Shown: in pieces, positions 1 through 64,000 of the stretch
How positions within the stretch are numbered: the first letter of the stretch is position 1
Layout of the letters: every line of letters begins with the position of its first letter
Assembly: GCA_965219415.1 (NCBI GenBank)
Contig: CBDCNP010000002.1
Location: forward strand, 640,001-704,000
DNA length: 64,000 nt
Source of the DNA: Candidatus Marinacidobacterales bacterium
Lineage (GTDB): Bacteria > Acidobacteriota > Vicinamibacteria > Marinacidobacterales > DATDRI01
Direction of reading: 5' to 3'
Position numbers and translations under genes: made by a program
The notes under the pieces: generated by a model
Database searches by the model: none
What the model was told of the DNA's origin: nothing
Seen by the model: only the letters and a program-made list of their open reading frames with translations

Positions 1-603
1 GCGCAAGGGCATTTATGGTACAGCCTTCTCTTGCAGGCGATGGGTCGGCAGAAAGACGCTGTTTCTCGGGCGAAAAGAGCACGAGAGTTGAGTCCGCTCT
101 CCCTCGCGACCAATGTGAACTTTGGACTCCAGCTCCTCGACGCAGATCGGTACGACGAGGCGGTCGAGCAAATCGAGCAAGCCATCGAGCTGAATCCGAG
201 ATTCTGGGGAGCACATTGGGGTCTCGGCATCTGTTATCGCCAAACAGGCAAGTACTCGGAGGCGGTCGAAGAGTTTGAAAAAGCCGTCTCGCTCTCGGAA
301 CGGAATGCAGTCTCCGTTGCTTCGCTCGGGCACGCCTACGCCGTCTCGGGCCAGCGACTGGAAGCTCTCCAGATCCTGGACGAACTGAATACCCGGCGGG
401 AGAAGATGTACGTCTCGCCCGCCTTTCTCGCTTATATCCACGCGGCGCTCGGCGATACCGATACCGCGTTTCGGTTGCTGGACCGAGCTTACGAGCAGCG
501 CTCTCGCTATCTTGTTTGGCTGAAAGTCGCGCCTGAATATGAGCCGTTACGCTCCGACTCACGATACCAAGATTTGGTAACCCGCATGGGCCTTCCAATG
601 TAG
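1..603 (+). CDS. TPR-repeat protein, 5'-partial (C-terminal TPR region typical of Ser/Thr kinase or TolB-like proteins)
   Basis: Frame is open from base 1; TPR-like helices (YDEAVEQIEQAIELNPRFWGAHWGLG); C-terminal 'EPLRSDSRYQDLVTRMGL' is typical of this family. Confidence 0.8.
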   Translation, partial: AQGHLWYSLLLQAMGRQKDAVSRAKRARELSPLSLATNVNFGLQLLDADRYDEAVEQIEQAIELNPRFWGAHWGLGICYRQTGKYSEAVEEFEKAVSLSERNAVSVASLGHAYAVSGQRLEALQILDELNTRREKMYVSPAFLAYIHAALGDTDTAFRLLDRAYEQRSRYLVWLKVAPEYEPLRSDSRYQDLVTRMGLPM

Positions 604-701
604 GCGACACACTTTTTTCACCGTACGGCGGTGTCCCACCTGGGTTAGGGAGCGTGCTTCGGTTTCGCGGGCGCCCATTCGGCTCGCCCCAACAAGCTGG
701 C

Positions 702-732
702 CTGGGGAGCTGCCAAGGGCAGAGCTCCCCAG
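702..732. terminator. Hairpin between convergent genes
   Basis: CTGGGGAGCT...AGCTCCCCAG perfect 10-bp inverted repeat; no clear U-tract. Confidence 0.4.
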
Positions 733-747
733 ACCCCGGCAAGCAAA

Positions 748-1275
748 CTAGCTCTCTTCTACGATATCCGGCTTCAGGGAGCCAATGATCTCGAGAAGCT
801 CAGATTTCTCGGCCGCCGGAACTTTGAATTTGTCCAATGTATCAACGAGATGTTGGACCACGATATTAAATTCCTTTTCAGTGATCCCGAGCCCACCATG
901 GATGACCTTGGCTGGCCGGCTGATGATCTTACAGGGGCCTCCGGTGACGTTGCAGACTAGGTTCTTGTTTTTCTGCCTGAACTGTTGCCTTGTATCATCG
1001 CCCATGCCCCTGAAAAACTGGGCAATGCGAGGGTCTTCAAACAACTTTGCCGCGAAGTCATCGACCACGGCAGAAATCGCATCGTACCCGCCGAGGCGTT
1101 CGTATAATGATTTCTCCTCGCCTGATTCCTCTGGTGCCGACGAGCTCTCGACGGCGGACGGTAGCCCGCGTTCGACAGCTTGCAACGCCGGAGTCACAAG
1201 CAGTGCGGTTGCTAACAAGAGCCCCTTACCCAGGAGCGAACTCCTCGTTCTTCCACAATCTCCGATTGAAAACAT
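748..1275 (-). CDS. Group I truncated hemoglobin with N-terminal signal peptide
   Basis: SLYERLGGYDAISAVVDDF, GGP and proximal His (IHGGLGIT..EFN..V.HL) motifs of the GlbN-like 2/2 globin; hydrophobic leader LLLATALLVTPALQA. Confidence 0.9.
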   Translation of the reverse strand: MFSIGDCGRTRSSLLGKGLLLATALLVTPALQAVERGLPSAVESSSAPEESGEEKSLYERLGGYDAISAVVDDFAAKLFEDPRIAQFFRGMGDDTRQQFRQKNKNLVCNVTGGPCKIISRPAKVIHGGLGITEKEFNIVVQHLVDTLDKFKVPAAEKSELLEIIGSLKPDIVEES

Positions 1276-1425
1276 CGCAATCCTCCCGTTTCGATTCGTG
1301 CCCTTGGGCGATTGTTCACCCGGGACAACCTACGTTCATAGGCCTAGTCCATTTACGAAGCGTTTCGTTACAAGCTGAAACCTGGGATGTAACGTTTCAA
1401 CTTCCGGGAGGACTATTTCTATGCC

Positions 1426-2643
1426 ATGTCGGAAATGGAAGAGAAAGAGCTTCGACTGCTTGGCGCAAGCTACCGTACGGCGCCGGTCGAGGTTAGGGGG
1501 TCTCTCGAGCAGTTCGTTGCCGAGACCCAGGCGCGCTTGCTGCCGAACGAACCAGGAGAGTTGGAGCTCATCGTCCTTTCTACCTGCAATCGCACCGAGA
1601 TTTACGCTTCGGGGCCGATACAGGCTGACTACCTGGATCGATGGTTTCGGCACATTGCCGATAGCGTTCGGCCCGGCAGTGCCTCCTCAAACGAAACCCT
1701 TTATCACCTTCGAGGTGAGTCTGCGGCGCGGCATCTATTCCGAGTCGCTTGCGGACTGGACTCGGCGGTCCTGGGTGATGTGCAGATACTGTCGCAGATT
1801 AAACAGGCCCGGACGGCCGCGAAGGAGGCGGGAAGGCTTGGAGTCTTCCTGGAACGGCTCTTTCAGGTGGCCATCCAAGCAGGAAAGCGGGCAAGACACG
1901 AAAGCGAGATCGGGTATGGTGCGGCCAGCGTGGGCTCCGCCCTTGCCAGCATGCTCCGCCGACGATCGAAATCAGGTTCATTTCGAATCCTCCTTATCGG
2001 AGCCGGTAACGCCGCCCGCAACATTGGTCTGCACCTCGCCAAATCCGAGCTAGGCTCCATCGTGTGTATCAACCGCACCCGCCACAAAGCGAACGAGCTT
2101 GCGCGTCGGTTGGGAGGAGAGTCCCGGCCCTGGGACGAGCTCGAAGCCGCGTTGCTCGAAAGCGACCTTGTCATTGCGGCCACATCGGCCGCCGAGCCCG
2201 TTCTTCAGAAAAACGACCTTGAGGAATTGGCCCAGCGGCGTCGTGGCGAGCCCATTCTGATCGTCGACGCCGGCCTCCCCAGAAACGTGGAGCCGGGCTC
2301 TCCTTTGGACGTGATTGGTATCGATGAAGTCCGTGAGCTGCAGGAACAGGTTTTGGCAAGGCGTCGGGCTTCGGTGCCATCGGTGGAGCGAATCATTCAA
2401 GACGCGGTCGAGGAGTGGGGACGCTGGCTTGCTTCTCGGCCCATAGAGGAAATCGTTCGGTCCTTGTTTCAGGAACTACCCCACTACACCAAGCAGGCGG
2501 CAGCCCGACTCGTCGACGGCGGGGTACTGACGTCGGAAAAAGCAGAACGGATCCTCGCGAAGTCTCTTCGGGAACTGCTCCATGACCACGTCCGTCGTCT
2601 GCGCACCCTCAGTAGCGACGGCGACATCCGACTCATGAATTAG
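1426..2643 (+). CDS. hemA: Glutamyl-tRNA reductase (divergent)
   Basis: LSTCNRTEIY catalytic motif, HLFRVACGLDS, NADPH-binding LIGAG. Confidence 0.9.
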   Translation: MSEMEEKELRLLGASYRTAPVEVRGSLEQFVAETQARLLPNEPGELELIVLSTCNRTEIYASGPIQADYLDRWFRHIADSVRPGSASSNETLYHLRGESAARHLFRVACGLDSAVLGDVQILSQIKQARTAAKEAGRLGVFLERLFQVAIQAGKRARHESEIGYGAASVGSALASMLRRRSKSGSFRILLIGAGNAARNIGLHLAKSELGSIVCINRTRHKANELARRLGGESRPWDELEAALLESDLVIAATSAAEPVLQKNDLEELAQRRRGEPILIVDAGLPRNVEPGSPLDVIGIDEVRELQEQVLARRRASVPSVERIIQDAVEEWGRWLASRPIEEIVRSLFQELPHYTKQAAARLVDGGVLTSEKAERILAKSLRELLHDHVRRLRTLSSDGDIRLMN

Positions 2644-3004
2644 CGGTTCCTACAAGACTTCCTTGACCTTCTCTACGGGCTCGTGCCAGCACGGCCCCTG
2701 CGCCCTTCTCCACGATCGGCCGCTGTATGAGCTCTGGGTGCGCAGCCATCGCATCCAAGATCTGCTTGTCGATCACCTTCGGGCCGTCGAGCTTGAGCTT
2801 CTTGTAGGCCGCTTCTTTCTTTCGCAGAAGCTCTCTGGGTGAAATCCGCATCTTGCGGATGAGGTCCTTGAGCTTCGTCTTCGGAATCGGGTCGACCCTG
2901 TAGTCGACCCTCTTGAAGTCTACGCCGCTCTCCCGGAGCAGCTTCGCCACACTGCGGCACGTGCCTCACGTCGGTTTTTCGTAAACTACTATCTGCTTTG
3001 CCAT
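2633..3004 (-). CDS. ArsC/Spx-family reductase, probable selenoprotein (UxxC)
   Basis: MAKQIVVYEKPT-TGA(2966-2968)-GTCRSVAKLL...HPELIQRPIV in a single frame. An apparent +1 indel near 2680 hides the family-like end PVEKVKEVL* (stop 2650-2652). Confidence 0.82.
2924..2942 (-). promoter_or_regulatory. Candidate bacterial SECIS hairpin
   Basis: GCUGCUC-CGGGA-GAGCGGC, 7-bp stem with G at loop position 2; loop starts 30 nt after UGA. Confidence 0.55.
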
Positions 3005-3017
3005 TCCCCACTCGTCT

Positions 3018-4031
3018 CTATTTGTACGAAACAATGACCGACTCGGACATTCCGGGAGCGGCATGGATTTCGTGATTCGAAAAGCCGGCTTCCCCAAGAA
3101 TCTGTTTGTACTGCGCGAAGGTGTAAGCATCCCCTCTCGGTGTGGAACACAACATCGTGAGCGAGAACATAGCCGCGTCCGGAGGCGACACGCGGTCGTC
3201 ATTGGGCACGAACTCCAGAGTCATCGCCCGCCCACCCGGTTTGAGGGCCCGGTGCACTTTCTTCGCCAACTCGGTGCAGGTAGGGATGTCGAAATGATGA
3301 AAGAAATTCGTCAGCAGGACGAGGTCGTAATCGGTGCCGTAGTCCACCTCGAACGCGCTCCCTGGCTTGAGATGATGTCGGTCACCCACGCCGGCCGCCT
3401 GAGCGTTCTCGGTTGCGACCTCTAGGACGGCAGCCCAATCGACGGCATAGGCTTCCGCCTCAGCGTTTTTTTGCGCCACCTTGATTCCGAAGAGGCCATG
3501 CCCGGCCGCGATGTCCAGCACTTTGATCGGTCCTTGAGGCGGCCCGACGAGCTCGGCGATGAACTGCGCGGACGGAGCGATGAGCGGGGCCATACTCCGC
3601 GCAAACTCGATCCATAGCGGGTTCTCCGCAGTCACCGATCCGTCTTCCTCCATGAGCGTACCGCCCTTTCGGACGGCGCCAGCCACGTCCCGAAACGCAC
3701 CCGCGAGCTCCGGTGCCAAGAGAAAACGCGTTGCCACCCCGACATAGGCGGGCGAGTTCTTATCGAGGAAGAGTGCGGTGTCGGGAGTGAGGCCATAGCT
3801 AGGATCGTCCTTCGTCAAGAACCCGGCAACCACGAGATAGTCGCAGAGAATGCGCACCCCCCGCTCGGAAACGTCGAGCCGCTTGGCCAGTGCGTCAGCG
3901 GAGGTCGCCCCCTGGGCGATCTCGGTGAATAGACCCAGATCGATCGTACCTCTCAAGGCTTCTGTACGTTGGTATGCGTTGATAGTGTTGAAGATGAGCT
4001 CCGGTGACGGAGGTGCTTGCTTGTTATTCAT
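3018..4031 (-). CDS. O-methyltransferase (dimerisation domain plus class I SAM domain)
   Basis: N-terminal winged-helix-like dimerisation region; VLDIAAGHG SAM motif; LTNFFHHFD. Confidence 0.88.
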   Translation of the reverse strand: MNNKQAPPSPELIFNTINAYQRTEALRGTIDLGLFTEIAQGATSADALAKRLDVSERGVRILCDYLVVAGFLTKDDPSYGLTPDTALFLDKNSPAYVGVATRFLLAPELAGAFRDVAGAVRKGGTLMEEDGSVTAENPLWIEFARSMAPLIAPSAQFIAELVGPPQGPIKVLDIAAGHGLFGIKVAQKNAEAEAYAVDWAAVLEVATENAQAAGVGDRHHLKPGSAFEVDYGTDYDLVLLTNFFHHFDIPTCTELAKKVHRALKPGGRAMTLEFVPNDDRVSPPDAAMFSLTMLCSTPRGDAYTFAQYKQILGEAGFSNHEIHAAPGMSESVIVSYK

Positions 4032-4046
4032 AAAAGCCTCACGGGT

Positions 4047-5135
4047 TTATGCAGGTAGGAAGTAGAAGGCGATGGCGAGCATCACGTACACGGCGAACAT
4101 TTGCACGCCTTCCATCCAATGGGTCAGGCCGTCCTGGCTCACGACGACGATGACCGCTACTGCCATAGCGATTGCCACCACCTCCATCGTTGTAAACCTC
4201 AAATCGATGGGGCTCGGACCCACCGCGTAGCTGATGAAAACCAGCAGCGGTGCCGCGAACAAAGCGATTTGAATCGAGGAGCCCACCGCGATGTTGATGG
4301 ATAGATTCATCTTGTTCTTGAGGGCCATGAGCACCGCGGTGGAATGCTCGGCGGCGTTCCCGACCACCGCAACCAGGACGACGCCGATGAAGACTTCCGT
4401 CATGCTCAATGCATGGGCAGCCGCTTCCACCGATTCGATGAGAAGCTCGCTCATGAGGGCCACCGATGCCGCCGCCCCCAACAGGACGAGAAACGAAGTG
4501 CGCTTCGACCAAGTCTCCCCCTCGTGTGCTTTGTCCCCCGAATGCGATCCTCCGACATAGAGGTGAGAGTGGGTTTTGAATGTGAAGACGAGCGAAACGA
4601 GGTAGGTAGCCATGAGCACCACCGCGATCATCAGACTCGTCTCCTGCTCGCTCCGCTGGGCACTGTCGCCCGCGATCATGTGAAAGATCGCGGGGATGGT
4701 GAGGCCGATAGCGCTGAGGAGCAGCATGGTGGAGCCGTGCCCTGCTGCGATCGGATTGAAGGTCTGTCTCTGGTATCGGAGACCACCCAGAAATGCAGAG
4801 AGCCCGAAGACTAACAGGACGTTGCCGATGATGGAACCGGTGATCGACGCCTTGACTAGATCGTGTAGGCCGGCCCGCAAAGCCATGATCGCGATGATCA
4901 ATTCTGCCGCGTTTCCAAACGTCGCGTTCAGAAACGCCCCCAAACCCTCCCCGACCCGTTCCGCCAGGTGCTCGGTTGCTTTTCCCATGAGACCGGCTAG
5001 AGGAATGATGGCCAAGCCGGAGGTGATGAATACTGGCAGCCCGCCCCGATGAAGTACATGCTCGAGCAGAAAGGAAATGGGAACGAAGACGAGCAGTAGG
5101 AGGAGGATGTTTTCCGCAGCGAAAAGTCTTTTCAT
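4047..5135 (-). CDS. cax: Calcium/proton exchanger (CaCA family)
   Basis: Alpha repeats GNAAELII and GNAAEHS; about 10 TM segments. Confidence 0.93.
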   Translation of the reverse strand: MKRLFAAENILLLLLVFVPISFLLEHVLHRGGLPVFITSGLAIIPLAGLMGKATEHLAERVGEGLGAFLNATFGNAAELIIAIMALRAGLHDLVKASITGSIIGNVLLVFGLSAFLGGLRYQRQTFNPIAAGHGSTMLLLSAIGLTIPAIFHMIAGDSAQRSEQETSLMIAVVLMATYLVSLVFTFKTHSHLYVGGSHSGDKAHEGETWSKRTSFLVLLGAAASVALMSELLIESVEAAAHALSMTEVFIGVVLVAVVGNAAEHSTAVLMALKNKMNLSINIAVGSSIQIALFAAPLLVFISYAVGPSPIDLRFTTMEVVAIAMAVAVIVVVSQDGLTHWMEGVQMFAVYVMLAIAFYFLPA

Positions 5136-5196
5136 GATGTGACGGGGCTGACCCGAACGGGCCGGATATTACATCGCACCGCAACAAATTGACAAT

Positions 5197-6081
5197 CTAC
5201 TCGGTGGCTGAGCTGCGTATGGCGAGAAACCGGCCGGCGAACCCATCGATGCTCACGCCGACCCGCCCCGGCATGACCGCTTGAGCGACAGCTACCATCC
5301 GCTGCCGATAACCAATGCCGGTCGAGTCGGAGTCTAATCCCTCCATCGCACCAGGTAGACGGGTGACGCGGGTACGGGCTCCATCCGGGCTTCCATCCCC
5401 TCCAATGAAATGATCGACGATGACCCCGTCCGCAACACGCTCGATACGCTCGAAGAATCGGTGGGGCTCGGCAATCGGGAGGAGCGGAGAGACCGTGATG
5501 ACGACGCGGAGGCCGTCTGCCTTCAGCATGGCGGCTGCCTCGAACCTCTTCTCTAACGAGCTCGCGGGCGGTGGTAAGCCAGGGATCGTTTCGCGATCGG
5601 TCTCGATCGAAATGTGCAAACGCAGATCGCACTGCTTCGCCAACTCGTGATAGAGGTCGGTGTACTGGGTGACCAAATGGGTGTGGGTCTGCACGATGAG
5701 AACGTCGGGAGCCGATTCATTCATCGCCTTCAGCAGACTCTCCGTTACCCGGAAGGTCGACTCCTGAGGCACGAAAGGGTCGGTGGAGCTCGAGAGAAAA
5801 ATACTGAACCCGCCGCGGGCGCGCCCTGCCCATCGGCGCTCCCTTTGATGCTGGCTCCGGTATGCTGCCGCAGCATTCGTGCGGACCTCGAGGAAGCTCC
5901 CCCAATCCTCGCCGCGCGTCAACCAGCGGTTGTGCTGTACATAGCAGCCGACACCGCACAGCGACTTTCCGTACGTACATCCTCGATAGGGCTGCATCGA
6001 ATGAGACGTGACCGTCTTGAGGTAGCCCGAAGTGCGAGTGAGGATGCTACGGACGCGAGTTTCGGTGATGTTGACGCCCAT
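5197..6081 (-). CDS. Radical SAM protein, spore-photoproduct-lyase-like family
   Basis: PYRGC..C..CY cluster (CX6CX3C), LSSSTDPF..QE, SIETD, VSPLLP; start chosen at ATG 6081. Confidence 0.8.
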   Translation of the reverse strand: MGVNITETRVRSILTRTSGYLKTVTSHSMQPYRGCTYGKSLCGVGCYVQHNRWLTRGEDWGSFLEVRTNAAAAYRSQHQRERRWAGRARGGFSIFLSSSTDPFVPQESTFRVTESLLKAMNESAPDVLIVQTHTHLVTQYTDLYHELAKQCDLRLHISIETDRETIPGLPPPASSLEKRFEAAAMLKADGLRVVITVSPLLPIAEPHRFFERIERVADGVIVDHFIGGDGSPDGARTRVTRLPGAMEGLDSDSTGIGYRQRMVAVAQAVMPGRVGVSIDGFAGRFLAIRSSATE

Positions 6082-6138
6082 GACTAGAACCCTAGCGTGC
6101 GGCCACGATAGCACGAAGATCGCGCCCCGAGCAGAGAT

Positions 6139-7158
6139 TCACTCTCGAGATTCTGAGGATTCCTCGTTCCTCGACTCGCCCGGTGACACGTTAGGCACGT
6201 CAGGTGCGGACGCTTCGATTCTGGTCACCCCTTCGTACAAAGACAACTGACCTCCGTAGAACGCCAGTCGAACGACTAATTTGGCAACCAAGTAGGCCTG
6301 ACCGATCGCGAAGGCAAGCACGACACCGGTCATCGTGGACTGCCCTGCTCCGGGAGCCACGAACGCGTACAGGCCGAGCAGCACGATCGCCAAGATGCCG
6401 AGCCCATAGTAAAGTCCGAATGCCTTCGCCGGGTGAGAAAGAACGAACAGAAGGCCGCGCAGCGCCGCCAGCACCATACTGCTACGGTCCTCGACGAACG
6501 TGGCGATCTTCGCGTAGTCGAACGCCATGTTGACCAGAGTGAGCAGAAACACCACGACGGCAGTTCCCAAGAGCACGTAAATCAGGACAGTTCCTTCCAC
6601 GGTGACATCCCGTGTCCAGTAGTCGATTCGTCCGAAGAGCCACTCCGCGAACCGGTAAATAAGGTAGTAGAGAACGCCGGCCAGAACGATCAAACGAACA
6701 AAACGGAAGAAGAACCGCCCGCCGTTAGAGAAAAGACGACTAAGACTGAAGAAGCCCTCCGATTTGGAGAAGCGATCCAGGATCCCACCTACGAAGAGCG
6801 CCCAAACGAGCGCGTAGAGAACCCCCAGCCCGACGACTCCTGGGAACTGTTGGAAGAGGCCACCGAACAACCAGCCTTCGACGTTATTGTAGATGGCGCC
6901 GGGGCCGACGATGGTTGGGGTGAAGGTGCGCTCTAGCCCCACCGCGCCTTCCCGAAACTCTCCATACCAACCCAAATCGAAACCGGTTGCCAACTCCTCG
7001 TGCACCTGGCTGAAACCGATCGACGAGCGGATGGACTCCGACATAACAATTCCGGCGGGAAGCGCGATCGCGAAGTTCACGAGCCACAGCCAGATGACCA
7101 GACCGGGAGATTCGATAGCACGCCACAACCCAACGAAGATGGCTCTTATTGCAGACAT
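6139..7158 (-). CDS. Multi-pass membrane protein of unknown function
   Basis: 339-aa ORF with 6-7 hydrophobic segments, directly downstream of the M1 peptidase. Confidence 0.75.
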   Translation of the reverse strand: MSAIRAIFVGLWRAIESPGLVIWLWLVNFAIALPAGIVMSESIRSSIGFSQVHEELATGFDLGWYGEFREGAVGLERTFTPTIVGPGAIYNNVEGWLFGGLFQQFPGVVGLGVLYALVWALFVGGILDRFSKSEGFFSLSRLFSNGGRFFFRFVRLIVLAGVLYYLIYRFAEWLFGRIDYWTRDVTVEGTVLIYVLLGTAVVVFLLTLVNMAFDYAKIATFVEDRSSMVLAALRGLLFVLSHPAKAFGLYYGLGILAIVLLGLYAFVAPGAGQSTMTGVVLAFAIGQAYLVAKLVVRLAFYGGQLSLYEGVTRIEASAPDVPNVSPGESRNEESSESRE

Positions 7159-7173
7159 GTTCTCTCCCTTCGG

Positions 7174-9222
7174 CTATACGAAGAACGCGAACGTGGCCAA
7201 GGCGTCCTGAAGCCAAATCATCCACTTCGAGCCCCACTTGCGCGCCGGGAACTTGGACGCGGGCGTAAGGAGCCTGGAGTTGTTGGTGTAATAAAGGTCG
7301 AGCACGAGTTTCCGATCCGGATCGACGATCGCGTACTTGAGCTTCGCCGGCCGTTCTTCGACGTAAAGCTCCCAACGCGAGGTGCCGTCCCACTCCTTGC
7401 GAACTTCCGTACCATCGTCGAAGACCATCAGGACATCGACCGGAAAGATGGCACTACCATAGCGGCGAACCACAACTTCGGTGCGATAGAGCTCACCGTC
7501 GTCATCGGGTTCGGAGTAGATGAGCTTTCCGTCCCGCTCGACGAATCCTTCGACTTTTATCGGCTCGCTCGCCACCGATTGAACGGCGTAGTCGAACGTC
7601 TCCGAGCCCCCGTGCACCTGGTCGAAGAACCAAGTGAGGTCGGTCTCCGCAACCTCGTTGGCCACGTCGAAGAAATCTTGCGGGCGGGGATGGCGCAAGC
7701 GGAAACGTTCGAAGAAGGTCGACATGACCTCTTGCAGGGTGTCCCAACCGAGATACCGCTCGAGCGTGAGAAGCCAAAGCGCCGTCTTGTTGTAACTAAT
7801 CGCGCTGGACGATCCGGGAAAGTATTTGTACGTCGGGGTAGATTGAAGGTCCGCGGTCGCTACCGAGCGGTATCCGTCCAGCCGACTCCCCCCGACGCGT
7901 GAGCGTTTGATGTCCTTAAAGAGGACCGGGAGGAATCCACCGCGGATGCGCATCCCGGGAGGCCTCAGGTAACGCCGCACCAACACGTTGCCGCCGTAAG
8001 TAACTTCCATCGTGCGCGCGGTGGAGAACGTATTGAGCCCTTCGTCCAACCAGGCAAACTCGAACTCGTTGTTTCCTACCAACCCGTACCAGAACTGGTG
8101 ACCGGCCTCATGAACGGTGACTCCCTCCGGCGAGCCGGCCGCGAAGGGATTGAAGAGGCGCGTGCCGCAGGTGAAGATGGTGGGATACTCCATCCCCCCC
8201 GCCCCGGAGCCGAAGGCGGGATCGACCACGGTGATGTGATCATAAGGATAAGGACCGTACCACTTGCCGTAATTGAGAAGCGCCGCGGCAGTCGCGTCGA
8301 AATGCCGCGCCGCTTGCTCGAGGTGCTCGGGCTGGAGGAGCAATCGCATGTCCACCGAGGGCAGCCCCGGCTCCTCGAAGCGTGATTCCCGCACCAAGTA
8401 GTCAGGGCTGGTCGTCCATGTGAAATCGTGGACATCCTCCTGCCGGTATCGATGGGTTACCGTCTCGTCGGGATTGACCTCCAGATCGACTTCCTTCCCC
8501 GTCGCTCCAAGGACATACTCCTTCGGCACCGTCATGCTGACATCGTAGACTCCGTAATCGGAGTAGAACTCGGTGGCAACGTGGAATTGATGATTGTTCC
8601 AACCTTCTTCCTCGAACACACCGAGCTTCGGAAACCAGTGCGCGAGAAAGAAGAAGTCTCCCCGGAAACCGGTGCGGCGGAACGTGCGGGGAATCTTCGA
8701 TCGCCAGGCCACCTCGATCTGAATGGTCTCGCTCGGCCCCACCGGCGTGGGGAGCGGCACTACCAGGACCGTTCGGTCGTTAGGGTTTCCATCGTCCGGC
8801 GAGGCGTAGCGCATACGGCCGGTGAGGTCGTTTCCCGAGTAGCCCATCCCGGGCAACAGTTTGATGGAATTGACTTCGACGTAGCCCCAGTCGCCTTCCT
8901 CGATCCGAGGTTCGGATAGAGGCCGGCGCAATCGGCCTTCTAGAATCCACGTGCTCCGATTGTTTCGCCAGGCGTTCCAATAGAGATGGAACCGGAGCTC
9001 GTCAGTGGGCTGCTCTTGGACGTTGGTCCAGGTAATCGTCTCTCGCCCCGCTAACGTCTTGCTCTCGGGATCCAAAGTGACTTCGATCCGGTAGTTCGCG
9101 TTGCGGGGCGCCGCGGCTTCCGTCTCGACTGGCTCTTCCTGCGCGAAAAGGAATGAAACTGACGACAATCCGAGCGCTGCGACCCAGGTCGAGCATCGGA
9201 GAAGCGATCTGCAACGCTTCAT
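7174..9222 (-). CDS. Secreted M1-family zinc aminopeptidase
   Basis: GGMEYP and HEAGH...WLDEG motifs; signal peptide follows ATG 9222 with GGAGG RBS. Confidence 0.9.
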   Translation of the reverse strand: MKRCRSLLRCSTWVAALGLSSVSFLFAQEEPVETEAAAPRNANYRIEVTLDPESKTLAGRETITWTNVQEQPTDELRFHLYWNAWRNNRSTWILEGRLRRPLSEPRIEEGDWGYVEVNSIKLLPGMGYSGNDLTGRMRYASPDDGNPNDRTVLVVPLPTPVGPSETIQIEVAWRSKIPRTFRRTGFRGDFFFLAHWFPKLGVFEEEGWNNHQFHVATEFYSDYGVYDVSMTVPKEYVLGATGKEVDLEVNPDETVTHRYRQEDVHDFTWTTSPDYLVRESRFEEPGLPSVDMRLLLQPEHLEQAARHFDATAAALLNYGKWYGPYPYDHITVVDPAFGSGAGGMEYPTIFTCGTRLFNPFAAGSPEGVTVHEAGHQFWYGLVGNNEFEFAWLDEGLNTFSTARTMEVTYGGNVLVRRYLRPPGMRIRGGFLPVLFKDIKRSRVGGSRLDGYRSVATADLQSTPTYKYFPGSSSAISYNKTALWLLTLERYLGWDTLQEVMSTFFERFRLRHPRPQDFFDVANEVAETDLTWFFDQVHGGSETFDYAVQSVASEPIKVEGFVERDGKLIYSEPDDDGELYRTEVVVRRYGSAIFPVDVLMVFDDGTEVRKEWDGTSRWELYVEERPAKLKYAIVDPDRKLVLDLYYTNNSRLLTPASKFPARKWGSKWMIWLQDALATFAFFV

Positions 9223-9342
9223 AAAGGCCTCCTGCCGAACGGCATTTCGATAAGACGAATCCGAAAAACGCGTGATTATAAAGGTCCCCTTTCGCCGTTT
9301 CAAACCGCGGTATACTCGCCGTGCCTGCCTAGGAGGACCGCA

Positions 9343-10248
9343 ATGAAGATCGCCGTTACCGGGGCCACCGGTCTCATCGGCACCGCCCTCAGCGAGAGGC
9401 TTCACAAGCAAGGAAACGAAATTATCGCGATCTCGCGACGAAAGAATCTCTCGTCACCTTATAGCGTCGTCCATTGGAATGTGGAGCGCGGGGAGCTCGA
9501 TACGTCAGCCCTCGAGGGCATCGATGCGGTCGTGCACCTGGCCGGAGAGACGATCGCGGAACGATGGAGCGCAAGAAAGAAGGCACTTATCCGTAGCAGC
9601 CGCGTCGAGGGGACCAAGCTTCTGGTCGAAGGCTTGAAGAGTCTCTCCAAGAAACCCTCGGTGCTTGTCAGCTCATCCGCTATCGGTTTCTATGGAAACC
9701 GGGGTGACGAAGAGCTAGACGAGAGTGCCGCCCCGGGCACGGGATACTTGCCGGAAGTCTGCCAGGACTGGGAAGCAGAGGCGGCCCGTGCGGACAAGCT
9801 CGGAATGAGAGTCGTGCGCATGCGAGGAGGCATCGTCTTGTCCACTAAAGGGGGGGCATTGGCGAAAATGCTGTTGCCGTTCAAGCTTGGTCTCGGCGGA
9901 CCCGTCGGAAGTGGGCGGCAGTGGATGTCTTGGATTCACATTGATGACGTCGTGGGTGGATACCATTTCGCCCTCCACCAGCCGGAGTTTCATGGTGTCG
10001 CCAACTTGAACGCGCCTAGACCGGCCCGAAACCGCGAGTTCACCAAGGCTCTGGGACGAGCCGTATCGCGCCCGGCCTTGCTCCCGGCACCCGGGTTTGC
10101 GCTGAAGCTGGTTTTCGGCGAAATGGCCCAGGATCTGCTACTCGACGGCCAAAGGGTCTTGCCTCGCCACTTGGAGCAAGCGGGTTTCAAGTTCCAATAC
10201 CCCGGTCTGGACGAGGCGCTGCGGGACATCATCTCGGCACGCAAATAG
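9343..10248 (+). CDS. TIGR01777/YfcH-like NAD-dependent epimerase family protein
   Basis: TGATGLIG, LVSSSAIGFYG, GRQWMSWIHIDD. Confidence 0.92.
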   Translation: MKIAVTGATGLIGTALSERLHKQGNEIIAISRRKNLSSPYSVVHWNVERGELDTSALEGIDAVVHLAGETIAERWSARKKALIRSSRVEGTKLLVEGLKSLSKKPSVLVSSSAIGFYGNRGDEELDESAAPGTGYLPEVCQDWEAEAARADKLGMRVVRMRGGIVLSTKGGALAKMLLPFKLGLGGPVGSGRQWMSWIHIDDVVGGYHFALHQPEFHGVANLNAPRPARNREFTKALGRAVSRPALLPAPGFALKLVFGEMAQDLLLDGQRVLPRHLEQAGFKFQYPGLDEALRDIISARK

Positions 10249-10299
10249 CCTCGCCGGCCCCCAGGGACGCCCGCAAGGAGCCTGATATAATGGCGCCAT

Positions 10300-12609
10300 A
10301 TGGAATTTGACGCTCCTCCGGGGGATTTCCCGAAAGCTCCTCAACAACCCTCCGAACCCTCGCATCGCGGCGCGCGCTTGGTGCATTGGTTGGTCCTGCT
10401 CTTTTTGTTTGTGTTGTCCGTCGCGGGTGGCTCCCTCACCGGATTACTGATTGCCTATCAAACCGACCTGCCCCAAATCGAGACCCTGGAGGACTACAAG
10501 CCGAGCATCATCTCCGAACTCTACTCCGACGAGGGTAACGTCATCGCGGAATTCGCGGTGGAACGGCGGGTGGTGATCCCCTTCGAAGAAATCCCGCCAT
10601 ACCTCAAGGACGCCCTGGTGGCGACCGAGGACAAACATTTCTACCGACACCCTGGGATCGACCCCACCGGCATCGCGCGGGCGGCATACGTGAACATGGT
10701 GCAAGGGCGCCGCGGCCAGGGTGGGAGCACGATCACGCAGCAACTCTCACGCCTGTTGTTCCTCACCAAGGCGCTTACGTACGAGAGAAAAATCAAGGAG
10801 GCGATCCTCGCTTTTCAGATCGAGAAAAACTACACCAAAGACGAAATCCTCACGCTTTATTGCAACCAGGTGCCCCTCGGAAAGGGCGTCTACGGCGTTG
10901 AGGCAGCCGCACAGTTCTATTTCGGCAAGCCGACGCGAGATTTGTCGCTCGAGGAGGCCGCTCTGATCGCTGGCTTACCCGGCCGCCCGGCGACATTCAA
11001 CCCGTTTGACAACCCGGAGCGCGCATTCGTGCGCAGGAACCACGTGCTCAACCGCATGTACGAGGAGCGGTTCATCCTCAAGGATGTTAAGAACGCCCTC
11101 CAGCAGCGGCCCATCCAGATACGTCGACGGGAGCGCAGCGACGAAATGGCCGCCTACTTCGTGGAGGAAGTCCGGCAGTACTTGGAGCACAAGTACGGAA
11201 GCCAGCGGATCTACCGCGGAGGACTTCGCGTCTACACGACGTTGAGCGAAAGCATGCAACGGTCGGCCGAAAAGGCTATGGACCAAGCTCTCCGAGATCT
11301 CGATAAACGGCAGGGGTTCCGCCCGGTTGAGTTCAACGTACACAGAGATACGGAAGGCGCCATCGACGATTTCGTGGCCGACGATTGGGGAGAGCCGCTT
11401 TCGGTCGGAGAAGTCGTGACCGGGGTGGTTACAGCCGTCGACGACCGAAAGGCGACGGTGTGCATCGATCGCTACACCGCAACGGTGGATGCCAAAGCCA
11501 TCGAGTGGACGAAAGAAAAACGGCCCGCCGCCATCCTCAAGTTGGGCGATGTCACCGATTTCAAGATCCAATCCATCGACCCTCCAACCGAAACGGTGAC
11601 CGTCACTCTTGAGCAAGAACCGGTGGCCGAAGGGGCCTTCCTGGCCCTCGAGACCAGAACCGGCCAAATCAAAGCGATGTTTGGCGGCTTCGACTTCGCG
11701 CGCAGCAAGTTCAATCGTGCTGTGCAGGCGCGCCGACAGCCCGGATCGGCGTTCAAACCCTTTGCTTACGCCGCAGCTATCGACGCCGGATTCACCGCCA
11801 CCTCCCTCATCCTCGATGCCCCGGTCCAATATCAAGATCCGATAACGGAGGAGATCTACGAGCCATCGAACTACAATGGCAAGTACGAAGGATGGGTCAC
11901 TCTTCGCCGAGCCCTCGAGGCCTCTCGCAACGTGCCGGCGGTCCGTTTGACCGAACAGATCGGACCCGAAAAAGCAGCGGAGATGGCCCGCCGATTGGGA
12001 CTGGCCGGACCCCTTCCACCTTACATGAGTTTACCGCTGGGCTCAGCGGAAGCGAGCCTCATCGAGATGGTATCGGCCTACTCCGCATTTCCCAATCAAG
12101 GGATCAGAATGCGGCCCTACTTCGTTACCAAGGTGACGGATAGGGACGGCAACCTCCTCGAGGAGGCCCACCCCAAGGCGGCCAGCGCCATCCGTGCCGA
12201 CACCGCGTACATCGTGACTAGCCTGTTGCAGGGCGTCGTGCAACGAGGCACCGGAGCGCGGGCGGCTCAACTGGGACGGCCGATGGGGGGTAAGACCGGA
12301 ACCACCAACGACTATACGGACGCGTGGTTCATCGGATTCGACCCCGGCTTAGCGGCAGGCGTTTGGGTCGGTTTCGACGAGAAACGCTCTTTGGGAGAGA
12401 AAGAAGTTGGAGCACGGACCGCGCTTCCCGCCTGGATCAGCTTCATGGGTGAAGTGAGAGCGGATTCACCGGTTGAGGACTTCTCTGTTCCCTCGAACAT
12501 CGTCTTTGTTCCGGTGGATCGGCATACCGGTTATCCGAGCCACAGTTCGGGTAAGGATGTGATCTTGGAAGCGTATATATCTGGCACCGAGCCAGCGGGG
12601 TATCCTTGA
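10300..12609 (+). CDS. Class A penicillin-binding protein 1A
   Basis: Transglycosylase EDKHF and GGSTITQQL; transpeptidase SAFK, SRN and KTG. Confidence 0.95.
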   Translation: MEFDAPPGDFPKAPQQPSEPSHRGARLVHWLVLLFLFVLSVAGGSLTGLLIAYQTDLPQIETLEDYKPSIISELYSDEGNVIAEFAVERRVVIPFEEIPPYLKDALVATEDKHFYRHPGIDPTGIARAAYVNMVQGRRGQGGSTITQQLSRLLFLTKALTYERKIKEAILAFQIEKNYTKDEILTLYCNQVPLGKGVYGVEAAAQFYFGKPTRDLSLEEAALIAGLPGRPATFNPFDNPERAFVRRNHVLNRMYEERFILKDVKNALQQRPIQIRRRERSDEMAAYFVEEVRQYLEHKYGSQRIYRGGLRVYTTLSESMQRSAEKAMDQALRDLDKRQGFRPVEFNVHRDTEGAIDDFVADDWGEPLSVGEVVTGVVTAVDDRKATVCIDRYTATVDAKAIEWTKEKRPAAILKLGDVTDFKIQSIDPPTETVTVTLEQEPVAEGAFLALETRTGQIKAMFGGFDFARSKFNRAVQARRQPGSAFKPFAYAAAIDAGFTATSLILDAPVQYQDPITEEIYEPSNYNGKYEGWVTLRRALEASRNVPAVRLTEQIGPEKAAEMARRLGLAGPLPPYMSLPLGSAEASLIEMVSAYSAFPNQGIRMRPYFVTKVTDRDGNLLEEAHPKAASAIRADTAYIVTSLLQGVVQRGTGARAAQLGRPMGGKTGTTNDYTDAWFIGFDPGLAAGVWVGFDEKRSLGEKEVGARTALPAWISFMGEVRADSPVEDFSVPSNIVFVPVDRHTGYPSHSSGKDVILEAYISGTEPAGYP

Positions 12610-12686
12610 GGAGGCGCCGCGTGTGGGCGCCCAAACAGTGGCGTTGCCTCGGCTACATCGAGGCAGGGCGCCGGAGCTAGAAGCCA

Positions 12687-13301
12687 ATGAAGAAAGTCTT
12701 TGCTGCAGGGTGTGGCGTTCTTGTGTTGGTGGCATTGCTGGTCGCGGCGGTCGCAGTTCTGTGGGGCCTCGGGTCTTACAATCGGCTGGTTGGCCTCGAC
12801 GAGCAGGTCAGTGCCTCCTGGTCCCAGGTCGAGAACGTGTATCAGCGGCGAGCCGACTTGATTCCCAACTTGGTCAACACCGTCCAGGGCGCAGCAGATT
12901 TCGAACGAGAAACCCTCACCGCCGTCATCGAGGCCCGAGCCAAAGCCACGTCCGTCCAGCTGACGCCGGGAGAGTTGAGCGATCCCCAAGCGCTGGCTCG
13001 ATTCGAGCAAGCCCAGAGCGGACTAGGAAGCGCCCTGGGACGCCTGATGGTGGTCGTCGAGCGTTACCCCGATATCAAGGCCAATCAGAACTTCGTCCAG
13101 CTCCAGGACGAGTTGGCCGGTACGGAGAACCGAATCGCCGTCGAGCGCAAACGCTTCAATGAGTCCGCGCAAGCCTTCGATACGGCTCGGCGACGCTTCC
13201 CCACCGTCATGATCGCCGGTTGGTTGGGATTCGATGAGAAGGCCTATTTCCAGGCGACTCCAGGAGCGGACCAACCCCCGGTCGTCGATTTCGATTCCTG
13301 A
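12687..13301 (+). CDS. lemA: LemA family protein
   Basis: YQRRADLIPNLV, ERYPDIKANQNF..LQDEL.GTENRIAVER. Confidence 0.93.
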   Translation: MKKVFAAGCGVLVLVALLVAAVAVLWGLGSYNRLVGLDEQVSASWSQVENVYQRRADLIPNLVNTVQGAADFERETLTAVIEARAKATSVQLTPGELSDPQALARFEQAQSGLGSALGRLMVVVERYPDIKANQNFVQLQDELAGTENRIAVERKRFNESAQAFDTARRRFPTVMIAGWLGFDEKAYFQATPGADQPPVVDFDS

Positions 13302-13445
13302 CCGACGCCTTGCCCAAGTATGGTCGTGGCAACAACCCCCGTTTAGCGTCAGAAACCAAACGACTCAAAATCTAAGCGCCACATACTCAATAGCAATATA
13401 TAAACACCTAAAATACAGCGTGTTAGCGTTGCGATAGATCCATCC

Positions 13446-13474
13446 TTGACAATTTCACACTAAATTTGTATAGT
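13446..13474 (+). promoter_or_regulatory. Sigma70 promoter of lon-cbpA, overlapped by an HspR-operator-like site (13445-13465)
   Basis: TTGACA-N17-TATAGT; CTTGACA-N7-ACTAAAT matches the HAIR consensus CTTGAGT-N7-ACTCAAG at 10/14 positions. Confidence 0.7.
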
Positions 13475-13574
13475 TAGTAAGCATCGACAGGTAATAACCG
13501 GCGTCCAGGCGGGCACTGAAACGTGGGATGCCCTACTTTCGAGGCAAGGCCTGCTTGATGACCGAGGAGAATAA

Positions 13575-16007
13575 ATGACAACCAAAGAGCAGAAGCAGCC
13601 GACTCCAGAGGGAATCCAAGGGGCGATTCCTATCCTCCCATTGCGAGACACATCCATTTTTCCACACTCCATCCTTCCCCTTGCCGTGGGTCGAGAGAGC
13701 ACGGTTCGATTGCTCGAAGAGAACTCGGACACCGCCGAGTTCATCGGTGTTGTAACCCAGCGTGATGCCACCATCGAGACGCCGACCGGCTCCGATCTCT
13801 ACGAAGTGGGCACCGGGGTCAAGATTCACAAATCGGTTCGAATGCCCGATCGGTCGGTTCGGTTGGTTGTTCAGGGCTTGTTCCGATTCCGGGTTCTTCG
13901 GGTAGTCCAGACTGCCCCCTACATTCGCGCCGACATCGAAGTCCTCTCGGATGTCATCTCCCCCGAAGAAGAGCTAGAGATCGATGCTCTGACCCGTAAC
14001 CTGCAGTCGGTCTTCTCCAAAGTCGTCGAGCTTTCACCCAATCTCTCCGACGAGGTCTCCTCGCTGAGCTCCGCTACCCAAGGTGGTAGCCGCCTGGCAG
14101 ACTTCATAGCGCAGAACCTTCCCAGCCTAGAGACGCCGGCCCGCCAAACCGTGCTCGAGACCTTGGAGGTCAGGCAACGGTTGACCCTAGTGCACCAGGC
14201 CCTGTTGCGGGAGCAGGAAGTCCTCGAGCTGGGGAACAAGATCGAATCCCAGGTCAAGGACGAGGTGGGAAAGACCCAGCGCGAGTATTACTTGCGCGAG
14301 CAGCTCAAGGCCATTCAGAAGGAGCTGGGCGAGACCGACGAAAACACAAAAGAAGTCGAGGAGCTCCGCCAGAAGATAGAAGACGCCGGCATGCCGGAAG
14401 AAGCGAAGAAAGAGGCCCTGCGTGAAGTCAACCGCCTCGCCAAAATTCCGCCAGCCTCTGCCGAGTACACGGTCGGACGCACCTATCTCGACTGGATCGT
14501 CCGCGTACCCTGGTCCACTCGCACCGAGGACGTCTACGATATTCCCAAGGCCAAAGAGATCCTAGAGGCGGACCATTACGACCTGGAGAAGGTTAAGGAT
14601 CGGATCTTGGAGTTCCTCGCGGTTCGAAAGATGAAGCCGGATATCAAAGGCCCCATCCTGTGCTTCATGGGACCTCCGGGCGTCGGCAAGACAAGCCTCG
14701 GCAAGTCGATCGCCAAAGCCCTGGGTAGGAAGTTCGCTCGCATTAGCCTGGGCGGGATTCGCGACGAGGCGGAGATCCGGGGTCACCGGAGAACCTACAT
14801 CGGAGCACTGCCGGGGCAGATCATTCAGAGCCTCTACCGCGCCGAGTCCAAAAATCCGGTGTTCATCTTGGACGAGATCGACAAGCTAGGAATGGATTTC
14901 CGGGGCGATCCGAGCTCCGCCTTGCTCGAGGTGCTCGATCCCGAGCAGAACAACTCGTTCCGGGATCACTATCTCGACCTGCCGTTCGATCTGTCGGAGG
15001 TGCTCTTCATCGCGACCGCCAACATCATGGATCCCGTTCCGCCGGCCCTCAAGGACCGCCTGGAAGTCATCCATCTGGCCGGTTACACCGAAGAAGAGAA
15101 GATCGAGATCGCGGAAAGGCACCTCATTCCACGCCAGCTCGAAAATCATGGGCTTAAACCGGACGTGGCCCCCCGATTCACTCGTGAGGCTTTGGCGGAA
15201 ATCATCCGCCACTACACGAAGGAAGCCGGTCTCCGAAACGTGGAGCGGGCCATTGCCTCGATTTGCCGCAAAGCGACCAGGAAATGGGCGGAGGGCGCTA
15301 CCGAACCGGTGACCGTCACCCCGGAATCCCTTCAGGAATTCCTGGGTGCACCGACGTTTCTATCTCGCGAGATTTCCGAGCGAGTCAAGGTGCCGGGAGT
15401 TGCAATCGGAATGGCGTGGACTCCGGCAGGCGGAGACATTCTCTTCGTCGAAGCCTCCAAGGTAAAAGGCGCCAAGAATCTTCAGCTGACCGGCCAGCTG
15501 GGCGACGTCATGAAAGAGTCGGCGCGCGCGGCCCTCACCTGGGTCAGGGCTCATGGTCAGGAGTTAGGACTAGACGCTGATTTCTACCGCCGGCTCGACC
15601 TCCACCTTCACGTCCCGGAAGGCTCGATTCCGAAAGATGGCCCTTCGGCAGGTGTGACCATGGTGACCGCCTTGGTATCGGTACTGACCGGAACACCGAC
15701 GCGCCATGACGTCGCCATGAGCGGGGAAATCACGCTGACCGGACACGTCCTCCCAGTAGGCGGGCTCAAGGAAAAACTCCTAGCCGCACATCGCTACGGG
15801 ATCAAGACGGTCATCATTCCCAAGCTGAACGAAAAAGCAGTGCTAGAAGATCTTAGCAAAGGGATTCGCGAGGAGCTCACCATCCATCTGGTCTCGAACC
15901 TGGACGAGGTATTAAAGATCGTATTCCCCGCCTTGGCTCCCGGCCTGCTACCGCCAGCCCCGCTTCCCGGCGGTACCGATCCTTCGCGCCACATCCCCTT
16001 GCAGTGA
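13575..16007 (+). CDS. lon: ATP-dependent protease La
   Basis: GPPGVGKTS Walker [27 protein letters not shown] catalytic Ser. Confidence 0.97.
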
Positions 16008-16013
16008 TCGGCT

Positions 16014-17048
16014 GTGGATTACAAGAATTACTACCAGACGCTCGGCGTCTCGAAGGGTGCGAGTGAAAAGGAAATCAAGCAGGCGTATCGACGCCTGGCA
16101 CGTAAACACCATCCCGATGTGAACCCCGGTGATCGCGGGGCCGAAGTCCGCTTCAAGGAGATCAACGAGGCCCACGCAGTCCTTTCGGACTCCGACAAAC
16201 GACAGAAATACGATCAACTCGGCGCCAATTGGCAGCAGTACGAGCGGGTCGCGCAGCAAGGTGGTGGAGGTGGCTTTCCACCGGGATTCGAAGGATTCCA
16301 CGTCGAGTTCGAGGGTCAGCCCAGTGCGGAAGGGTCTGGAGCTTTCTCTGACTTTTTCAAGATTTTCTTCGGCGGTGACTTCGATGCCGATTCAGTCTTT
16401 GGAGGGGCCGGACCCGAATCGGGGCGACGCCGGGGACGGAGGGGCGCGCGCCGGGGACCCCGGGGAGGCGGATTCGGTTTCGATCCGCCCGCGTCCAAAG
16501 GCCGTGACGCTTTCGCGCCTCTGGAGATTAGCCTAGAAGATGCGTTTCGTGGAAGCCAAAGGCGACTCGCTCTACAGGGGCATCCGGGTTCGCCCCAGCA
16601 GCAGATCGAGGTCAAAGTCCCGCCGGGAGTGAAGGACGGCTCTCGAGTACGTGTGGCCGGCAAGGGTGAGCCCGGGGTCGGCGGAGCTCCTGCGGGAGAT
16701 CTTTACCTCGAAGTCAAGCTTCATCCTCATTCGCTCTATCGTCGTCAAGGCGACGATCTCTGCGTCGACGTCCCGGTAACGGTGAGCGAAGCGGCGCTCG
16801 GCGCCGAAGTAGAGGTCCCCACTTTTTCCGGCAAGACGCGCATCAAGATCCCCGCCGGCTCTCAAAGCGGAAGGCTGCTACGGCTCCGTGGAAAAGGCAT
16901 GCCGCAGCTCAAGAAGAAGGGTCACGGCGACCTGTTTGCGAGAGTGAAAGTCGTCACACCCACGGAGCTTTCCGAAAAGGAACGCGCACTTCTCGAAGAG
17001 CTGCGCGATCTAGGCTCGGCGGACCCGCGGGCGCATTTCGCGAGCTGA
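16014..17048 (+). CDS. cbpA: Class B J-domain protein (CbpA-like)
   Basis: J domain with HPD, G/F-rich region, DnaJ C-terminal domains, no zinc finger. Confidence 0.85.
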   Translation: MDYKNYYQTLGVSKGASEKEIKQAYRRLARKHHPDVNPGDRGAEVRFKEINEAHAVLSDSDKRQKYDQLGANWQQYERVAQQGGGGGFPPGFEGFHVEFEGQPSAEGSGAFSDFFKIFFGGDFDADSVFGGAGPESGRRRGRRGARRGPRGGGFGFDPPASKGRDAFAPLEISLEDAFRGSQRRLALQGHPGSPQQQIEVKVPPGVKDGSRVRVAGKGEPGVGGAPAGDLYLEVKLHPHSLYRRQGDDLCVDVPVTVSEAALGAEVEVPTFSGKTRIKIPAGSQSGRLLRLRGKGMPQLKKKGHGDLFARVKVVTPTELSEKERALLEELRDLGSADPRAHFAS

Positions 17049-17057
17049 GCGAACCGA

Positions 17058-17330
17058 CTAACCAGACCCTCCTACCGTTACCATGACCTTCGCGGCATAG
17101 CTTGCAGGGTCGATGCGTTTTGCCGATTCGGTCTGCGGATCGAGCTAGGTGATCGTGATGGACAGTTCCTCGAATTCCTGCGTATCGCTACCGCCCGGCG
17201 GAACCCTGAGCGTTAGATCGGTGGTACCGCCGCCTCGGGAAGCCCGGAAGATCACAACCGCCTCGCCGGCGACGACGCGATTCGCGTCCTTCGGGCAGCG
17301 AGAGTCCCAAGCGACGCAGCATCTCGAGGA
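17058..17330 (-). pseudogene. Fragment of a 'DSRCP' family hypothetical lipoprotein
   Basis: DSRCPKDANRVVAGEAVV...ITIT-TAG(17145)-LDPQTESAKRIDPASYAAKV; N-terminus missing. Confidence 0.5.
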
Positions 17331-17427
17331 GCCGAGCAGCCTGTGGACGGAGAACCCCATGCTCCTTTCGGCGTCTGAGTCGAGACCGGTGCTTTTTTCT
17401 CCACCTCTGGGCGCCTGACGGTTTTCT

Positions 17428-17622
17428 TTAACGGGCCTGCTGTTCGATTTGCGCGGCGAGCTCGAAGAATCTCTCGATGTATTGTCGGAGCTTCTCTCTT
17501 TCCCCTGAGCCGAGATTCACGAAGGCGACGCCTACCCCGGCGGGCCGACTCTCTGTTTGGGGTGTGACCTGGTTGTTGGACCAAACCACCTTGGCCTCTA
17601 CCTCGAGTTTGCCGAGATTCCA
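17428..17622 (-). pseudogene. C-terminal half of a PilZ-domain protein
   Basis: WNLGKLEVEAKVVW...GVGVAFVNL...EKLRQYIERFFELAAQIEQQAR*; aligns with the PilZ gene at 39535-39912. Confidence 0.7.
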
Positions 17623-17624
17623 CC

Positions 17625-17790
17625 CATGGAGCTCACCATGATGATGCGGGCCGCTCGATCTTGGGCCACGATGCCCTCCACGGCCTCGATACCTTCCATC
17701 TCCGGCATAGTGATATCCATCAACACCAGATCAGGCCGCAGCTTTACGTACTTCTTGATCGCCTCGCGCCCGTTGGCGGCGAACCCGGCG
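17625..17790 (-). pseudogene. CheY-like response regulator fragment
   Basis: ANGREAIKKYVKLRPDLVLMDITMPEMEGIEAV...IIMVSSMG; cut at the 5' side by a transposon end and fused at the 3' side to the PilZ fragment. Confidence 0.8.
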
Positions 17791-17799
17791 GGTTTTCCA

Positions 17800-19232
17800 C
17801 CCCGTCCTGTGCCAAAACTCGGCCTTTTTGAAATAGGCCATAAATCAGCAACTTAGTGTCTGTGTTTGCGACCGGGCCAAGGGCCGTGGGCTTTACAATC
17901 GTCTTGGGCGGGCGGGTCGTCACCATGCAGATGACCACCTAGTCGAGAGCGAATATCGAAGCGTGTTCCTGAAGCGGTTTCCACGCTACGCCGGTCGAGC
18001 CCGCCGAGTGGCTACCGTCGCCGGCGACCATCTACGCGGCACGGCAGTAGTAGTTGAGAATGCCCCCAAGTCGCTCTCGCGACACGATGGGGCCAGCGTC
18101 ATTCGCGCTTGCCGGCAGAGGTGTGATGAGCTCGTTGCCGAGACCTTGGTGGTTCCGTTCTGTGTGATAGTGCACTACGTATTCGGTTACCGCTGTGCGC
18201 AGGTATCGCTCACTGAGAGGTACGAAGCGGTCGAGACACTCTCGACGTATGGAGAGAACGAATCTTTCCGCATATGCGTTCAGATTCGGACTATTAGCGG
18301 GAAGGCGAAGGGGCTTCACGCCTGAATCTCTCAACAGCCCACGTACCGCCTCGGTGAATAGCGGGTCCCGGTCGTGGATGAGGTATCGCTTGCCAAGGAG
18401 GAAACCATCCCACAGGTCAGTGAGGTTTCTTGCCACCTGCTTCATCCACTCCCCGTTGGGGTCCGACGTTATCCACCGATGCACACGCAGCGAGTGGCGA
18501 TATCGATGACAAACAGGACATGGTAGCGGACGAGCCCGAACGGGTTCACCACCTCGACGGTGAACAGGTCTGTCGCAGCGATAGCGCCCCAATGAGCCTT
18601 GATGAAGGTGCTCCACGACATGCTCCTGCCCCGCTCCGGAGCAGGAGCGATACCGTGCTCGGCGAGGATCCTCTTGATAGTATTGCGTCCGAGTTCATGT
18701 CCGAGGTTCTTGAGTGCATCCCGCAGGCGCGTATATCCCCACGTCGGGTTCTCCTGCGCCACGCGCACAATGAGCTCACGGATGTCCTTCGCCGTCGGAG
18801 GTCGGCCTGGACTCCGGTTCTTGCTGCCATCGTACCTGGCTGCGATGAGGTGGCGGTACCAGCGCACAAGCGTAGCGGGTGTGGCAACGGACGCAATCTG
18901 GGCCAACGCCTCGCGGCCCAAAGCCTGGGCCTTGACCGCGAGCCTGCGCCGGTCGTCGTCCGAGAGACTGAGACGCTTGCCCCGAAGCCCGGCTCGGAGC
19001 ACACGGTTCTCCTCTTGCTGGTAGTCGATCACATCCTGCTGCTGGCGGTTGACCCAGCCAGCTAGAACGAGCAGTAGGAATTGCACGTGGTACGTCATCA
19101 TGGAGCTGAAGATAACACCCTCGGGCCAGACGATTGTAAAGCCTACGGCCCTTGGCCCCGGCGCAAACACAGACACTAAGCTGCTGATTTATGGCCTATT
19201 TCAAAAGGGCCGAGTTTTGGCACAGGACGGGG
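17800..19232 (-). mobile_element. IS-like element with integrase-core (rve) transposase and ~105-bp terminal inverted repeats
   Basis: 17800-~17905 and ~19127-19232 are near-perfect inverted repeats beginning CCCCGTCCTGTGCCAAAACTCGG; no target duplication; flanking genes are unrelated. Confidence 0.85.
18032..19101 (-). pseudogene. Integrase-core-domain DDE transposase with one frameshift (~18470)
   Basis: [39 protein letters not shown], split across two frames. Confidence 0.88.
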
Positions 19233-19720
19233 ACGCGAGGAACGGTCGACATCACCCGCACGAGAAAGTAGATCGACCACACGTACCCCGCGGCGAAAGG
19301 GATGTCCTTGGGATTGTTGAAACCGTGCCCCCAAAAACGTGGGGTGAGCAAGAGCAGGAGCGTGGCGAGAAACGCCGTGCGCGCCGTGCCGATCTCACGG
19401 GCGAGAAACCAGCAACCGAGCGCGCCGGCGAAAGCTACGAGCGCGTTGAGAAGATGGCGGGAGTCGTAGACGTCGAGGGGCAGGAGCCGTTTCCCTACCG
19501 CACACAGCAGATCGAAAGCCGCGCCGTAGTAGTAGAGGTCGAGGTAGCGGAACGCCTCCCGATCACGAAAGCCGGACGCGAAGTACTCGTAGACGCCGTC
19601 CCCGTACCGCACGTGGGACGCTTCATCCCACGTCACACCGTAGTCGGTGAACGTGAGCGACACGACGGCCAGTGCGATCCCGAACAAGACCACGGACCAC
19701 CGACCGTAGGAGCTCGAGCG
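19233..19720 (-). pseudogene. GT-C (PMT/ArnT-like) glycosyltransferase, 3'-truncated
   Basis: DYGVTWDE, GHGFNNPKDIPFAA; the frame runs into the transposon end. Confidence 0.75.
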
Positions 19721-19725
19721 TGAGC

Positions 19726-20259
19726 TCAAGACGCGACGGCTTCGACCGTGACCTCGAACCCCGCGTCCGAAAGATCGCTTTCGGAAACCTGGAAACGTTC
19801 GGCCGAAATGCCACGCGCCGCGAGACCGTCGAGGACGGCTTTGGCGCGCTCCCCTGGCGGTGCCGGGACTTCGAGCGGGCCACGGTGGCCTCGGATCTCG
19901 GCGGGAACGTCCGGATGGGCTTCGAGCCAGTTGGCGATGGAATCGAGCACGCGCTCCGCATCGTCGTCGATGGACGCCTCGCCCCGCCCGAAGACGACCG
20001 TCGCGCTCGGTCGTAGGACGTCGTCGAAAGACATGCTCGTCGGCGGAGCCTCGTCCACAATTTCGAGCGAGTAGTTCCCGTCCGTAGCCCAGACCTGGCA
20101 CCAGGTGTCTCCACAGCCGTCGTTGTCTTGACGGTAGACGACCACCATTTGCTGATCCTCTCCACCGTGCCGCTCGGTCGTCAGTTTGGATTGAGGCACG
20201 GGCGCGATTCTGGGACACGCCTCCAACGAGAGGGCCGGCAGGACGGCCGCGACGCTCAT
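19726..20259 (-). CDS. OmpA-like peptidoglycan-binding domain protein
   Basis: VVFGRGEASID...LDSIANWL.AHPD...IRGH...ERAKAV...GISAERF. Confidence 0.65.
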   Translation of the reverse strand: MSVAAVLPALSLEACPRIAPVPQSKLTTERHGGEDQQMVVVYRQDNDGCGDTWCQVWATDGNYSLEIVDEAPPTSMSFDDVLRPSATVVFGRGEASIDDDAERVLDSIANWLEAHPDVPAEIRGHRGPLEVPAPPGERAKAVLDGLAARGISAERFQVSESDLSDAGFEVTVEAVAS

Positions 20260-20320
20260 GACGACATCCTACCTCACCTTGTCATCGGCCGGGGTTATCT
20301 ATACCATCGGCGTCACTTCC

Positions 20321-21928
20321 GTGAAGCGCGTCTCGTTCGGCCTTGCGATCGTCTTGCTCCTCGCCGCGACGCTTCGGCTCTGGGGGCTCGACTACGGCCT
20401 ACCGCACCCACTCTCCCGCCCAGACGAAGAGCGCATCGTCGGCCGCGCTCAGACGATCCTTGCGACCGGAGACTGGCACCCCGGAAGCTTTTTCTATCCG
20501 AGTCTTCTCTTTTATCTGGATACCGCGGCACTCGGGGCCTACTACGGTGTGCAGAAATCACGGGGACACTACGCGCGGCCTTTCGACTTCCTGTACGATA
20601 TCGCCGTCACACGCCCGGGCTTGCACTACCTCATCGGCAGGTGGGTTGGCGCCATCGCCGGTACCCTGACCGTGCTCGTCGTTTTCTTTCTCGGGACGGC
20701 GGTCTCTCGAAGCCGGGCCGTGGGCCTCGTCGCCGCTCTCCTTCTCGCGGTGTGCCACCTGCACGTCCGCGAATCCCACTTCGCCACCGTCGATGTCGTG
20801 ATGACACTCTTCGTCACCGTCTCGCTCCTCTTCGCCGTCCATGCGAGCTCGCGACCGACGACCTTCAACTACGTCCTTGCCGGGCTTTTCGCCGGCCTCG
20901 CCGCCTCGACGAAGTACAACGCCGGCTTGGTCGTCCTTTCTTTGTTGTCCGCGAGCTACTCCGTCTATCGGGCGTCGATGCTCGACAAACGGAACGTCGC
21001 CACCCGCCTCGCCGTCGCGGCGCTCGTTTCCGCCTCCGCCTTCGCCGTCACGTCACCCTACGTCTTGCTCCGCCACGAGGGCTTCCTCGCTAACATGAGC
21101 GGACTGAGCGCACTTCTCTACGAGCGTCACGCGGGGCTCGCGCTCTGGGACCACTTGAAGACGACGCTTCCGGCAGGACTCGGTTGGCCCCTGTTCTTGG
21201 CGTCGCTCGCCGGGCTCGCCCGCGCGCTGTGGCTTCGACGTCCCGCCGACGTCGTCATGCTCGCGTTCGTCGTCCCCTACTTCGTTCTCGTTTCCGGCGT
21301 ACGCGTCACCTTTCCGCGCTACATCGTCCCGATCGTTCCCGCGCTCGTCGTCCTCGCCGGGCTCGCCGTCGATTTCGTCCATGGGACCTCGTCCCGCTAT
21401 CGCTCCGCCGTCCTCGCCGCGGCCGCGCTCGTGCTCGCGGTTCCGACGCTCGTGAGCTCCGTCCGTTACGATCGCATCGCTTCGAAAAAAGATACGCGTG
21501 TTCTCGCCGCGGACTGGATCGCGGCGAACGTCACACCCCAGAGCCAGATTCTCGTTTGCCGTGGATACGGAGCTCCGCACGTCAACGAGGATCGAAGAAA
21601 GCCCCCCGCTTTCGTGGTCCGCGAGATCGACTGCAACGCCCCCGCTGCCACGGACGACTACCTCGTCACCCACGAGCACGAGCAGCTCGCGAGCTTCTCG
21701 AAAATCTCCCCGGCGTTGTCCGGCTGGCTCGACGCGAATGCACGGCTCCTCGCAAGCTTCGATCCGTACCGGGAAGGCAGCGAGACCGAGCCCGTCTTCT
21801 ACCGCGCCGACGCGTTCTACATTCCAATCGCCGGATACGACGCCGTGGTACGGGGTGGGCCCATCGTCAAGATCTGGAGCTTTGCGCCGAGCCGAGCGAT
21901 GACGCCGGCGGTTCCGAAGAAGGAATAG
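20321..21928 (+). CDS. GT-C (family 39/ArnT-like) membrane glycosyltransferase
   Basis: [26 protein letters not shown], many TM segments; start chosen at GTG 20321. Confidence 0.85.
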
Positions 21929-22172
21929 GTGGTGGTGACGACTTCGTCGCCTGGGCCGATGCCGAGAGCCATGAGACTCATGAGAAGCGCGTCGGTCCCG
22001 GACGAGGCACCCACGCCAGCCCTCACGCCGCAAAGGCCCGCGCCGCTTCGTTCGATCCGCTCGATCTCCTCACCCAGGATATAGCTTCCGGTATCGAAGC
22101 ACCGCGCCAGGACTTCGTCCCGGATCGCCCGTGCCGGGCTCCGAGATCGACGAGAGGGTTCTTCGACGTCAT
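21880..22172 (-). pseudogene. DegT/DnrJ/EryC1 aminotransferase N-terminal fragment
   Basis: PLVDL...YILGEE...[40 protein letters not shown]; frameshifted and truncated. Confidence 0.8.
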
Positions 22173-22256
22173 GGGTTCGTTTCCGGCACCATGATATCCG
22201 TTTGAAAGACGCCGGGGCCTGGAATAACATACGCACCAGCAACGCTAACCTGAGGA

Positions 22257-22375
22257 CCCCGTCCTGTGCCAGAACTCGGCTGTGCCTTCTATTTATTCAT
22301 CCGCGCGCACCGAACTTGATTAATCTCTGGTCTGTCGGCACCATGCCGGCATGATTTCGTCGTTTGTTCGCGCTC
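22257..22375 (+). repeat. Nested transposon ends
   Basis: 22257-22279 matches the 17800 end; 22280-22375 is the reverse complement of 26405-26500 with about 10 mismatches. Confidence 0.8.
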
Positions 22376-22558
22376 TCATCTCTTGTGATCCGCAAAAAAG
22401 AAGATCGCGAATTGACGGGCAGACGGCCATGGGAGTTGAGGTCCCTGCGAACTCGTGTTCGCCTCGGTGGAGGTTCTGCACTCTGTCGCTGCCCGGGCCA
22501 CCGACGCAATAACGTGCTTCAGAAAGAACGCGTTGTTCCCCGGGAGAACCTAGCTCCG

Positions 22559-22998
22559 TCAGACGACGCGTGCCAACCGGTAATCGTGATGGAACCCACC
22601 AAGGACCGGCCTCGAGGCAACGGCGCGCTGGGCGGGTAATTGATGTCGGTGCTGGTCCGGTTTCATCGGAAGCTCGACACAGGGGGTGGGAAGGCTTGGG
22701 CCGAGCGATGAATGCGGTCTCGCCCGATTGTAGTAGTCACGCCATTCGGTCAAGAGTCGGCGGAGATGTTCCTCCGACAGCGGTATCAGAAAATCCAAGC
22801 ACTCCCGGCGTGTGGTGCCGATGAGTCTCTCACAATAGGCATTCGCCTGCGGTGCTCTGCGCGGCGTCCTCAACGGCCGAACACCCATCCCCCGGACGGA
22901 GCGGCGGAGGTCTGCTGAGAACTTCCCATCGCGGTCCACGATGACGAATCGATAGTCGTGCTCGCACCCAATCGCCTCCCGGAAACTGTTGCAGCGTC
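22559..22998 (-). pseudogene. Integrase-core transposase C-terminal fragment
   Basis: IVDRDGKFS, APQANAYCERLIGTTRRECLD, YNRARPHSSLG; cut by the IS5 element. Confidence 0.85.
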
Positions 22999-23002
22999 CC
23001 GT

Positions 23003-24089
23003 TGCCTTGGTGCACAACTCTCGATCTCGGTCCACAATTGTCCTGTACTCGCGGATACGAGGTTCCCCATGAGCATTTTCAAACGCACTCAGCGGAAGTA
23101 TGTGAAGAAGGCCTATCGCGTGAGGAATTGGCGTGAATATGAGGCGGGTCTACGCAACCGCGGGAGCCTGACCGTCTGGATCTCGCTCACCGCCGGCAAG
23201 CTTGTGAACTGGGACGCGCCCCGGCCAAGGAGGAGGAAACCGGGCCGTCAACGCAAGTACTCGAACCACGCCATCGAGACGGCTGTCACCCTGGGCATGG
23301 TGTTTCATCTGTCATCTAGGCAGAGCGAGGGATTGCTGCGGTCGTTGTTCGCTCTGATGAAGCTAGACAATGATGTGCCCGATCACACCACGATCTCGAG
23401 GCGCAAGCCGAAGCTGGGTAAGGTCCCCTTCTACCAAGTCAAGCAGAAGACGCCGTTGCACATCTTGTTCGACAGCAGCGGTCTCGCTGTCCACGCCGGC
23501 CAGCTGCGCAGAGCACAAAAGAGCAGGGACTATCGCAAGCTCCATCTGTGTGTCGACGAGCAGAGTGGCGAAGTCGTCGCCGGCGAGCTGACGAGCAAAA
23601 GAGCCCGCGATTCATCGCGGGTTGCATCGCTTGTCGGACAGATCGACAGTCCCATCTCATCGGCCAGAGCTGACACCGCATACGACGCCGGCGGCGTCTA
23701 TGAGGCAATCGAGAATCACAGCGCTCATCGCTCGCCGAGGGTGCTGATACCGCCGCGCAAGGACGCCCTGCTCGCATCGGGGCCGGCGAGCAGCCGACAG
23801 CGCAATCGCAACATTGCAGCACAAGCTCGGCTCGGCAAACGAAAGTGGCACACAGAATCGGGCTACAGCAAACGGAGCAAAGTCGAGACAACGTTCCATC
23901 GCTACAAGGCTATCGTGGGCTCAGCGATGCGAGCGAGAGGGTTGGCGGCACAGAGAGGTGAGGCAAGGATCGGGTGCAAGATTCTCAACACCATGACGGC
24001 GCTCGGGATGCCTGATAGCGAGATGATCGGATGATGGGAGTCGGGGCCAAGCGAGCTCTCGGCCTCTATCGGAGTTGTGCACCAAGGCA
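23003..24089 (+). mobile_element. IS5-family element (IS903-like)
   Basis: Perfect 18-bp IRs TGCCTTGGTGCACAACTC at 23003-23020 and 24072-24089; CCGT on both flanks. Confidence 0.9.
23069..24034 (+). CDS. IS5-family transposase
   Basis: YRVRNW.EY..GL.NRGSLTVW, PDHTTISRR, DSSGL, ADTAYD, GYSKRSKVET. Confidence 0.92.
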   Translation: MSIFKRTQRKYVKKAYRVRNWREYEAGLRNRGSLTVWISLTAGKLVNWDAPRPRRRKPGRQRKYSNHAIETAVTLGMVFHLSSRQSEGLLRSLFALMKLDNDVPDHTTISRRKPKLGKVPFYQVKQKTPLHILFDSSGLAVHAGQLRRAQKSRDYRKLHLCVDEQSGEVVAGELTSKRARDSSRVASLVGQIDSPISSARADTAYDAGGVYEAIENHSAHRSPRVLIPPRKDALLASGPASSRQRNRNIAAQARLGKRKWHTESGYSKRSKVETTFHRYKAIVGSAMRARGLAAQRGEARIGCKILNTMTALGMPDSEMIG

Positions 24090-24411
24090 CCGTGACGATG
24101 GGCAGTTCCCAGACGTCCGGCACCAACTGCTGGAAGTGAAACTACAAACGTCGCCGACCATCGATCTCAGTTTGGTGTGTCCGGATAGTGGGGAAGCTTT
24201 GGACGTGCCGAGAATCAACGGCCTGCAGATTCGCCACTGCGATGTGCGCTATGCGCTGTTCTACGCGGAAACGGACGGGAGGAACGTGACGTTGACGCAT
24301 CTGTTTCTGACTACCGGCGAGAAATTCTTTACACGGTTCCCACAGTTCCAAGGCAAGGTTCTGAACAAGAAAATTCAGATACCGTTGCCTCTGAATTTTT
24401 TCAACGACTAG
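24090..24411 (+). pseudogene. Type II restriction endonuclease C-terminal fragment
   Basis: PD-x6-EVK motif (FPDVRHQLLEVKLQTSPTIDL); convergent with a DNA methyltransferase; 5' part lost at the IS5 end. Confidence 0.6.
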
Positions 24412-24440
24412 CAATGAAATCACTGAAGAAGAGGGCGTGC

Positions 24441-26183
24441 TTAGTTTGATACGGGTGCACAGCCAGTAAAGGCTTTCCAGACTGTGGCGTTCAGTTCTTT
24501 CTGGAGCAGCTCAGCAATCGGCGATGGCGTACACTCGTATGTCCGCTTCGCTTTAGAAATGATGGCCCTACCAAGAGAGCTATGCGGATCGGGAAGGGAG
24601 AAATTTTCAACGTATTGCGTGATGAAACGCCGGCGGCCCGCATAGAGCTTGTTGTGAAATCGGAGGTCATAGAAGCGCTCGATGAAAGTAGAGTTAGCAA
24701 CGCCAGCCGCGAGCCATAGGAGGTCCATATCTGAAGGGTTCTGGCTGATAAGCCAATAGCAGTCCCCGTTGACAACATAACCATCCAGATCAATCCAGAA
24801 TGTCGGTTCATCCGCTATGTCCCGGAACACAAGTTTGGGTTGATCCCAAGCGTTCGGGTCTTGCGGGACCCAGATTTCATACCACTCGCGACCTGCCTGG
24901 ATGACGTATTTTCGACCTTCAAGAACCGGTCGTTGCGCCGCAAGATAGGCTCGACTGCGGGGATAGCGGGTTAGGTCAACGGCGCCGCGACGGCCCCCTA
25001 CAACCTCGTGCGGATAGAGGATGTGAATTGGCCGGTCAGAGGAGAGGGACTTGAAGCGGCGGGCAACATGGTGAGTAATGAGCGGCCTAAGAAGCTCGGG
25101 CCGGTCAATCGCGGCCATGTCCTGCCAGTCGTTGCGAATAAAAATCTTGTCTGCACAGGTCTTGACGCCGACACGTATCTTTCCGATGTCGCGGAAGGTT
25201 CCCCAACTATGGGCGTCCACGATCTTCAACCACGTGTCACTGGCCTTCGTGGCAATACGCCAAACACCGTCAGGTGTACCGTTCGTGTCGAGCTTGCCGT
25301 GCTGAACATGGAAGTGCCGTCCATCATCAATTTCGATGACGCCTTCGCCGTTGAGAGCATTGATCGGGTCGGCGGCCGACGCGGTCGCGGGTTCGGAGGT
25401 TTGGTAGATAGACGTGAACGCCGAAGTTGCCAGCTTGCAGCTGTTCTTCCCTTCAACAAGCAAGACGGCGGGCAGAACAGCAGCCTCAAAGAGCTTAGTG
25501 TCGCCCAAGTCCCAGGCGTGGCGGATGTTAAACCGGTCAAAGAGAGCCCGCCGGACAGACGCGCCGGACTTGGTAGTCATGAAGCGGTTGGAAATGATGA
25601 TTCCGGCGATTCCCTGAGGCTTGAGCACCTGGGAGATGCCGAGAACGAAAGCATAATAGAGGTCGACACGGCCGGAGAGGCCAAACTGTTCCGAGAGAAG
25701 CTGCGCCTGCGTCGCACCCATGATCTGTGTGCGTACATAGGGCGGATTCGCGATGATGAGGTCATAAGCCTCGGGAATGGCAGAGCGAAAAAGGTTGCCA
25801 TGACCGCTTGGTCCGAAGTGTTCAAGGATAAACTCAAGGAAGTTGTCGGATTCGAAGTGGAGGGAGACGCTGGGGAACCGTTGTTCGATCCGTTCCCTAG
25901 CAGTATCGAGAGCATCGGAGTCGGTCTCGAAACCATAGACTTCAATGCTTGCCTCCCATGGGCGGGGGAGGTGCTTAAGAAGGCTGACAAGAAGCTCTCC
26001 ATGGCCAATAGCAGGGTCAAGAATACGGAGTGAACGGTAGGAGGTTTGTTCCTCGAAGGCCTCTACAATCTGTTTTGACACAAAATCGGCGAGCACTTTG
26101 GGTGTGTAAACTGCACCATCGGCCTTCTCTTCGGTGACGATATCGTAGCGTTTCGTAAAGCGCGGGCGGCGCAGGGCTTCCAT
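24441..26183 (-). CDS. N6-adenine DNA methyltransferase (gamma class)
   Basis: GAVYTP, ILDPAIGHG (motif I), IIANPPY (motif IV); GGAGG RBS before ATG 26183. Confidence 0.9.
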   Translation of the reverse strand: MEALRRPRFTKRYDIVTEEKADGAVYTPKVLADFVSKQIVEAFEEQTSYRSLRILDPAIGHGELLVSLLKHLPRPWEASIEVYGFETDSDALDTARERIEQRFPSVSLHFESDNFLEFILEHFGPSGHGNLFRSAIPEAYDLIIANPPYVRTQIMGATQAQLLSEQFGLSGRVDLYYAFVLGISQVLKPQGIAGIIISNRFMTTKSGASVRRALFDRFNIRHAWDLGDTKLFEAAVLPAVLLVEGKNSCKLATSAFTSIYQTSEPATASAADPINALNGEGVIEIDDGRHFHVQHGKLDTNGTPDGVWRIATKASDTWLKIVDAHSWGTFRDIGKIRVGVKTCADKIFIRNDWQDMAAIDRPELLRPLITHHVARRFKSLSSDRPIHILYPHEVVGGRRGAVDLTRYPRSRAYLAAQRPVLEGRKYVIQAGREWYEIWVPQDPNAWDQPKLVFRDIADEPTFWIDLDGYVVNGDCYWLISQNPSDMDLLWLAAGVANSTFIERFYDLRFHNKLYAGRRRFITQYVENFSLPDPHSSLGRAIISKAKRTYECTPSPIAELLQKELNATVWKAFTGCAPVSN

Positions 26184-26320
26184 TCGTTTTCGGCCTCCAT
26201 GATTTGAGAGCCGGGGGAACTTTACACTACTCATAGTCATCTGTTCGAAACAGGATGTCAATAGCACCGTGGAGGACACGGGGCCAGGATGGAGCCTCCG
26301 GCCAAGATAATGAGCCTACC

Positions 26321-26502
26321 GCGTCCTGTGCCAAAACTCGGCCCTCTTGAAATAGCCCATAAATCAACAGCTTAGAGTTTGTGTTTGTGACCGTGCCAAG
26401 GGCCGAGCGCGAACAAACGACGAAATCATGTAGGCATGGTCCCGGCAGACCGGAGACCGATCAAGTTCGGGGCGCGCGGATGAAGAAATAGAAGGCACAG
26501 GG
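26321..26502. mobile_element. Miniature non-autonomous element built from two transposon ends
   Basis: Begins GTCCTGTGCCAAAACTCGG (~85 bp similar to the 17800 TIR) and ends GGCACAGG; no ORF. Confidence 0.6.
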
Positions 26503-26547
26503 ATCTCAACCTGACTCGAATGCCCCCCCATGTGCTGCTCGTGACTT

Positions 26548-26770
26548 TTCCCTGTTCTTCCAGAGCAATTCCCTGTTCAGTGATCTTAAATTCCCTGTTC
26601 TTTGGGAACAGGGAATGTCCACCTAACCATCTGAAATATAGAGCGTTACCATATGTGAAAATGGCCCCATGAGCCCCCAAAAAACTTAAATTCCCTGTTT
26701 TTCCCTGTTATTCATGGTTGCCAGCTGAGACCGGATAGCTCCACACTGCCCCATCCGCCACCTAGTCTGG
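26548..26770. repeat. TTCCCTGTT repeat cluster plus tRNA-3'-end-like att remnant
   Basis: Direct copies at 26548, 26569, 26591, 26691 and 26701; inverted copy at 26607; followed by GAGACCGG...CTGCCCCATCCGCCA. Confidence 0.6.
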
Positions 26771-27289
26771 CCAATTGTGGCACTGCAGAGACGGGTGAGA
26801 TTTTCCGCGCGGTTTGCGGGGTTTTGCAGGATCAGGTGGCACCAGAGACGCGCTAAAAGGGCTGAACTGGCCTCATTTTCGGTTTTGGTCTCTAATCTCG
26901 ATTTTCGAGTGCCACGCTTGCGCCAAAGGGAGGAGCGGTCCGTTGACAGGGCTGTGCAGCGTCGGAAAAGAGGCCACCCGAGGCGCCCAGAGTCGAGGCC
27001 GGGATACCGCAGCGTAGCTCGCCTAGCACGTTTTGGTCTAGGTCCGCCTAGGCCTATACTGGATTTCCATCTTGCCCCAGGCCTGGATCCAAATCCTCGC
27101 CCGGGAGCATCGCATCCCATTTCTGGACGGTGTTTCCCTCGCGTACGGGGAAACCCGAATCGCCGGCCGCAACGTCACCCTCCCAGGCACGTGACCTGCA
27201 TAAAAGAAGATCGGTCAGAAGCAGCCGATCATGGCAGGTCGAAGACACGCAATCAACGCTAGATCGAATTTTTGCGGAGCACAGGTCGA

Positions 27290-27345
27290 GCAAGTCGCGA
27301 AACTCCGTGGTGAACTTCTGGTCGCGACTCAGGATGAGCAATAGC
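27290..27345 (-). pseudogene. Short integrase-core remnant
   Basis: LILSRDQKFTTEFRDLL resembles [17 protein letters not shown] of the 18032 transposase. Confidence 0.4.
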
Positions 27346-27371
27346 GCACTGGACGGAACGCGAGGCCGACC

Positions 27372-28136
27372 TCACTGCACTGGGAGTTCCAGTTGGTGCC
27401 CCTTAGGCATTCCATCCCAAGTCTTGCCGTCGAGGATCCGGCCACCCCTCTTCTTCTGAACGCCACCCCATTGCTTGAAGAAGAAGGGTACGCGCTCCCG
27501 ACGGCACTGGCCTCGGATATCCCTGACCCAGGCCGCCTTGATGGGTCGAGCGCCGGGACCGCTCTCCCCACCCACGATAACCCAGTGGATACCCGAGAGG
27601 TCGAGAGGGCCTAACCGATCCAGCAACGGCTCCAGCGAAAGGAACCGCACTATAGTCGGTACCCTTCGCAGGTGGTCCGCACGCCATAGGTACTTCGCGC
27701 TCTCAATCGACACGCCCATCCACACGTTGGCAGGCCAGTTCAGATCGGGAGCGAGTTCGGCTAACTTCTCCGACCGCTTAGCGAGTTCGGCTAACTTCTC
27801 CGACCGCTTGGTGAGAATCTGAAATGTGTGCCATGACGCCCGTTCCATTGTGTGGAACACTCTTCGGATAAACGCGAGAGGGACCTTCTCGTGAAAAAGG
27901 TCGCTCATACTGTTCACGAAGATCGTCCGAGGCTTCTTCCACGTGAGGGGGAGTTCAAGGCGATCCGGCCAGAGGCGGAGGTCGAAGCCCTGCTCAAAGT
28001 GGTGCCCTGGAATGCTGCGCCACCGTTCCGCGAAGGTTTCTGCATAACAGTGTTTGCATCCTGGACTTACCTTGGTACACCCTGTGATCGGGTTCCACGT
28101 TGAGTTGGTCCACTCAATGATCGACTTGACGCTCAT
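27372..28136 (-). CDS. DUF5131 / phage Gp37-Gp68 family protein
   Basis: IEWT..TWNPITGCTKVSPGCKHCYAE, FVNSMSDLFH, WVIVGGESG, FFFKQWGG; in-frame 10-aa duplication. Confidence 0.93.
   Translation of the reverse strand: MSVKSIIEWTNSTWNPITGCTKVSPGCKHCYAETFAERWRSIPGHHFEQGFDLRLWPDRLELPLTWKKPRTIFVNSMSDLFHEKVPLAFIRRVFHTMERASWHTFQILTKRSEKLAELAKRSEKLAELAPDLNWPANVWMGVSIESAKYLWRADHLRRVPTIVRFLSLEPLLDRLGPLDLSGIHWVIVGGESGPGARPIKAAWVRDIRGQCRRERVPFFFKQWGGVQKKRGGRILDGKTWDGMPKGHQLELPVQ
27751..27810. repeat. 30-bp tandem duplication
   Basis: GCGAGTTCGGCTAACTTCTCCGACCGCTT(A/G) x2. Confidence 0.95.
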
Positions 28137-29341
28137 TTGCTTTCTCCTCCAGGACAGGGCCTTGTTGATAGTAGCGTCTCATCATTGAGTTGCGACTTGC
28201 GTTTCATTGTCCGACGGTCCGGGAACAGGCTCTTCTCGTCGAACGTCAGTTCGTCGATGACCGCACGGTACTCCTTCTTGCGTCGCTGCATGAGGTACTT
28301 TGGAATGACCGCCTCGAAGATCCGCGGCCGAGTCATCGGGCGTGGATCGACCGCAGCAATGATCGCCGCCTTGAGCTCCTCGATAGGACACGGCTCGTAC
28401 CGCCCAGGGGTCATGTCGAAGAGAAGGCCGTCTTTGAATTGCTGGAAATACGGTTCAAGAGCGTTGATGGCGACGTCATTCATGTAGGCAACCGCCCTTG
28501 GACTCCGCGTTCCGAAGATCAAATGATACTTCGCGAGTTCGTCGGCGGGGACTGACGTCCCGCGCTCATCGAGCTCCTTGACGGGTACAGAGTACGTATA
28601 GTCAAAGAATTCGCGCACGCGTTCCACGTACTTTCCGACGACGAGATCTTCACGTTGGATTTTGTCCAGATTGGGGTCTGTCACGATGGGTAGCCAGTAG
28701 TCACCGCCCATCACTGCGTTCACAGTTTCAACCTTCCCCGCCTTCACCTTTTTAGCGACCTTAGAGGCGGAGTCCGTGTAGGACCAATTGCCGCTCATTC
28801 GCATGAACGTCTTGAAGTTGAAGTTGATCAGAACCTCCGTACTCTGGGTCGTGTCTCTCTCGTAGATCTGCTTCACCGTTTCGAAGTCGACATCCTTGAT
28901 TCCGTATGGGTCCAGGTAGAAGAACAAGGTGGCTCCTTGTCCTAGCTCCAAGGCTCGCGACAGGGCCTCCGAGAAATCGGCAAGTGGTTTTTCCGTAACA
29001 CGATTATTGATGTGGTTCGCCAACCCGTGTTCCAGCGTATCCCGATGCGCAGGATGCGAATCTGAGAAAAGGCAACCGACAGTGACCCGACGTTTGGGAG
29101 CGCTTTGAATGGCGCCACAGATAATCAGGGGCGAACCTTCCGATCCATCGCCGAAGCGGCCAGGACCCGAAAAGGCATCAACGATAATGATCGGCCGACC
29201 GCGACCGTGAATCGTCCTTAGGTAGCAGGTGATGTAGTCTTTCAGGATCTTGTCTTTGACGTTTGACCATGTGTGCTTCGTCTTGAAAAAGGGATGAATC
29301 TCATTCGCGCGGGTGCCGTAAGCACGGTCGTCTCTGCTCAT
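28133..29341 (-). CDS. tcmP: Three-Cys-motif partner protein (TcmP-like, methyltransferase fold)
   Basis: WS.VKD.IL.DY, VDAFSGPGRF.DG..GSPL, FFYLDPYG, EVLINF; 4-bp overlap with DUF5131. Confidence 0.82.
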   Translation of the reverse strand: MSRDDRAYGTRANEIHPFFKTKHTWSNVKDKILKDYITCYLRTIHGRGRPIIIVDAFSGPGRFGDGSEGSPLIICGAIQSAPKRRVTVGCLFSDSHPAHRDTLEHGLANHINNRVTEKPLADFSEALSRALELGQGATLFFYLDPYGIKDVDFETVKQIYERDTTQSTEVLINFNFKTFMRMSGNWSYTDSASKVAKKVKAGKVETVNAVMGGDYWLPIVTDPNLDKIQREDLVVGKYVERVREFFDYTYSVPVKELDERGTSVPADELAKYHLIFGTRSPRAVAYMNDVAINALEPYFQQFKDGLLFDMTPGRYEPCPIEELKAAIIAAVDPRPMTRPRIFEAVIPKYLMQRRKKEYRAVIDELTFDEKSLFPDRRTMKRKSQLNDETLLSTRPCPGGESK

Positions 29342-29785
29342 TCCTGCTTCCTCTCCCAAGCGGCCTCCCGAGGAGATCTTACGGTACACTGCGACGCAAG
29401 CCTCGTAGTTCGCACCGGTTCCATCACGCGTCCTGAATCTGCACCTTGTCTGCGAGTTTCCAGATTATCCAGGACCTGAAGAAGGTCCGACGTGTGGCTC
29501 CCTGCCACATCGCGGTTGACCGTTCCCGAACGGTCCACGCCAACCTGCGGGTCTGATCTGCTCCCACCAACGAAACCACCTACTAAGTTAGTCCCGGAAC
29601 CATCTGCAGTCCAATCCAGGGTCCAGACTCTGGGTCTGGGATCTCAGGAATCTGACTCTCGCGCCGGCGGCCGTTGATCGACGCCGGCAATACGTAGATG
29701 TGGCAATCGGTCAAGCATGTCCCCGCAGACCGTAGTCGAAGAATTCAGTCGGATGGTCTTGCGCATGCGCTCACGCTGTAGGTCG

Positions 29786-30570
29786 CTATCTTGTCGAAGA
29801 ATCGCGATTTCGTCGATTGTCCTTCACGAAGTGACTCGCTCGATGCCATGCAAACCGTTTCCGGTGCTTTTCTGTCAACGGAATAGGATGATGCCAGCGC
29901 AGCTCGGTCCGTGCCAGCTCGCTCAGGGCAGGCGAGAACTCTGGTCTCCCGTCGTCATCGAAGGTTATTAGTCCCCTGTCAAAGGCCGCATCCCAAAGTG
30001 CTGAGAGAAGCAGTCCATTGTGAATGTTCAGACGTTCGGTGTCGTCGGGGCAGTCCTTCCAGGGAATGATGTGCGAGGCGCGCAGCAAGTCTAGGTCCGT
30101 GATTCCGGTCAAGGGACACCGGCCCTGCCAGTAGGTCAGCAGACGGTCGCGAAAGATGTCCTGGCCGATGCGCTGAACGACGAGGCGCTCGGCCTCGGTG
30201 GTCTTGGGCAGTTTGCGGGTTGCGGCGCGGAAGTCTTCGAGCGGGCTTCGGGCAACGCTACGCCAAGGGCGTAGACCTTGGGCAGCACCGCATAAAGTTC
30301 GGTTAGCGTGGCAAAAGCATAACGGGCAAGACCGGGACCGGACATGTCGGCGCGTGGATGCTCCAGTTCCTCGACGACGCCCGTGTGGTCGAGAGCGAGG
30401 AACCAGGGACCGGAAGGCCCCGTCGCGGAGAGGTGAATGGTCCCCTTCGCAGTGGTGGAGCCGTAGCGCGCCCAGCCGGCCTCCTCTTCCATGGGGCGGC
30501 GATGGCCGTTCTGCCAAGCGGCCTTCCGGCATTCCTCAGCGACGACGAAACCTTGGGGCGTTTCGATCAC
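29786..30570 (-). pseudogene. HNH endonuclease with a frameshift (~30250)
   Basis: QRIGQDIFR...CPLTG...ASHIIPW...NGLLL...DAAFDRGLI; GTG start overlaps the upstream methyltransferase stop. Confidence 0.85.
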
Positions 30571-31255
30571 AAACCAAGTTCCGTGAATTGGCCACTCACC
30601 TCCATCTGATCCCACGCGGCGAGGACGAGGCGGCGAGTGCGGTATTCGCCGTATTGGCGGACTTCCTTTTCCTTGAGTACACGGAAGGTTTCCGAGGGAT
30701 AGTCGGGGCCCTTCACGTCGGCGGGGTCGAGTATATAGCTCAGCTCGTCGCGGGTCAGACCGTAGGCGCGAGCGTAGAAAGCGTCGAGATCGGCGCGCAA
30801 GTAGGCGCGGCGTTTTTCATCCCAGGCGAAGGGGGGGCCTTCATAGCCGAGGTCGCGGGCGAAGGAAGTCATTGCGTGTGAGGTGTAGGTGAGTTCGAGC
30901 ACCTTTGGGGTAAGAAAAGTTACACGCTCTTGCGTGTAGAAGCTAGAAGGGAGAAGCGTAATCTGACGCATAGTGAAGAACTTAAAGGAAGTGCCCCCAA
31001 CTTTCTGGCGTGCAATGAAGTCAGTCACAAGCGAGTTCAAATTCGCATAAAGAGCCGAAACTCTTGAGGTACAGTGGTCCGGAAGCATCAATAAAAACTT
31101 GTCGTTGTAGGCAACGCGCGGAACCAAACAAGCAATCACTGTCCGCTCGTCGGTCGCCCGCGCGATGTCACGCCAACCCATCAACCAGCCTCGGGACCAG
31201 CCTTTGGCGGTGAGGCGCTCGTTCACGTCCGTTTCCGGCACCCAGTAGCGAGGGG

Positions 31256-32512
31256 TGGGCTTGATCCAGTTTCGTGGACACTTTCTGAAAGGCGGATACG
31301 ATGTCCACAATGGCAAAGACAACGCAGCCCCGGCGACCCCGCCGGGAGTTTGATGACGAGTTTAAGGCAGGCGCGGTCCGGCTGGTGCTTGATGAGGGCC
31401 AGAGCGTGGGTCGGGTGGCCCGGGAGCTTGACCTCACCGAATCGGCGTTTCGCAACTGGGTCCGTCAGGCCCGGGCCGATCGGACGAAGGGCCGGACGGG
31501 CTTGACGGGCGTGGAACGCGAGGAGCTTCGGCGGCTCCGCAAAGAGAATCGGCGGTTGCGGGTGGAGCGCGACGTTTTAAAAAAAGCCGCGGCCTTCTTC
31601 GCGAAGGAGAGCGAGTAAGATTCGCGTTCATCCAGGCGGAGAAGGCCACCGTACCGGTCGTTCACCTGTGTCAGATTCTCAACGTCTCTCGGAGTGGCTT
31701 TTATGCCTGGGTACGTCGGCCGCCGTCGGCCCACGCGCGCCGGGACCGCCAGTTGCGCGTGTTGATTCGTGCCTCCCATGAGGCGAGTCGCCGCACCTAT
31801 GGGAGTCCGCGGATTTATCACGACCTGCACGAGCAGGGGTATCGAGTGAGTCGGAAGCGGGTGATTCGGTTGAAACAGGCAGAAGGCCTCATTGCTCGAG
31901 TACGCAAACGCTTCAAGCGCACGACGGTAAGCGGTCATGGCCAGCCCGTCGCGGCCAATGTGCTCGGGCAAGACTTCGTCGCCGATGCGCCGAACCAACG
32001 GTGGGTCGGGGACACGACCGAGTTCGTGATCGGCAGCGGCGGGAAGCTTTATCTCGCGGCGCTCCTCGACCTCTACTCGCGATTCCTCGTTGGGTGGGCC
32101 GTAAGTGCTATTAACGACCGTCACCTGGTTATCAAGGCGTTGCGGATGGCACTGAAACGTCGCCAACCGGCCGCGGGGCTCTTGCATCACTCCGATCAGG
32201 GCAGTCCGTATGCCAGCAAAGACTACCAACGTCTCCTTGAGACGCATGGCATGACCGGGAGCATGAGCCGACGGGGCAACTGCTACGACAACGCCGTCAT
32301 CGAGAGCTGGTTCTCCACGGTCAAGCACGAGCTTGGGGAGCATTTCCTCAGTTGCGGCGAGGCCAAGATGGCCCTCTTCGACTTCATCGAGGTATTCTAC
32401 AACCAGAGACGACGACACTCGACCCTCGGCCAGGTCAGTCCGGCCGAGTTTGAACGACGGATGAGGACTTCGCCAGCTTAACTAAACCGTCTACGAAACC
32501 GGATCAAGCCCA
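31256..32512 (+). mobile_element. IS3-family element, apparently intact
   Basis: TG...CA ends, ~24-bp imperfect IR TGGGCTTGATCC(A/G)GTTTCGT, GGG target duplication; removing it restores EPAPRYW in frame. Confidence 0.93.
31301..32481 (+). CDS. IS3 transposase OrfA (31301-31618) and OrfB (to 32481), joined by a -1 frameshift
   Basis: HTH OrfA; A7G slippery site near 31579; WVGDTT, HHSDQGS and DNAVIES DDE motifs. Confidence 0.92.
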
Positions 32513-32814
32513 GGGCGGGCTCGCAGGTCGGACGCTGCTTTTCCGTCGACCCAAGGTTGGTCGAGCTTTCGCCGTCCTCGTCATAGCCTGCCCACCGATG
32601 ATCGAATTGATGGATCATCTTCGCCTCGTAGAGCGGCACATAGCGAATGGCGCGAGGCCCGCCATCCGAAAGCAGCAGGATGCCACCATCGACTCCTTCA
32701 GCTGCCGGCACACTCTGTGACGGATGCTGATCGGAGCAAACCCAATCGGTGCCTTCGCGCACGAACCCGGCTTCCGTCAGCTCTCGCGCCGTGCGGAACA
32801 GGGCTGAGTCGGAG

Positions 32815-32852
32815 GTCATGTTGAACAGGCCCTGTCATGTTGAACAGGCCCT
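32815..32852. repeat. 19-bp tandem duplication
   Basis: GTCATGTTGAACAGGCCCT x2. Confidence 0.95.
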
Positions 32853-33089
32853 GTCGAAACTCGATCCCCCACGGGTTGCCTTCCGGCCCCTTGCCCTCCT
32901 CGATCAGTATCGGGGCGTTGGCGTAGATCTTTGCGGTCAGTTCCGCATCGGCACGAGAGCGGAAGACAGGTGCTGTACGGGTGTTGGGGTTGATCGCCGT
33001 GATCTGCTGGGAGCTCAGGGTAAAGTTTCGCTCCGGTTCCGCCAGTTGCGCTGGGTCGGTCAGGAAAAAGGCAAAGTGGGCGGTGCCCT

Positions 33090-34577
33090 CCCACCGTGGC
33101 GCCACTGCCCGAATGGGTCTTTGCGGCACTGGTCCTGTGCATGGCGGTGTCTCTGTCCAACCGCTTCGGCCGCATGTACAACGAGCTGGACGAGCTGCGC
33201 CAGAGGTCTTGAAAGGAAGGTGAAAGAGCGGTCGGCAGAACTGGGGACGGCGCAGCGAAAGATCAACGCCGTTCTCGAAGGGGCCGCTCTAGGGGTGGTC
33301 GCCATTGGCGGAGACGGCCGTATCGTGCTGGTCAACACCATGGCCGAGAAGATCTTCGGCTACCGCCGGGAAGAGATGCTCGGCCAAACCGTCGAGACGT
33401 TGCTGCCGCAGCAACACCCGGAGCTGCGCCGGCCTCACCCGGCCAGCAATTTCTCCCCGCTATCCGACCGGCCGATGGGCTCCGGCCAGGACCTGGCCGG
33501 CCGCCGTAAAGACGGCACCACGTTTCCAGTGGAAATCAACTTAAGCCACGTCGCCGCGCCTTGTTCAACAGGGCGGGCTATGCCACGGAGGACGGGCTCG
33601 TCGGCCGAAAGCTCGTCGACCTCTTGGTACCCCGAAGCCCGGCCGCTCTTCGCCGCCTACCTCGATACGATTCGCACAGAAGGGCGCGCCCAGGGTCTCA
33701 TGAAAGTCATGACCAAGAGTGGAGAGACAAGGATACTCGAGTATGACAATACCTTGCGGACGGAGGCATCGGGGCAACCCCTCGTGCGGGGGGTGGCCCG
33801 CGACGTCACCGAGCGCAAGCGTGCGGAGAAAGCGCTCGAGGCGCGCTCCGCGGAGCTAGCCGTGGCGAACGAAGAGCTAGAGGCCTTCACCTACTCGGTA
33901 TCGCACGACCTACGCACTCCCCTGCGACACATCAACCTCTCTGCGCAGTTCCTTCTGGAAGATTATGGCCCCGGGCTGGGCGACGAGGTCCTAAGCGACT
34001 TGAGACAGATCCGGGAAACTGCGGTCACCGCGGGCAAGATGGTAAACGACTTGCTCGAGCTCTCGAAGCCGGGGCGGCGGAAATTGGAACGGCAACCGAC
34101 CGAGCTCGGCGCGCTGGTGGAGGAAGTTCGTCACCGCCTCCGGCCGGAGCTGAACGGCCGGCGGGTCGATTGGGTGATTGGCGACTTGCCCACGATTTAC
34201 TGTGACCCCTCCCTGATGGAACGGGTCCTCTTCAACTTGCTGTCGAATGCTATCAAGTATACGCGTCCGCGGGAGCGCCCTGTTATCCGGGTGGGTCAGA
34301 TGGTCATGAATGGCCAGCCCGTGATCTTCGTGCGGGACAACGGAGTCGGCTTCGACCCGAAACAGGCGGAAAAGCTCTTCCAGGTTGTTTCGGCGCCTTC
34401 ACCGGCCCAAGGAGTTCGAGGGCACCGGGGTGGGGCCTGGCCACCGTGAAGCGCATCATCGCCAGACACGGGGGACGGGTATGGGCGGACGCCGAACCAG
34501 GCAAGGGTGCCAGCTTCTTCTTCAACCCAGGTCCGCGGGAGGAAACGGGGGGCAGACCCAGCAAGGGTAGCCGGTGA
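33090..34577 (+). pseudogene. PAS sensor histidine kinase, 5'-truncated with multiple frameshifts
   Basis: PAS motifs, YSVSHDLRTPL H-box, NLLSNAIKY, DNGVGF; G2 box split across frames. Confidence 0.85.
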
Positions 34578-34795
34578 AGCCCTCGAGCAGAGCCAGCCTA
34601 GCGCTCGCCTGCATCTTCGGCCCACTTGCGGGTCTCGCTCCCAGCAGCGCCCGAGTAGCAGCGAGCTTCTCAAGAGCGTGTTATGAGACATCGCAAAATG
34701 TCTCATGCGACACATCTTCACATCTCGGAACGCAATTAAAACGGTGGAGAACCCGATTCGCTGTCCTCGTTCGCGCCCAGGAGATTGCAGAACGC

Positions 34796-35197
34796 TCAGC
34801 CGTCCAAAGGCGCCGGCGACTCCCGCAACCCCGTGCCCAAGAGCTCCCTTACCGCGCCGATCAATTCCCTCGATCCCAAAGGTTTGGTCAGTGTACGAAA
34901 CGCGCCGATCCGCTTGGCGAGCTCGAGATAGTTCTCCGGTGGCAAACGGCCCCCACCGGAGATAGCAATGATCTTGATACCCGGGAAGTGGCGCCGGAGT
35001 TCATAGATCGTTTCTATGCCCTCTTTGGCGGGCATGAGAATGTCAGTGATAACCAAGTCTGCCGGTTCTTCGAGGCAGCGTCGAATTGCCTCGTTTCCAT
35101 TATTGGCGGTCCTGACCGCATAGCCGGCTTGTTCCAGCATACGCTTAACGATATCCAGTACCGCATCGTCATCTTCTACGACCAGAATGCCCTCCAT
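34796..35197 (-). CDS. Single-domain response regulator
   Basis: ILVVEDD, DLVITDILMP, IIAISG, LTKP. Confidence 0.9.
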   Translation of the reverse strand: MEGILVVEDDDAVLDIVKRMLEQAGYAVRTANNGNEAIRRCLEEPADLVITDILMPAKEGIETIYELRRHFPGIKIIAISGGGRLPPENYLELAKRIGAFRTLTKPLGSRELIGAVRELLGTGLRESPAPLDG

Positions 35198-35367
35198 AAC
35201 TTGCCTACCTTCCCGACTGATTCATGGGCTCAGCTCAGCCGATCAAAACTTTCCCGTCGCAAGCGCTCGAAGGTACATTTATCAGGATTTCCGGCGAAGT
35301 CGAAAGCAAGAACCGTACCGATGTTTCCTGTTCGACGAAGAGGGGGATTGGAAGCCAGATCTCATTC

Positions 35368-35594
35368 CTAGCTCTTGAGCGCAAGGTTCCTGTGCTTCTT
35401 GATTTCCTGGTGAGACGAGCTGCTGGGGATTCCGAGTCTCACCGCCGTACTGCCGACCCGACCCTGCTCCCCTTGGAACGTCCTTTCGATGCGTAGCCTC
35501 TCAAGCTCCCGCAGTGTGAGATTCCAACCGCCTGCCGAAAGGTCAACCTCACTCCGTCTTCGTCGTCGACGAGCAGGATCTTGTTCCGAGCCAT
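35368..35594 (-). pseudogene. Sigma54-type (NtrC-like) response regulator with nearly all internal sequence deleted
   Basis: MARNKILLVDDEDGVR joined out of frame to a Fis-type HTH (LTLRELERLRIERT...RLGIPSSS..QEIKK). Confidence 0.65.
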
Positions 35595-36895
35595 CTCGAG
35601 ACTCCTCTCCTCACTCCGCATGAACTATCCCGAGTAGAGCGGACAGGTCACAGAGATTACAGCCCCGCCCTCGGGTCGGTTGTCCGCGGAAATCCACCCC
35701 CTATGATCTTCGATGATCCGCTGGGCGATGGATAGCCCCAGACCCGTTCCATTCCGGCGTCGCGTAAAGAACGGCTCGAAAACCCGCGGCAGATCGTCCT
35801 TGCGAAACCCCGGGCCCGAATCCTGGATGGTGCAGTGAGCCCACCTATGGCCGTTTTCACGGATCTCCTTCGCCGCCACCCTGATGATCCCTCCCTGAGG
35901 AGAATGTTCGATGGCGTTCTCCAGAACGTTTTGAAAGGCCAGGAGCAAGCGTGTTCCGTCCATCATTCCTGGCGCAAAACCTTTTTCGACGTCATTGGCG
36001 ACGTTTACCTTCATTCGCTCCGTCTGGGCGGCGCATAACTGGATTGTTTGATCGATGACGTCACCGATAGAACCCTCGGAGACCTCCCGGCTTTGCGGCC
36101 TGCCGTACTCCAAGAGCTCTTGCATGAGTTGGCTCAGCCGATCCAATTCCCTGCGTAGCACCCTGGTATATTGTTGATACTCCTCCCGATCCGGAAAACG
36201 CGCTTCGAAGGCATCCACCGTCGCTGAGATCCCAAAAAGGGGATTCCGCACGCCATGGGCGACGCCGGCCACCAGCGAACCCATCGCCGACATGACCTCG
36301 CTGCGACGCAGTGCCGCTTGCAGTTCCACCAACTTGGTGATCTCTCGCGCCACGAGTATGATTCGTTGATCCTCGCCGGGCGCGGCGCTCACGCTTGCCG
36401 CGATGTCCCAGGTTCTGCCCGTCGACTCATCTCGAGCTTGGCAGGACCTCGAGGAACCATTCTCCCGGACCAGGCTCACGAGCTCGGCCGCCGTTTGCCA
36501 GGGCTGCACCGACCCGACGCCCTCGACTGGCCCGCGTGTGATCCTTTGGTAGCTCTTTCCCAAGAGGCGCTTGGTAGCTCGATTGACCCTGGTGATTTTG
36601 CCGTCCATGTCTACGATCAACATCGCAGATTCAACTGCATCAAAGGTTCGTCGCCACTCCATGGCCGACCTCTCCATGGCCTGCCACAGACGCGCCTGTG
36701 CCGCTTCGATCTGCTTGCGCTTTGTCGTGGCGCGGATGATGGCCAATCCGCCGAGGATCTCGCCAGACTCGTCCCTTAGAGGAGTATATTGGCCTTCGTA
36801 AAATCCTTGCCGGCCTGTTTCGGTTAGGAAAAAGGGTCTATCTTTGACAAAGACGGTCTCCCCGGAGAGTGCTTTAAACATGGAACTGTCTTCCC

Positions 36896-38015
36896 GAAAG
36901 TGTGCCAATCTTAGTTGGGAATTGAAACGGCTCCAAACCCCGTGGTTTGATGGCGTTGGACAAAACAAAATCAAGCCGCGAAGAAAGGAGCCGAGATGGG
37001 AAGTCTGCTACGTTCGGTCAAGAAACGCAAGAAGTCGCGTCGTTTGGGTGAGGTCGAGATGGTGAGGCACGAGGATTACGGGGAACTCGTGCTGGACGCC
37101 AAGGTAGAGATGATCCGTTGGTTGGTCCCCCTTGGTCTAATGCACGTTCACGAGTTGCTCGACGACGAAGTGAAGGCGTTGGCGGGAGAGCGATACTCTC
37201 GCAAGGACGAGCTGGAGCGCGGTCGCCGTCCCGGAAGCAACCCGGGCACGGTAGGGCTTGGCGGCCAGCGGGTACCGATCCGTGTGCCACGGGTTCGGAG
37301 CATCGAGGGAGGAGAGATTCCGCTTCGCTGCTACGAGGCGGTGAGCCACGGCGGTGAGGTGAATGATCTTCTGCTGAAACGAGTTCTCTACGGAATCTCT
37401 TGTCGCAACTACGAGGCGGCAGCGGAAGCGATTCCGGGCGCCATCGGGCTGTCGAGCTCAACGGTGTCCCGAGGGTTCGTGCAAGCGAGCGCTGCGAAGC
37501 TGCGGGAGATGCAGGAACGGGATCTGACCGGCGAGGATGTGGTGGCGCTGTTTCTGGATGGGAAGACATTCGCCGAGGCAACGATGGTCGTGGCTCTGGG
37601 CATCACGCTTTGCGGGGAAAAACGCTTCTTGGGCTTCGTGGAGACGAACACGGAGAACGCGCAGGTGTTGACGCCGTTCCTGCGTTCACTGCTCGAGCGG
37701 GGACTCGATATCTCCCAGGGTCTGCTGGTGATCATCGACGGCGGCAAGGGTCTCCAAGCGGCAGTCAAGAAGGCATTCCGTAAGCGGGCCCTGATACAAC
37801 GCTGCCAGTGGCACAAACGTGAAAACGTAGTGAGCTACCTGTCCAAGGGCGAGCAGGCGTCATGGTGCAAGCGGCTCCAGTGGGCCTACAACAGGCCGGA
37901 GTACGAAGAGGCCCTCACTGCGCTCGAGCAACTCCACGGTGAGTTAGAAGTATCGAAGAAGAAGGTCGCTTAAACGTGAGCCGTGGAGAATTTCAACTAA
38001 GAATGGGCTTGACTC
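36896..38015 (+). mobile_element. IS256-family element
   Basis: 8-bp TSD GTCTTCCC at 36888-36895 and 38016-38023; imperfect IRs sharing CCA-TCTTAGTTG. Confidence 0.88.
36996..37973 (+). pseudogene. IS256 transposase, probably with an internal C-terminal deletion
   Basis: LFLDGK, IIDGGKGL, QRCQWHKRENV; only 325 aa, and the TN..E segment carrying the third catalytic residue is absent. Confidence 0.8.
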
Positions 38016-39372
38016 GTCTTCCCCGGTCTCCTTCAGAAGTGGGAGTACATCGAAGGCACATTTACCGAGCACTTGTCCTGCCCGCACGCCGGAGATTCGC
38101 TCCATTGCCGGGTTCCAGAGCGTGTAGTGACACTTTCGATCGAAGGCCAGAATACCGTCGACGCTGCTATTAATGAGTCGTTGAGAGAATTCCTTTTCGC
38201 GCCGGAGCTCGTTCGCGGCTCTTACGCGCTCGGTGATGTCTTCAATCATGCTCAGACTATAGAGAATTTCCCCCGCCCCGTCTTTGATTAGCGAAGCGGT
38301 GACCCGCGCCCATAGGATCTGCTTTTCCTTCGTAAAATAACGCTTTTCCCTCTGGTAGCTTGAAATCTCGCCACGAGACAACTTGCGGGCGTCTTCCGTA
38401 TCGAAATCGAAGTCCTCTGGATGCGTGACGTCGATGAGACTGAGCCGAGTCAGCTCATCCTCGGAGTAGCCTAGCATCTGGCAAAACGCCTTATTCACTT
38501 TGAAGTAGCGGAAATCCCGATCGACCAGTGCCATGCCCACCGGCCCGTCCTCGAAGACTTTACGCAGTTGCTCTTGGCTCTCCCGGAGCGCCTCCTCTTC
38601 CGCGCGGTCTTCCTCCCACCTGTGTTTCGCATTTTCCTCATCGCGTCTTGTTACCAAGTAACGAAAACCAACGCCAACAAGAATCAGTCCGGCTATGCCT
38701 AGGAGTCCGGGAAGCATTGCATTCCAAAGTCTTGGCTCAAGAGTAAACTCTTCCAACAACTCGATGAGCAGCGAATTCAGGAGTAGTACCCACCCTACTT
38801 TCAGCACTCCTACCTGGAACCTGGAGACGAAGAAGTACCCGATGGCGATGGCCAATAGATAAGACGCTTCCATCGCTATGTTCGGCGAGTCGAACGGCCC
38901 TTTTATGGGGAACGCGTAGAACCAAGCGATGATGGTTACCACGCTGGGGAGTAACAGGGCATGTTGACGCATGGCGATCAGTCCACGACGAAGTCTCATT
39001 CCGACACACGTCGTCCACACGATAAGTGACCTCCGAGCTCCCGGGGACTTCGACACTGGACGGTCTCCAACCGGCCCGGGCGGCTTTCGCAAATCTCACC
39101 CTAGATAGTCAGCGTTTCGGGAGGAACCCTTTTTCAAACCGAATGAAACGCGCCGCAGCCGCAACCCCCGGTAGCAGAGATTACTCACCCCTGCTTGGAG
39201 CGCCTTTCCAGGATTCCCCCAATTTTTTGTGTTTCGAAAAGGATAACTGGTGTCATTCCTATGTCAACCGAGTTCGGGTAATGTCACCCTGGTTCCGGTA
39301 TGAAAGTAGCCGATCTTCCGTTCGATGTCCGGTTCACAGCCCCTAGACACCGAAAATAAGGCCCCCGAACAA

Positions 39373-39534
39373 GGATGAAGCGGAGATCCCAGAGCGCCGG
39401 CGGACTCCATCTGGGCGCTGCCGGGGCAGATCATCCAGAGCCTCTGCGGCGCCGAGCCCAGAAATCCCGTGTTCATGTTGGACGAGATCAGCACGGACAA
39501 TCCCAGGGCACTTTCGGCCTCTGGGTCCTGGACC
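39373..39534 (+). pseudogene. Degenerate internal fragment of lon
   Basis: DEAEI...[21 protein letters not shown], homologous at DNA level to lon 14763-14880. Confidence 0.8.
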
Positions 39535-39912
39535 TCACACCGCTTGCTGGCCGATTTGGGTAGCGAGCTGGCAAAACTTCTGGATGTAGGTTCAGAGTTT
39601 TTGCTTCCCTTCATCAGAAACATCGAGGAACCGCAAGCCCATGCCTGTCGGTAAGCGCTCCGCCTTCGACCCGACCTTGTCGGTGCGCCAAACGACTTCC
39701 GCCTCCGCCGTCACCTCACCCAAATCCCACGGCATATCCAATATCAAACCGAACGATTCGCCGGCCTCGGTAAGCTCCTCGGTTGCCAGAAAAGCCCCGG
39801 TCTCACTGAGATTCGTGACGTAGCCTTCGAGGAGCTTCTCCCCGAGTTGAAATTTGGCTCGAATGATCAGCGGGCTGACGCGACGACTGATTCGTGTTTC
39901 ATCCATTGGCAC
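39535..39912 (-). pseudogene. PilZ-domain protein with a premature TGA (39592-39594)
   Basis: RISRR and NLSETG c-di-GMP motifs; homology continues after the stop as TYIQKFCQLATQIGQQAV*. Confidence 0.8.
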
Positions 39913-39932
39913 ACCCCCATCTTCCGTCCGTT

Positions 39933-41581
39933 CTATGCAGATAGCGTCGACTCGAAATCACGGAGCTTGCGATGTAAGAAAACGTTCTCCAAGGCCATCC
40001 CTGCTTGCGCCAGGAAGAGCTCGACTCCCTTGAGTTTTCCGAAAGGCTTTCCGGAGACCGGGTTGTCGCCGTAGAGGATAGTCAAGACCTCCCGGTTGTT
40101 GAGCATGGGTAGCAATGCGATCTCTTGCGCGCGGCCCCGGTCAATGACCGAGTAGAGAGAATCTTGTAGACCGTCCACGTCTGGTCCTATCCGCAGCGTT
40201 TTGCGAGTCTGCACAACCTGTGCTAAGCACTGGACCTTTTCCAAGTCCATGACGATTCGCTTGGCCACCTCGATGTTGGCACCGCCACCTCGAGTGAGCC
40301 CGAACCCTGCCATGCCAGTGGCTTCGCGTTTCTGAATCATGAACAAGATGCCCCTCTCGAAATACTTGGATGCTACCTGAAGGACCATGCGAGACACGTC
40401 CAAAGAGCGTCCCGGGTTGACGAGCTGTTCGGACATGGAAGTGAGAAAGTCCAGCAACAAGGAGTCGTCGCCACGTTCGATGTCTGCGGCCTCCTTCGCC
40501 GGGCCCGATGGGTTGATCGTCAGATCGGTGAGGTGGCGCATGAGGAGAACCGAGAACGCTTTCAGAAGGCTCGGTACTCATCCTGATCGAGTTTGGAGAT
40601 CGTCGGTTTGAACGCGACTTTGTGGATTCCCAACTCCCTCGCTCTTTCCCGGGCCTTATCCGGGAGTCGATCCGTCATCAGAAGAATGGGCAATTCCAAT
40701 CTGCTGTTTCTCAGCCTCCGCACCAGCTCGAAGCCACCGTAGAAGCTCTTGCCACTTGGGCTCGGCATGCGGAGATCGGAGGCAAGCACGACCCGGTCGC
40801 CGGCAGTCAGGAGCCTGCGAACCAACGCCTCTCCCTCGTCCGGATTGGAGGCGGTTTCGACGCGCAAGCGCCGCGCCCGGAGCTCCTCACCTACTATGTC
40901 GGTAACCTCGGTTTCATCGTCGACCAGGACGACGACCATCTCAGACTGCGTTTCGGAAGGTGCACCGGGCGGTTGGACACCGTCCGCCGGATCTGCCGGT
41001 GGGACGGGCGGAGGCGATTGGATCGGCTGAGCCGACTGAGCCTGCCGAGCGATCTCCGCGGGAACGGGAACAGGCTCCGGCGTAGTCTGTGAAGTCGGCC
41101 GCTTTTCGGCTGGCGGTCGTGGGTCGGTGCCAACGAACATGGCCGTATCTTCACGTTCCTCGTCCATTTCCTTGGCGGTATCCAGCAACAGGTGCTGCGG
41201 ATCGAAGCCGTTGTGGTCCAGAAATGGCGCGACGTCTACCCCACCTAGCTCGGCGGTGAGATCATCGGTGAGTCGAAACAAAAAGTCTCCCTCTCGCATC
41301 GTGGTCAGCTCGCGAAACGTGACCTCGATATGCTGCCGGAGCAAGGCCGAGCGGTCTCCGGTGTGATCTCCGGCGGCGAGCTGTCGTAGGTAGCTCAGGG
41401 TGGATCATGAATAAGCACAGAGAACCAGCCCATTCTTGAAGAGGATCGCGCCCCGACCCAAGGGACCCTCGACACTCAAATAACCCGTCTTTTTCGAGAA
41501 GGCGACGATTTGGAGGATATCGAGAAGGGGGAGATCTTCTAGTCTCCCCTTGAGACCCTCGCTTCCGTGGTCCTCGGTCAA
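39933..41581 (-). pseudogene. DUF4388 plus receiver plus GAF-like signalling protein, disrupted
   Basis: LKGRLEDLPLLDILQIVAFSKKTG; stop at 41405, frameshifts near 41395 and 40565; VLVDDE...SDLRMP...FKP. Confidence 0.75.
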
Positions 41582-41830
41582 TGTCGTCGCGGCTCCTGGT
41601 CGACGAGCCCCACGCCCAAACCGAACGGGGGTAGCGGGGTCGGCATTAGGCGGACTAAGGCCGGCTGGGGAGGGGTGGCCATGCCGGCCGATCAAGCAAT
41701 GCGTGTGCCAGAGGCGGGATCCGCTCGGAGCGCCGATCTACCTGGACCACAGGCGTTTACGCGAGAGGCCTGCATTAGAAGATGGGGAAAGCTGTAGAGT
41801 TTTCCCGGCACTCGCGGGGTATTACCCTCG

Positions 41831-42959
41831 CTACGGCTTGTGAGCGGGCTCGGAGCGCCGGCTCAAGAGAAAGACCTTGATGAACGGATCCAAATAGCCG
41901 TCCATCACGCGATCCACGTCACCGATCTCCTGTTTCGTGCGGTGATCTTTCACCATGCGGTACGGCTGAAAGACATACGAGCGTATCTGATTGCCCCAGG
42001 CGATCTCCTTTTTCCCATCGTGCAAGGCTTCGATCTTCTCTTGCTTCTCTCGAAGCATGCGATCGTAGAGCCTGGCCCGGAGCACCTTCATTGCCATGTC
42101 GCGATTGCGATGTTGGGAGCGCTCGTTTTGACACTGCGTGACGATCCCGGTGGGAATATGGGTGATACGCACGGCAGAGTCGGTGACGTTGACGTGTTGG
42201 CCCCCCGCCCCGCTCGACCGGTAAGTATCGATGCGGATATCTTTCTCATTGATTTCCACCTTCACTTCTTCGTCCACCTCGGGAAAAACAAAGACAGAAG
42301 CGAACGAGGTGTGCCGTCTCTTCGCTGCATCGAAGGGTGAGATGCGTACCAGGCGATGGACCCCGACCTCACTCGAAAGAAGACCATAAGCGTAGGACCC
42401 GCTAACCGTGAAAGTTGCACTCTTGAGCCCCGCTTCTTCACCTTCCTGGTAGTCGAGCATCTCGGTTTTCCAACCCTTTTGCTCGACCCAGCGCAGATAC
42501 ATTCTGAGCAGCATCTCCGCCCAATCTTGAGATTCCGTGCCTCCCGCCCCCGGGTGGATGCTTACGATGGCGTTTTTCGCGTCGTTTTCTCCCCCAAGGA
42601 GCTTTTGGATCTCAGCGGCCTCTACATCCTGCTCCAGTCTCTCCAAGTGTTTCTTGAGATCTTCCGCGACCGCCTCCCCCTCCTTCGCCCACTCGATGAG
42701 CGTACGCACTTCCTCTTCACTACCGTTGAGATGATGGATGAGGTCCAGATCGTTTTGGAAGCGGCTTCTTTCTCGGGATAACTGCTGTCCCCGGGAGGGA
42801 TCGGACCAAACGGAGGGATCGGCCAGTTTTTGTTCTAACTCGGCGAGTGCTTTCTTGAGCGCGGCTTCGTCAAAGATAACCTCGAACGTCCTGCACCCGG
42901 CGTTCGATCTCATCGTACCGCCCTAGCAACTCGTCAATGATCGGTGGCATCGACGGCAT
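41831..42959 (-). CDS. prfB: Peptide chain release factor 2 with programmed +1 frameshift
   Basis: SPF and GGQ motifs; CGAGGT-TAT-CTT-TGA-C shift site at 42869-42884. Confidence 0.97.
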
Positions 42960-44479
42960 CACTGTCTCCTCTTGTCCCGGTGATGGAGCACAACTAAGGT
43001 AACTCCGAAGAGCAATGTTACCACGGCCATCGACTGCGACAAAAGGTAGCCATAGCGAACGAAGAACGTCTCATCAGGCCGGAACGAGACGTTGTGTACC
43101 AAAAGGGCAGGTGTAAACAGGTCTCCGCGGGCCAAGATGCGGCCAAAGGGATCGACGAATGCCGAGACCCCAGTGTTGGCGGCGCGGACCAGATACCTCC
43201 GCGTCTCGATGGCTCGCAGCACCGCCTGGTTGAAGTGTTGGTACGGAGCGGCGCTACGGCCGAACCAAGCGTCGTTCGTCACATTGATCAAAAGGGCGGC
43301 TCCTGCTTTGACGAAACGCCGGGTCAGGTTCGGATAGATCGCTTCGTAGCACACGAAGGCGCCAATATTCTCGCCCTCGACCGAAGCGACGACGACGTCG
43401 GTCCCCGCCGTGAAATTGGAGGCGCTCTGAACGATGGGCTTGGCGAAAAAAAGCAGCGACCGGAGAGGGACGAACTCACCAAACGGAACCAAGTAGATCT
43501 TGCGGTAGCGCAGCCGAACCGTTCCGTCAGGTTCAAGGAGCTTGATCCCGTTAAAGGACCGGTAGTCTTTCGTGCCGGATAGAAACTCGTAGTCGTCACT
43601 GCCGAAGAGGAGAGGCACATTTTTCTCGTTCACGAAATCGCGCATGTGCTGAGCTTCCGCCCCCCCCCCGTCGAAGTAGAAGGGCGTCGACGACTCGGGC
43701 CAGACCACCAGTTGCACCCCTTGCTCGGTGCCCTCGCCCGAAAGCTTCATATGAGTGGCGAAGATCTGCTTTCTATATTCCGGCTTCCATTTGTGCTCCT
43801 GGAGCACGTTCCCTTGTACTACAGCGACCGGGAAGCTCGCCGCCGGAAGTGGGCGCGCCAGCTCCCAGTATCCAAAGAAGAGCGTAGCCCCCACCAGAGC
43901 GGCGACCGGTACCGCGGCCATCGAAGCGCGCTTTAGGCCTGGCCGACAAAGCCAGTAAGCGAACAGCGAGTTCACGAGCACGATCAATAGAGAGATCCCG
44001 TAGACACCGGTGAGTGAGCCAATTTGGATGACCGGCAGGAAGTCGACCTGGCTAGAGCCGAGCAGACACCAGGGGAACCCCCCGAACGGGAACTTTCGGA
44101 AAAACTCTAGCCCCACCCAAAGTATCGGCGCGACGAAAATCCCGGTCGCTCCGCCGCGCAAGCAGGCGGCGGCGGCAAGCCCACCGAAGGCCGTGGAGTA
44201 GAGCGAAAGGTAGGCGACCAAAGTCAAGAGAATGACCACGCTGGTGGGCCGACCTATACCGTCTCCGAAGCGAAACATCGTGTCGCTAATCCAGTACAGG
44301 TTTCCGAGGTGGAAGAACAGGCCGAAAAACGCCCCGGCGACCATCGCTTGACGCGGACGAACCTGGGTTATCTGGTAGAGGAACGGCACCAAGGCCACCC
44401 AGGCAAGCAAGGCCAGCCCGGCGCGTGGGAAGCACAGGACGAGCAGCGTCCCGGAGAGTGCCCCAGCGACGATGTTCAC
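42959..44479 (-). CDS. lnt: Apolipoprotein N-acyltransferase
   Basis: GGFPW, WPES, K.YLVPFGE, VCYE, NDAWFG, RAANTGVS. Confidence 0.95.
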   Translation of the reverse strand: MNIVAGALSGTLLVLCFPRAGLALLAWVALVPFLYQITQVRPRQAMVAGAFFGLFFHLGNLYWISDTMFRFGDGIGRPTSVVILLTLVAYLSLYSTAFGGLAAAACLRGGATGIFVAPILWVGLEFFRKFPFGGFPWCLLGSSQVDFLPVIQIGSLTGVYGISLLIVLVNSLFAYWLCRPGLKRASMAAVPVAALVGATLFFGYWELARPLPAASFPVAVVQGNVLQEHKWKPEYRKQIFATHMKLSGEGTEQGVQLVVWPESSTPFYFDGGGAEAQHMRDFVNEKNVPLLFGSDDYEFLSGTKDYRSFNGIKLLEPDGTVRLRYRKIYLVPFGEFVPLRSLLFFAKPIVQSASNFTAGTDVVVASVEGENIGAFVCYEAIYPNLTRRFVKAGAALLINVTNDAWFGRSAAPYQHFNQAVLRAIETRRYLVRAANTGVSAFVDPFGRILARGDLFTPALLVHNVSFRPDETFFVRYGYLLSQSMAVVTLLFGVTLVVLHHRDKRRQ

Positions 44480-44480
44480 G

Positions 44481-45191
44481 CTACTGAGTTATGTACGGCT
44501 TGAACTTCTCAACCTCGCGGAGCTGGACCGCCACTTGCTCGGCCCGCACACGACTCTCGAATCTCCCCACCCGGACACGGAACAGTCCCGCCGAGCCTCC
44601 TGGCTCGAGATAGGCACGGTAACTGGCGTCCTTGAGACGCTTCACCAGGGAGGCCGCCGCCTCTTCGGTCCGGAGCGCCACGACCTGAATCGTGAAGGCT
44701 CCCTGCTCGGCTCCGATCACACCGGGGTCGGTGGACACGGCGCGCTTGGTCGGTGTCGATGGAGAACGCGATTTGTTGGACTTGGCTGATGCTTGCTTTT
44801 CGGCCTCAGTGTTTGAACCCGCACCCGCGCTGGGCTCGGTCGCCTTCCTCGTCTTTCTCGATTTCTTCACCGACGCCAATAATTTCTCCGGGTTGCTGGC
44901 GGGGCTCTGAAGTTCGGCGTCCACTTTCTCGGCTTCGAGTCGCTTCGGGAAATCGAGCTCACGGCGCACGTCGGCAGGGGGAACGGTGGTCTTCATCGAC
45001 TGCCCGACCGGGGGCTTGGACATGATGCTATTCCCGCCTGCGGCAAGCGTTGCATCCCGCACGCCGCGCCCGACCATCACTCCGCAGAGAAAGAGGACTA
45101 CAGAGATGGCTACCGCTGCCATGAAGAAAAAAAACAGTTGCTTGTTGTTCAACTGGACCTCGTAGTAGCCTGCTTCTTCGTACTCGGCCAT
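44481..45191 (-). CDS. SPOR-domain cell-division protein (FtsN/DedD-like)
   Basis: Single TM, low-complexity linker, FTIQVVAL...FRVRVGRF. Confidence 0.85.
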   Translation of the reverse strand: MAEYEEAGYYEVQLNNKQLFFFFMAAVAISVVLFLCGVMVGRGVRDATLAAGGNSIMSKPPVGQSMKTTVPPADVRRELDFPKRLEAEKVDAELQSPASNPEKLLASVKKSRKTRKATEPSAGAGSNTEAEKQASAKSNKSRSPSTPTKRAVSTDPGVIGAEQGAFTIQVVALRTEEAAASLVKRLKDASYRAYLEPGGSAGLFRVRVGRFESRVRAEQVAVQLREVEKFKPYITQ

Positions 45192-45308
45192 TTCAGACGA
45201 CTCCTTCCGTTTCCTGCCCCTCAATTTCGACTTCGTTGGTCTTCATTGTGTTCCGGGTTTGCCTTCCTCGTAAAAATATCGTTTGCTACGATTATCTGAA
45301 AGCACCAC

Positions 45309-46361
45309 TTAGGCGAGGCTCGACGAACTGCTGGCTTGGATGGTGGCGGAGATCCTTTCCCGTTCCTCCTTGCCGAACTCGCGTCCTATACCCAAGTTAG
45401 CTAGCAGCTGGTCGAAATCGACACGCGCCGCGCTACTGAGGTCGATACCCTCGAACAATGGAGTGCATTGTTTCGACACCTCGGCGACGATCCGGTCCGC
45501 GAACTCGCCGGCCTCGTCCCCCAGCTTCTTATTGAGAAAAGTCGACAGCGTTTCGAAATTGCGATTGTAGTGCTCGACAATTTCCTCGAGCTCATACTCC
45601 TGCTCCACGGTAAAAGCCTTTCCACTCTCCGCGCCTTCCCCTCGCCTCTCCAGAACTCCAACCGCGACCAAACCGTAGAGAATTCTGAGTGTCTCGAAAT
45701 TGGAGAGGAAGCTCAACGAGAGTATCTGCTCGAGGTTCATCGTCCCGTTCACTAGGGACAGAACCTGTGATTCGTCCGAGTCGAGCTCCAGCTTGTAGGT
45801 GAGATTATCTGCGATGTCCGACACGCGAAGGATTCGATCGATGGATCCCAAACCGGCATAGATGCGCGAAAAGTCGTTGATACGGCGAATTCCCTCGAGA
45901 ATCACGTCTTCGGTGTTGAGTTGCAGCGTGATCGGGCCTTGTGCCGATAGGTCCTTGATGACGAACCCGTACTCCCCTCGCAACCAGTCGAAGAGACCAT
46001 AGACGATCTCCTCGACGTGCCCCTGGATCGCCGCAATCAGCTCGTCAGGGGACAGAATGTTTTGCTCTACCATAATCGCCCCGAAGCGCTTGCCGGGGCG
46101 AACCAGCTTGCTCCCCTCCAGGAACTGCCGGACGGTGATCTTGCCTTGCTTGATCAGATACTCGCCGAGTCGATCGTCGGGGAGATTCGAAGTCGCGAAG
46201 ATGATTTGCCCTTCCTTGAAGTAGACGGCCTTCCAACGTCCCATGTCGTGGAAGTTGAGAGTCCCGGTCTCTCGGCTGCGGCTGATACTGGCGAGCAGCT
46301 CGTGGAGGCTCGACTCCGAGAGCGAGCCTCGTATACTGAGTTCCTCGTCCTGCATCTTCAT
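45309..46361 (-). CDS. DUF4388 (PATAN-like) domain protein
   Basis: IRGSLSE.SL.ELL...ETGTL...VYFKEGQI.FA...RLGEYL. Confidence 0.82.
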   Translation of the reverse strand: MKMQDEELSIRGSLSESSLHELLASISRSRETGTLNFHDMGRWKAVYFKEGQIIFATSNLPDDRLGEYLIKQGKITVRQFLEGSKLVRPGKRFGAIMVEQNILSPDELIAAIQGHVEEIVYGLFDWLRGEYGFVIKDLSAQGPITLQLNTEDVILEGIRRINDFSRIYAGLGSIDRILRVSDIADNLTYKLELDSDESQVLSLVNGTMNLEQILSLSFLSNFETLRILYGLVAVGVLERRGEGAESGKAFTVEQEYELEEIVEHYNRNFETLSTFLNKKLGDEAGEFADRIVAEVSKQCTPLFEGIDLSSAARVDFDQLLANLGIGREFGKEERERISATIQASSSSSLA

Positions 46362-46397
46362 CTCGCTAATGGTGAGCCGCGCTCGGAAACGCCACCG

Positions 46398-47171
46398 TCA
46401 CGAACCGCTCCCCCCTCCTTGCTTGGAGAAGAAGTGTTGGATCAGATCGATCGGCAGTGGGAATATGATGGTCGAGTTCCTTTCCGTTGCAACCTCGGTG
46501 AGGGTCTGCAGATACCGCAGCTGTAGTCCCATCGGGTGCCTACCTACGATCTCCGCCGCTGATGCCAGCTTGTCGGCGGCCTGGAACTCACCGTCGGCGT
46601 GAATGATCTTGGCCCGCTTCTCACGTTCCGCTTCCGCCTGCTTAGCCAGCGCACGAGTCATCTCCGCTGGCAGGTCGACGTGCTTGACTTCGACCGACGT
46701 CACTTTGATGCCCCACGGGTCGGTGTGCTTGTCCAGGATGTCCTGGAGCTGCATGTTGAGCCGCTCTCGCTCCGAAAGCAGATCGTCGAGCTCCACCTGA
46801 CCCAGCACACTGCGAAGCGTCGTCTGCGCAAGCTGCGAAGTCGCATAAAGGAAGTTCTCTACCTCGACGACCGCCTTAATCGGGTGAAGGACCCGGAAGA
46901 AGATCACCGCGTTCACCTTCACCGAAACGTTGTCCCGGGTGATCACGTCCTGAGGCGGTACGTCGAGAGCCACCAAGCGCAGGCTCATCTTGACCATCCG
47001 ATCCACGGGACTGAAAACAAAGATGAGACCCGGCCCTTTGGGATAAGGCAGGAGTTTCCCGAAACGAAAGATCACCCCTCGCTCGTATTCGTTGAGAACC
47101 TTGATCCAGTTGAGAAAGAAAATTGCCACAAGAATAATGCCAATGAAACCACCCATCGGTAGCCCGAACAT
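46398..47171 (-). CDS. Slipin (SPFH/stomatin-like) protein
   Basis: [34 protein letters not shown]. Confidence 0.93.
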
Positions 47172-47174
47172 TGT

Positions 47175-48494
47175 TCACTCCCTTTCAGTCAAGCTCTTAG
47201 AGAAGGGCACCACTCGGAGGACGAGCCCATCAATCCCTGTCACCTGAACGCGCGCCCCCTGCGCGATCTCTGCCTGCGAGAGCGCATCCCAGTACTCTCC
47301 ATGAACGAAGATCTTCCCTCGCCCGTCGATGTCTGTAGAAGCGGTTCCTACCTGCCCGATCAAGCCCTGATCTCCTGTCACGGGTTTCCGCTTCATCGAG
47401 ATGATAACCAATCGAGCAAGAAACCCGAACACCACGACGAGTGTCACTACCACCGGAAGTATGACCGCCCAGCCTAGCTGGAGCGCTGGAGTCGGCACCG
47501 TCTGCTCCTTGAAAAGCATGAGAGACCCCAGGATCAGCGCGGCGGTGCCACCCAGTCCGAGAACACCGAAGGCCGGTGTGAAGGCCTCCGCAATGACTAG
47601 ACCCATCCCTACTAAGAGCAAGAGCAGACCCGCATAATTGACCGGCAACACTTGAAGCGCGAAGAAAGCCAGTATCAGCGAGATGACGCCGATGACCCCA
47701 GGCAACACCGCCCCGGGGTTGGCGAGCTCGAAGTACAGGCCCATCATCCCGAGCGCCATGAGAATGTACGCGACATTCGGGTGGGCAATGACGGAAAGAA
47801 TGCGCTGAGGCCAACGCATCTCGTGTGCGACGACGGTTTGGCCCTTGGTGTTGAGTACCACCTCGTCACCGTCGAAACGGATCACCGTCGTCCCATCGAG
47901 TTGTTCCAGAAGCTCGTCCTCGGTGCCGGCGATGTAATCGATGAGTCCAACCTCGAGCGCTTCGTTCTCGGTCCATGACTGGCTCTCGATGACGCCTTTC
48001 TCCGCCAGCTCCACCGGCCGGCCTCGCTTTGCGGCTATCGAGCGGATATAGGCCGCGGCATCGGACTCGACCTTCTTGGACATCGTCTCGTCCATCTCTT
48101 GGCCGCCTCCGGAGACAGGATGAGCCGCCCCCATGTTGGTGCCGGGCGCCATCGCCGCCACGTCGGCGGAGATGGCGATGAGAAACCCCGCCGAGGCGGC
48201 GCGCGCACCGGATGGAGCCACATAGACCACAATCGGAGTCTCGGCGTTGAGGATCTTCTCGATGATCTCCCGCATCGCTGTGTCCAAACCACCGGGCGTC
48301 TTGAGTTGGATCAGGACCAGTTCCGCACCATCGCGGTCCGCTCGATCGATGCCTTCCGTGATGTACTGAGCGCTGACCCGATGGATAATGTCTTCTACGG
48401 TGAGCTTGTAGATGGGGGCGGACGAAGCCGGCGCCGCCAGGGCCAGCGCGACCGAGGCAAGCAACCGTATCGTCGGTCTGTAGGAGAGACTCAT
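47175..48494 (-). CDS. nfeD: NfeD-family membrane serine protease
   Basis: TPGGL, RAASAG, MAPGTN.GAAHPV, C-terminal OB fold VHGEYW. Confidence 0.92.
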   Translation of the reverse strand: MSLSYRPTIRLLASVALALAAPASSAPIYKLTVEDIIHRVSAQYITEGIDRADRDGAELVLIQLKTPGGLDTAMREIIEKILNAETPIVVYVAPSGARAASAGFLIAISADVAAMAPGTNMGAAHPVSGGGQEMDETMSKKVESDAAAYIRSIAAKRGRPVELAEKGVIESQSWTENEALEVGLIDYIAGTEDELLEQLDGTTVIRFDGDEVVLNTKGQTVVAHEMRWPQRILSVIAHPNVAYILMALGMMGLYFELANPGAVLPGVIGVISLILAFFALQVLPVNYAGLLLLLVGMGLVIAEAFTPAFGVLGLGGTAALILGSLMLFKEQTVPTPALQLGWAVILPVVVTLVVVFGFLARLVIISMKRKPVTGDQGLIGQVGTASTDIDGRGKIFVHGEYWDALSQAEIAQGARVQVTGIDGLVLRVVPFSKSLTERE

Positions 48495-48504
48495 TGAAAA
48501 TGGA

Positions 48505-48534
48505 AGTATACACTGAGGTTATGTCGAGTGTCAA
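48505..48534 (-). promoter_or_regulatory. Sigma70 promoter of the nfeD operon
   Basis: TTGACA-N18-TATACT on the minus strand, 10 nt upstream of the ATG. Confidence 0.6.
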
Positions 48535-48572
48535 GGCGTTCGATGCGGTAAGTCTATGAAACGGCTACCCTT

Positions 48573-50633
48573 GTGGTTCTCACCCTTCGAAATCGGCGAC
48601 TTTCGCCCGGTCTCGCTGCGCCGGGGGCCAACGGCTTGAACACGCGAGCGACGACTGCGGTGGTCGGCTTTTTTGCCGTACTGACTTTCATTTATACGAT
48701 TCCGCTGAGTCTCGACCCCGGAGGTCGGGCTTTGGATCTTGGAGCCGATACCCGCCTCTTCCTCTGGACTCTGGCCTGGGACCTTCATGCGCTGGTGAGC
48801 CAACCCTTGTCTTTGTTTCAAGCCAACATCTTCTTCCCCACCCCCGACACGCTCGCCTATTCGGAACACTTGTTGGGAACCGCGATTCTCGGCTCACCGT
48901 GGCTCGCGGCGACGGGGAGTCCGCTTCTTGCGCTGAACGCAGTGCTCCTCATCTCCTGCGTCGGTGCAGGCGCGGGCACTTACTTTCTCGCGCGTCGAGT
49001 CGGTGTCGGCGTGGCGGGTGCCCTGGCTGCCGGCGTCATATTCGCCTTCGCACCGCCCCGCTTCTTCCGGCTCGGGCAGGCTCACCTCGCGGTCGTACTC
49101 TGGATGCCCCTCTGCCTGGGTTTCGTACACACGTATGCCGCAGGGGGTTCCCGCAAACATCTCTTAGCAGCGGTGGCTTTCTTCACACTTCAAGCCCTCT
49201 CCGGAGGACAACCGGGTCTGTTTCTGGCCCTTGCCGCGGGAGGATTCCTGCTGTACGCGTGGGTCTTCGGCTTGCTCCGACCTCAGGGCAAGCTTCTTCC
49301 GGACTTCGGCCTTGCAACCGCACTCGCCGTCGCGCTGAACTTGCCCTTCTTCCTTCCCTACGTTCGTGTGCAGGAAGCGTCCGGGCTCAGCCGATCGCTA
49401 GAGGAAGCGCGGGAGTGGTCGCCTAACGCCGCCAGCTTTCTCGCGGCGCCCACGCACGCGCAACGCCACCTACTCTCCATCGTTCCGGGACTCGAGCGAC
49501 GCGTCATGGGTACCGCCCGGGCATACTTGTTCCCGGGCTTTCTGACATTGTTTCTCGCTCTGCTGTCCCTTCGCCGGGTGCAAGAAATTGCTCCGGTGGC
49601 CGAGCATGCGCCACCGCCTGCACAGACTGCCCAGGGAGGTCCGGCGCGTTGGCTCATCGCGCTAGACGCCTTGATCCTCGTGTCCGCTGTCCTCACCCTA
49701 TCCCTCGTTCTGACGGGAGGGGGTCGGTGGCAGGTCGGAGGCCTAACCATCTCGGCCCGGGGTGCCGGGAGAGCGGCGGTTGTCTTGGCTGCTCTGTCGG
49801 GGTTGCGTTTTGCGCTTGCCCGTCGAAGCCCATTCGCGTTCCGGGGACCGTATCGACGACTCGTCGAGCGAGTGCGGATCGAGTTTTCATCGCGCGTGGG
49901 CATTCAAGCGGGGTACTACTTCCTTCTCGCTGTCTTCTCTCTATGGATCGCTCTCGGCCCTAGTTTCGGTCTATACGCAGCCCTTTACCGACTCCTGCCG
50001 GGCTTCGACTTCATTCGAGTCCCCTCACGATTCACGCTGCTGACCGTTTTGAGTCTGGCCGTTCTCGCCGGTGTCGGACTGGAGCGACTTCTTAGTCGCG
50101 TCGGCGCGAGTCGACGCCGGCTGCTCGCCCCAATAGGCATCGGCATTCTGCTATTGGAGTTCGCAGCGTTCCCCCTCGATGCCCCCCCCTACTCGTTCGC
50201 GATCCCACCCATCGATACCTGGATTGCCCGCGAGGCCCAACGTTCGGGTCCGTTCGCGGTGGTCGAGCTTCCGGTCCCGGATCCGAGGGATGCCGCCGCC
50301 TCCGCACGCTGGCACTCGCTCTTCATGTTGCACTCGACCGCACATTGGCAAGGGCTCGTCAACGGCTACAGCGGTTTCACACCACCCACTCACGACGCGC
50401 TCTTTCGCAAGCTCGTCAATTTCCCAGATGAGGCTAGCATCGCTGCTCTCGAACAAATAGGCGTGCGTTACGCGGTCATCCACCGGGATGCGTTTAGCCA
50501 AGATGAGTGGACCGGAGTGGAAGAGAGGCTTGAAGTTTTCGACGACCGATTGCGACTAGTGGCCGAGGAGGGAGACGGGCTCGCCTATTCGCTTACTTGT
50601 TCGAAGGCGAATCCAGCTGATCATGAATCGTAG
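48573..50633 (+). CDS. Polytopic membrane protein, GT-C/YfhO-like
   Basis: LWTLAWD.H, ANIFFP...LAYSEH, RVPSRF, LVNGYSGF. Confidence 0.75.
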   Translation: MVLTLRNRRLSPGLAAPGANGLNTRATTAVVGFFAVLTFIYTIPLSLDPGGRALDLGADTRLFLWTLAWDLHALVSQPLSLFQANIFFPTPDTLAYSEHLLGTAILGSPWLAATGSPLLALNAVLLISCVGAGAGTYFLARRVGVGVAGALAAGVIFAFAPPRFFRLGQAHLAVVLWMPLCLGFVHTYAAGGSRKHLLAAVAFFTLQALSGGQPGLFLALAAGGFLLYAWVFGLLRPQGKLLPDFGLATALAVALNLPFFLPYVRVQEASGLSRSLEEAREWSPNAASFLAAPTHAQRHLLSIVPGLERRVMGTARAYLFPGFLTLFLALLSLRRVQEIAPVAEHAPPPAQTAQGGPARWLIALDALILVSAVLTLSLVLTGGGRWQVGGLTISARGAGRAAVVLAALSGLRFALARRSPFAFRGPYRRLVERVRIEFSSRVGIQAGYYFLLAVFSLWIALGPSFGLYAALYRLLPGFDFIRVPSRFTLLTVLSLAVLAGVGLERLLSRVGASRRRLLAPIGIGILLLEFAAFPLDAPPYSFAIPPIDTWIAREAQRSGPFAVVELPVPDPRDAAASARWHSLFMLHSTAHWQGLVNGYSGFTPPTHDALFRKLVNFPDEASIAALEQIGVRYAVIHRDAFSQDEWTGVEERLEVFDDRLRLVAEEGDGLAYSLTCSKANPADHES

Positions 50634-51081
50634 TGAGCTTCGCGATCTCGAACGATTTGGTGCCGGCGGGAGTCTGGACGGTGACTTCGTCGCCCTCTTC
50701 TTTGCCCAGTAGTCCTTTTCCAATGGGTGAGGTCGTTGAGATGAGCCCATGTTGCACGTCGGCCTCTTCGCTCATCACCAGGCGGTAGACGATCTCTTCT
50801 TTTTTCTTGATGTCGTAGACGTGGACTTCCGAGCCCAGCGAGACTCGATCCCGCGGAATCTTGCTCAGGTCGATCATAGACATTTCGGCCAGCCGTTTGC
50901 GAAGTTGGCCGAGCCGCGCGTTCACGAAACCTTGGCGCTCCTTGGCGGCGTGGTATTCGGCGTTCTCGGAAAGGTCGCCGTGCTCGCGAGCAACCTTGAG
51001 CTCCCTAGGAAGCTGGACGTGGAGCTCTTCCTCGAGTGATTTGACCTCTTCTTTGAGTTTCTTGAGGAAATCTTGTTCCAT
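50593..51081 (-). CDS. greA: Transcription elongation factor GreA
   Basis: AREHGDLSENAEYHAAKE, IS..SPIGKGL.GK. Confidence 0.95.
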   Translation of the reverse strand: MEQDFLKKLKEEVKSLEEELHVQLPRELKVAREHGDLSENAEYHAAKERQGFVNARLGQLRKRLAEMSMIDLSKIPRDRVSLGSEVHVYDIKKKEEIVYRLVMSEEADVQHGLISTTSPIGKGLLGKEEGDEVTVQTPAGTKSFEIAKLTTIHDQLDSPSNK

Positions 51082-51155
51082 GACCGGGGGCCCATAGTAG
51101 CACACCGCGGGACGCCGACCCGGCCCGTGGTAGCATGGCGGCAGGTCACGCCACC

Positions 51156-51950
51156 ATGAAAACCCTGGCCAGTCCCGAAAACCCACTCATCAAGACGATA
51201 CGCCGTCTTCGGCAACGGCCCCACCATCGTGGGGAGGACCGGTTCGTACTCGAGGGCCTCAAGCTGGCGAACGAAGCGCTCTCCTCCGGCACCGACGTGA
51301 GCCATGCCTTCCTCTCCGCCGACTTCAGCGAGAGCACGAGTGGGCGCAGACTCCTCCGACTCCTGGAGGCCTCCGGGGTGCCCTCCGTCTCGGTTGAGGA
51401 AAGCCTTTTCCGGCGTTGCAGCAGCTTGGAAGCGCCGGAAGGTGTGTTGCTCCTAGCAAGGCAAGAACCTCGACCGCTTCACGAACTTTCTGGGGATCTG
51501 GTCATCGTGAGCACGGGAGTACAAGATCCAGGCAACCTTGGTGCCATCGCGCGAGTGGCTGAGGCGGCCGGCGCATCGGCGCTCGTTGCTTGTCTTGGGA
51601 GCGCCTACCCTTTTCATCCGAAGGCGGTTAGAGGGTCGATGGGGAGCCTGCTGCGACTGCCCGTTTTCGATGGCGGCGACGTAGACACCGCGATCGTCGC
51701 ACTTAAACGGAAAGGCTTCTCACTCGTGGCGTGCGTCCCTCGTGGCGGATCGGATTTCCGGAGAGCCGATCTCAAGAGCGATTTGGCTTTGATGCTAGGA
51801 AGTGAAAGCGGCGGGTTGCCCGAAGAACTACTGAAAGTGTCCGATCTGCGCCTGTCGGTGCCAATGAAGGATAGCGTGGATTCCCTCAACGTGGCAGTGG
51901 TTGCGGGTCTCGTACTCTACGAAGCAGCACGCCAGCGGGGAGTCATGTAG
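51156..51950 (+). CDS. TrmH/SpoU-family RNA 2'-O-methyltransferase
   Basis: QDPGNLGAI.R, RGSMG, GSE..GL, DSLNVAV. Confidence 0.92.
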   Translation: MKTLASPENPLIKTIRRLRQRPHHRGEDRFVLEGLKLANEALSSGTDVSHAFLSADFSESTSGRRLLRLLEASGVPSVSVEESLFRRCSSLEAPEGVLLLARQEPRPLHELSGDLVIVSTGVQDPGNLGAIARVAEAAGASALVACLGSAYPFHPKAVRGSMGSLLRLPVFDGGDVDTAIVALKRKGFSLVACVPRGGSDFRRADLKSDLALMLGSESGGLPEELLKVSDLRLSVPMKDSVDSLNVAVVAGLVLYEAARQRGVM

Positions 51951-51951
51951 C

Positions 51952-53301
51952 GTGAGCCAACCTGGACTCTTCGGCGAGCCGAAAGACAAACACCCCGGGA
52001 CTTTCGACGCTCACACGCCCCTCGCGGAGCGTATGCGCCCTCGAGACCTCGACGAGATATTGGGGCAGGATGAAATTGTCGGGCCCGGCACCCCCCTTCG
52101 CGCCGCGGTCGACAAAGACACCGTGGGCTCCTTGCTATTGTGGGGGCCTCCTGGCTCGGGAAAAACCACATTGGCTAGGGTCATTGCTCATCGCACCAAG
52201 TCCTACTTCGTCCCCTACTCGGCGGTACTTTCCGGGATCAAAGAGATTCGAGCCGTCATGCAAGACGCCGAGCGCCAACGGCGGCTACACGGCAAGAAAA
52301 CGATTTTGTTCGTCGACGAGATTCATCGCTTCAACAAAGCCCAGCAGGATGCTTTCCTCCCACACGTCGAGTCCGGTAACGTCATTTTGATCGGAGCGAC
52401 CACCGAAAATCCGTCGTTCGAGGTGAACGCCGCGCTCTTGTCCCGCTGCCGTGTCGTGATCCTGCGGCAACTGGGCTCTGACCATCTCGAAGAAGTAATA
52501 CGACGAGCCCTAGCCGACAACGAAAGGGGGCTGGGTGCCGGCAGGATCGAAATCGAACCCGACGCGCTCGGGTGGTTAGCGCGGCAAGCGAACGGTGATG
52601 GCCGATTCGTGCTCAACGTGCTCGAGGTGGCGGTGGCCGCAAAACCGGAGGGAACGATCTCGCTTGGGGATTTCGAAAAGGTCGTCCAGCGAAAGGCGCT
52701 GCTCTACGACAAAAGCGGCGAGGAGCATTTCAACATAATCTCGGCGCTTCACAAGTCGCTCCGCAATTCCGATCCCGACGCCGGGCTCTATTGGCTGGCT
52801 CGCATGCTGGAGGCTGGCGAAGATCCCCTCTATGTGGCGCGCCGCTTGGTTCGCTTCGCCTCTGAGGACGTGGGGCTGGCCGATCCCCAGGCGCTCTCGG
52901 TGGCGATGGCGGCGAAGGAAGCTTTTCATTTCATCGGCCCCCCCGAAGGGAAATTGGCCCTCGCTCAAGCTGTCGTCTACCTAGCGGCCGCACCCAAGTC
53001 CAACGCGATCTACCGTGCGTACGGGGAAGCCGCCGATGACGCGCTCAAGGAAGCCACCGAGCCGGTTCCGTTGCACCTGCGTAACGCCGTCACGAAATCC
53101 ATGAAGAGCTGGGGCTACGGTCGAGGCTACCAGTACGCGCATGACTTCGATGAGAAGACGACCGACATGGAGTGCTTGCCGGAAAGTCTTGCCGGTAAGG
53201 TTTACTACCGCCCGACCGATGAGGGCTTCGAGGACGCTCTACGCGAGCGCCTCAAAACTGTACGGAAGCAGAAAAGGAAGCTAAGGAAGGAATCGAAGTA
53301 A
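51952..53301 (+). CDS. rarA: Replication-associated recombination protein A
   Basis: PLAERMRP, GPPGSGKTT, DEIHRFNKAQQD, ISALHKS, ASEDVG.ADP. Confidence 0.95.
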   Translation: MSQPGLFGEPKDKHPGTFDAHTPLAERMRPRDLDEILGQDEIVGPGTPLRAAVDKDTVGSLLLWGPPGSGKTTLARVIAHRTKSYFVPYSAVLSGIKEIRAVMQDAERQRRLHGKKTILFVDEIHRFNKAQQDAFLPHVESGNVILIGATTENPSFEVNAALLSRCRVVILRQLGSDHLEEVIRRALADNERGLGAGRIEIEPDALGWLARQANGDGRFVLNVLEVAVAAKPEGTISLGDFEKVVQRKALLYDKSGEEHFNIISALHKSLRNSDPDAGLYWLARMLEAGEDPLYVARRLVRFASEDVGLADPQALSVAMAAKEAFHFIGPPEGKLALAQAVVYLAAAPKSNAIYRAYGEAADDALKEATEPVPLHLRNAVTKSMKSWGYGRGYQYAHDFDEKTTDMECLPESLAGKVYYRPTDEGFEDALRERLKTVRKQKRKLRKESK

Positions 53302-53319
53302 AGGAAAATGGAGGGATCT

Positions 53320-53928
53320 ATGAAGCAATTCGTTAAACCAATCCTCGTTCTCACGATCGCCGCGTTGTCCGTGATCCTGGCGGTTGCGAGTGTCGGGGCC
53401 CAGGGGACGCTGAAGGTCGGCGACAAGGCGCCCGACTTTCCGCACCCGTTCGCGTCGACGGCCGGAGAGCCGGGCAAGATCAAGGTTCAGACGTCCGACT
53501 TCCTCGGGAAGAAGAACATCGTTTTGGCTTTTTACGTTGCTGACTGGACCGGCGGATGAACGCGTCAATTCTCGTCCTACAAGGACGACATCCAGAAGTT
53601 TCTGGATGCGAACGCCCAGGTCCTGGGAGTCAGCACCGACTCCCCGTTCTCTCAAGCAAAATGGCTGGAAAGCCTGGGTATCGCGAGCAAGGACACGCGA
53701 GTAGCGTCGTCCGGCGACTCGCTGCCTGGATTGATCCTGCTTTCTGATCGGAATGCGGATCTCGTCAAAGCCTATGGCGTCGACACATTCGATATCGATG
53801 GCGGCGTCTACGCGAAGCGGGCCACGTTCGTGATCGACAAAAAGGGAGTCCTTCGTTACGTGAACTACGAGTATAAGATCAATGAAGACTACGAGCCTCT
53901 CATGAAGGTGCTTGCCGAGCTCGATTAG
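53320..53928 (+). CDS. Exported peroxiredoxin (AhpC/TSA), probable selenoprotein
   Basis: Signal peptide, LKVGDKAPDF, AFYVADWTGG-TGA(53557-53559)-TRQF...VLGVSTD...LLSD...KRATFVIDK.G in one frame with no other stop. Confidence 0.88.
53572..53608 (+). promoter_or_regulatory. Candidate SECIS (two tandem hairpins)
   Basis: UCGUCC-UACAA-GGACGA at 53572-53588, then CAUCCAGA-AGUU-UCUGGAUG at 53589-53608. Confidence 0.55.
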
Positions 53929-53945
53929 GCGATTCAGGGAAAACG

Positions 53946-54674
53946 GTGGAGGTACCCAAGGAGGTGCGCCTCATCCGTCTCGAGTGCGGTAAGGCCAACG
54001 CCATCGACCTGCGTCTCCTGAAGACGCTTTCGGATGCGCTAGAGGCTGCCCGCGCCGATAGTTGTCGAGCGGTGGTTGTCACCGGGTACGAACAGTTTTT
54101 CTCCGCCGGGCTCAATTTGAAAAGCCTCCCCGACTCACGCGAGGGGATGACGGGCTTCGTTCAAGAGTTCGAGAACGGACTGCGTCACTTGCTCACTTTC
54201 CCGCTTCCGGTGGTTGCCGCTATCAATGGGCATGCCATTGCCGGGGGATGCGTTTTTGCTTCGGCATGTGATTTGCGCTTCGCAGCCGAAGGTTCCTACC
54301 AAATCGGTTTGTCGGAAGTGGACGTGGGACTCCCCTTCCCGGGCTTGGCTCTTGCTGTCATGAAGAACACGATTTCCAATCGCTGGCTGACCGATTTGGT
54401 TTTGGGAGCTCGTCTGCTAACTCCCGACGAGGCGACTGAGGTGGGCATTGTGCACGAGGTCGTCCCGGCGGAGCGGTTGCTCGATGAGGCGGCCGCCCAA
54501 GCGGTACGATTGGGAGCAAAACCCCAGCCGGCCTTTCGGTTAACGAAGGAGGCGATGCACCAGGACCTTCTAACTCGAGTCGAGTCGGTCGCCGAAGAGA
54601 CGCGGAAACAGTTTCTCGACTGCTGGTTTTCGAAGGAAGTGCGAGGGCGACGGGAAGAACTGCTGAAACGATAG
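53946..54674 (+). CDS. Enoyl-CoA hydratase/isomerase family protein
   Basis: FFSAGLNL, PVVAAINGHAIAGG, IGLSEV. Confidence 0.92.
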   Translation: MEVPKEVRLIRLECGKANAIDLRLLKTLSDALEAARADSCRAVVVTGYEQFFSAGLNLKSLPDSREGMTGFVQEFENGLRHLLTFPLPVVAAINGHAIAGGCVFASACDLRFAAEGSYQIGLSEVDVGLPFPGLALAVMKNTISNRWLTDLVLGARLLTPDEATEVGIVHEVVPAERLLDEAAAQAVRLGAKPQPAFRLTKEAMHQDLLTRVESVAEETRKQFLDCWFSKEVRGRREELLKR

Positions 54675-54692
54675 AGTGTTTGGCCTGGCGGC

Positions 54693-55160
54693 CTACTCCA
54701 ACTTTTCGCCGAGACGATCGAGATCTGGCTGCAGTTCCTCGAGCATTTCCTGAAACGGAGTACGGTCGGCTGCTCCCCCGACGGGGGCCACGTCGAAGGC
54801 GGCGGTCGTTAGTAGGCCCTTCAACTGCGAGCGCACCCCGTCGGGTAGCCCGGTGAACTGAACGCCGTGAAGCACGGCACCCAGGAGTGAATCCTGCGAG
54901 TCTTCCCCCTCACCGCTCCAGACAATGTGTCCTTTGGTCTCGAAGACGCCAAGGCGGTCGAGGCTGACCTTGAGATCGACTCTCCAACCCCTTTTCAGCA
55001 GCAGATCGGTAATGAGGCAGGCGCCCGACTCGGAGAAGATCGCGGACCACTCCGCAGCCGAGGGGAAAACCGTCTTCATTGACGGCAACGGTGACGGAGT
55101 ATTTCGGGACGAATCGCCGTGCGGCGCGAGGGGGGCTCTCCTCGATCTTCGAGCTCAGGA
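54693..55160 (-). pseudogene. PilZ-domain protein with a +1 frameshift (~55035); start uncertain
   Basis: RAARR...VRDL(fs)SESGACL...GHIVW...HGVQF. Confidence 0.7.
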
Positions 55161-55694
55161 CTTCGTTGAGTTTTGTGACCTCGGAAAACGTGTCGAATAT
55201 GCTCTTTCGACGACACCGGCGGGTGCGCCTTCGCCAAGTTGAAACCTGCCCAAATCGTCGCATCGTCTAGACTTACTGCTGGGAGTAAACAAGGTAAGTC
55301 GATGCCACCCGGAAAGTCAAGGATTGTGATTTTCATCACCTTATTTGGGGCCCGGCATTTCTCGCCATGCATTTCTCGCCATGTACCACCCTTTTGGTGC
55401 GGACTCCCTCCGGGCCCGCTCAGGTACCACCCATTTGAAGGAAAAGTTGGACGAGGATGTCGTTTTGGGGTACACCTCTCACTCACGTCCGTTGGCGTGT
55501 CGAAATGGAGGGGCCTTCTTGTGCTCACCAGGGTTGTCCCATTATGTGTGCTCGTTGCGTGGATGGGAGTGGGCCGCCAGGACGCAAAAACCACCACCGA
55601 AGTCTCGTACACGATAGTTGGCGGCAAGGCGATACATAGACAAGCCTTGGCAACCGCAAATCTCTCGCTAGTCAATTCCGAAGGAGAACAACAG

Positions 55695-56594
55695 ATGTTC
55701 CGCGAGCCACTAATCCTATGCGCTTTGTTGATCTTAGGTTTCGCTGTCAACAACGGCCGGCCTGCCCGCGCGCAGGTAATCAGCCTGAAGGAAGCGGTCA
55801 ATTTACCCAAACCGCCGCCCGACCATCGCATCCCCCATGGCGATGACGCGAATCGATTCGGTGACCTACGACTACCGGCAGGCGACGGGCCTTTTCCTGT
55901 GGTTATCGCCATCCATGGCGGTTGCTACCAGGCCAAGTACGACCTCACTCTGCTGAATAGCTTTTGTGCAGATCTTACCGCGGCGGGCGTTGCGACATGG
56001 AATATCGAGTATCGCCGCGTCGGAAACGAGGGTGGTGGATGGCCGGGTACATTCGAAGACATCGCCCGCGGATCGGACCATCTCCGAGTGGTGGCGCAAG
56101 ACTACCCGCTCGACTTGACTCGCGTGGTGGCGGTTGGTCACTCGGCGGGCGGGCATTTTGTCGCGTGGTTGGCCGCTCGCTCACGTCTCCCAAAGGGCAG
56201 TATTCTCTATTCAGAAAAACCGATCTCGCTTCTAGGGGTCGTGCCACTCGCCGGGGTAATGGACTCGCGTGCCGACCTCGAGGGTGGCGTCTGCGAGAAA
56301 GTAACGCCCAAGCTTCTCGGCGGCCTACCGTCCGAAGTTCCCGATCACTATTCTCAGGTCTCCGCAATCGAGTTGCTGCCGCTCGGGATACCGATTCGAT
56401 CGATCATCGGAGACCAGGACGGCCCGGTACTGATCGACATGGTCAGGCGCTACGACGAGAAGGCTCGTGCAGCAGGAGATGATTCGACGCTATCCATCGT
56501 CGAAGGAGCTGGGCATTTCGAGCTGACCACGCCGGGTAGCTTCGCCTGGGCGCTCGTGAAGGAATCGGTCCTTTCCCTCCTCGAGCCCAAATAA
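55695..56594 (+). CDS. Secreted alpha/beta hydrolase (HSL-like esterase)
   Basis: AAGGAG RBS, signal peptide, HGG, EYRR, GHSAGG, AGHF. Confidence 0.9.
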   Translation: MFREPLILCALLILGFAVNNGRPARAQVISLKEAVNLPKPPPDHRIPHGDDANRFGDLRLPAGDGPFPVVIAIHGGCYQAKYDLTLLNSFCADLTAAGVATWNIEYRRVGNEGGGWPGTFEDIARGSDHLRVVAQDYPLDLTRVVAVGHSAGGHFVAWLAARSRLPKGSILYSEKPISLLGVVPLAGVMDSRADLEGGVCEKVTPKLLGGLPSEVPDHYSQVSAIELLPLGIPIRSIIGDQDGPVLIDMVRRYDEKARAAGDDSTLSIVEGAGHFELTTPGSFAWALVKESVLSLLEPK

Positions 56595-56613
56595 ACCGGG
56601 GCGGCAGCCGAAT

Positions 56614-56856
56614 CTATTGGGGAGGTGCGATCAATCGTCGCACGAAGGACTCTGCCCGGTCGAGCGCCTCCTTGGGAACAGGGCCGTGAAACTCGAGGCC
56701 CAGAAACGGCCCCGGACCCTCTACCGTCACGGTCCAACCCCCACCCTGGTTCACCGCGACCAGGGCGATCTCACCGTCTGGAACCCGCAAGGTCCTCAAG
56801 ACGCTCAAGCCATCCTCGAGAACTTTTTCGCTCGAGCACATATCGGGAGTAGACAT
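56614..56856 (-). CDS. Hypothetical protein
   Basis: GAGGAGG RBS before ATG; plausible 80-aa ORF. Confidence 0.5.
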   Translation of the reverse strand: MSTPDMCSSEKVLEDGLSVLRTLRVPDGEIALVAVNQGGGWTVTVEGPGPFLGLEFHGPVPKEALDRAESFVRRLIAPPQ

Positions 56857-57145
56857 TTTTCGCCTCCTCTCGTACCAGCCTTCCGGCACTCTTGACTCGA
56901 ACAAAGCAAGAACCATTCCCCGTCGTAAATGGTGATTCTAAACAAACAGACGTGTAGAGGCTGCCAATGTTTGACGCCCCAACCTCTCAAAATGTGTGAG
57001 CCTTGTGACGCGGGACAAGGTATCCGCGTGAGGCGGATCACAATCTAAGCAAATGGGGTGGCTAACCGGCGTCTGGCTAGGTTGATGTCGCCAACCGAAC
57101 ATTTTGACGCCCGACAAGGACTGGCGCCGGTTCAAACCGGGCCGA

Positions 57146-58426
57146 CTAGCCGGCTTTGATGCGCGCCAAGGCGTCCTGGGCAGCGCGGGCTACGTCAGGA
57201 TCGGACTCCTTCGCCGCGGCTTGTAGCAGTGGAAAACTACTGTAAGAGCGCGAGGTTCCCAACGCGACGAGGGCTTGAACTCGGGGAGCAAGTGTTTCGT
57301 CGGCGGCGGCTCGCTCCAACAACTTAACAGCCCATGCGTCGCCGAGGGATTCCAAACACAGACACCCGATGTGCTGATGGATCTCGCCACCGCTTCCGAG
57401 CGAGCGCTCGATCGCTTGGTGCAGGTCGGGTGCCGCCGAGCCCGCGGAACGCGCCTCCCGATGGCACTCGGACGCCAAAACCAAGTCCCGTTCGAGAAGG
57501 CCTTTCACCAAATCGGAGCTGTCTTCCAACATCCCACTCAGGAAAGCGAGTGCACCATGAAAGGAGCCTCGCTTGAGATTGTGGGGACGATCATCGAGCG
57601 CCGAATCGTGTATCCACTCCGCAGCGTCGACGAGCTCAAGAATCTCACTGGTGCTATTGGACCGGAGGGCGTAGGCAGTCAGAAACTCCTGGATGTGTTC
57701 CGGAGTGTTGAACTCACTGCCGCCGTCCGCGTGAACCAGCCCTACCTTGGCCTCGCCAGAGGACCAACGACTCGACGTCAGCAAATGCAGGACGTCAACG
57801 TTTCGGCGCACGAGACCATGGAGCCGATCCCGTGTGAGACCGTCCCTACCGAGCGCTCTCCCCTCTTCCTGGACCAAGATCAGCCCTTCTCGCTCCAGCC
57901 GACGGAGAGCGTCACGTATGGCGGCCGCCTCTTGCCGGATCCGGGGAGCATCTCTGTCGTCGGCAAACTCGGCGGCAAGAAGCACCTTCAGTGGGACCTC
58001 GAGGGGAACCGAAGCCGGTTCTTTGGTCTGCTCGTTTCGGGAGAATTTCCGAGGAAGGTAGCCCGACGGGTGTCATAGAGACAACTCCCAAGGTAGACGG
58101 GCGACGTTTGGCGGATCGATTTTCAATCGAATGAGGAGCCGAGTCTCGGTGGGGCGCGTCTGCTCGCGAAGGTGGATGTAGAGCCGAAGGAGATCGCCTT
58201 GGAACAGGGTGTCGAAAAGCCTGGCTCCAACGTACTGGAGTTCTTCCGGGTTGAGCTCGTCAAGGTGGTCGACGTAGCCAACGAATCGCGGGTCGTCGAA
58301 GGGCATGTGGATCTGCACCGGTAGCGTAGAACGGCCAAACTCATCCCAACCCACGGCCGAATAGAAGCCGGGTGTCGGGTCCGTCCACACAGCTAGCAGA
58401 AGATCCTGGTGTTCAAGCCCCTTCAT
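57146..58426 (-). pseudogene. CHAT-like N-terminal domain plus HEAT-repeat protein, two frameshifts (58030-58085)
   Basis: GARLFDTLF...RL.ID...ARLPWE(fs)CLYD...(fs)PLKVLL...DVLHL; C-terminal HEAT-like repeats. Confidence 0.6.
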
Positions 58427-58515
58427 GCCGTTCTTCCTGGCGCGCCACGATGGGACCCCGGAGAAACCAATCCCTCTGAGGCCACAAGTGCATCAATCTT
58501 AGGAGTTTGCCGCGC

Positions 58516-58544
58516 TTTCTACACTATTCCGAGCTTCTTGTCAA
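58516..58544 (-). promoter_or_regulatory. Candidate sigma70 promoter
   Basis: TTGACA-N17-TAGAAA on the minus strand. Confidence 0.4.
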
Positions 58545-58636
58545 GGTCTCGGACCGAAGGCATTTATTTTCAACGGGATCCAGGGTACACACCGGAACAC
58601 GGCTTTTGCTCGTGGGGCATCAAGCCTCCTGACCCG

Positions 58637-58730
58637 ATCCTCTTGCGATTACCCCATTCGGGTGGGGCATGATGGCCCTGAGCATCCCCTTGCGATTACC
58701 CCATTCGGGTGGGGCATGGTGGCCCTGAGC
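58637..58730. repeat. 47-bp tandem repeat with internal hairpin (REP-like)
   Basis: Two copies differing at 2 positions; CCCCAT-TCGG-GTGGGG stem; degenerate third partial copy at 58612-58634. Confidence 0.9.
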
Positions 58731-58744
58731 CGCCGTGGACGTCG

Positions 58745-59524
58745 CTATCCCTTGAAATTGGCCTGCAGGATGTTCATCCGGTAGTCATCGCCTTCCATTT
58801 GGACATCTCTGCACATTTCGTAGAGTCGCGACCGGAGGCGAGAAGTGATCCTCTCCGACAAAGTATATTCTTCGGTCGGCGGGCGTTTGCCAAACCCGGG
58901 GGTCGGGGTGGATCGCGCCGCTCCTCGACGATCTGAGAAATTGGTCGTGATGACGGTGAGCTTCTTTTCGTTGTACCTGTGGTTCAGGATATAGAAGAGC
59001 GTATCGAACACCCAGAGAGTTGAGTTTTCTCCGCCAAGATCGTCGAGCACCAGCAGCTCCGACTCGAGCACCGGCTGCAGGACTCCCATCTCCGTGACCG
59101 AGGTTTCCGGACTGTACGATTCCTTTATTTCCCGCAGGAGCGCGCGGAAATCGGCGAAACGAGTACGGGTCCGAATACGTCTCTCCACCAACACACGCCT
59201 GCAAATGGCAACGGCTAGATGGGTTTTCCCAACCCCGGGAGGTCCGCTAAAAAGGAGACCGGCCTCGTTGTCCGGGAACTCGTCGGCCCACTTCCCCGCA
59301 ATCTTGCAGGCCTGCGCCAACTTAGGGCGGAGCAGCTCGAAGGGCTTCCCACCACTCCGGTCGTCGAACGCGCAGTCGCGATACCGAGACGGGACCCGGG
59401 CCTGCCCCATAGAGGAGCCGGTAGTGTCACCCAGCCAACAATCGCACCGCTCTACACGAACGACACCATCGCGTTCGAGCCACCTCCACGACGTGCCGTC
59501 ACAAATGGAACAAGGAGCGCTCAA
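58745..59524 (-). CDS. DnaC/IstB-like AAA+ ATPase (helicase-loader family)
   Basis: N-terminal CxxC...Cx[29 protein letters not shown]. Confidence 0.9.
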   Translation of the reverse strand: MSAPCSICDGTSWRWLERDGVVRVERCDCWLGDTTGSSMGQARVPSRYRDCAFDDRSGGKPFELLRPKLAQACKIAGKWADEFPDNEAGLLFSGPPGVGKTHLAVAICRRVLVERRIRTRTRFADFRALLREIKESYSPETSVTEMGVLQPVLESELLVLDDLGGENSTLWVFDTLFYILNHRYNEKKLTVITTNFSDRRGAARSTPTPGFGKRPPTEEYTLSERITSRLRSRLYEMCRDVQMEGDDYRMNILQANFKG

Positions 59525-60378
59525 TTGAGGAAACCCCGCATGGCCTGGGCCGTGTTCGAACGACGCAACTTGGCGATGGCCCTCGATTCGATCTGCCGAA
59601 TCCGTTCCCGCGAAAGTCGTAGCCGATCCCCGATTTGCCGAAGGGTCTGGGGCTCCTCGCCGTCGAGGCCGAAGCGAAGCCGAACAACATTCGCCTCCTT
59701 GGAACCGAGCACGGTCAGAAGTTCTTCGATTTGCCCCAAGAAAGACTTCCGAATCAGCTCCACCTCGATCTGAGGATCGGTTCTCTGCTCCAAACGGTCG
59801 CTCAACTCGATGTCTCCGTCCTCGCCCACCGTTTCCGACAACGAGACATCGTGGCCGGAAATAGCGATAAATGTGTTCACCGCATCGAGTGAAAGGTCAA
59901 GCGTCGCCGCTACTTCTTCCGGGGCCGGCGTGCCCTTGTCATCTACGTCAGCCTTAAACTCGCGCTCGATGCGACCGAAAGCCATGGCCATGCGTGACGG
60001 GACGCTAAAGACGCGGGTGTGCTCCGAAACCGCTTGAATGATGGATTGTCGAATCCACCAGACCGCGTATGAAATGAACTTGACGTTGCGGTCCGGATCG
60101 AATCGACGCGCTGCTTGAATCAATCCTAGGTTCCCCTCGTGTATGAGGTCTAAGAATGACAACCCTAAACCTCTGAAGCGTTTAGCATAACTCACACCGA
60201 ATCGCAGGTTGCACTCCACGAGCTTTCGGAGCGCGTCCTCGTCCCCTTGCCTAATTCGGTGCCCTAGACTTTTCTCATCCTCGGGGGTTAGGCGAGGAAA
60301 CTTGCTGATTTGGCGTATGTAATGGCTGAGCGTTGCCGCGTCGTCGGATGAAAGCCCCCATCCCCGTGCGGCCCGCAT
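59521..60378 (-). CDS. Sigma70-family RNA polymerase sigma factor (RpoD/RpoS-like, no region 1.1)
   Basis: DLIHEGNLGL..AA.RFDP, KFISYAVWWIRQ, SRERIRQIE; start uncertain (60378 to 60492). Confidence 0.92.
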   Translation of the reverse strand: MRAARGWGLSSDDAATLSHYIRQISKFPRLTPEDEKSLGHRIRQGDEDALRKLVECNLRFGVSYAKRFRGLGLSFLDLIHEGNLGLIQAARRFDPDRNVKFISYAVWWIRQSIIQAVSEHTRVFSVPSRMAMAFGRIEREFKADVDDKGTPAPEEVAATLDLSLDAVNTFIAISGHDVSLSETVGEDGDIELSDRLEQRTDPQIEVELIRKSFLGQIEELLTVLGSKEANVVRLRFGLDGEEPQTLRQIGDRLRLSRERIRQIESRAIAKLRRSNTAQAMRGFLN

Positions 60379-60496
60379 GAGCCGATCATGCCGCAGGTGT
60401 GCCCTTCTCGGCAAGGCTTGTCGGGTCATGTACTCGTCATCAGGTCTTACCTTTTTGTAGGGAGGAAAGGGGGTCGTTTTTTCGTCGATCACTTAC

Positions 60497-61425
60497 ATGG
60501 CAAGAAAGACTACGTTTCGTCCCAGCGGGCTATTTGGTCGAGGTTACCAACCGAACATTCCAAGGGCGCTATCTACTTCCACCCACTCCTGAATTCAAGG
60601 ACATTGTTGTCGGCGTTCTCGGCAGAGCCCAGGCGCGCTTTCGCATGACCATTCACGCGTTCATCTTCCTCTCCAACCACTACCACATGCTGGTTTCACC
60701 GAGCAGCGCGAAACAACTGGCCGACTTCATGTGTTTCGTGGACGGCAACATAGCTAAGGAGGCTATCCGATACGTCGGTTGCTGGAAAGGCAATGTCTGG
60801 GAGGGCCCCTATCACTCCATTGTTGTCAGCAACGAGGAGCGAGCACACGTTGCCCGCCTCAAGTACGTTTTGTCCAACGGTTGCAAGGAAGGGCTCGTGG
60901 CGAGGCCCCAGCAGTGGACCGGCGCCAGCACCGCTTCCGCCCTGTGGAGGGGGATCAAAACCATCAAAGGTCGGTGGTTTGACCGAACTAAGGAATACCG
61001 TGCTCGGCAATTGGGCAAGTTTGAGACACACGAATCTGTCGAAACCGTTGCTCTCACTCCGCTACCCTGCTGGGTTGACCTCGACGACCATGTTCACACG
61101 GCAAGAGTGCGGGCTCTCATCGGCGAGATCGAAATCGAAACTGCCGAGATGCAGCGCAGGAACGGAACCGCCCCGTTGGGTATGAAAGCAGTACTCCGAC
61201 GGAATCCCCTTGACCAACCGGAAGACTTCAAACGCACTCCCGCGCCCCTTTTTCATGCCGCCACTCAGGAGGTTAGGCGACGGCTCCGGGAAGCCTACAG
61301 CACCTTCGTGATGAACTATCGAGAGGGCTGCAGAAAAACTCCAGAACGGCGATCTTGCAGTGTGTTTCCCACGAGGAAGTTTCCCTCCCCCGCGTCCCTT
61401 CGTCGCCGTGCTCGAACCCACCTAG
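60497..61425 (+). pseudogene. HUH/Y1 transposase (IS200/RAYT-like) with two +1 frameshifts
   Basis: LSNHYHML HUH motif, W.GPY.S, KYVLSN..KEGLV; frameshifts near 60510 and 61325. Confidence 0.82.
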
Positions 61426-61565
61426 CCGTCCAAAAAATGACGCGGCGGTACCGAGCAACTGTGCGAGAGTTTGCCTGTTTTGCTCCGGTGCGCCGACAAC
61501 CTAGCCTCCTGCTCGTCCTGACGACCGCCGTTTCCTACCACGACAGCGATGAACACCAGGTGTAG

Positions 61566-61612
61566 CGCCCACCAGTACCTCGATCAGGGCCGCTCGAGGT
61601 AAATGGGTGCGC
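61566..61612. terminator. Hairpin between the convergent transposase and hspR
   Basis: TACCTCGA...TCGAGGTA core stem with extended pairing. Confidence 0.35.
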
Positions 61613-61615
61613 CCC

Positions 61616-62083
61616 TTAAGCGTCCTCTGACCAGGCGTCCTCTAGGCGTCCTCTAGAGTCTTGGGGAACCTTGACCAAGTCACGCGGCGGAAGTTTTACC
61701 AGAGCGTTCTTCACGCGATCCTTCCACCCTGCCTCTTCCTTCATCATTTCCCCGCGCACATACTCGATGAATTCGCTCACCTCGGCCTGCATCTGTTCCA
61801 TCTTCCGCCGCATATTCAAAATAATCTCGACCCCCGCAAGGTTCACACCCAGATCGCGCGTGAGGTTGAGGACCGTTTCTAGCTGACGAAGATCCTCTTC
61901 CGAGTAGAGCCGGGTGTTGCCTTCAGTGCGAGAAGGCTTCAGCAGACCCTCGCGCTCGTAGAGCCGTAGGGTCTGGGGATGAATCCCGTAGGTCTGCGCC
62001 ACGGCGCTGATCATGTAATAGCCTTTTCCCTTGGGACGGCCTCCTCGAGATTTCTCGCGCGGTGGCGGAGTCGATCGTTTCAC
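61616..62083 (-). CDS. hspR: Heat-shock repressor HspR (MerR family)
   Basis: YMISAVA...IHPQTLRLYEREGL..PSRT.GNTRLYS, LGVNLAGV; downstream of dnaK-dnaJ. Confidence 0.88.
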   Translation of the reverse strand: MKRSTPPPREKSRGGRPKGKGYYMISAVAQTYGIHPQTLRLYEREGLLKPSRTEGNTRLYSEEDLRQLETVLNLTRDLGVNLAGVEIILNMRRKMEQMQAEVSEFIEYVRGEMMKEEAGWKDRVKNALVKLPPRDLVKVPQDSRGRLEDAWSEDA

Positions 62084-63216
62084 CGCAACACCCCCTTGTC
62101 CTTCTCGAATGCCACGAAAAGCTCACGACGCGGGTTCTCTGGGTGAAGTCGCGCGAGCTCGCGTAACAGTTCCTGAGTGCGATCGTCGTACACCACCGGC
62201 GTAACCACTTGGATCGTCACGAAAAGATCTCCGCGCCCCCCACCCCTCAGAGACGGCGCTCCACGCCCGGAGAGCCGAAGCTTCTGGCCACTCTGCACTC
62301 CTGCTGGGACTCGCACTTTAACCGACCCTTCGACGGTGGGCACCTCGACGCGGCAACCCAGCGCCGCTTCGCTAAACGTAATCGGCACCGTGCAAAAAAG
62401 ATTGTCACCCTTTCGAGTAAAGAAAGGACGTGGCTCGGCGGCCACGATTTGAATCAGCACGTAGAGATCCCCTGTGCTGCCGCCGCCTCTGCCTTCGTTT
62501 CCGAGCCCGGGCACTGCTACCTTCGATCCATCATCCACACCAGGGGGGATCTCAACCTGGATCGACTCTTCCTTCGCCGTCCGCCCAACGCCTTGACAAT
62601 CAGGACAATCTTGACGGTCGACGACCCCCGAACCGCCGCAGTCCGCACAAGGCCGAGCAAACAACATGTGACCTCGCGCTTGCGTAGTCCGTCCACGTCC
62701 CTGGCACGCCCGGCAAGTCTGCGACCGGTTCGCAGGCAAATGCCCCCAGCCCTCGCAAGTCTCGCACGCGATAAGCCGATTCACTTGAAACGAAGCGGCC
62801 AACCCTTTGAGGGACTCCTCGAAGGAGATGCCCAAACGATGTTGGGAATCTTCCCCGCGCGTGGCCCCCTTGGATCGAGAGGAGACTTCCTCGCGACCGA
62901 AGATCTCCGCAAAAACGTCAGCATCGGACCGACCAGACATCGAGAAATCAAAACCTTCGAAACCGTAACCGGCAGCCGCCTCGGCGTTTTCTGTCGTTGG
63001 TTTGGCTCCCGATCGATCGTACTGCTCGCGCTCGCCGGGATCCGACAGCACTTCGTAAGCTTCCGTTATCCTTCGATAGCGCACTTCCGAGACGCGGTCG
63101 CCCGGGTTTATCTCGGGGTGATACTTGCGCGCCAGCTTTCGGTAAGCCCTTCTTATCTCGATGCGGCCAGCCGTGCGCTTGACGCCGAGGAGCTCATAGT
63201 AAGTACGTCGTTCCAT
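62080..63216 (-). CDS. dnaJ: Class A DnaJ chaperone with HPE variant
   Basis: J domain, four CxxCxGxG repeats, C-terminal domains. Confidence 0.88.
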   Translation of the reverse strand: MERRTYYELLGVKRTAGRIEIRRAYRKLARKYHPEINPGDRVSEVRYRRITEAYEVLSDPGEREQYDRSGAKPTTENAEAAAGYGFEGFDFSMSGRSDADVFAEIFGREEVSSRSKGATRGEDSQHRLGISFEESLKGLAASFQVNRLIACETCEGWGHLPANRSQTCRACQGRGRTTQARGHMLFARPCADCGGSGVVDRQDCPDCQGVGRTAKEESIQVEIPPGVDDGSKVAVPGLGNEGRGGGSTGDLYVLIQIVAAEPRPFFTRKGDNLFCTVPITFSEAALGCRVEVPTVEGSVKVRVPAGVQSGQKLRLSGRGAPSLRGGGRGDLFVTIQVVTPVVYDDRTQELLRELARLHPENPRRELFVAFEKDKGVLR

Positions 63217-63246
63217 CCTTCTCGATCCCTAGTTACTTCTCGCTTT

Positions 63247-64000
63247 TTACTTCTTGTCATCCGAGTCCACGATCTCGGCATCGATAACATCACCCTCGCC
63301 GTCGCCGTCGCCGGCGCCAGCTCCCGGTGCACTCCCGGCATCGCCCGCCTCTGAGTCTGCCGGCGGCGCCGGGCCGTCATCTCCGCCGGCCGTCGCCCCG
63401 GCCTGCTTGTACATAATCTCGGCTAGACGATGACTCGCCCGCTCTAGGACTTCTCGGGCGTTGCGAACTGCTTGGACGTCCGCCTCCTGCAAGGCCTTCC
63501 TAGCATCCTGGATCGCAAGCTCGATTTGTGAAGCCTCCTCCGCGGGGATCTTGTCCTTGTTCTCCTCCAGAATCTTGTTCGTCTGGTAGACGAGGCTATC
63601 GGCTTTGTTGCGCTCTTCGGCTTCATCTTTCCGTCGCTGGTCATCCTCGGCGTGAGACTCGGCCTGCTTCTGCATCTTCTCGACCTCGCTTTGATCCAGC
63701 CCGCTCGAGGCGGTAATCGTGATGGCCTGCTGCTTCGCGGTCGCCAAGTCTTTGGCCGACACGTTGACGATTCCGTTCGCATCGATGTCGAAGGTTACTT
63801 CCACCTGCGGCACCCCCCGCGGGGCTGGCGGAATACCAACCAGCTGGAAACGCCCGAGAGTGCGATTGTCGCCGGCCATCGCCCTTTCGCCTTGAAGAAC
63901 GTGCACTTCGACTTGGGTTTGGTTGTCGGAGGCGGTGGAGAATATCTCTCCCTTTCGGGTCGGAATCGTCGTATTTCGCTCGATAAGCTTTGTAAACACG
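63247..64000 (-). CDS. dnaK: Chaperone DnaK, C-terminal part (5'-partial)
   Basis: [44 protein letters not shown]. Confidence 0.97.

Follow-up and report, generated by a model that had tools for sequence, protein, structure and literature searches.

Selenoproteins with the ArsC fold are already known, as the earlier note on this DNA had stated, and both UxxS and UxxC types have been in print since 2005 to 2008. In the accessible parts of the source papers, an "arsenate reductase" with a UxxS motif is described from the Sargasso Sea (2005) and from GOS (2008, "ArsC 1") and is placed under TIGR00014 in a 2026 review, and a UxxC type, called "arsenate reductase 2" or "arsenate reductase-like protein", is described from GOS (2008, cd03032) and in reviews of 2022 and 2026, with NF041106 as its model (PMC1088965, PMC2398784, PMC1794560, PMC9312934, PMC13188914). 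As far as their accessible text goes, the current catalogues pair UxxS with TIGR00014 and UxxC with NF041106, and recognise no separate family for a TIGR00014-like U-x-x-C clade (PMC9312934, PMC13188914).

The gene described here lies within the window, that is, the whole 64-kb stretch of DNA that was analysed. Judged from its sequence, the region 3004..2633 on the minus strand is very probably a real bacterial gene for a selenoprotein of the ArsC family (PF03960), decoded by way of a SECIS element, in a copy that is probably impaired by an insertion in its tail. Its product resembles the published ArsC-family selenoproteins, as the accessible parts of those papers describe them, in its ArsC fold, in having Sec as the first residue of an N-terminal redox motif, in its Cys homologues and in its bacterial SECIS. 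Unlike the types in those same parts, it has both a UxxC motif and TIGR00014 as its best-matching model; profile scores set it apart from NF041106, and the comparison of its clade with GOS "arsenate reductase 2 (cd03032)" is one of descriptions only.

Among enzymes of solved structure, R773 / E. coli ArsC (PDB 1I9D, 1J9B) is like our protein in fold and core length, and residues 4-108 align with it at E 7e-17. We take Cys12 of R773 ArsC to be the catalytic nucleophile and Arg60, Arg94 and Arg107 to form the arsenate pocket. U13 of our protein pairs with this Cys12, the alignment being offset by one residue, so that the nucleophile is replaced by Sec13, and all three arginines are conserved: R61, R95 and R108 pair with R60, R94 and R107 and are invariant in 45 sequences. 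The active-site motif is C-G-T-S in R773 ArsC and U-G-T-C here, with Cys in place of Ser. The clade of our protein differs further from R773 ArsC in having no long C-terminal extension, ending about 7 residues past Arg-Pro, in lying outside ars operons and in TIGR00014 scores that straddle the cut-off.

The features of the locus are as follows.

1426..2643, plus strand: glutamyl-tRNA reductase gene hemA, convergent, by family profile match.
2633..3004, minus strand: ArsC-family selenoprotein gene in its present form, 123 codons with one in-frame UGA and a shifted tail.
2633..2680, minus strand: shifted tail ARREGQGSLVGTANS and its TGA stop, overlapping the 3' end of hemA by 11 nt and modelled as disordered.
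2650..2679, minus strand: what is left of the ancestral tail, read in the +1 frame as PVEKVKEVL and then TAG (2652..2650), within ORF 2650..2754; relatives end in ...ARPVEKVKELL.
2677..2683, minus strand: inherited one-base insertion directly past the Arg108 codon (2683..2681), from which point the family consensus is left.
2924..2942, minus strand: SECIS-like hairpin, a 7-bp stem of 2942..2936 with 2930..2924 and the loop CGGGA at 2935..2931.
2957..2959, minus strand: TGC for Cys16, which is the C of U-x-x-C and corresponds to Ser15 of R773 ArsC.
2966..2968, minus strand: UGA at residue 13, predicted Sec, aligned to the first Cys of KPT-C-xx-C-R and to Cys12 of R773 ArsC.
3002..3004, minus strand: ATG start; the upstream O-methyltransferase gene stops 13 nt before it.
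3018..4031, minus strand: upstream O-methyltransferase gene, PF00891 plus a dimerisation domain.
4047..5135, minus strand: Na/Ca exchanger (cax-type) gene, by family profile match.
5197..6114, minus strand: radical-SAM-like gene, 77.7 bits on NF033668 (PA0069-family) against a cut-off of 360, with no Pfam hit.

Under translation table 11 the gene is broken into two, the tail of ORF 2966..3202, which ends in MAKQIVVYEKPT followed by a stop, and ORF 2633..2950, of 105 aa with a GTG start. The suggestion that these two ORFs are really one frame holds: with TGA read as U, 3004..2633 translates as a single frame, MAKQIVVYEKPT-UGA-GTCR, of 123 codons with a stop TGA at 2635..2633, and a search of its own genome gives a match at 3.9e-75 with "1 TGA". 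The translation matches Pfam PF03960 (ArsC) with 56.7 bits against a gathering threshold of 24 (E 3e-15, profile positions 1-70 of 79), and a genome search (49.5 bits) shows this to be the sole PF03960 gene in the 8-Mb genome.

The UGA falls on the first Cys of the family's CxxC motif, and alignment of homologues confirms the correspondence between Cys and UGA that the earlier note had proposed. At the aligned codon of 31 homologous loci, TGA stands in 17 and TGT or TGC in 14. The 17 are the gene under study and 16 others, spread over several families of the phylum; 16 of the 17 come from the phylum sample and the last (L025) from a search of order relatives. The concern that the UGA might be an error or a nonsense mutation was not borne out, with TGA at the same codon in the 16 other loci and identical in contigs of four studies. 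Among the best 80 loci across GTDB species, the aligned codon is Cys in 79 and TGA in 1. In the phylum sample one TGA is present in 31 of 54 matches, the codon position having been checked for the 16 of these with loci (the studied copy included) and not for the 15 without. On this count, more than half of the phylum's copies are Sec forms. A protein-atlas search with hemA returned several phyla and no clear placement; the one close relative that bears a name is a MAG labelled Vicinamibacteria by its depositor, and many of the phylum-sample hits differ greatly from it in composition.

The genome encodes the machinery that such decoding requires. Profile searches found selA (569.7 bits), selB (375.8 bits) and selD (328.3 bits), all above curated cut-offs, together with a tRNA-Sec (selC) with anticodon UCA, also above its curated cut-off, so that all four genes named in the earlier note as a check are there. 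SelD is itself a predicted Sec protein, with an in-frame UGA that places U in its N-terminal loop.

The G-containing hairpin loop reported to lie 30 nt 3' of the UGA was also found. The hairpin reads GCUGCUC-CGGGA-GAGCGGC, with its stem beginning 23 nt and its loop 30 nt past the UGA and with G at loop position 2. Bacterial SECIS elements are described, in the accessible part of one source, by a loop of 3-9 nt, a stem of 4-16 bp, G in the first two loop positions, a spacing of 16-37 nt and an MFE of at most -7.5 kcal/mol (PMC13188914), and the hairpin agrees with all the constraints quoted there (7 bp, 5-nt loop, 30 nt from UGA to loop, -10.1 kcal/mol). Its assignment rests on the hairpin in isolation, whose -10.1 kcal/mol was equalled by 7 of 200 shuffles, and on covariation, and not on the fold of the 73-nt region around it, the stability of which is unremarkable (z -0.71, 49 of 200 shuffles). 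Across 11 Sec forms selected for a common hairpin register, 77 of 77 pair cells are paired with 3 compensatory pairs, a result matched by 0 of 500 shuffles; for 14 Cys forms the figure in these columns is 61.2%, which is the shuffle level. Reading by eye places the G-loop hairpins of the remaining 6 Sec forms in other registers, and MFE folding of 66-nt windows recovered the hairpin in just 10 of the 17 Sec forms by manual count. The hairpin overlies the conserved peptide LLRESG, and part of its conservation therefore stems from the protein. A scan of the whole 64-kb window at Rfam gathering thresholds gave 0 matches, which is uninformative for a SECIS in a coding region.

Taken together with the fold, these features allow a mechanism to be proposed. 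UGA codon 13 would be read as selenocysteine, with the hairpin 23 nt downstream acting as a bacterial SECIS that recruits SelB, together with the Sec-tRNA(Sec) that SelA and SelD produce, to a ribosome paused at the UGA. The predicted product is a thioredoxin-fold redox protein of about 115 residues, with the active site U13-G-T-C16 and three Grx-type pocket arginines, R61, R95 and R108. Sec13 would attack an oxyanion or disulfide substrate, Cys16 would resolve the adduct as a selenenylsulfide, and a system based on thioredoxin, glutaredoxin or glutathione would then reduce this bond. For the predicted enzyme, arsenate suggests itself as the candidate substrate, and a part in general thiol redox has about the same likelihood, because the clade is found in housekeeping neighbourhoods and not in ars operons.

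The neighbourhoods were compared at related loci, where 0 of 58 ORFs in the 1.5-kb flanks of 30 loci belong to the ars families looked for (arsR, arsB/acr3, arsA/D, arsM context); the contexts there include GDH-x-RadA, TrpRS-x-ScpA/DinB and DUF2237. The gene under study does end a same-strand run with a radical-SAM-like gene, cax and an O-methyltransferase gene, as had been described, but a functional link from these neighbours does not follow, the relatives lying in quite different, non-ars contexts. A promoter scan of 2300..6400 gave one promoter-like site, at 5195..5166, where 1.2 were expected, and a terminator scan of the same region gave no terminator-like site placed to end the selenoprotein gene. 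None of the listed sequencing runs that hold this DNA is recorded as RNA, which bears on expression in neither direction. Of 40 order relatives, 39 gave no match for the gene, among them the two other species of its genus, with genomes 94% and 91% complete, which suggests that its loss is common in the lineage.

The tail of the gene departs from that of its family. An insertion of one base past Arg108 swaps the conserved nine-residue C-terminal helix for 15 unrelated residues. The indel suspected near 2680 is real: the TGA and the extra base are both present in contigs of four studies, among them one strain with 4 SNPs, there are no indel differences, and the frameshift is common to three distinct protein alleles on 6 contigs. 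It is no read error: the mutation is inherited, and it costs the protein a conserved C-terminal helix. Close relatives (P0124, P0125, P0004) have the canonical tail, and an ancestral-type tail is kept in all 30 other loci. Among 118 homologues the tail is highly conserved (P in 117, R in 114, I in 113), and 110 of the 118 proteins end at the same length. Modelling of an intact Cys homologue gives a helix at 108-113 with pLDDT of about 85-90, and that of the studied protein gives a confident core with residues 112-124 at pLDDT below 50. Programmed frameshifting that would restore the old tail was set aside, there being no slippery motif or supporting evidence.

Against the reading of the gene as a selenoprotein gene stands the possibility that the TGA is a nonsense mutation or an assembly error, which would leave as product only the 105-residue ORF from GTG 2950, or none. 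Gene callers do annotate exactly this truncated product, and the database entries for the gene and its nearest relatives (P0002, P0004, P0122-P0125) all begin 3' of the UGA. Such an ORF would, however, be without strand 1 and the active site, and the TGA occupies the catalytic Cys position, is followed by a covarying hairpin, recurs at the same codon in the other loci and across the contigs of four studies, and lies in a genome with the complete Sec machinery, so that we regard this account as highly improbable. An error of sequencing has equally little to recommend it as the source of the frameshift near 2680, and we consider it very improbable that the true gene has a canonical tail; that tail is still legible in the +1 frame and is present in P0124, P0125 and P0004, yet the contigs of four studies run across this site without gaining or losing a letter, the strain with 4 SNPs included, and three distinct alleles on 6 contigs have the shifted tail. 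Also improbable, if slightly less so, is that the protein is no enzyme and is instead an Spx/MgsR-like regulator that binds RNA polymerase by way of a CxxC switch. The earlier note had placed the gene in an "ArsC/Spx family", and of the two the Grx-type ArsC model is the closer fit, with scores below both NCBIfam cut-offs. Spx/MgsR (TIGR01617) and YffB-type (NF008107) proteins share with ours the ArsC fold, an N-terminal CxxC-type motif and a position outside any ars operon, but they are much weaker matches than TIGR00014, and our protein retains the arsenate-pocket arginines, which are invariant. On TIGR00014 (Grx-type ArsC, equivalog) it scores 94.4 bits against a cut-off of 106.05, over profile positions 1-107 of 114 with the tail missing, and the intact Cys homologue P0084 passes with 107.0 bits. 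On TIGR01617 it scores 62.8 bits against a cut-off of 75.05, and on NF008107 33.4 bits, also under the cut-off. The 16 other Sec forms score 71-108.8 bits on TIGR00014, where 2 pass, and this is the best NCBIfam model for all 16; 1 of them (L052, 77.3 bits) passes on TIGR01617, and for every one of them TIGR00014 gives the higher score. Matches to solved ArsC enzymes (2.2e-24 and 7e-17) are far stronger than those to Spx structures (about 1e-5; 7e-6). NF041106, the model given for the published UxxC type, had no match to the studied protein at E <= 0.01, gave 20.2 bits to P0084 against a cut-off of 85 and matched 0 of the 16 other Sec forms at 1e-8.

Within the selenoprotein reading itself, the functional state of this copy is a matter of degree. 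Since the insertion past Arg108 replaces the conserved C-terminal helix, the copy is probably impaired. We give somewhat less than an even chance to the stronger view that the lineage is a real Sec lineage in which this copy is already a pseudogene, its product unstable or inactive and the gene on its way to being lost with UGA and SECIS still intact. The replaced tail, conserved among the homologues and modelled as a helix in an intact one, speaks for it, as do the strain substitutions, the two within the gene (Y35C, I78T) being non-synonymous and the two in flanking genes synonymous, and a further allele with G27R and R57I; 45 sequences show no variation at G27 or Y35 and almost none at R57, and these differences at invariant residues suggest that the copy may be decaying. 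Position 103, moreover, is G in the studied protein and R or K in 117 of 118 homologues, and absence from most order relatives fits with common loss. The counts are nevertheless tiny (four SNPs) and some of the alleles come from metagenome assemblies, none of the three shifted alleles has a second frameshift or stop, the protein keeps its core fold, its U-x-x-C motif and the three arginines, and no other PF03960 gene exists in the genome. The copy may thus be at an early stage of loss.

The gene adds to the already known ArsC-family selenoproteins, and knowledge of Sec decoding and of the ArsC family is unchanged by it. Because every entry for the gene and its nearest relatives begins past the UGA, standard gene calling truncates it and its active site is absent from public protein sets; the correction adds one selenoprotein to the list of this organism, and ArsC-fold U-x-x-C proteins appear to be common in the phylum. 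A joint reading, which we hold as tentative and on balance rather unlikely, is that the TIGR00014-like U-x-x-C clade is a separate housekeeping selenoprotein family and that this genome is at the first step of its loss. Selenoproteins are usually lost by conversion of Sec to Cys or by deletion of the gene. If the joint reading is true, loss that starts with a frameshifted C-terminus under relaxed constraint, at a time when UGA, SECIS and the whole Sec machinery are still intact, would be a route unlike either of these. The inherited frameshift in the tail offers a small natural experiment on the decay of selenoprotein genes, both on whether it occurs and on the course it takes.

The frame at issue lies on the minus strand and is cut in two by table 11, its first 12 codons becoming the end of a spurious ORF (2966..3202) and the remainder a 105-codon ORF (2633..2950) with a GTG start codon. 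The earlier note had joined two predicted ORFs into one frame, and the read-through product bears this out, matching Pfam ArsC (PF03960) at 3e-15 (56.7 bits) and also Pfam Glutaredoxin at 1.7e-7. The ArsC match stops at profile position 70 of 79, having begun at position 1, and this first pointed to an abnormal C-terminus.

Features of the region
3004..2633, minus strand: ArsC-family frame, with start ATG at 3004..3002, reading MAKQIVVYEKPT, TGA at 2968..2966, then GTCRSVAKLLRESGVDF..., and ending at TGA 2635..2633
2942..2924, minus strand: hairpin GCUGCUC-CGGGA-GAGCGGC, beginning 23 nt past the UGA
5197-6114, minus strand: radical-SAM-like ORF, without a Pfam match at 1e-3 and below threshold in NCBIfam
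6139-7158, minus strand: ORF of 339 codons, rich in hydrophobic stretches, next to the radical-SAM-like gene on its upstream side

Judged from sequence, the UGA at 2968..2966 is a selenocysteine (Sec) codon, as indicated by four independent lines of evidence: the machinery, the homologues, the active site and the hairpin. All components of the Sec machinery, the presence of which the earlier note had left to be checked, were found in the window's genome (8.05 Mb in 3 contigs, 96% complete, 8.45% contamination): selA (569.7 bits), selB (375.8 bits) and selD (328.3 bits) score above their curated cut-offs, and the tRNA-Sec (69.7 bits) is called by ARAGORN as tRNA-SeC with anticodon tca. The selD gene (L011:1471-2520, contig G000:C3) has one in-frame TGA of its own in the N-terminal glycine-rich loop, VTCAG-U-ASKLSP. 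We take the VTCAG-U-ASK site to be the usual Sec/Cys position of SelD, and the selenophosphate synthetase of this genome is predicted to be itself a selenoprotein.

A word-indexed protein search with the feature product returned 787 matches, the best full-length ones having 115 residues, the motif KPT-C-T-T-C-R and, mostly, the source name 'arsenate reductase (glutaredoxin)'; of 119 homologues examined from the list, 115 have CxxC. The entries closest to the product (P0002, P0004, P0122-P0125) all start at MAKLLRESG, just past the UGA, and have been shortened by gene callers. When whole genomes were searched with stops read through, the gene was present in 2/41 genomes of the order sample, the window's own included, and in 53/401 of the phylum sample (E <= 1e-10), where by our count 31 of 54 matches contain exactly one TGA and 23 none. 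At query residue 13, tblastn of 31 homologous loci (L024-L054) gave TGA in 17 and TGT/TGC in 14, an alternation that agrees with the earlier placing of the UGA on the first Cys of CxxC. Among the best 80 loci, taking one genome per GTDB species, the codon is TGC/TGT in 79 and TGA in one, the latter on the same contig as the locus of the closest relative (L025 in genome G007). In this relative (64-67% identity) the TGA and the hairpin are likewise present and the tail is canonical, all three resting on this single genome, which is flagged unpublished. It is a MAG labeled Vicinamibacteria by its depositor, an odd fit, as AT-rich small genomes dominate the 'same phylum' sample. In the phylum sample, contig G097:C1 carries two TGA-containing paralogues (240319-240642 and 229629-229955), both on one strand and some 10 kb from each other.

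The G-containing hairpin downstream of the UGA, already seen in the earlier note, is upheld by its fold energy, its fit to the bSECIS consensus and covariation. In isolation it folds at -10.1 kcal/mol, equaled by 7/200 shuffles, and it agrees with the consensus as quoted in part of a 2026 review (loop 3-9 nt, stem 4-16 bp, G in the first two loop positions, UGA-to-loop 16-37 nt, MFE <= -7.5 kcal/mol; PMC13188914). In 11 of the 17 Sec forms, picked because they share its register, all 77/77 pair cells are standard pairs and three pairs have changed on both sides (e.g. GCUGCUC/GAGCGGC, GUUGUUU/AAACAAC, GCUGUUU/AAACAGC), with 0/500 shuffles equaling the pairing or covariation score; in the same columns of 14 Cys forms 61.2% of cells pair, no better than shuffles (256/500). 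The other six Sec forms, read by eye from printed sequences, have G-loop hairpins at other positions, namely UCUCCU-G[G/U]C-AGGAGA in L043, L051 and L052 and GUCAAGA-GGA-UCUUGAC in L038, L048 and L049. MFE folding of 66-nt windows recovered the hairpin in 10/17 Sec forms, the 73-nt region around it is not unusually stable (z -0.71), and the stem sits over the conserved peptide LLRESG. One Cys form, L047 (G341:C39), has a good hairpin (CCGUUUU...AAAACGG) after its TGT, near the SECIS place of its Sec-form relatives, and may be a recent Sec-to-Cys conversion.

The best matches among solved structures are arsenate reductases (2mu0, 2.2e-24; R773 ArsC, 1i9d and 1jzw, 7e-17), and Spx structures match weakly, at about 7e-6. 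With a one-residue offset, U13 aligns with Cys12 of R773 ArsC, C16 with Ser15, and R61, R95 and R108 with Arg60, Arg94 and Arg107; Cys12 and the three arginines are catalytic in R773 ArsC. All five positions are invariant in a 45-sequence alignment. The best NCBIfam model is TIGR00014, arsenate reductase (glutaredoxin), at 94.4 bits, under its cut-off of 106.05; the intact Cys-form homologue P0084 scores 107.0 and the 16 other Sec forms 71-108.8, two of them above the cut-off. The Spx/MgsR model TIGR01617 gives 62.8 against a cut-off of 75.05, and the NCBI 'ArsC family (seleno)protein' model NF041106 gives no match. Within the earlier ArsC/Spx assignment, the product is closer to Grx-type ArsC than to Spx, by TIGR00014 and by structure matches.

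By analogy with ArsC, the conserved Arg triad points to a putative oxyanion pocket. Whereas R773 ArsC forms a glutathione adduct, the extra Cys at +3 would permit an intramolecular selenenylsulfide instead. No ars gene occurs among the 58 ORFs flanking 30 related loci, where glutamate dehydrogenase with RadA, TrpRS with ScpA or DinB, and DUF2237 recur. In the window, the neighbors are an O-methyltransferase 13 nt upstream, a cax-type exchanger, the radical-SAM-like gene and hemA, the first three being those of the earlier note, and this neighborhood is not shared with the closest relative. Such surroundings speak against a role devoted to arsenic, and we therefore name the product a predicted ArsC-fold Sec/Cys oxidoreductase; arsenate reduction is possible but unproven. 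The radical-SAM-like ORF matches the PA0069, Rv2578c and mobile-pair-B radical SAM families of NCBIfam at 77.7 bits versus a cut-off of 360, and ORF 6139-7158 has no match in Pfam or NCBIfam. A simple scan of 2300-6400 counted 10 terminator-like sites, most inside coding regions, compared to 2.8 +/- 1.6 expected from shuffles.

After Arg108 (2683..2681) the window frame continues as ARREGQGSLVGTANS-stop, whereas all other homologues read P-x-E-[RK]-x-x-x-[IL]-L and stop. This ancestral-type tail is kept in 30/30 other loci; its residues are conserved in 118 homologues (P 117, E 107, R 114, L 106, E 101, I 113, L 104), 110 of which have exactly equal end length. The +1 frame of the window still spells the lost tail, PVEKVKEVL-TAG (2679..2650), in agreement with ...ARPVEKVKELL of close relatives, which identifies the lesion as an insertion of one base at 2683..2677. 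The shifted tail is common to three protein alleles (P0002, P0122, which is the window's, and P0123), found on 6 contigs. Across 2400..3400, the contigs assembled for runs of four studies show neither insertions nor deletions; two are identical to the window, one of these two runs possibly being the one that the window came from, and two have four substitutions. A read error is ruled out by the three alleles and the four-study contigs, and the indel that the earlier note placed at ~2680 is an inherited frameshift which takes away a conserved helix. AlphaFold predicts this terminal helix in P0084 (residues 108-113, mean pLDDT 88.9, last blocks 90 and 85); the window protein has a confident core (blocks 77-93), with residues 112-124 at 34-45 and the helix absent. 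Because of the frameshift, the frame overlaps the 3' end of the convergent hemA by 11 nt (2633-2643), where the ancestral stop (2650) had kept the two genes 6 nt apart.

The frameshift may mark the start of gene loss, and that the window copy is in decay, its function lost or going, has in our view somewhat under an even chance. The replaced tail is strongly conserved in the family, and position 103 is Gly in the window and Arg or Lys in 117/118 homologues. Both between-strain substitutions in the gene are non-synonymous (I78T, Y35C), compared to two of two synonymous in hemA and the methyltransferase gene, and allele P0123 has G27R and R57I; among 45 sequences, G27 and Y35 do not vary and R57 hardly does. 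A search of 40 relatives of the order also failed to find the gene in 39, among them the two other species of the genus (94% and 91% complete). However, the core, the U-x-x-C motif, the three arginines, the start codon and the SECIS are intact, no allele has a second lesion, and the feature is the sole PF03960 gene that a search of its genome found. These numbers are too small to decide the matter.

That ArsC-like Sec proteins are known, as the earlier note held, is confirmed by the portions consulted of three papers: 14 UxxS selenoprotein sequences named 'Arsenate reductase' from the Sargasso Sea (PMC1088965), 'ArsC-like' selenoproteins in Desulfotalea and Desulfuromonas (PMC1794560), and the review classes 'Arsenate reductase, UxxS' and 'Arsenate reductase-like protein, UxxC' (PMC9312934). 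Part of a further review ties UxxS to TIGR00014 and UxxC to NF041106 (PMC13188914). The present clade differs from the former class in being TIGR00014-like but UxxC, and from the latter, with which it shares UxxC, in failing NF041106; because of this combination it may be a form not separately listed in those portions, the comparison covering these two review classes. The earlier observation and its interpretation as a hidden ArsC-type selenoprotein both hold on all this evidence. The kind is already known, and the feature adds another member rather than a new system; beyond the earlier note, our analysis adds kinship with Grx-type ArsC over Spx, the lack of ars context, the inherited frameshift, and an alternation of Sec and Cys across the family, with the SECIS backed by covariation.
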